From positions 1 to 27,397 of the forward strand of contig JANPJS010000281.1 of assembly GCA_031425655.1 (NCBI GenBank): DNA of 27,397 nt, written 5' to 3'. The DNA comes from Abditibacteriaceae bacterium. Its GTDB lineage: Bacteria > Armatimonadota > Abditibacteriia > Abditibacteriales > Abditibacteriaceae. Below the pieces are notes generated by a model that made no database searches, was not told the DNA's origin, and worked only from the letters and a program-made list of their open reading frames with translations. This document shows positions 1 to 27,397 of this stretch, in pieces (position 1 is the first letter of the stretch; each line of letters starts with the position of its first letter). A program made the position numbers and the translations under genes.

Positions 1-840
1 CACTGGGACGAAGATGTCGCCATTCTTTCGGCAGAAAACGTCAGTTTTGCCGTCGAAACTGCCGGTTTAGGCTCGCGTCTGGCGGCGGTCTTCATTGACA
101 TGACGCTGCAAGGCATCGCTTTTGTGATGCTGAGTTGGCTGCTGACGCTGGCCACGCCTTACATTCCCATCAGCGTGTTGCCGATGACTTTTATGGCGGT
201 CATCAGCGGCGGCGGATTTTTGATTTTTTACATTTACTTTTTCTTGTTTGAGTGGCTGTGGGCCGGTCAAACGCCCGGCAAAAAGATGGCCGGACTGCGC
301 GTAATTCACGCTAATGGCCTGCCCGTGACGTGGTGGCCGGTATTTTTGCGAAACCTGCTGCGTGTTATTGATTTCCTGCCGTTTGGCTACGGTGTGGGTG
401 GTTTGGTGGCGCTTTCGGGGCCGCATAATCAGCGCGTAGGCGATGTGGCAGCCGGCACCATCGTGGCGCGCGAGCGGCGCGATGCCAATCACAAGCCGAT
501 TCTCGGCATCGGCGAGGCCGTAGATGCTTTTCTCACCGCGCGCGAAACACCGACCGTCAAAAACGCCGCCGACGCGCATTTGGCCGCCGCCGAAGCGCCC
601 GAAGCCAATCTCGACCCCGAACTCGCGGCGATCCGCATCAAACTTTCGCAGGAAGACTCGGAACTGGTGCGCGAGTTTTTGCAGCGCCGCGCGAAAATGC
701 CGGTTTTAGTGCGCGCCCGCCTCGCGCAATCGCTGGCGCATCGCATCAGCACCAAACTCGGCCACGCACCGCCAGCAGAAGCGCAAAACGAAGCGTTATT
801 GGAATACGTCGCGCGGGCTTTTGAGCATCGCTCGCAGTAA
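1..840 (+). CDS. RDD family membrane protein with C-terminal soluble extension (5' end outside window)
   Basis: Frame 1 is open from base 1 (HWDEDVAILSAENVSFAVETAGLGSRLAAVFID...). It carries the RDD hallmarks AGLGSRLAAxxID, GQTPGKKMAGLRV, RNLLRVID and QRVGDVAAGTIV. The ORF-track start at 100 is internal. Confidence 0.9.
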   Translation, partial: HWDEDVAILSAENVSFAVETAGLGSRLAAVFIDMTLQGIAFVMLSWLLTLATPYIPISVLPMTFMAVISGGGFLIFYIYFFLFEWLWAGQTPGKKMAGLRVIHANGLPVTWWPVFLRNLLRVIDFLPFGYGVGGLVALSGPHNQRVGDVAAGTIVARERRDANHKPILGIGEAVDAFLTARETPTVKNAADAHLAAAEAPEANLDPELAAIRIKLSQEDSELVREFLQRRAKMPVLVRARLAQSLAHRISTKLGHAPPAEAQNEALLEYVARAFEHRSQ

Positions 841-899
841 CCACAAAGACACGAAGACACAGAGAAAATCAATCTTTGTGTCTTCGTGTCTTTGTGGTT
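839..899. repeat. 27-bp-arm palindrome built from 8-9-nt ...AAG units, between convergent RDD and HIT genes; probable bidirectional terminator or REP-like element
   Basis: The left arm aaccacaaagacacgaagacacagaga (839-865) pairs with tctttgtgtcttcgtgtctttgtggtt (873-899) with 1 mismatch (G-U compatible) and a 7-nt loop. Confidence 0.85.
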
Positions 900-903
900 G
901 AAA

Positions 904-1371
904 TTATGATTTGAGCAATCGTAAAAACGCGGCGCGAATCTGTTTTTTCATTTCGCCGTCGCGGGCGGCGTCGAAAGCATATTTTTCGGCTTCGTGGCTT
1001 GGCGGCATACAATTCCACACCGGTTTGAGCGGCTCCGGCTCGCTCGTTTGGCGCGGAAAAACGTGCCAGTGCAGGTGCGGCACGAGATTACCCAAACACT
1101 CGTAATTCAATTTATGCGGCTGCACGACTTCGCGCACCGCTTGCGCCAATAACGCCATTTCTTCGAGGTATTTCCCGCGAATCGTGGGCGGCAATTCATC
1201 GAGTTCGGTCGCCGGATGTTTGCACAGCAACAGGCAATAGCCGCGAAAATACTGCGAATCGCCCATGACGGCAAAGCCGGTTTCCGTTTCGGCAATGAAG
1301 CCGGGATGCGTTCCGGCGCGGCATTCGGCGATGCGGCGGCAGATTTCACAATCGTTTTGATGTTGAGCCAT
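904..1371 (-). CDS. HIT family nucleotide hydrolase
   Basis: N-terminal CxxC (CEIC), GYCLLL and the histidine triad NLVPHLHWH; 155 aa. Confidence 0.9.
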   Translation of the reverse strand: MAQHQNDCEICRRIAECRAGTHPGFIAETETGFAVMGDSQYFRGYCLLLCKHPATELDELPPTIRGKYLEEMALLAQAVREVVQPHKLNYECLGNLVPHLHWHVFPRQTSEPEPLKPVWNCMPPSHEAEKYAFDAARDGEMKKQIRAAFLRLLKS

Positions 1372-1429
1372 TTTCTAATTGTAGCGGAGAAGGTCGTCTA
1401 AGTGTTCGGAGGACTCGAACAGCTTTGAG

Positions 1430-1930
1430 TCATTGTGATGGTGGCACGAATTCGCAATTCGGCGCGTATTCAGCGAAAATGGAGCACAATTTGGCTGCAT
1501 CCACTTCGCGCGGGTCGAAGAACACGATTCCCCATTCATTCTGCACATTGAACTTTAAAACTTGAAACGCGGGCGCTACCGGAATAATTTCGACTCCCTG
1601 CACCTCTCGCCATTTAACGAAGCGTGTGTCTCGCAGACGGATGCCTTTTGGGGTTAGTTGACAGGTAAAGTATTTTTGATAGTGCCGCCGCAAAAATCGA
1701 ACATCCAGAGTATGCGCGAGTGGTCGAGCTATCCAAATCATCACAGCAAAGATAATCACGTCTAACACGAAAGCCGGCGCAGGTTTGGATAGATCGTTTA
1801 GGACAAACCAGAGTAGCCCGCCAAAGAGAACTCCAACACCGAGAAGTTCGATAACGCCAACCCGGTTGAAAAATGGTTTTCCGCCACACGCAAAAGGCTC
1901 AGGTTCCTTCCACTCAAGAAGCACACTCAT
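1430..1930 (-). CDS. hypothetical membrane protein (2 TM plus small soluble domain), 166 aa
   Basis: The ATG at 1930 has a GGAGG RBS 6 nt upstream and lies just after the mutM stop. There are two hydrophobic segments. The longer ORF-track start (2086) overlaps mutM and is rejected. Confidence 0.65.
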   Translation of the reverse strand: MSVLLEWKEPEPFACGGKPFFNRVGVIELLGVGVLFGGLLWFVLNDLSKPAPAFVLDVIIFAVMIWIARPLAHTLDVRFLRRHYQKYFTCQLTPKGIRLRDTRFVKWREVQGVEIIPVAPAFQVLKFNVQNEWGIVFFDPREVDAAKLCSIFAEYAPNCEFVPPSQ

Positions 1931-1940
1931 TATTGTCCTC

Positions 1941-2777
1941 CTAAATCGTCTGGCACTTGGGGCAAAAGTGATAGCTGCGGGCGCTTTTGCCGGGGCCGAG
2001 CGTGCCGCGTTCGATGAAGGTGCCGCACACGCGGCAGGGCTTGCCGGTTTGGCCGTAGGCGTCGGGAATAAAGGCGCCGTATTCACCGAAAATGTCCTGA
2101 TAGCCGCCGTCTTTGAGTGTCGCGCCGCGATTGGCGATGGCCTTTTCCAAAACCGGCTTCATGTGCGATACGATGAGTTTCAATTTCTTCAAGGAGACGG
2201 CGTTGGCAGGTGTCGCGGGATGCACGCCGGCTAAAAAGCAGACTTCGTCCGCGTAAATGTTGCCCAGCCCGGAAACGAGTTTTTGGTCGAGCAGCGCGGC
2301 TTTGATTTTCACGCTGCGTTTGGCCAGCGATTGCGTCATCGCGTCTTCGTCGAAATCGGCGTCCAGCGGTTCAGGGCCGTAAGCTTTGAGAAAGTCCAGA
2401 TTTTCGCTGACGGCTAAGGCGCCAAAGGTGCGCGGGTCGGTGAAAACCAGTTGGCGCGCGTTATCGAGTCGCAGCACGGCGTGAATATGTTTGTGCAACT
2501 GCGCCGCGTCGAAATTCGGCGGCGCGTCCTCGACGTGCAGCCTTCCAGTCATGCCGAGATGAATTAAAAGATGCGCGCCGCCTTCGAGCGGAAAATACAA
2601 TTGCTTGCCGCGCCGCCGCGCCGACAGCACGGTTTGGCCTTGTGTTCCGGCCACGAAAGCCTCAACGCTCGGCTGCGTGATGCGTGGCAGGCGCGCCCAC
2701 GAGAAAAGAACGCGCCGCCCCACGATTTGCGGTTCGAGCTGGCGGCGCACAGTTTCAACTTCGGGTAATTCCGGCAT
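1941..2777 (-). CDS. mutM: formamidopyrimidine-DNA glycosylase / AP lyase (Fpg)
   Basis: N-terminal MPELPEVE, RRGK, IHLGMTG, DPRTFG, the H2TH motif LLDQKLVSGLGNIYADE and a C-terminal CxxC...CxxC zinc finger. Confidence 0.97.
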   Translation of the reverse strand: MPELPEVETVRRQLEPQIVGRRVLFSWARLPRITQPSVEAFVAGTQGQTVLSARRRGKQLYFPLEGGAHLLIHLGMTGRLHVEDAPPNFDAAQLHKHIHAVLRLDNARQLVFTDPRTFGALAVSENLDFLKAYGPEPLDADFDEDAMTQSLAKRSVKIKAALLDQKLVSGLGNIYADEVCFLAGVHPATPANAVSLKKLKLIVSHMKPVLEKAIANRGATLKDGGYQDIFGEYGAFIPDAYGQTGKPCRVCGTFIERGTLGPGKSARSYHFCPKCQTI

Positions 2778-2832
2778 AAATGAAAGTTTAATCTGCCGCA
2801 GTGATTCGTGTTTGCGCCCAAATTAATCGCGC

Positions 2833-2868
2833 TGTGCTAAAATTACGGCAACTTATTTTGCTTCGAGG
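2833..2868 (+). promoter_or_regulatory. putative extended -10 promoter (TGTG-C-TAAAAT) and RBS (GAGG) for the giant surface-protein gene
   Basis: tgtgctaaaat at 2833-2843 matches TRTGnTAnnnT. gagg at 2865-2868 is 8 nt before ATG 2877. The site lies in the 99-bp divergent intergenic region shared with mutM. Confidence 0.45.
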
Positions 2869-2876
2869 CACCGCCC

Positions 2877-5800
2877 ATGCATCGGTTCTCCCGCTCCGTT
2901 TCCATCGTCGCTTGTTTCTCGCTGTTGGCGTTTTGCGCCGCTTATTCGCCCGCCGCGCGTGGCGCATCGCAGAACGCCGCTTTATTCGCTCCACTGCGCG
3001 TTTTAGCCGGCTTTTTGGGCCTGACTGCGCCCGTTTTGCCGCAAAAGCCGCAAAAAAACATAGCCGCGAAGCCGCAGACGCGCCCGATACGTTTGGCTGC
3101 CGCGCCGCCAACAGGCATCGGGCCGCGCGTGCAAACCTTCACAGTCAACGATACCGGCGATAGCGGCGATGCCACCACCACCGATGGCGTTTGCGACATT
3201 GATCCGACTTCGGGAGGTTGCACGCTGCGCGCGGCGATTGAGCAGGCCAACGCAACGCCGGGCGCCGATATTATTCAGTTCGCCATTTTCGGCACGCCCG
3301 GCGGAGAGCAAACCATCGCTCCCACGTCGCCGCTGCCGATCATTACCGAACAAGTCACCATCAACGGATACACGCAAGATGGCGCCAGCGCCAACACAAG
3401 CACCGGCACTGTGCTTAATACTTCGCTAAAAATTGTCTTGGACGGCACGAGCGCAGGCACCGGTGCTGACGGTTTGACGATAAGCAGCGCCTCCAACTGC
3501 GTCATCAAAGGCTTGAATATTCGCAATTTCGACGATGCCGGCGTCATCATTGATGGTTCGAGTGCGAGTGGCAATACAGTCGAAGGCTGCTTTATCGGCA
3601 CGACCTCAGGCGGCACGAGCGCACTTGCCAATAAAACCGGCATCGCAGTAACGGGCAGCGCGCTAAATAACACCATAGGCGGCACCACGGCAGCGTCTCA
3701 CAACGTCGTCTCAGGCAACATCGGCAACGGCATCACCACGGACAACGGCTGCAATAACAATACGCTGCGGGGCAATTATATCGGTATCAACGCGGCGGGA
3801 ACGACGGCAGTGGCCAATGGCGGCCACGGTGTGCGTTTAAGCTCGATCGGCAACACCGTGTCGGATAACGTCATTTCGGGCAACACCGGCACCGGCCTCC
3901 GCGTATTGGGCGACGGCGCAGCGGGCACCGCGACTATTATTATTCAGGGCAACATTATCGGCCTGAACGCGACGGCAGCCGCCAAAGTGCCGAACGATAA
4001 CGGGCTGTTTATCAACAACCGCGATAACGTAACGGTTGGCGGTCTGTCCACGGCTTTACGGAATACGATTTCCGGTAATACGCGGGAAGGGATTCTCGTC
4101 AGTAATTTCAGCACCGGCAACAGCGTTACGATTCAAGGCAACCGCATCGGCAGCAATGCCAACGGAGATACCAATTTAGGTAACGGCGACGATGGCATTT
4201 TCATAGTTGGCGGCACCGGCGACCAAATTCTCAGCAACCCCATCGTCGGCAACGGCGGCAACGGTATTGAAGTCGCAACTTCCACCGGCGTTGTCATTCA
4301 GCAGAACAATCTTGGTGTTCCGGGCAATGGAAACACGCTTGCGGGTGTATCACTCGTCACTGCAGCTCAAAACACCGTGATAGGCGGCGCCTTTAACGAC
4401 AGCACACCCGGCGGCGAAGGCAACCTCATCGCGGGCAACCGAACCGGCGTTAGCGTTTTTTCCGGCTCCAACGATGCCGTCGGCAACACCATTCGCGGCA
4501 ACACAATTCAGGACAATACGGAACTGGGTATCAACCTTGACGGCGACGGAACCAGCGGCGACGACGTGACGGCCAATGACGATGACCTGTCGGGCGCCAC
4601 CGACGACGACGATACCGGCAACAACAATCTGCAAAACTTTCCGAATATCACTTCGCTTGCGGGCAACAACATCATCGGCAACTTCCATTCGACGCCGGGC
4701 AAAAGCTTCGTTTTGGACTTTTACAGAAACGTCACCCCCGACTCCTCCGGTTTCGGCGAAGGCGAAACGCTGGTGACCAGCCAGCCGGTGACCACCGATG
4801 CCAACGGCGACGCCAACTTTTCGTTCGCGGCGGGCGCGGCGATAGGCAGCGATACCATCACCGCGACGGCAACGCGCACTTCGGCGACGGATGCTACCGG
4901 CACGCGCGGCGACACCAGCGAGTTTTCCGCCGCCGTCGGCGCCGTGCAAAGCTTCACAGTCAACTCGTCAGCCGATACCAACGACGGAGCCTGCAACGCC
5001 ACCAACTGCACGCTGCGCGAAGCCATCAACGCCGCCAATTCCAGCAGCGGCGCCGATATTATTCAATTCGCCATTTCCGGCACGCCCGGCGTTGCGCAAA
5101 CCATTTCGCCCACGTCGCCGCTGCCGATTATCAGCGAAGCCGTGACCATTGACGGCAGTATGCAGCCCGGCTTTAGCGCCACGCCGCTGATCGTGCTGAG
5201 CGGCCAAAATTCTGGAGTGCGCCCGCCCACCAGCTTCGCGGCGGCGCTGCAAATCACGGCGGACAACTGCATAGTGCGCTCTCTGTGCTTCAATAATGGC
5301 TTTCCTGGCGGCATCGAAATTTCCGGCGTCTCAGGCAATGCTCTGGCGAGCAACAACAAAGTCGAGGGCTGCTTCTTCGGCACCAATGCGGCGGGCACGG
5401 CGGCTTCCACACTGAGCGGCCCCGGCATTTCGCTCAGTGATGGCGGCGCGGCGGGCAATGGCGCCACCAATAACATCATCGGCGGCACAACCGCCGCGCA
5501 GCGCAACATCATTAATACCAACAAGCCGAACAGTGGCTTCGGCATTGATATTGAAGGCGACAATACCAGCGGCAACCGCGTCATCGGCAACTTCATCGGC
5601 ACCAACGCGGCGGGAACAGGCGCCATCGGCAGCGCTCACGGCATTGGAATCAGCGCCGGCGCGCACGACAACCTCATCGGCGGCACCACGGCAGCCGAGC
5701 GCAACATCATTTCCGGCAACGACACCGGCGTTTTGATTTACAGCAACGCCAACACGATTCAGGGCAATTACATCGGCACCGACGTTACCGGCAACGCGGC

Positions 5801-8800
5801 CTTAGCGAACACCAATGAGGGAGTTTCGCTGGATGCCGGCGCCGCCGGAAACATCATCGGCGGCACGGCGACCACACCGGGCAGCGGACGCGGCAACGTC
5901 ATTTCCGGCAACGGCGGCCCCGGCGTGGAAATCATCGGACGCAGCTTCGGAACCGGCGCTTTTTCCGCCAATAACATCGTGCAGGGCAACCTGATCGGCC
6001 TCAAAGCCAATGGCGGCGCTTTAGCAAACGCATTCGGCGTGGCGGTGACATTGGGCGCGAACGGCAACCGCATTGGCGGCACCACTGCCGGTCAGGGCAA
6101 CGTGATTTCCGGCAACACATCCGACGGCATTCATTTCTCCGATGCCGGCACCAACAACAACACGGTTCAAGGCAACTTCATCGGCACCAACACAGCGGGC
6201 ACCGGCCCTCTGGGCAATGCCAACGGTGTATTTTTGGGTTTCGATTCGCAAACCAATACCATTGGCGGCACGACCCCGGCGGCGCGCAACATCATCAGCG
6301 GCAACAATGGCGACGGCGTGCAGTTTCCCAATGGCTCTGCCGTAAATAACCTCGTGCAGGGCAACTTCATTGGCCTGAACGCAGCGGGCACGGCAGCCAT
6401 CGCCAACACTGGCGCGGGCGTTACCATCGGCAACGGTTCCAACACCATCGGCGGCGCGGTGGCGGGCGCGGGCAACGTCATTTCGGGCAACACCGGCCAC
6501 GGCGTGCAGTTCAACAACAGCGGAGCCTCCAACACTATCGCCGGCAACTTTATCGGCACCAATGCGGCGGGCACGGCGGACATCGGCAACGGCGGCGACG
6601 GCGTTTCCCTCCGAGGTGGTGGCGGCAGCAACGTCATCGGCGGCACGACTGCGGCGGCGCGCAACGTCATTAGCGGCAACGATGGCAACGGCGTCGGTGT
6701 CACATTCCCCAGTAACACGATTCTCGGCAATTTCATCGGCACCAATGCGGCTGGCACTGCCGCGTTGGGCAACACGCTGGCCGGGGTGCGGCTGCAAGGC
6801 TCCAGCGGCAACATTATAGGCGGCGGCACGGCCAGCGCCCGTAACATTATTTCGGGCAACACAGAGGATGGCGTTCGGCTTACGCTGAACGGAATAACCA
6901 ATACGCGCAATGCCCGCATTGAGGGCAATTTTATCGGCACGGACGTGAATGGCACAGGGGATTTGGGCAACGGGCGCCACGGCATCAATGCCGACGGCGC
7001 CGTAATCACCGACATCGGCAGCGATTTACGCAACGTCATTTCCGGCAACGCGCAAAGTGGCATAGCTATTTCGGGCGATAGCCGTGGCACCTATGCGGGC
7101 AATTTCATCGGCGTGGACGCAAGCGGCAACGTGGCATTGCCTAACTCGGTTGGCATTTTCGTTCAGACCACGTCCAGCCAACAAATCATTGGCGCGGCGG
7201 GCGCAGCGGGCCGCAACGTTATTTCCGGCAACACCAACACCGGTGTTTTGGTGCGCGGCGCGAACTCCAATGCCACCATCGTCAACAACCTCATCGGTTT
7301 GGGCGCCGATGGCACGACGGACGTGGGCAACACGCTGAGCGGCGTTTTGCTGGACGGCGGCGCCAGCGGCAACGCGGTTGGCGGCGGCACCGGCTTGGGC
7401 AACGTCATTTCCGGCAACGGCGGCGGCGTGCGAATCGAAGGCGCCGGCACTAACAACAGAGTTCAGGGCAACATCATCGGGTTGGCGCAGGACGGCGCCA
7501 CGATTCGCCGCAACGACGCGGCAGGGATCAATGTAATCGGCACGGCCAGCACGGACATCGGCGGCATTTCTGCGCCGCTGCGTAACATCATCTCCGGCAA
7601 CGGCGCGGGCATTGTGCTGGACGCTGGAACAACCGCCACTTTCCTCCTCTCCAACTTCATCGGGACCGACATCACCGGCGCGCTGGATCGCGGTAACGAC
7701 GCCGACGGCATCAGCATCAGCAATTCGTCGAATAACACCATCGGCGATGCGGTGGCAGGCACCAACAACGTGATTTCCGGCAATGGCGGCCCCGGCGTTC
7801 ATATCTTCACCTTCGGCGGCGGCACCGCGACCGGCAACAAGATTTACGCCGCCCGCATCGGCACCGGCGCGGCGGGCGCGAGCGTGCAAATTCCCAACAC
7901 CGGCGAAGGCGTACTGATTGATTCCGGCGCCGCCAACAACAGAGTCGGCGATGGCTCCAACAGCCTTGCGAACATCATCGCGTTTAACAACAGTGCGGGC
8001 GTGCGTGTCCCAACGGGCGCGGGCACCGGCAACCAGATCACGCGCAATGCGATTTTCAGCAACGCCGGCCTCGGCATTGACCTCGGCGCCAACGGCATCA
8101 CGGGCAACGACCTCGGTGACGGCGACAGCGGCGCCAACAATTTGCAGAATTTCCCGACTATCACCAGCGTAACGCCGAGCGGCACCAATGTCTTCATCAA
8201 CGGCACGCTCGACAGCGCACCCGGCTCCTACACCATTGAAGTATTCCGCAACACGAGCGCCGACCCATTGGGCAACGGCGAAGGCGAGATTTTCGCCGGC
8301 TCGGCAACCAGCACGGTGCCAACCGCCGGATTAGGCACCTTTAGCCTCCAAGTGCCGGGCACGGTCAGCGACTCCTACACCGCGACGGCCACACGCGCCG
8401 CTGCGCCATTCGACACCAGCGAATTTTCCGTCGCCGTGAGCGGCGCGCAAACTTTCACGGTCAACTCGGCAGCCGATACGGACGACGGCACCTGCACTGC
8501 CGCTGTGAACGGCTGCACGCTGCGCGAAGCCATCAACGCCACGAACGCCAACACCGGCGCCGATACGATTTCGTTCGAGATTCCTGGCGCGGTGGGCGCG
8601 GTTCGCACCATCACTCCGGCTACGGCTCTGCCCATCATCAGCGAAGCCGTCACCATTAACGGCTATTCGCAATCGGGCAGCAGCGCCAATACCCTCGCCG
8701 TCGGCAACAACGCGGTATTGCTGATCCAAATCAGCGGCAACGGCGTGAACGGCGACGGCTTAAGATTCAACGGCGGCAACAGCCTCGTGCGCGGCTTGAT

Positions 8801-11800
8801 TATCAACGGTTTCACCACACCAGATGCCGCGGCCATTCTCTTCTCCAGTTCCAACAACACGGTTTCCGGCTGCTTCTTAGGCACCAATGCGGCAGGAACC
8901 GCAGTGGCAGGCAACGAAAAGGGCGTCCGTATTGGCGGCTTCGGCCTCCCCATCAGCGACGACAACACCGTTGGCGGCGCCTCCGCCGGGGCGCGCAACG
9001 TCATTTCGGGCAACACCGACGAAGGCGTTCTCATCGTCTTCGGCCCAGAGCGTAACACGGTGCAAAACAACTACATCGGCACGGATAAAAACGGCACGGC
9101 GGCTGTGGCCAACGGCGAAGGCGTAGTGCTGGCCATTAGTCCCAACCACCGCGTTTTGGGCAACGTGATTTCCGGCAATCAGGGCAGCGGTATGCGGATT
9201 GATACCGACGGCCTTAATCCCAGCGATGCGTCGGGCCACGTCATTCGGGGCAATTTCATCGGCACCAACGCCAGAGGCACGGCGGCCATTCCCAACGCCA
9301 CCGGCATTTTCATGTCCTCCGGCATCAACAACACCATCGGCGGACTGCTGGCGGGTGAAGCCAACGTGATTTCCGGCAACACGGGCGATGGTGTCGCCAT
9401 GCAGGGCAGCAATACCAATACTATTCAGGGCAACATTATTGGCCTCAACGCGGCGGGCACGGCCAAAGTCGCCAACGGCGGCAACGGCCTGAATCTTACG
9501 CTCAATAGCGTAAACACCATCGGCGGCGCCTCAGCCGCCGCGCGCAATGTCATTTCGGGCAACGGCGCGGCGGGCCTTCGCATTGATCGAGGCAGCGAAT
9601 TCGTGCGCGGCAACTTCATCGGCACCAATGCGGCGGGCACGGCGGCTTTGGGCAACACCGGAGTGGGCGTGCTGATTGTTGAGGGTGCGGGCAACATCAT
9701 CGGCGGCGAAGCAGCCGGAGAACGCAACGTGATCTCCGGCAACGGCGCGAGCGGCATCGTGGTGGGCGGCACCGGCTTCAACGGCAATTCGATTTTCGGC
9801 AACTTCATCGGCACCAACGCGGCGGGCACGGCGGGCTTGGCCAACGCCATCGGCATCACCGTGCAGGAGAGCACACGCAATAACGGCATCGGCCTCGTCA
9901 CGAATTTCTTCAGCGGCGCCGTTACAGGCCGCGCCAATCTCATCGCCTTCAACACCGGCGACGGCGTGCGCCTGCAGGACACAGCAACCGGCAACACTGT
10001 GCGCGGCAACGCCATCCACAGCAATGGACGTTTGGGCATCAACTTAGTGGGCGGAATCGGCGAACTCGGCAACGGCGTCACGCCCAACGACACGGACGAC
10101 GCCGACACCGGCCCGAATAATTATCAAAATTCCCCAGTTCTAAGCAACGTCCGGCAAAGCGGCGGCAACACCTTGGTGGATGTCTCGCTTAACAGCGTGG
10201 GCGGCAGCAATTACCTGCTGGATTTTTACACCAACGCAACGGCTGATCCATCGGGCAATGGCGAAGGCCAAACTTTCGTTGGCACCGACAAGCTCACCAT
10301 TCCCGGCGGTGCGACGACCGCCAGCAAAACCGTCACGTTGACCGGCAACTTGACCAGCAGTTTCCTCACCGCGACGGCCACTTTGGAATTCGGCAACGAT
10401 ACCAGCGAATTTTCCGTCGCCGTGAGCGGCGCGCAAACTTTCACGATCAACTCGACAGCCGATACGGACGACGGCGCCTGCACCGCCGCTGTGAACGGCT
10501 GCACGCTGCGCGAAGCCATCAACGCCACAAACGCCAATGCGGGCGCCGATACGATTTCGTTCGCCCTTTCCGGCACCGGCGTGCAAACCATTAGGCCAAG
10601 CACGCCCCTTCCGGCCATCACCGACCAAGTCACTCTGGACGGCTACTCGCAGCCTCTGGCAACAGCCAATACGTTGGTTAATGGTTTCGATGCCAATATC
10701 CTCATCGCGCTCAGCGGCGAAAACATCGTGGGCGGTGCCAGTGGTCTGGTTGTTCAGGCGAATAACAGCCTCATCAACGGCTTGATTATTCATCGTTTTC
10801 AATCCACGGCTTTAGTTTTCAACGGCAATAACAATCGCTTGGAAGGCTGCATGATTGGGCCGGACAGCGCAGGAACGGGCAACTTCAGCAACGCCAGCAA
10901 CGGCGAGGGCGTGCGCGTTTCCGGCACCGGCAATATTATCGGCGGCGCTTTCGCCGGCAGGCGCAATATTATCAGCGGCAATCGTCTGGACGGCATCAGC
11001 ATCAGCGGCGCGGCGGTGGCCGGCAATAACCGCGTCGAAGGCAACTTCATCGGCACGACCAAAACCGGCTTGGCACCTTTGGGCAACGGGCGCACCGGCG
11101 TGAGCATCAGCGGCCTGACCAACAACACCATCGGCGGCGGCGCCACGGCTTTCCGCAACATCATCAGCGGCAACCAGTCCGGCATCGTGATTTTCACCGC
11201 CAGCAACTTGGTGCAAAGCAATTACATCGGCGTGGGGGTAAACGGAACGACCGCTATCGGTAATCGCGGACGGGGCGTTTTTGTGCAAACCGGCAGCAAC
11301 AACTTTATCGGTGGCGCAGCGCCCGGCAAGGGACAGCCGCGCGGCAACGTGATCTCCAATAACAGTGCCGAAGGCGTTGCCACCAACGGCGCCAACAGCA
11401 CGCGCATTCAAGGCAACATCATCGGTTTGAATGCGCCGGGCACAGCGCTTGCGCCCAACGGCACCGCCGGAATATCGCTGCTTTCCAACAACAACAGCAT
11501 CGGCGGCGCTAACCCCGTTCAAGGCAACATTATTTCCGGCAACGGCACCGTAACCGTGCCCGCCGACGGCCTTCGCATTGACGGCAACAACAACACTGTC
11601 CTGCGTAATTTGATTGGTATCGGCGTCAATGGCTCGACACCGCGCGGCAATACGGGACACGGTATTTTCGTCAATACCTGCAACAACAATGTCATCGGCA
11701 GCAGCACGGCGAGCAACAGCATCGCTCATAACGGCAAAGACGGCGTGCGCGTTACCGAATTTGGCGGCAACGGCGTGGGCAACGCCTTGCTGATCAACCA

Positions 11801-14800
11801 GATATTCAACAACGGGGGCCTCGCCATCAATCTGGTGGGCGGCGCCGGAGAAAATGCGGCGGGCGTCACGCCCAACGACCAAACGACCGCGCCTTTCGAT
11901 AGCGACACCGGCCCGAACAACCTGCAAAACTTTCCGGTTTTGACGGCGGCGCCGGGCGGCACACGCATTCAAGGCACGCTGACCAGCACGCAGAATACTC
12001 TCTTTACGCTTTCGTTTTACGATAACGCCACCGCCGACCCGTCGGGCTTTGGCGAGGGCCAACGCTTCCTCAAGCTGGAAAACGTGACAACCGACGCTTC
12101 GGGCGTGGCGATCTTTGATTTCCCGATAGCTCCGGCTTTGCCTGTGGGTCGTCTCGTCACGGCAACGGCCACCAGCATCACGACCAACAACACCAGCGAA
12201 TTTTCAAAGGCTGTGCGAGCCACGCAAACTTTCACGGTCAACACCACCGACGCCGACGATGACGGCGCCTGCGACATCTTGTCTTCAACCACCGATTGCA
12301 CGCTGCGCGAAGCCATCAACGCCGCCAATGCGGCTGCGGGCGTCAACACGATTAATTTCGCTATTTCCGGCACCGGCGTGAAAACCATCGCGCCGACTTC
12401 GGCACTACCGACCATTACCGGGCCGACTCTTATTGACGGCGCCTCACAGCCGGGCTTCGTGCCGGGAAATGCGCCGCTCATCCGACTCGACGGCTCTGGG
12501 GTTGGGCAGGATGTGGTAGGCCTGACCATTACGGCGGCTAACTGCGCGGTGCGAATGCTCAACATCGCCGACTTTGCCGCCAGCGGCATTCGCCTCACCG
12601 GGACGGGAGCCACCGGAAATCGCATCGAAGGCTGTTACATCGGAACCAATGCCGCCGGCACCGCCGCCAATCCCAACGGCGTCAACGTCAGTGCGGGCGA
12701 GCCTGCCGGCAAAGGCGGCGTGCTCATTGACACCAACGCACGCAATAACGACATCGGCAACGGCGGCAGCGGCAACGCCACGCTTCGCAACGTCATTTCC
12801 GGCAATATCGGCAGAGGCATCGAGATCAACAACTTCGCTGCTGCCAACACGAAAGATAACGTCGTAGCAGGCAATTACATCGGCCTCAAAGCCGATGGCC
12901 TGAGCGCTTTGCCCAACGGCGGCGCCGGTGTCGAACTCGCCTTCCAAACGTCGGGAAACAAAATCGGTTTGGCCGGCGCGAACAACGGCAACGTCATCAG
13001 CGGCCATAACCTCGTTCCTGCCTCCGGCGTGAGCATAGGTCAAGGGTGTTTCAACAACATCGTGGTGAATAACTTCATCGGCACCAACAAAAACGGCACG
13101 GGCGCTGTTCCCAACCAGAACGGCATCAGCATCGCCTTTAACGCGCACGATAACATCATCGGCGGCACCACCGCAGCCCAGCGCAACGTCATTTCCGGCA
13201 ACGCACAGGCGGGCATCGCCTTTGGCGACGGCGCCAACAACAACCGCGTTTTCGGCAACTTCATCGGCACGAAGAACGATGGCACAACTGATCTGGGCAA
13301 CGGCGGCGGCGGCGGCATTTCGATTGGCGCCGGCGGGCCGGCCTTAACCGGCGCCTTCAATAACATCATCGGCGGAACGGCGGCGGGACAAGCCAACGTT
13401 ATCGCCTTTAACGGCGGCGATGGTGTGACAATTATCGGTGACGGTGCCACGGTTGCGACGGGCAACAGCATTCGCCGCAACTCGATTTTCAGCAACGGAC
13501 AACTGGGCATTGACCTTATCGGCGGGCTGGAAAACAATCAGGTGACCAAAAATGACAGCGGCGACGGCGATAACGGCGCCAACCGCCTGCAAAATTATCC
13601 TGAGCTGACTTCGGCGGTTAACGAAGTCGCCGGAACACGGGTGAGCGGCACGCTGAACGGCCCGGCCAACACCTTATTCAACATCGAATTCTTCGATAAC
13701 GTCACACCCGATTCGTCCAGCTTCGGTCAAGGCGAAAGGTTCGTCTCGGCGCTCAACAATTTCGATACCGGCTCGACCGGCACCGGCACTTTCAATGTCG
13801 TTATTCCCAGCGTGCCGGACGGCCACTTCATCTCGGCCACGGCCACCTCAATCGGCGGCGACACCAGCGAATTTTCAAAGGTGCTGGAAGTCGGCGCCGT
13901 GAGCAACCTGCCAGAGCTTTCCATCAACAATGTGCGCGTCACCGAAGGCAGCGGAGCCAACGCCATCTTCACCGTTACGCTCTCGCAAGCGTCCTTAACT
14001 GCAGTGACGGTGAACTTCACCACGGCCAATGGCACCGCCATCGCGCCCGGCGATTACACCGCCAAAACCGGCACGTTGAATTTCAGCGCCGGAGAACTTA
14101 CGAAAACGATTAGCGTGGCCGTAGCCAACGACGCTGCTGTCGAACCGGACGAAACCTTCAAGGTCAATCTCTCAGCGCCATCGGGAGCCACCATCGCCGA
14201 CGCAACCGGCTTAGGCACAATTGACGACGAAGCAACGCCGAATTTTGTCGTTGATACTAATTCGGACGCCAATCTGACGGCTTGCACGGCGGCGGCAGGC
14301 GATTGCTCGCTGCGCGGCGCGATTAACAACGCCAACGCCGACGCAGCGCCGCAAACCATCGCCTTCGCTATTCCCGGCAGCGGCGTGCCGACAATTATCC
14401 TCACTTCGCCGCTGCCGGCCATCACGCAGCCTCTGACCATTGACGGCTTCAGCCAAAACCCGGCGACGGGCGGGCCACAGGTGGAAATCAACGGCAACGG
14501 TCGCAACTACGGCGTGACCCTTCAAGGCGCGAACAGCGCGGTCAAGGGCTTGATTATCAACCTGTGCAACCTTGCCGGCGTGCGGATTACGGGAAGCGCG
14601 GCTCAAAACAACAACGTGCAGGGCTGTTACATCGGCACCAATATCACCGGCACCAGCCTGCTGCCCAACCAGGACGGCGTGGAAATTTCCGCTGGCGCGA
14701 AGAATAACGTCCTCGGTGGCACAGGCACGGCGCGCAACCTGATTTCCGGCAACTTCGGGCGCGGCGTCTTTATCACCGGCGCCGGCACGACCGGCAACCA

Positions 14801-17666
14801 GTTGACGGGCAACTTCATCGGCACCAGAAGAGACGGCCTGTCCGCGTTGTCCAACGGCACGGGCGTCGAAATTTCCGGCGGCGCCGGCAGCAATGCCATC
14901 GGCGGCACCGGCGCACGCAACTTTATCAGCGGCAACGACCGGGGCGGCGTCTTCATCAACGGCGCCAACGATAACAAAGTGCAGGGAAATTACATCGGTG
15001 TCAACGTCAACGGCGCCGCCGCTCTACCCAACAGTGGCAGTGGCGTCGAGATTTCAGGAGGGGCGAAAAACAACCTGGTCGGAGGCGGCGCTTCCGCCAC
15101 ACGCAACGTCATTGCGGGCAACACAGGGCGAGGCGTGTTGATTAGCGGCCTCGGCTCCGACGGCAACAAGGTGCAGGGCAACTACATCGGCACGAACGCC
15201 ACAGGCGCGGCGGCGCTTGCCAATGCCTCCGATGGCCTTGCGGTTGCGTCCGGCGCCAAGAATAACGTCATCGGAGGCGCCACGAGCGGTTCCGGCAACC
15301 TGCTCAGCGGCAATCGGCTTTCCGGCATCAGCCTCGAAGGCGACACCACCGCCAGCAATACCGTCATCGGCAATCGCATCGGCGTGGCTGCCAACGGCAC
15401 CGCGTCTTTGCCTAACAACCAGCACGGCGTCAGCATCGCCGGCGCCGACAACAACGTCATCGGCGGGACGGGCACCAGTTCCAACCTCATCGCCAACAAC
15501 AAGGCCGACGGCGTCGCGGTTACCACCGCCGGCGGCCCGGCAACGGGCAATCGCATTCGCGGCAACCGCATTTTCAATAACACCGGACTGGGCATTGACC
15601 TCGCCGACAACGGCGTGACCCTCAACGATGCCGCCGATGCCGACAACGGCCCGAACGGGCTGCAAAACTTCCCGACGATCACCGACGCCGGCCAGTTTGG
15701 CGCCAATCAGCCCCTGCAATTGTCGGGCACCTTCGCAAGCGCGCCGGGCCGTGACTTCATCATTGACGTTTACGCCGGCGCTGCCCAGGACCCGACGCTG
15801 TTCGGCGAAGGCGAAAAATACATCGGCACCTTCAACCTCACGACGGATGCCGGCGGCGCGGCTAATTTTGCGCGCTCGGTTGGCGACACCACGCTTGCCG
15901 ATTTGAGCAACCAATTCATTACCTTAACCGCGACCGACTCGCTGAGCGGCAATAGCAGCGAGTTCTCGAAAGCCTTCAAAGTGCCGGCAACTTCCGGTCT
16001 GGTGATTACGCCGCCGGGCGTGACGCCGCCGACGCCGATCACTTTGCTGCCGTGCGAGCAACAGCAATTTAGCGCCAGCGTGGCCGGTGTGCCGGTCGCG
16101 GTGCGCTGGACTGCCAGCGGCGGCACCATCACGCCGTCCAACGCCGGCACAGTGCCGGTAGCGACCATTGACTACAAGGCGGGCAGCGCCAGCAGCTTTA
16201 CTCTCACTGCCACGCCGCCCTCCGGCGCGCCGGTCAGCGTGACGATCAACGTGAGCGCGTCTCCCGATAACTTCTTTGGCTGGGGCTTCAATGCCTACGG
16301 AAACGTCGGCGACAACACCACGAGCCAACAAAACGCGCCCGTTGACGTGAGTCTGCCGCCTCTGCCGACGATTATCGCCGCCGGAGGCAGCCACAGTCTC
16401 GCGGTTTCCGACGGCAAACTCTTCGCGTGGGGCTTGAATCAAGACTTCCAGTTGGGATTGGGCGATCAAAGCAATCGCACCGTGCCGACGCAGGTTCCCG
16501 GCGTGGACGGCACCAAAGTCACGGCTTTGGCGTGCGGATTCTATCACTCACTGGCTGTCGTCAACGGCGAAGTTTTCGCGTGGGGTTACAATCGCTATGG
16601 GCAGAGCGGACAGCCGCCCGGCACCGGTGATCCGCACGTTTTGGTTCCCACACGGGTGCCGAATCTGAGTAATGTCGTCGAAGTGTCTGCGGGCGTTTAC
16701 TTCAGCCTCGCGCGCACCAGCAACGGCGACGTTTTCGCTTGGGGCAGCAACCTTTACGGACAATGCGGCCCGGCTGCAAGCGGAACCGTGCAGGTCACGC
16801 CGGTGAAAGTCACGCTGAGCGGCAGCGCCTCGGCAATTGGCGCCGGCGCCGCGCATAGTGCGGCTTTGGTCGGCGGACAAGTGTTTGCCTGGGGTCTGAA
16901 CGAAACCGGACAACTGGGCAATGGCACCAGCGGAGTCGGCCTGCAAACCGCGCGTCCGGTGCGCGCCGGAACGCTCAGCGGCATGACGCTTTTGGCGGTT
17001 GGCTACGCGCATACTTTGGCCGGCAATGCGACGACGGTGTTCAGTTGGGGCAACAACGGCAAGAGCGAACTGGGTCGCAACGGAACGACCAACTCCGCCA
17101 CACCCGGCGCCATTTCCGGCCTCAGCGGCGTGACGAAACTGGCCGCCGGCTCGGCGCACAACTTGGCCGTGAGGTCTGATGGCTCGTTGTGGAGTTGGGG
17201 TTCTAACGATTTCGGCAATCTGGGGCTTGGCGATACGGCTAACCGCGCCACGCCACAGCAAGTCACGCAGTTGCGCGGCGTGCGCGACATCGCCGCCGGC
17301 TACGCTCACAGTTTCGCGGTCGCCAAAGAAGACCTGTGTGCGTCTCCAGCCGGGCCTCCTGACGCGCTTCGTGCCTCGGTTCAGGACAACGAAACAGAGA
17401 AGTCGGTAGAAAAGCCGTTCTCCGACAGCGGTTCAGCGTTCAGTTCCAGCGACAGCATCGTTTTAGCTCTCGCGCCGTCGGACAAGGCGCCGACCTTCTT
17501 CCGCGTGGCCGTCAATGGCCGCGATGTCGAAGTGCAAAGCGTGCAAAAATCTCAGGACGCCACCACGCTGCTCTTGCCGACGGGCACCTTAAAAGCGGGC
17601 GACCAGATTGTTGTCACTTGGAACAGCTTAGGCGGCCTTCAAAGCCTGACATTGCAAGCCGAATAA
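2877..17666 (+). CDS. giant secreted repetitive surface protein / putative adhesin (4929 aa): 6x [CSLREA domain + right-handed parallel beta-helix + Ig-like cap], Calx-beta, Ig-like, 7x RCC1 repeats, C-terminal domain
   Basis: N-terminal signal peptide. Six FTVN...D...C...C(T/S)LR(E/A/G)AI motifs start at about 3135, 4950, 8450, 10435, 12225 and 14240. There are many GNxIGTNAAG / RNVISGN repeats, and each module ends NxxQNxP...TATAT...SEFS. A Calx-beta domain (ELSINNVRVTEG...TANGTA..GDY...EPDETF) lies at about 13910-14225. Seven (F/W)xWGxNxxxxxG RCC1 blades lie at about 16270-17325. Confidence 0.92.
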   Translation: MHRFSRSVSIVACFSLLAFCAAYSPAARGASQNAALFAPLRVLAGFLGLTAPVLPQKPQKNIAAKPQTRPIRLAAAPPTGIGPRVQTFTVNDTGDSGDATTTDGVCDIDPTSGGCTLRAAIEQANATPGADIIQFAIFGTPGGEQTIAPTSPLPIITEQVTINGYTQDGASANTSTGTVLNTSLKIVLDGTSAGTGADGLTISSASNCVIKGLNIRNFDDAGVIIDGSSASGNTVEGCFIGTTSGGTSALANKTGIAVTGSALNNTIGGTTAASHNVVSGNIGNGITTDNGCNNNTLRGNYIGINAAGTTAVANGGHGVRLSSIGNTVSDNVISGNTGTGLRVLGDGAAGTATIIIQGNIIGLNATAAAKVPNDNGLFINNRDNVTVGGLSTALRNTISGNTREGILVSNFSTGNSVTIQGNRIGSNANGDTNLGNGDDGIFIVGGTGDQILSNPIVGNGGNGIEVATSTGVVIQQNNLGVPGNGNTLAGVSLVTAAQNTVIGGAFNDSTPGGEGNLIAGNRTGVSVFSGSNDAVGNTIRGNTIQDNTELGINLDGDGTSGDDVTANDDDLSGATDDDDTGNNNLQNFPNITSLAGNNIIGNFHSTPGKSFVLDFYRNVTPDSSGFGEGETLVTSQPVTTDANGDANFSFAAGAAIGSDTITATATRTSATDATGTRGDTSEFSAAVGAVQSFTVNSSADTNDGACNATNCTLREAINAANSSSGADIIQFAISGTPGVAQTISPTSPLPIISEAVTIDGSMQPGFSATPLIVLSGQNSGVRPPTSFAAALQITADNCIVRSLCFNNGFPGGIEISGVSGNALASNNKVEGCFFGTNAAGTAASTLSGPGISLSDGGAAGNGATNNIIGGTTAAQRNIINTNKPNSGFGIDIEGDNTSGNRVIGNFIGTNAAGTGAIGSAHGIGISAGAHDNLIGGTTAAERNIISGNDTGVLIYSNANTIQGNYIGTDVTGNAALANTNEGVSLDAGAAGNIIGGTATTPGSGRGNVISGNGGPGVEIIGRSFGTGAFSANNIVQGNLIGLKANGGALANAFGVAVTLGANGNRIGGTTAGQGNVISGNTSDGIHFSDAGTNNNTVQGNFIGTNTAGTGPLGNANGVFLGFDSQTNTIGGTTPAARNIISGNNGDGVQFPNGSAVNNLVQGNFIGLNAAGTAAIANTGAGVTIGNGSNTIGGAVAGAGNVISGNTGHGVQFNNSGASNTIAGNFIGTNAAGTADIGNGGDGVSLRGGGGSNVIGGTTAAARNVISGNDGNGVGVTFPSNTILGNFIGTNAAGTAALGNTLAGVRLQGSSGNIIGGGTASARNIISGNTEDGVRLTLNGITNTRNARIEGNFIGTDVNGTGDLGNGRHGINADGAVITDIGSDLRNVISGNAQSGIAISGDSRGTYAGNFIGVDASGNVALPNSVGIFVQTTSSQQIIGAAGAAGRNVISGNTNTGVLVRGANSNATIVNNLIGLGADGTTDVGNTLSGVLLDGGASGNAVGGGTGLGNVISGNGGGVRIEGAGTNNRVQGNIIGLAQDGATIRRNDAAGINVIGTASTDIGGISAPLRNIISGNGAGIVLDAGTTATFLLSNFIGTDITGALDRGNDADGISISNSSNNTIGDAVAGTNNVISGNGGPGVHIFTFGGGTATGNKIYAARIGTGAAGASVQIPNTGEGVLIDSGAANNRVGDGSNSLANIIAFNNSAGVRVPTGAGTGNQITRNAIFSNAGLGIDLGANGITGNDLGDGDSGANNLQNFPTITSVTPSGTNVFINGTLDSAPGSYTIEVFRNTSADPLGNGEGEIFAGSATSTVPTAGLGTFSLQVPGTVSDSYTATATRAAAPFDTSEFSVAVSGAQTFTVNSAADTDDGTCTAAVNGCTLREAINATNANTGADTISFEIPGAVGAVRTITPATALPIISEAVTINGYSQSGSSANTLAVGNNAVLLIQISGNGVNGDGLRFNGGNSLVRGLIINGFTTPDAAAILFSSSNNTVSGCFLGTNAAGTAVAGNEKGVRIGGFGLPISDDNTVGGASAGARNVISGNTDEGVLIVFGPERNTVQNNYIGTDKNGTAAVANGEGVVLAISPNHRVLGNVISGNQGSGMRIDTDGLNPSDASGHVIRGNFIGTNARGTAAIPNATGIFMSSGINNTIGGLLAGEANVISGNTGDGVAMQGSNTNTIQGNIIGLNAAGTAKVANGGNGLNLTLNSVNTIGGASAAARNVISGNGAAGLRIDRGSEFVRGNFIGTNAAGTAALGNTGVGVLIVEGAGNIIGGEAAGERNVISGNGASGIVVGGTGFNGNSIFGNFIGTNAAGTAGLANAIGITVQESTRNNGIGLVTNFFSGAVTGRANLIAFNTGDGVRLQDTATGNTVRGNAIHSNGRLGINLVGGIGELGNGVTPNDTDDADTGPNNYQNSPVLSNVRQSGGNTLVDVSLNSVGGSNYLLDFYTNATADPSGNGEGQTFVGTDKLTIPGGATTASKTVTLTGNLTSSFLTATATLEFGNDTSEFSVAVSGAQTFTINSTADTDDGACTAAVNGCTLREAINATNANAGADTISFALSGTGVQTIRPSTPLPAITDQVTLDGYSQPLATANTLVNGFDANILIALSGENIVGGASGLVVQANNSLINGLIIHRFQSTALVFNGNNNRLEGCMIGPDSAGTGNFSNASNGEGVRVSGTGNIIGGAFAGRRNIISGNRLDGISISGAAVAGNNRVEGNFIGTTKTGLAPLGNGRTGVSISGLTNNTIGGGATAFRNIISGNQSGIVIFTASNLVQSNYIGVGVNGTTAIGNRGRGVFVQTGSNNFIGGAAPGKGQPRGNVISNNSAEGVATNGANSTRIQGNIIGLNAPGTALAPNGTAGISLLSNNNSIGGANPVQGNIISGNGTVTVPADGLRIDGNNNTVLRNLIGIGVNGSTPRGNTGHGIFVNTCNNNVIGSSTASNSIAHNGKDGVRVTEFGGNGVGNALLINQIFNNGGLAINLVGGAGENAAGVTPNDQTTAPFDSDTGPNNLQNFPVLTAAPGGTRIQGTLTSTQNTLFTLSFYDNATADPSGFGEGQRFLKLENVTTDASGVAIFDFPIAPALPVGRLVTATATSITTNNTSEFSKAVRATQTFTVNTTDADDDGACDILSSTTDCTLREAINAANAAAGVNTINFAISGTGVKTIAPTSALPTITGPTLIDGASQPGFVPGNAPLIRLDGSGVGQDVVGLTITAANCAVRMLNIADFAASGIRLTGTGATGNRIEGCYIGTNAAGTAANPNGVNVSAGEPAGKGGVLIDTNARNNDIGNGGSGNATLRNVISGNIGRGIEINNFAAANTKDNVVAGNYIGLKADGLSALPNGGAGVELAFQTSGNKIGLAGANNGNVISGHNLVPASGVSIGQGCFNNIVVNNFIGTNKNGTGAVPNQNGISIAFNAHDNIIGGTTAAQRNVISGNAQAGIAFGDGANNNRVFGNFIGTKNDGTTDLGNGGGGGISIGAGGPALTGAFNNIIGGTAAGQANVIAFNGGDGVTIIGDGATVATGNSIRRNSIFSNGQLGIDLIGGLENNQVTKNDSGDGDNGANRLQNYPELTSAVNEVAGTRVSGTLNGPANTLFNIEFFDNVTPDSSSFGQGERFVSALNNFDTGSTGTGTFNVVIPSVPDGHFISATATSIGGDTSEFSKVLEVGAVSNLPELSINNVRVTEGSGANAIFTVTLSQASLTAVTVNFTTANGTAIAPGDYTAKTGTLNFSAGELTKTISVAVANDAAVEPDETFKVNLSAPSGATIADATGLGTIDDEATPNFVVDTNSDANLTACTAAAGDCSLRGAINNANADAAPQTIAFAIPGSGVPTIILTSPLPAITQPLTIDGFSQNPATGGPQVEINGNGRNYGVTLQGANSAVKGLIINLCNLAGVRITGSAAQNNNVQGCYIGTNITGTSLLPNQDGVEISAGAKNNVLGGTGTARNLISGNFGRGVFITGAGTTGNQLTGNFIGTRRDGLSALSNGTGVEISGGAGSNAIGGTGARNFISGNDRGGVFINGANDNKVQGNYIGVNVNGAAALPNSGSGVEISGGAKNNLVGGGASATRNVIAGNTGRGVLISGLGSDGNKVQGNYIGTNATGAAALANASDGLAVASGAKNNVIGGATSGSGNLLSGNRLSGISLEGDTTASNTVIGNRIGVAANGTASLPNNQHGVSIAGADNNVIGGTGTSSNLIANNKADGVAVTTAGGPATGNRIRGNRIFNNTGLGIDLADNGVTLNDAADADNGPNGLQNFPTITDAGQFGANQPLQLSGTFASAPGRDFIIDVYAGAAQDPTLFGEGEKYIGTFNLTTDAGGAANFARSVGDTTLADLSNQFITLTATDSLSGNSSEFSKAFKVPATSGLVITPPGVTPPTPITLLPCEQQQFSASVAGVPVAVRWTASGGTITPSNAGTVPVATIDYKAGSASSFTLTATPPSGAPVSVTINVSASPDNFFGWGFNAYGNVGDNTTSQQNAPVDVSLPPLPTIIAAGGSHSLAVSDGKLFAWGLNQDFQLGLGDQSNRTVPTQVPGVDGTKVTALACGFYHSLAVVNGEVFAWGYNRYGQSGQPPGTGDPHVLVPTRVPNLSNVVEVSAGVYFSLARTSNGDVFAWGSNLYGQCGPAASGTVQVTPVKVTLSGSASAIGAGAAHSAALVGGQVFAWGLNETGQLGNGTSGVGLQTARPVRAGTLSGMTLLAVGYAHTLAGNATTVFSWGNNGKSELGRNGTTNSATPGAISGLSGVTKLAAGSAHNLAVRSDGSLWSWGSNDFGNLGLGDTANRATPQQVTQLRGVRDIAAGYAHSFAVAKEDLCASPAGPPDALRASVQDNETEKSVEKPFSDSGSAFSSSDSIVLALAPSDKAPTFFRVAVNGRDVEVQSVQKSQDATTLLLPTGTLKAGDQIVVTWNSLGGLQSLTLQAE
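8412..8577 (+). repeat. intragenic direct repeat copy A (module 2/3 junction)
   Basis: 166 bp with about 9 mismatches (by manual comparison) to 10398-10563. The offset of 1986 bp is in frame. Confidence 0.85.
10398..10563 (+). repeat. intragenic direct repeat copy B (module 3/4 junction)
   Basis: About 95% identical to 8412-8577. Confidence 0.85.
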
Positions 17667-17677
17667 CGCCGAAAAAG

Positions 17678-17720
17678 CAAAAGGGCGGAGCGATTTTATC
17701 GCTCCGCCCTTTTGTCGTTT
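17678..17720 (+). terminator. intrinsic terminator of the giant gene
   Basis: Perfect 17-bp stem caaaagggcggagcgat / atcgctccgcccttttg with a 3-nt loop and a T-rich tail, 11 nt after the stop codon. Confidence 0.85.
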
Positions 17721-17778
17721 GTAGGGACACGCTACAGCGTGTCCACCGTGATTTGGACACCCCGTAGCGTGTCCCTAC
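17721..17778. repeat. GTAG-family REP doublet (inverted pair, BIME-like)
   Basis: GTAG-GGACACGCT-AC-AGCGTGTCC, a 10-nt spacer, then the inverted copy GGACACCCC-GT-AGCGTGTCC-CTAC. This is the canonical GTAG foot plus hairpin arrangement. Confidence 0.85.
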
Positions 17779-17811
17779 TCTAAAAACCAGTTTAAAAATC
17801 AGTCTGAAAAG

Positions 17812-17868
17812 TCCCCTCCCCTTGCCGTCGGGTGCCCTTTGGGCAGGAGGGAGGGTTAGGGTGGGGTT
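17812..17868 (+). repeat. CCCCTCCCC...GGGAGGG-TTAGGGTGGGG-type palindromic repeat, copy 1 (loop carries an extra ~15-nt motif)
   Basis: tcccctccccttgccgtc[gggtgccctttgggc]aggagggagggttagggtggggtt aligns to copy 2 once the bracketed segment is removed. Confidence 0.65.
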
Positions 17869-18019
17869 CTGGCGTTTCCCGAACCCCCTGCCCAAAAGTG
17901 TAAAGAATGTCCTGTCAAAAGCTGTAAACCTTGTCTTGTCATCATACAACGGGGAAGGGGGTGGAAACACTTCTGCTTCGGTAAAAGTAATAATGGATTC
18001 GGGGAAAATGCGACGGGAC

Positions 18020-18065
18020 TCCCTTCCCCTTAGCCGTTTCAAGGGGAAGGGCCGGGGATGGGGTT
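18020..18065 (+). repeat. CCC(T/C)TCCCC...GGGGAAGGG-CCGGGGATGGGG-type palindromic repeat, copy 2
   Basis: The stem cccttcccctt / aaggggaaggg is followed by the G-rich tail ccggggatggggtt, which abuts the ISAs1 target site. Confidence 0.65.
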
Positions 18066-18073
18066 TGGGCAGG

Positions 18074-19325
18074 CAGGGCAAACGCATGAGAATTATGGGG
18101 CAGCCAGGATACTAAGCATATAATCCTCGTTCCAGCCCGACATTTTCCGGCGGCCCTTGATTCCACATTTGGTTTTGGTGTCTTGACGGAGCAAATTAAG
18201 CGTCAATTTGCGCAATGTGGCGAGATTTTGCGGGGCGTGATCTCGACGAACCCGACAATCATCTTCGCCAAAAGCCATTCGCCCAAAGGGCACCCGAAGA
18301 CCCAATGGAGACTATTTTCAATGCCCCAATGTGCCCGAATAGCGTGCATCAAACGCGCCGCTTGGGGTGCCAGGCTACTCAAATAATAGTGGCGCGTCAC
18401 CGTCGGCACAATTTGACCTCCCACAGGCACGCCTTCGGGCGGCAGAACACTCCGCTCCCGCTCCATCATGACCACACTTTGCAAACCCTGCCACTGCCGC
18501 AGGGCTTGAGGCCATTCCTCTGGCGTGGTTTGCAGACAAAAACAGCGTCTAACCTCGTGACGACCATGCCCCCATTCACCCGTAACACCAGAATCGTCGC
18601 TCAATTGGGTTAAACCGCCCGGTTGACCTCGACACCAGGCAAAGTAATCGCGCACGTCTTCATAGAGATGAAGATGATTGGCCTTCAAAGCCAACACATA
18701 ATCGCCACCACGTTCTTGAACTTTGGCGGCAATGGATTTTTGGCTGTTGAGCGCATCGGCTGTCACGATGCGCCCTTTTAAATCCAACATCTCTAACAAC
18801 AAGGGCACCGCCGTCATCTCATTGCTTTTTTGTTCGACTTCTTGCTGGGCCAGCACCAAGCGTGCTTGCGCGGCCCACACCGACACCAAATGCAAAGCGC
18901 CTTGACCCGTGGCTGTATCGAACGAACGGCGCATCGTTTTGCCGTCAATAGCCAGAATCTCACCTTTTGTGGACTGTTGCAAATGCTGTGTCCACGCCAT
19001 AAAGCAGGCTTCAAAGGCTTTGGCGTCCAGCAAGGAAAAGAGGCGATTGAAGGTATCGTGACTGGGGATACCGTGCGGCAATTCCAATCCTAAACGTTCC
19101 CGCAACCATGTTTCTTTGGCTAAACCGTAGTCCTCGAAGTCCACAAAACCTTCGGCCCCGCTGAGCGTGGCGCACAGGGCAATGCATAACACGTCAATGA
19201 GGCGATGGTTAAAGGCATGATTGGCGCGGCGTGGGTCGGGAACACGCTCGAATATCTCGAAAATTAGCATGAACCCAGTTTCTCATGAACCTCTCCCCTA
19301 ACTTATTTCTCATGCGATTGCCCTG
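18074..19325 (-). mobile_element. ISAs1-family insertion sequence, complete ends
   Basis: The terminal IRs are cagggcaaacgcatgagaa (18074-18092) and ttctcatgcgattgccctg (19307-19325), matching at 18/19. A 10-bp target-site duplication tttgggcagg flanks the element at 18064-18073 and 19326-19335. Confidence 0.95.
18093..19270 (-). pseudogene. ISAs1-family DDE transposase, frameshifted near the C-terminus
   Basis: Motifs PDPR, GIPSHDTF, AIDGKT, KSNE, DAL, KANH, HGRHE and HWGIENSLHWV are present. The expected tail (MAFGEDDCRVR...NLATLRK...GWNEDY) continues in another frame (stop at 18093) after extra bases at about 18279-18298. Confidence 0.9.
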
Positions 19326-19408
19326 TTTGGGCAGGGGGGAGCCTAAGCCCTGCTTGAAGAAACCCCGTAAACTGAAGGCTTGCCGAAATTGATTTTTACG
19401 AGGTAGCG

Positions 19409-21475
19409 ATGTCTGATTTTCGCTTTGAAGGCGATGCGCCGTCCGAAACCCCGCCCGCGCCACCCGCTGCGCCCCCCAAACCCGAACCGCCCGCCGCGCC
19501 TGAGACGGCGGCGGCTCCCACACCGGCGTCGCCGGCTGCTGCATTCGGTTTCGCGCTGCAAGCCGATGCGGAACCAACACCCGCGACGGTCGCTCCCATT
19601 GCGCCGAAACCGGCTCCTGTCGCGGAGACCGCTGCACCACCCGCGACCGCTGCACCCGCGACAGCAGCGGCGCCCATAACTCCAGCGCCGCCCGCAGCAC
19701 CAGTAGCGCCCGCAACTCCAGCGCCGCCCGCAGTTCCGTCCGTCGCCGCGCAAGCCTCGCCGCTTTTGGTGCCGCCTCTCGATTACGACACCTTGAGCGC
19801 CGCGCCACCCGCGCGACCGGCTCAGGCACCGCCCGCGACACCGACAGCAGCGCCACCAGCGGCAGCGAGGCCCGCCGCAGCGCCGCCCGCTCGTCCAGGC
19901 GCACCGCCCGCAGGGAGTGCGCCGCGTCCGGCGGCGCCCGCGTCCGGCGCGCCACAGACCGCTCCGTCCACAGCACCACAACGTCCGGCTCCAAGCGCGA
20001 CACCCGCGACACCGCAAGCGCCACGCGCGCCGCAGCCACCGGGCGCGGCGCCAAGACCGGCAGCACCGCAAGGCGCGCCGCGTCCCGCCGCAGCGGCACC
20101 GCCAGCGCAAGCGCCGGGAAACCCCGCCGCAGGAAACCCCGCTGCACGTCCGGCGACAGCGGGGCCACGGCCTCCGGCAGCCCCTCAACCGCCCGGCGCG
20201 CCGCGTCCGGCAGCGCCCCAACCACCGACGGCGCCCGGAGCGCCGCGCGGTGCGGCACCACGTCCCGCCGCGCCGCAAGCGCCGACGCCGCCCAGCGACC
20301 CGAACGCGGCAGCGAGCAACGTCGCGGCTTACGCGGCGGCTAACCTCAGCGGCAATTCGGCGTCGAAGATGGACAACGCCATGTCCGGCTTAAACGGGCT
20401 GGTGGAAAAAGCCTTGCCCATCGCCGAATGGATGATGAAAATCGGCGGAGGTTTGACGCTGCTGGCGCTGATTTACCTCGCGTTGCAGCTTTTCGGCGGC
20501 AGAACCACGGCGATGGCCCTCGGCACTCCGCTGTGGAGCAACATTAATTTGGCGACCAGTCTCTTCGGCCCGCTGGCGATTTTAGCCGCGTTAGGCGCCA
20601 TCTTCGTGATCTGGGAGCAAAAAGGCGCCGGCATCGCGTTATCCGTGCTGGGCCTCGGATTATTCATCGGCGCGCCGATTGTGCTCGGCAAGCAGTTCAA
20701 CGCCGGCAATGGCAGCGTGGCCGGCTATGCGGCCACGCAACTCATGGACGCCTGCCGCATTGCGGGCTTCGGAATCACGGCGATTGGCTTATTGAAATGG
20801 CTGATCGAAGTCGTCGTCTGGCTGATGGAAATGCCCGACCGCATGAAGCAAAAAGCCGATGTCGGCAAAGGTCAGGGTCTCGATCCCAAGCAGCAGCGCG
20901 TGGCGCGCGATGCCAATATGTTTTCGCCGTGCTGGAGCCTGCCCTTTTGCCGCGAAGTGATTCGCAAACAGTGCCCGGCTTATCTGGCGCGCAAACGCTG
21001 CTGGAAATTTAAGCGCGGCTGCTATTGCGACGACGAAATGATCGCGCGCATCATTCGCGGCGATTCGCTGGAAAAGATTCTCGCGCCCACCAAAATGAGC
21101 CAGCTTCGCAAGCCGCCCTGCAAACGCTGCTACATTTATCTGGAACACCAAACCCACAAGTTCAAGGTCATGAGTCCGCTGGCAGTGCCTTTGACCATTA
21201 TGTTCATGTTCGCCATCTGGAACCCGTTTACGACGGTGTTTCGCCCGGCTTATCAGAAAATGGATACCTGGCAGAAAAACCTGCATTTATTCAGCGCGCC
21301 CGACCCGTTTCAGGCCGACGCCAAGAATAAAGAAGAGGCGAGGAAAATCGGCGAAATTGACCCGGAGCAAGTTATCACCTACTCGCAAACGATGCTCGGT
21401 ATGCTCATAGGCTTCTTCGCGTTGATTTACATCTCGAAGTTCATTGAATGGGCAGTCTTCGAGGCCAAATTGTAG
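19409..21475 (+). CDS. membrane protein: ~300-aa Pro/Ala-rich disordered N-terminus, ~6 TM helices, 8-Cys two-CW-like metal-binding domain
   Basis: GAGGT RBS and several hydrophobic segments. The motif CWxxxxC...CPA...CW....GCxC...CxxCxxY lies at about 20930-21140. A strong terminator follows. Confidence 0.8.
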   Translation: MSDFRFEGDAPSETPPAPPAAPPKPEPPAAPETAAAPTPASPAAAFGFALQADAEPTPATVAPIAPKPAPVAETAAPPATAAPATAAAPITPAPPAAPVAPATPAPPAVPSVAAQASPLLVPPLDYDTLSAAPPARPAQAPPATPTAAPPAAARPAAAPPARPGAPPAGSAPRPAAPASGAPQTAPSTAPQRPAPSATPATPQAPRAPQPPGAAPRPAAPQGAPRPAAAAPPAQAPGNPAAGNPAARPATAGPRPPAAPQPPGAPRPAAPQPPTAPGAPRGAAPRPAAPQAPTPPSDPNAAASNVAAYAAANLSGNSASKMDNAMSGLNGLVEKALPIAEWMMKIGGGLTLLALIYLALQLFGGRTTAMALGTPLWSNINLATSLFGPLAILAALGAIFVIWEQKGAGIALSVLGLGLFIGAPIVLGKQFNAGNGSVAGYAATQLMDACRIAGFGITAIGLLKWLIEVVVWLMEMPDRMKQKADVGKGQGLDPKQQRVARDANMFSPCWSLPFCREVIRKQCPAYLARKRCWKFKRGCYCDDEMIARIIRGDSLEKILAPTKMSQLRKPPCKRCYIYLEHQTHKFKVMSPLAVPLTIMFMFAIWNPFTTVFRPAYQKMDTWQKNLHLFSAPDPFQADAKNKEEARKIGEIDPEQVITYSQTMLGMLIGFFALIYISKFIEWAVFEAKL

Positions 21476-21488
21476 CCGGCTTCAAGCC

Positions 21489-21531
21489 AACAAAACCCGG
21501 CCTCGCGTCTGCGAGGCCGGGTTTTGTTTTT
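21489..21531. terminator. intrinsic (probably bidirectional) terminator
   Basis: 18-bp stem aacaaaacccggcctcgc / gcgaggccgggttttgtt with a 4-nt loop and a T tail, between convergent genes. Confidence 0.85.
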
Positions 21532-21580
21532 GGCGCCTCCTTTATCACGCTAAGTGAGGCAACAATGCAAAACTCCACGT

Positions 21581-21627
21581 CGCAGAACCCCCAAACCCCC
21601 TTAGCAAGGGGGCTTGGGGGTTCTGCG
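21581..21627. repeat. 22-bp-arm G/C-tract palindrome (REP-like; possible terminator for the GH43 gene)
   Basis: cgcagaacccccaaaccccctt-agc-aagggggcttgggggttctgcg, with 1 mismatch. Confidence 0.7.
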
Positions 21628-21655
21628 GTGCAGCCCTTCATCGGGAACCCCTACA

Positions 21656-23065
21656 TCAGCGCTGTCGCAGCGTCCATTTCTGGCAATTGAGGCCATTCGA
21701 TGTCCAGGTTTGAATCGGCGTGCCGTCGAGCAGCCCGCAGCCCGCAACATCCAACGCCACCGCTTTGTTGCTGACTTTGGTGAGCAGCGTGTAAGTCCCG
21801 TCCTCGTTTTGTTGAAAATACCACGATTGGCAATCGGCATTTTGTGGCGCGACGAGTTCGACTTTGGCGCCCGGCTTGGCATCGCAGCCGACCAGAGCCA
21901 GCGCTTTTTTGCTGCGAGCGTTGATAATCTGGTAATAGCCGTCGCCGCGATAATTCAGCGTCCATTTTTGGCTTTCCAAATTTTTATTAGTCGAAGTTTC
22001 CAGCAACGCGCCGGAGTTTTGCGCATCGCCGATAACCGAAGCGACTCCATGCGTGCCGGTATTGGACACGATTTTATACGGCCCCGAATCAAGCACAACG
22101 CGCGGCCAGCCATCGCTATCCCACGCCAGTTTGTTGAGGTTCATGGTCGTGGCGCCTTTTTTGTCGCGGGCCCATTCGTAGTGTGTGGAAACCCAGTCGC
22201 CGTCCCTGTCGTGCAAAATTCCGACGTGGCCGGGGCCGATTTGATCGTCCACGACTCTGCCGCTGCCGTCATCATAAATCGCGTTCAAAAACAGAGTGCC
22301 GCCGCCGACCATCATGTCTTTGCCGGCTTTGTCCACATACGGCCCGGTCACGTTTTTCGAGCGTCCCACGCGAATGTTATAAGCACTTCTGCCGCCCGCG
22401 CAGCAGTTGTCCCAGTTCACGAAAAGATAATAATAACCGTCGTGGAACTCAACCGCGGGGGCTTCGATGGCATTGGGCGGAGTGTCGGGCCGTGTTGCAA
22501 GATTATAAATCTTGTCGTCGGCCCGTTTGCCAGTCGCCGGGTTGATGGAAACCAACTTGATGCCGCTGAAATACGAGCCGAACGTAAGCCAATATTTTCC
22601 TTCGGCGTCCTCGAAAATGCACGGATCAATCGCATTAAAATGGTCTTGCGCCGTTGAATTGATAACGACGCCCTGATCTACCCATTTCGTCGGCTCTAAG
22701 GTTTCGTTGGTCGCTACGCCGATGCCGGAAATGTTGCTGCCAAAAGTCGAATACGAGTAGTAAAGATAGTATTTATCTTTGATTTTATGCACGTCCGGCG
22801 CCCAGACGCCGTTGTCTTTGTTGGCCGGCACCGCCGCAGCAACCCACGCCGGCGCAGTCGGCAAAACCGGGCCGTGCTTTGTCCAATGCACGCGGTCGGT
22901 CGAAGAAAACTGCTGCGTGCCTTTTCCCGTTCCGTAAACCCAGTAAACGCCGTCGCGCTTGAGGATCGTCGAAGGATCGCGCGTCAGCGCATCGGTCTCA
23001 AAAGCCAGAGCGGGCGCGCAGGCCAGCAATAAAACTATAAACGCCCGCGACATTTGCAATTTCAT
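21656..23065 (-). CDS. secreted GH43 endo-1,5-alpha-L-arabinanase-like enzyme with C-terminal ricin-B/CBM13 lectin domain
   Basis: Signal peptide from ATG 23065 (RBS GAGGGG). GH43 catalytic motifs are RDPS, WAPD, NAIDP, FGSY, AIEAP, CCAG and GPGH. QxW repeats (QKW, QSW, QKW) mark the C-terminal domain. Confidence 0.88.
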   Translation of the reverse strand: MKLQMSRAFIVLLLACAPALAFETDALTRDPSTILKRDGVYWVYGTGKGTQQFSSTDRVHWTKHGPVLPTAPAWVAAAVPANKDNGVWAPDVHKIKDKYYLYYSYSTFGSNISGIGVATNETLEPTKWVDQGVVINSTAQDHFNAIDPCIFEDAEGKYWLTFGSYFSGIKLVSINPATGKRADDKIYNLATRPDTPPNAIEAPAVEFHDGYYYLFVNWDNCCAGGRSAYNIRVGRSKNVTGPYVDKAGKDMMVGGGTLFLNAIYDDGSGRVVDDQIGPGHVGILHDRDGDWVSTHYEWARDKKGATTMNLNKLAWDSDGWPRVVLDSGPYKIVSNTGTHGVASVIGDAQNSGALLETSTNKNLESQKWTLNYRGDGYYQIINARSKKALALVGCDAKPGAKVELVAPQNADCQSWYFQQNEDGTYTLLTKVSNKAVALDVAGCGLLDGTPIQTWTSNGLNCQKWTLRQR

Positions 23066-23107
23066 AATTCCCCTCTTTCTTACGCAGTGTGCTATGCATC
23101 GGTGGTT

Positions 23108-23310
23108 TTTCAACGGGAAGGCGGTAAGACCGGGAAGGCACAAAGAGATTTGAGTGCTTTGGACGGGCGGACATCCACATTACCTGTTGGGTTTGCGCGT
23201 GGATATTTGCGCTTGGATATTGGATGAGGGCTGTGTTCAAACCGCTTTTTCGCCTCGTCAACTCTCTCAAGGCTTCCCGTCTTCCCGGTCTTTGCGTCTT
23301 CCCGTTGAAA
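23108..23310. repeat. ~200-bp MITE-like element with 32-bp imperfect terminal inverted repeats made of ...AAG units
   Basis: tttcaacgggaaggcggtaagaccgggaaggc (23108-23139) matches the reverse complement of 23279-23310 at 28/32. Confidence 0.7.
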
Positions 23311-23429
23311 GCGGCCAGACCGCGTCAGGTGAGTTTCTCTCTTTTCTTTGCCGCTGCAAATCGCGTCGTTTTCGCGCTGTTTTTGCGTTTGCGCGGCAAT
23401 TCACGAACGACGCGGCGTGCAACCCAATT

Positions 23430-24764
23430 CTATCGCTGCGCGGCGGCGCTGCGAAGGGGCAATTCCGCGTTTCCGTGCGCTATCGCGCGCTGAAAACCAC
23501 ATTTCTTCATCGCGCTTTGAACGGCTTGGTTTTTCCCAAAAATATCCCAGACAAAGCCACTGCGCGCATTTTCGGCCATGAGCAGAGTGATGCCGACATC
23601 AATGCCGATCACATCGGCGTCATACCAGCCGGTGGGCGGATTGAAGGCATCCACGAAGCCATAATGCAGCCATGAGCGCGGATATTTTTCGCGCAAATTA
23701 CGCAGACAGCGCACGCACTCTTGCGGCAAAAACGGCAGAGAGCCGCCCGGCGCGCAGGGAACGAGCGTGCCGTCCAATTTGCCCTGTTCCGGCGGGCCGC
23801 CCCACGCCGTATAGCCGCGCGCCGAATCCGACGCGGTAATTCCCCAAACATCCGGGCCAAAATGCGGGAATCGCTCGCCGAGTTTTGTGCAAAATCGGCG
23901 GTGCGCTTTGGTAGCCGAGATTGAGTTCTCAAAGTAATTCGCGTAATCGTCGCGCAGGCCGCGAAAATCGAACCAGGCGTGAGAGTATTGATGCACGAAA
24001 AGCGGCGCGCCTGCCTCAATGTAACGCAAACCCTCGTATTCAAAAAGCGGGCGGCGCCATGATTTCCACGCCTCGGCGCTAATCGGCTTTTCCGGCGCGC
24101 CGATGGCCAACAAATATATCATCATCAGTTCGCTGTAAGCGCCCCAATGATATTTTAGGAAGCCGCTTTCGGGCTTCCAACCGTGGCGAATCAGCAGGCC
24201 GTCGGTCAGCCACGGCCAGTTCACGCGCGCATAAATATCATCGGCTAAAGTGCGAATTTCGTCATCATTTGCGAAGAAACCGCGACAAGCTAAGACACCA
24301 CACAGCAAAATCGCGCTGTCAATCGTCGAAACCTCGCTTTTCCACATTCGCTCGCCGCTTTGCGCGTTGACAAAGTGAAAATAAAAGCCGTTTTTGTGCG
24401 GCATCGCGTTGCGCAGAAATTGGAGCGTCGTCGCCACGCGGGCGCGAATTTCGTCGTGCGGCTTCCAACCTCGGTTCGCAGCGATGCAAAGCGCGGTCAG
24501 GCCGAAGCCGGTCGCGGCGATGCTGGCGACATCGCGCCGGTCGTTGCCCGCAGCCCCGGCGCGGTCGGGCACCAAGCCGGTTTTCGGGTCGGCGCATTCC
24601 CAAAAGTAAGCCAAGCACGCTTGTTGCAATTCGTCGAGAAACGCTTCGTCTTCGCGCGAAAATACGTTCTGGCCGGCTAACGGCGCGGCCAAAAGCGGCG
24701 CGAGGCCGATTTCGGCCAAAACGGTCGTGGCGGCGGCATTTTTAAGGAATTCGCGGCGTTTCAT
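23430..24764 (-). CDS. Tat-exported glucoamylase-family (PF10091-like / GH144-like endo-beta-1,2-glucanase) protein
   Basis: MKRREFLK Tat signal; motifs ASIAATGFGL, EVSTIDSA, LFVHQYSH, WGITASD, YGFVDAFN and GIDVGITLLMAENARSG. Confidence 0.85.
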   Translation of the reverse strand: MKRREFLKNAAATTVLAEIGLAPLLAAPLAGQNVFSREDEAFLDELQQACLAYFWECADPKTGLVPDRAGAAGNDRRDVASIAATGFGLTALCIAANRGWKPHDEIRARVATTLQFLRNAMPHKNGFYFHFVNAQSGERMWKSEVSTIDSAILLCGVLACRGFFANDDEIRTLADDIYARVNWPWLTDGLLIRHGWKPESGFLKYHWGAYSELMMIYLLAIGAPEKPISAEAWKSWRRPLFEYEGLRYIEAGAPLFVHQYSHAWFDFRGLRDDYANYFENSISATKAHRRFCTKLGERFPHFGPDVWGITASDSARGYTAWGGPPEQGKLDGTLVPCAPGGSLPFLPQECVRCLRNLREKYPRSWLHYGFVDAFNPPTGWYDADVIGIDVGITLLMAENARSGFVWDIFGKNQAVQSAMKKCGFQRAIAHGNAELPLRSAAAQR

Positions 24765-24806
24765 AGCAGAAAACGGAGTGTTCTTAATGCTTCTTCGCAG
24801 GCGTTA

Positions 24807-25000
24807 TTATTGGATACAAGGCAGAAGAGCGGTTTTGCAATAGTCGCAGAGCCTCTGGCGAACTTGCGCCGAGGAAAGTTTACGCTCCGGTTCAACAATG
24901 TTTCTCTTGCCATGCATCCACTTCGGCTCAATCGCATTGAGCCACGGGCTTTTGACTGGAAGCGGGCATACCAGCAAACGACATCCGGCTTTTTCTCCGC
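24807..25000 (-). pseudogene. IS630-family transposase C-terminal remnant
   Basis: LLVCPLPVKSPWLNAIEPKWMHGKR contains the IS630/Tc1 LPxxSPxLNxIE motif. No N-terminal part is present. Confidence 0.75.
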
Positions 25001-25188
25001 ATGATAAATGCCGGGCGGCTAAAGCCACGGCCCGCAAAAAGCCGCCGCCAAAAATCCTAATGCAATTGCCCTGAAACAGGCGTCTTTGTAATCCCTACAC
25101 ACCAAATAAAAACGTGAAGCTAAGCTGTTGTTTCCACGCAAAGCAGATGTTTATCGAGATAACAAATGACTACAAGTGCAGATTGTGT

Positions 25189-25965
25189 TCAATTCGCGGC
25201 GGGCGCGGTCAATCGGCGCACCGAAAGGCGATAAAAATAGTCTTTATTGGCGCGATTATCGGCGTCGAAGATTTCCAATAAATACGCGCCGTCGGCAGTT
25301 AATTGATGCTTGAGAATGCAGTCGTTGCCTTGATCTACGGCCACTTGAACCGAAGCGCCGCGCGGGTCGCGCAATCGTAAAATCGGCTCCCATGCGGCAC
25401 CGGCGCGGCGAGCTAAAATCTCGAACTGCCACAGTTCGCCGGTTTTGCCGTCAATGCGGAAAACATCGGCGCCTTCATTATCTATTTTTCCCAAAATGGC
25501 AACCGGAACCGAAGCGATAATCTGTGGTGCCAACAGTCTGTTATTCGGCTCTTTTTCTTCGATTTCGGCATAAACGTCGTCAATATAAATGCGCCCTTCC
25601 GGCTGCGTTTCGCCTTCGTGAACCATCTTGAATTTGTAACTATTGGGCGGCAGATTGGCCGGAGAGACAATTTCAATCTCAACCATCACGTTGCCTTTGG
25701 CTTTTTCGGCGTCGTCTTTAGGCGTGATCGCTTCGACTTTGAGAATCTTGGCTTTGACGCGGTTGTCCAGAAATTCTATGGATTTCGGCGCCAAATCCTG
25801 ACCCAAAACTTTAATTGTTGTGGTTTTATCGTTGGGAATCCAATAAGGCTGGGCGCTGCGAAATTCCGGCTTTGGCTTCGGTTTATCTTCAGCGCCGGCG
25901 CAAGTTGCCACGCCCAAAAGCAGCGCCAAAAAGCCGATAGGTTTTGTCCATTTACGCGTATTCAT
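25189..25965 (-). CDS. secreted protein with Ig-like and PPC (bacterial pre-peptidase C-terminal)-like domains
   Basis: Signal peptide; EEKEPNN...Q..., G.I...DVFR..., PILRLRD..G, DG.Y.LEI.D...YRL pattern. It overlaps the upstream gene by ATGA. Confidence 0.7.
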   Translation of the reverse strand: MNTRKWTKPIGFLALLLGVATCAGAEDKPKPKPEFRSAQPYWIPNDKTTTIKVLGQDLAPKSIEFLDNRVKAKILKVEAITPKDDAEKAKGNVMVEIEIVSPANLPPNSYKFKMVHEGETQPEGRIYIDDVYAEIEEKEPNNRLLAPQIIASVPVAILGKIDNEGADVFRIDGKTGELWQFEILARRAGAAWEPILRLRDPRGASVQVAVDQGNDCILKHQLTADGAYLLEIFDADNRANKDYFYRLSVRRLTAPAAN

Positions 25966-27397
25966 AATTTGGGCGCCGCTTCTTTGATTTCGGCAGTTTT
26001 CGTTTCCGGCGCTCCGGGTTTAGCACTCCACGCCATTTTTTCGCCCAAAGGCTTGCCGTTGGCCTCGCGCCATGCGTAGACGGAGCCGTCGGCGGCGCCG
26101 GCAATTATGGTTTTGCCGTCGGGACTGAGGGCAACCGAGTAAACCCAATCGGCGGGCTGATCGGTTTTCTGCTTGTGCGAGGTCAAATCGCCGTTCCAAA
26201 ATTCCAGATTCCGATTGGCCGCGCCCCACACGAAAGCGCTGCCATCCGAGGAAAACGAAATGGCGTTGACCACATCGCCGCTGCCGTGATTGCGTAGCGG
26301 GTTAGCTAAAGCGTCGAGTTTGAGCGGCCAGACGCGAACTTGCTTGTCGGCGCACGCCGTCACCAGCAAATCGCCTTTAGGACTAAAAGCTAAAGCCGTC
26401 ACAGCGTCGCCATGCGAAATCGAGGCAACAGAACGCTTATAATCGCTGGTTTTATACAATTTCACGCTGCGGTCGCCGCTGCCGGTCGCCATCCATTGAC
26501 CATCGGGGCTAAAAGCGACGGCAAAAACCGGATCAACGTGGTCTTTCAATAAGTGCAGCACGGCGCCACTTTGGGCATCCCAAACCTGCACGGTTTTATC
26601 TAAGCTGGCCGTCGCAAACTGCGGAGTGTTCGGTTTCCAGGCGAGGCTAAAAATGCTGTCGCTGTGCGCCGCAATAAGCTTCGGCGCGTCCCAATTGTCG
26701 GCTGTCCAGAGCAGAATCTCGCCTGCTCCGCCCGGCGCGCCGCTGGTAGCCGCCAGACGTGCGCCATCCGATGACCACGCGAGGGCCAAAACCTGATCGC
26801 TCGGCCCGCTTAAAGTGCGAACAACGGCGCCGGTTTCAGGATTCAAGAGGCGCACGCCGCGATAACTTCCAACTGCTATCGTTTTACCGTCCGGGGCATA
26901 ACTCAAGGCGGTAATCGGCGCAATCTGCGGCGCAGCGTCTAACGCGGGAACAGCGGGCGACAAAGCCGGCGGCGGATTTAACGGCTTGATTTGCGGCTTG
27001 GTGACGGGCGCTGTCGGCGTCATGGAATCTATCTTGGCGCCTTCGTCTATCCAGCGGCGCACGAGGGCAATTTTGTCCTGTGGCCAGGGATTGCGGGGCG
27101 GCATTTGCGGCTTCAATTCGCCGATCAAATACTTGATAAGTGTGCTGTCTTTGCTTTTGCCGGGAATTGCCGCAACGCCGTGCCGCCCTCCGGCCAAAAA
27201 TTTCGCGGCTGTGTCCTGACTATAGCCGCCCGGCGCCGCCGAACCGCTATGACAAACAGCACAATCTTCCTGCATTAACGGCAAAAGATCGCGGCTGAAT
27301 TTCACGCGCGGCGGAGCTGAAGCAGGCGCGGGCGCCGCTTGTGCAAAAGGCAGCGCACACCAAAAAGCGACAACGAAAAGAAGGCCCAGCCGTGAAA
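25962..27397 (-). CDS. Planctomycete-type cytochrome c (PSCyt1-like) domain + WD40 repeat protein (start codon outside window)
   Basis: F.RD..P.....CAVCH heme motif, G..G.A.IPG.S..S.L, MPP and RWIDEGA, then about 7 WD40 repeats. The frame stays open to the window edge and encodes a signal-peptide-like SRLGLLFVVAFWCALPFAQA. Confidence 0.88.
   Translation of the reverse strand, partial: SRLGLLFVVAFWCALPFAQAAPAPASAPPRVKFSRDLLPLMQEDCAVCHSGSAAPGGYSQDTAAKFLAGGRHGVAAIPGKSKDSTLIKYLIGELKPQMPPRNPWPQDKIALVRRWIDEGAKIDSMTPTAPVTKPQIKPLNPPPALSPAVPALDAAPQIAPITALSYAPDGKTIAVGSYRGVRLLNPETGAVVRTLSGPSDQVLALAWSSDGARLAATSGAPGGAGEILLWTADNWDAPKLIAAHSDSIFSLAWKPNTPQFATASLDKTVQVWDAQSGAVLHLLKDHVDPVFAVAFSPDGQWMATGSGDRSVKLYKTSDYKRSVASISHGDAVTALAFSPKGDLLVTACADKQVRVWPLKLDALANPLRNHGSGDVVNAISFSSDGSAFVWGAANRNLEFWNGDLTSHKQKTDQPADWVYSVALSPDGKTIIAGAADGSVYAWREANGKPLGEKMAWSAKPGAPETKTAEIKEAAPKL

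Follow-up and report, generated by a model that had tools for sequence, protein, structure and literature searches.

The locus described here raises the question of how one and the same 17-mer (TCGGGTGCCCTTTGGGC) comes to stand at two sites with unrelated flanks, at 17828-17844 on the + strand and at 18281-18297 on the - strand of the window, i.e., the whole 27,397-nt stretch of Abditibacteriaceae DNA that was analyzed. Both occurrences were confirmed as exact. The initial annotation had proposed that a unit of 14-16 nt was being inserted in trans; its main inference, that unrelated sites receive an ultra-small sequence written in trans, was upheld, while its terms had to be changed. The leading T of the 17-mer is flank at both sites and the unit begins at C; the actual unit measures 19-20 nt, the values of +14 and +15 being the net change after five bases are lost; and what had been read as plain insertion is a replacement of five target bases with no target duplication. 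Both window copies belong to this 19-20-nt element, which is very probably a non-autonomous mobile hairpin that spreads by replacing a five-base target patch (NNNNG in the source genome, G000) with itself. The features of the window are as follows.

17829..17848, + strand: element, 20-nt form (CGGGTGCCCTTTGGGCAGGA), replacing TTAAG of the host repeat, net +15; 13 empty sisters
18278..18296, - strand: element, 19-nt form (CGGGTGCCCTTTGGGCGAA), replacing N-GAY-G in the ISAs1 L-D-V codons, net +14 with a frameshift
17800..17880 (ends approximate), + strand: host repeat, palindromic and REP-like, from a multi-copy family with several filled positions genome-wide
18017..18066, + strand: empty repeat of a related subfamily, carrying the target sites GGCCG and GGATG, which are filled in other copies
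18074..19325, - strand: host ISAs1, single copy, with 17-bp inverted ends at 18074-18090 and 19309-19325 and Pfam domains PF13808 and PF01609

The ISAs1 transposase frame runs from 19270 to about 18093 and is disrupted by the 19-mer, the ISAs1 being otherwise intact. Counting 20 nt between HWV and MAFGED, the initial annotation had deduced a net gain of 14 at this site, and this was borne out by uninterrupted relatives from G002, G003, G012, and G021, which read HWVLDVAF(G/D/E)ED in all 12 of the fetched loci showing the segment; since the intact loci read HWVLDVAF throughout, N-GAY-G has been replaced with a net change of +14. The alignment with intact ISAs1 copies showed that these do not carry the motif, among them the copies of G003, to which the window ISAs1 is 84% identical. 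Contigs from another sample had 14-15 bases fewer at the ISAs1 site, and a Logan contig of run X1 matched 18036-19285 with 0 differences, although this run may be the source of the DNA and is then not independent. At the other site, the proposed sister at 18020-18065 turned out to be a related repeat as claimed, but one of a different subfamily; the true empty form is ccgt[TTAAG]ggga, found in 13 sisters in the genome.

A shuffle test restricted to the window was weak; the genome-wide count against a Markov expectation that had been suggested as a check gave a clear answer. The core GGGYGCCCTYTGGGC was found in 277 copies on 151 of the 327 contigs of the source genome, and the four core 15-mers in 26, 101, 117, and 33 copies against 0.02-0.08 expected under an order-5 Markov model, i.e., fewer than 0.1 per variant, and the motif is not limited to the two window sites. 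Among the other genomes of the family, 22 of 26 carried CGGGYGCCCTYTGGGC, with a maximum of 137 copies, as did 29 of all 61 genomes searched; zero-copy members of the family include G004, G007, and G025. A reversed-pattern control gave 2 matches over the 61 genomes and 0 in the 27 family genomes, and three of the relatives assembled as 1-3 contigs carried 12-35 exact copies, which together answered the concern about adapter or assembly artifacts. Beyond these genomes, the 19-mer was present at at least 87 loci, many of them from Abditibacteriaceae and others in records named Thermomicrobiales, Herpetosiphonaceae, Ardenticatenaceae, and Chloroflexia. Four Chloroflexota genomes held 60, 67, 67, and 74 copies, and the spread in this phylum was patchy, with 21 of 201 genomes matching and 4 having at least 10 copies (a count that includes the genome used as center). 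The same element variants recurred in two phyla. Metagenomes contributed at least 123 loci and viral contigs five, the latter within phage portal, protease, and adjoining genes. Grouping 260 copies by their flanks gave 36 families, a number to be read knowing that the clustering both merges and splits families.

The extent of the unit was defined from its conservation, which reaches from the C just 5' of the core (261 of 277 copies) to 3-4 bases 3' of the core, so that the unit is 20 or 19 nt. Its consensus is 5'-C GGG Y GCCC YYT GGGC (A) GG N-3', which can also be written CGGGYGCCCTYTGGGC(A)GG-N, and it occurs in two length forms, one of 20 nt (…GGGC AGG N) and one of 19 nt (…GGGC GG N). Across 324 copies, 13 core positions were at least 96% invariant, with variation concentrated at positions 5, 11, 17, and 20; this set allowed at most one core mismatch, a cut-off that itself restricts variation. 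The 20-nt form folds into a 5-bp hairpin with tails of 4 and 3 nt, and as the element ends in CGGG and AGGN the hairpin is internal and there are no terminal inverted repeats. The strong constraint on the hairpin and the 5' tail resembles, as far as the sequence can suggest, that of a protein-binding site. In other lineages the core was unchanged and the tails varied (GGAT, GGCG, AGCA, AGCG, AGTA, and others).

The replacement rule was derived from the comparison of filled sites with their empty sisters in the source genome. A first pass found empty sisters for 80 of 229 distinct contexts, with a net change of +15 in 58 and of +14 in 8, the remainder being tandem-repeat or distant matches. The second pass yielded usable sisters for 163 of 249 contexts, 86 having none, and here the replacement covered five bases in 134 contexts, six bases in 15, four bases in 4, and another number in 10; no target-site duplication was seen, and five bases were lost instead in the same 134 of 163. 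G was the fifth and last replaced base in all 114 junction-by-variant events, in 78 of 79 junction classes, and in 121 of 126 cases when every matching five-mer was kept, although the sister search applied no selection for G and G occupied the other tabulated target positions in 17-64%. The other four target bases and the flanks showed no consensus except for a scarcity of A at the first two positions, nor was a consensus found at the left target cut. The junctions are asymmetric, sharp on the left and variable on the right, where they are anchored on the target G. In the place of that G stands the last base of the element, which was A in 63, G in 26, T in 24, and C in 1 of the 114 events. It was independent of internal variants and depended on context (p = 2e-5, for events that are not independent, as repeat families share history); a terminal T always preceded a purine, in 24 of 24 events in the source genome and in 16 of 16 T-ending copies among the 87 genomic loci listed and the 5 viral ones.

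Several element variants shared one junction in 28 of 62 cases, which, like the number of flank families, speaks for landings that were repeated and independent. No footprints of swapping were seen in the empty sisters of 10 families, which held family-like five-mers with two loosely anchored exceptions, and there was no clear one-base-deletion class among the events. In other lineages 76 of 212 contexts had any sister, often one that belonged to another organism or was inferred from repeat periodicity, so the rule is less firm there; some targets in these lineages end in C before T. With five bases out, G as the last of them, a net gain of 15 or 14, and one sharp and one variable end, the rule in the source genome is unusually exact.

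With a simple gene caller, 290 of 308 copies lay outside predicted genes, and the flank word was present at least 10 times for 262 of 300 copies compared with 1138 of 3000 intergenic G controls. The hosts in the source genome are palindromic REP-like repeats and short tandem repeats, with more than one position of a single repeat being used, and the clear non-repeat targets there are mobile DNA, namely, the window ISAs1, an IS1 gene, and, within a tRNA array, the gene for a tRNA-Arg. Targets elsewhere include ISAs1 and Tn3 genes identified by Pfam and further genes that, from motifs in their translations, we take to be of the IS3, IS256, and IS701-like families. The same ISAs1 L/R-D-V codon was struck in four loci (the window, L111, L033, and L086) from two phyla and with four different tails; other ISAs1 positions were struck in L209 and L227, and in L199 and L219 the element is nested in itself. 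A scan of 92 frames showed a landing directly inside the 4-alpha-glucanotransferase domain, and copies were found in or between the Pfam domains of LarC, MiaB, ribonucleotide reductase, lipoyl ligase, and CarB, some of these host-gene copies being in frame. The +15 form preserves the reading frame and adds five-residue loops to enzymes, and the +14 form knocks out transposases. No requirement for secondary structure at the target was seen apart from a slight excess of upstream hairpins. In the source genome there was no strand bias (66 vs. 74, by a weak proxy for skew) and no transcription-strand bias (61 sense vs. 63 antisense between co-directed genes); a strand skew of 22 of 31 in G011 (p = 0.03) depends on a post hoc boundary and is weak.

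The ends of contigs in the source genome drew attention to a second mobile element. In nine of them the left half of the motif ran into one long sequence, and in ten the right half came out of another. These sequences, one of which starts like the motif and had been considered as a candidate parent element, proved to be the ends of an IS110 inserted into the motif, based on PF02371 on the contig fragment C101 of the source genome and on full frames in L111, L114, and L118. The related suggestion in the initial annotation that the motif is an excision footprint is unsupported, as no parent element with these ends was found. In G016 all 10 copies of the IS110 interrupt the motif at CT, leaving a CT core on both sides, and the non-coding end of the IS110 contains GGGTGCCCT and CCCAGAG, which correspond to the left half of the motif and to its right half in reverse complement. 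The target guides of bridge RNAs sit in this way in the non-coding end of IS110, as described in the available portion of PMC11208160. These words are probably bridge-RNA guides, given that they match the target and that they change with it in G005 and G006: the relative in G005 carries different guide words and targets a native repeat, and in G006 the IS110 lies within the motif inside an ISAs1, with only one intact motif copy in the genome. Among the 27 family genomes, comparison of DNA detected the group in 6 and comparison of protein in 6, seven together, and the group was not found at the cut-off used in G011, G012, and G009, which consist of 1-3 contigs and have 12-35 exact copies of the element. 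Being rare and not found in three well-assembled carriers, the IS110 exploits the element and does not make it. At the same time, an RNA-guided transposon aimed at the element in five genomes indicates that the element is old, abundant, and biological.

Given that the element resembles the substrates of RAYT and Ssn enzymes, that RAYT-like and small GIY-YIG genes occur in the source genome, and that no reverse transcriptase was seen in G000, G001, and G002, the reading we favor, tentatively and at somewhat less than an even chance, is a cut-and-join reaction in which an enzyme acting in trans releases a single-stranded copy, cuts the target, and joins the copy into the gap. The enzyme would be encoded elsewhere, may be HUH/RAYT-like, Ssn/GIY-YIG-like, or an unrecognized analog, and would bind the short single-stranded hairpin with its fixed tails and set free a single-stranded copy. 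Two cuts would be made in an exposed single-stranded target, one directly 3' of a G and the other five bases upstream; the copy would be joined into the gap, and replication would fix the heteroduplex, with the target base kept as the final one in roughly a quarter of cases. Dispensable multi-copy DNA such as REP-like repeats, IS genes, tRNA arrays, and phage genes would be struck most, retain the copies, and ferry them between genomes, and the IS110 would secondarily have aimed its bridge RNA at the element. We know of no HUH or Ssn reaction that removes five bases. Further points against this reading are the absent or weak strand bias, the lack of a consensus at the left target cut, and, in other lineages, the variable tails and the targets ending in C. 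In the part of PMC11893778 that was accessible, SsnA recognizes the sequence of a one-strand hairpin and cleaves a few bases from it, cleavage being the only activity shown there. A broader reading, possible and put forward with reserve, is a DNA-writing reaction of a new kind, in which an enzyme, or an enzyme with a small guide or template nucleic acid, swaps a measured five-base patch for a defined 19-20-nt sequence without homology, double-strand break, or duplication. Such a reaction would be active in several phyla and prefer multi-copy mobile DNA, may serve to disable or tag foreign elements as a host or a selfish system, and would be of interest as an editing tool.

A search for the mover gene found none, and the RAYT, RT, or nuclease genes whose co-occurrence had been suggested as a guide could not be tied to the element. 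No recurring neighbor protein family emerged in the source genome or in about 210 outside loci, except for the transposases that had been landed in and housekeeping families. Five of the six Y1_Tnp loci of the source genome were read, and the motif was absent from their flanks, where other repeats stand; of its two small GIY-YIG loci, one has, upstream, a longer repeat of another kind that contains a palindromic form derived from the motif, and the other has no such derivative, and small GIY-YIG genes are also present in the zero-copy genomes G007 and G025. The GIY-YIG profile itself matched all 27 genomes and was uninformative as a tracer, while Argonaute was found in 1 of 27 genomes, which was not the source genome, and was rejected. 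Several other leads were followed and dropped: RNase P RNA shares with the element only GGGCAGGA and a loose register, judged to be chance; another over-represented word, CCCCGCAGGTGCGG, proved to be a CRISPR repeat unrelated to the element; the copy clusters of G061, G062, and G064 lie in repeat-bearing but otherwise ordinary stretches of chromosome rather than forming a master locus; and the 40 closest matches of G179 to the source genome are housekeeping genes and gave no guide to a shared mover gene. Searches with Rfam on 12 outside loci gave no match, and the plasmid collection gave only one weak unrelated match.

Other explanations of the movement were weighed against the same data. One sharp and one variable junction would be explained best by nick-primed templated synthesis, similar to target-primed reverse transcription or prime editing, in which a nick is made beside the target C on the opposite strand, its 3' end is extended with a small RNA or ssDNA copy of the element as template, and the patch is deleted through another nick five bases off. 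The variable tails of other lineages and the lack of footprints fit as well, and fixed small target deletions occur in R2-type retrotransposition. RNA-mediated copying has also been proposed for yeast GC clusters, according to the text available of PMC4478555. We nevertheless hold this explanation to be rather unlikely. No RVT_1 match was found in G000, G001, and G002, the three richest genomes of the genus, which also counts against the RT-templated insertion named in the initial annotation, and G003 has a broken one; for the source genome this absence rests on a 327-contig assembly, in which a multi-copy or extrachromosomal RT could be missed. No group II intron domain V was detected by two patterns, and no master-template locus was found. 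The RT of the family, considered as a mover and rejected, is present in 21 of 27 genomes, including the zero-copy genomes G004, G007, and G025, and had no tblastn match in the source genome, and 14 fetched loci of it showed no recurring motif position, with near-matches in 3. The loss of one invariant base with mostly A in its place suggests instead a base-removal chemistry, in which the target G:C is deaminated or made abasic, the element is joined there, and the variable last base is the choice of a polymerase opposite a non-instructive position. The geometry corresponds to a cut at the fifth bond 3' of the C, like that made by UvrC, and the confinement of terminal T to positions before purines agrees with this chemistry too. 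In E. coli dAMP is the usual insertion opposite abasic sites; there, however, in the accessible part of the same report, insertions of dTMP, dGMP, and dCMP stay below 1% and one-base deletions are common (PMC4167244), whereas T and G make up 44% of the last bases here and a clear one-base-deletion class is lacking. As the context dependence of the last base is also explicable by lineage sorting in repeat families, and no enzyme candidate is at hand, base removal is improbable.

If the element were not self-mobile, its copies would descend from a few old events, multiplied by host repeats and IS elements and by gene conversion among the copies of a repeat. This is very unlikely, although part of it is true: high-copy flanks are in excess over the controls, symmetrized palindromic forms show conversion, and the copies seen in G179 (nine, in 1.25 of about 1.5 Mb read) are confined to two host repeats, so that hitchhiking accounts for part of the spread. 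Hitchhiking certainly adds copies, but it cannot yield 62 junctions under one rule; at least 62 distinct junctions with unrelated flanks were counted, single-copy genes have been struck (ISAs1, IS1, and tRNA-Arg in the source genome and host enzymes elsewhere), the window ISAs1 is intact apart from its insert, and the element nests in itself. It is extremely unlikely that the IS110 bridge recombinase generates the motif or leaves it behind as a footprint, even though its guide contains both motif halves and it is accompanied in G006 by only one intact copy. The IS110 has the restricted distribution given above, its guide lacks the first C and the tail of the element, and its relative in G005 adds nothing to the native repeat in which it sits; IS110 excision is also scarless, as far as the available text of PMC11208160 describes it. 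An assembly, adapter, or chance artifact has a negligible probability: of the 277 copies, 52 are no more than 100 bases from a contig end, as those of any repeat would be, but the element is found in dozens of independent assemblies including long-contig ones, follows a biological target rule, and is itself a target of the IS110.

We also compared the element, very probably mobile in its own right, with known systems. The cyanobacterial SDRs are the closest, being likewise very small, gene-less, dispersed, and mobile, as filled and empty sites show for the element. SDR1-8 of Nostocaceae, ascribed to Elhai et al. 2008, reportedly have sizes in the low twenties of bases. In the portions of the SDR literature available to us, SDR5 enters HIP1 between bases 3 and 4, and SDR-like repeats are reported only in Nostocaceae (PMC4390886, PMC5861425, PMC3116915). 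Whereas SDR5 is bound to the HIP1 octamer, a G is all that the element requires of its target, from which it deletes five bases, and it is present in several phyla; no HIP1 consensus was seen at its targets, and the SDRs were compared by description rather than by sequence. IS200/IS605 derivatives have single-strand hairpin recognition, no target duplication, and a one-strand orientation, but these have two ends and enter 3' of a fixed site of 4-5 bases with no loss of target, whereas the element is one hairpin with no upstream consensus and costs its target five bases. Unlike MITEs and other DDE-type elements, it has neither terminal inverted repeats nor target-site duplications, and unlike retrons and retroelements it has no template beside an RT gene, with no RT found where it is abundant, although assembly gaps could hide one. 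With the REP/REPIN-RAYT and NTS/SRM-Ssn systems, as covered in the accessible text of PMC3116915 and PMC11893778, it shares the short one-strand hairpin with fixed flanks, the hundreds of mostly intergenic copies and, presumably, a single-strand nuclease acting in trans. REPs and SRMs bracket their enzyme gene, but the element was not found to bracket any, lies nested inside such repeats, and is shorter than they are; it also enters coding DNA and takes the place of five bases. The yeast mitochondrial GC clusters GC42 and GC18 are also tiny, GC-rich, mobile hairpins with a conserved stem, a variable loop, and nesting, and an 18-nt unit of them may be mobile; they are, however, organellar rather than bacterial and have target duplications of 2-3 bases (AG or ACT) in the text available of PMC4478555, where the element has none and deletes target bases. 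By the features that define these classes the element is not a MITE, an IS200/IS605 derivative, a GC cluster, or part of a REP-RAYT pair, and it cannot be filed as an SDR. The literature covered, with most subscription journals and bioRxiv supplements lying outside it, holds no description of the motif or of the five-base replacement rule; the supplements of the non-coding atlas 10.64898/2026.10.21.760802 could list the element.

The element is a smaller, rule-bound kind of very small mobile repeat and one of the smallest mobile elements seen, and it lowers the size of a bacterial sequence that demonstrably spreads on its own to about 20 bases. The question of how SDRs, REPs, and GC clusters move becomes one that can be assayed with short oligonucleotides and a known hot spot. 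The IS110 shares with IS621-type elements, as presented in the available part of PMC11208160, the CT core, left and right guides that match the target, and the use of repeats as landing sites. In contrast to IS621-type elements on REPs, its landing site is a 19-20-nt mobile element, which makes for a new target and not a new mechanism, and the result is a nesting on three levels, of repeat, element, and RNA-guided transposon.

The 19–20-nt mobile hairpin element has longer siblings of 23–24 nt, which occur at 24 places in G000, the genome that the window comes from, for example at the following contig positions:

C101:1549, 23–24-nt sibling
C306:62632, 23–24-nt sibling
C73:56826, 23–24-nt sibling
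C64:46525, 23–24-nt sibling

Their hairpin reads ACCCGC-TT-GCGGGT or GCCCGC-TT-GCGGGC, a CGGG start and a GG-N end are common to both kinds of element, and at the places that have sisters (copies of the same host sequence without the insertion) the siblings follow the five-base rule of the 19–20-nt element, replacing five target bases that end in G.

The element also lies within genes, including those for tRNA:

G000:C61:85-845, array of seven tRNA genes with tRNA-Arg(TCG) interrupted by the element

Here it separates the D arm from the anticodon stem, and no second Arg(TCG) gene was found among the tRNA genes called in G000. Two tRNA genes are likewise interrupted at a further fetched locus, L215. 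In viral contigs (L001-L005) the element was found in frame within phage portal and prohead-protease genes, and also near a capsid gene.

Among host repeats, a family with the conserved head AGATGG…CCCGAAGGG…GA, found in Opitutales and in metagenome contigs, carries the element at one position:

L031, L046, L302, L312, L150, L158, L165, L203, L230, loci of this repeat family

No Rfam match was obtained for L031 and L046. Heptamer and octamer tandem repeats (e.g., TTTTGAG, TCATCCC, TCGTCAC) are very abundant throughout G000, with diverse flanks; several carry the element, and one such family does so in frame within genes (C51, C150, C202, C267). Hairpin repeats of G000 contain perfectly palindromic derivatives of the element, at the left end of C62 and, in C253, ahead of a GIY-YIG gene that is small and broken; these derivatives probably arose by conversion between hairpin arms.

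An IS110 whose non-coding end has a legible predicted bridge-RNA target loop is directed, through this loop, at the 19–20-nt element:

C65, C66, C70, C88, C136, C170, C189, C212, C220, G000 contig ends with left junctions
C15, C23, C58, C71, C97, C101, C154, C205, C248, C302, G000 contig ends with right junctions
L110-L118, L281-L297, further IS110 loci

A related IS110 in another genome, G005, has its target switched to a different repeat.

Most Abditibacteriaceae encode a reverse transcriptase of 470–510 aa behind two large conserved genes (loci L093-L106), a layout that resembles the HEAT/SWIM arrangement of type XIII retrons. Matches were obtained in 21 of the 27 family genomes; the gene is broken in G003, and searches of G000, G001 and G002 did not find it. 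G000 has two CRISPR arrays, with a type I-E-like repeat:

G000:C194:15975-16706, CRISPR array
G000:C240:12890-13988, CRISPR array

An element copy lies at position 15864 of C194, close to the end of the array.

The window itself encodes a large protein, directly upstream of its REP-like repeat and ISAs1:

2877-17666, + strand, 4929-aa secreted repeat protein with glycine/asparagine-rich repeats and an RCC1-like end
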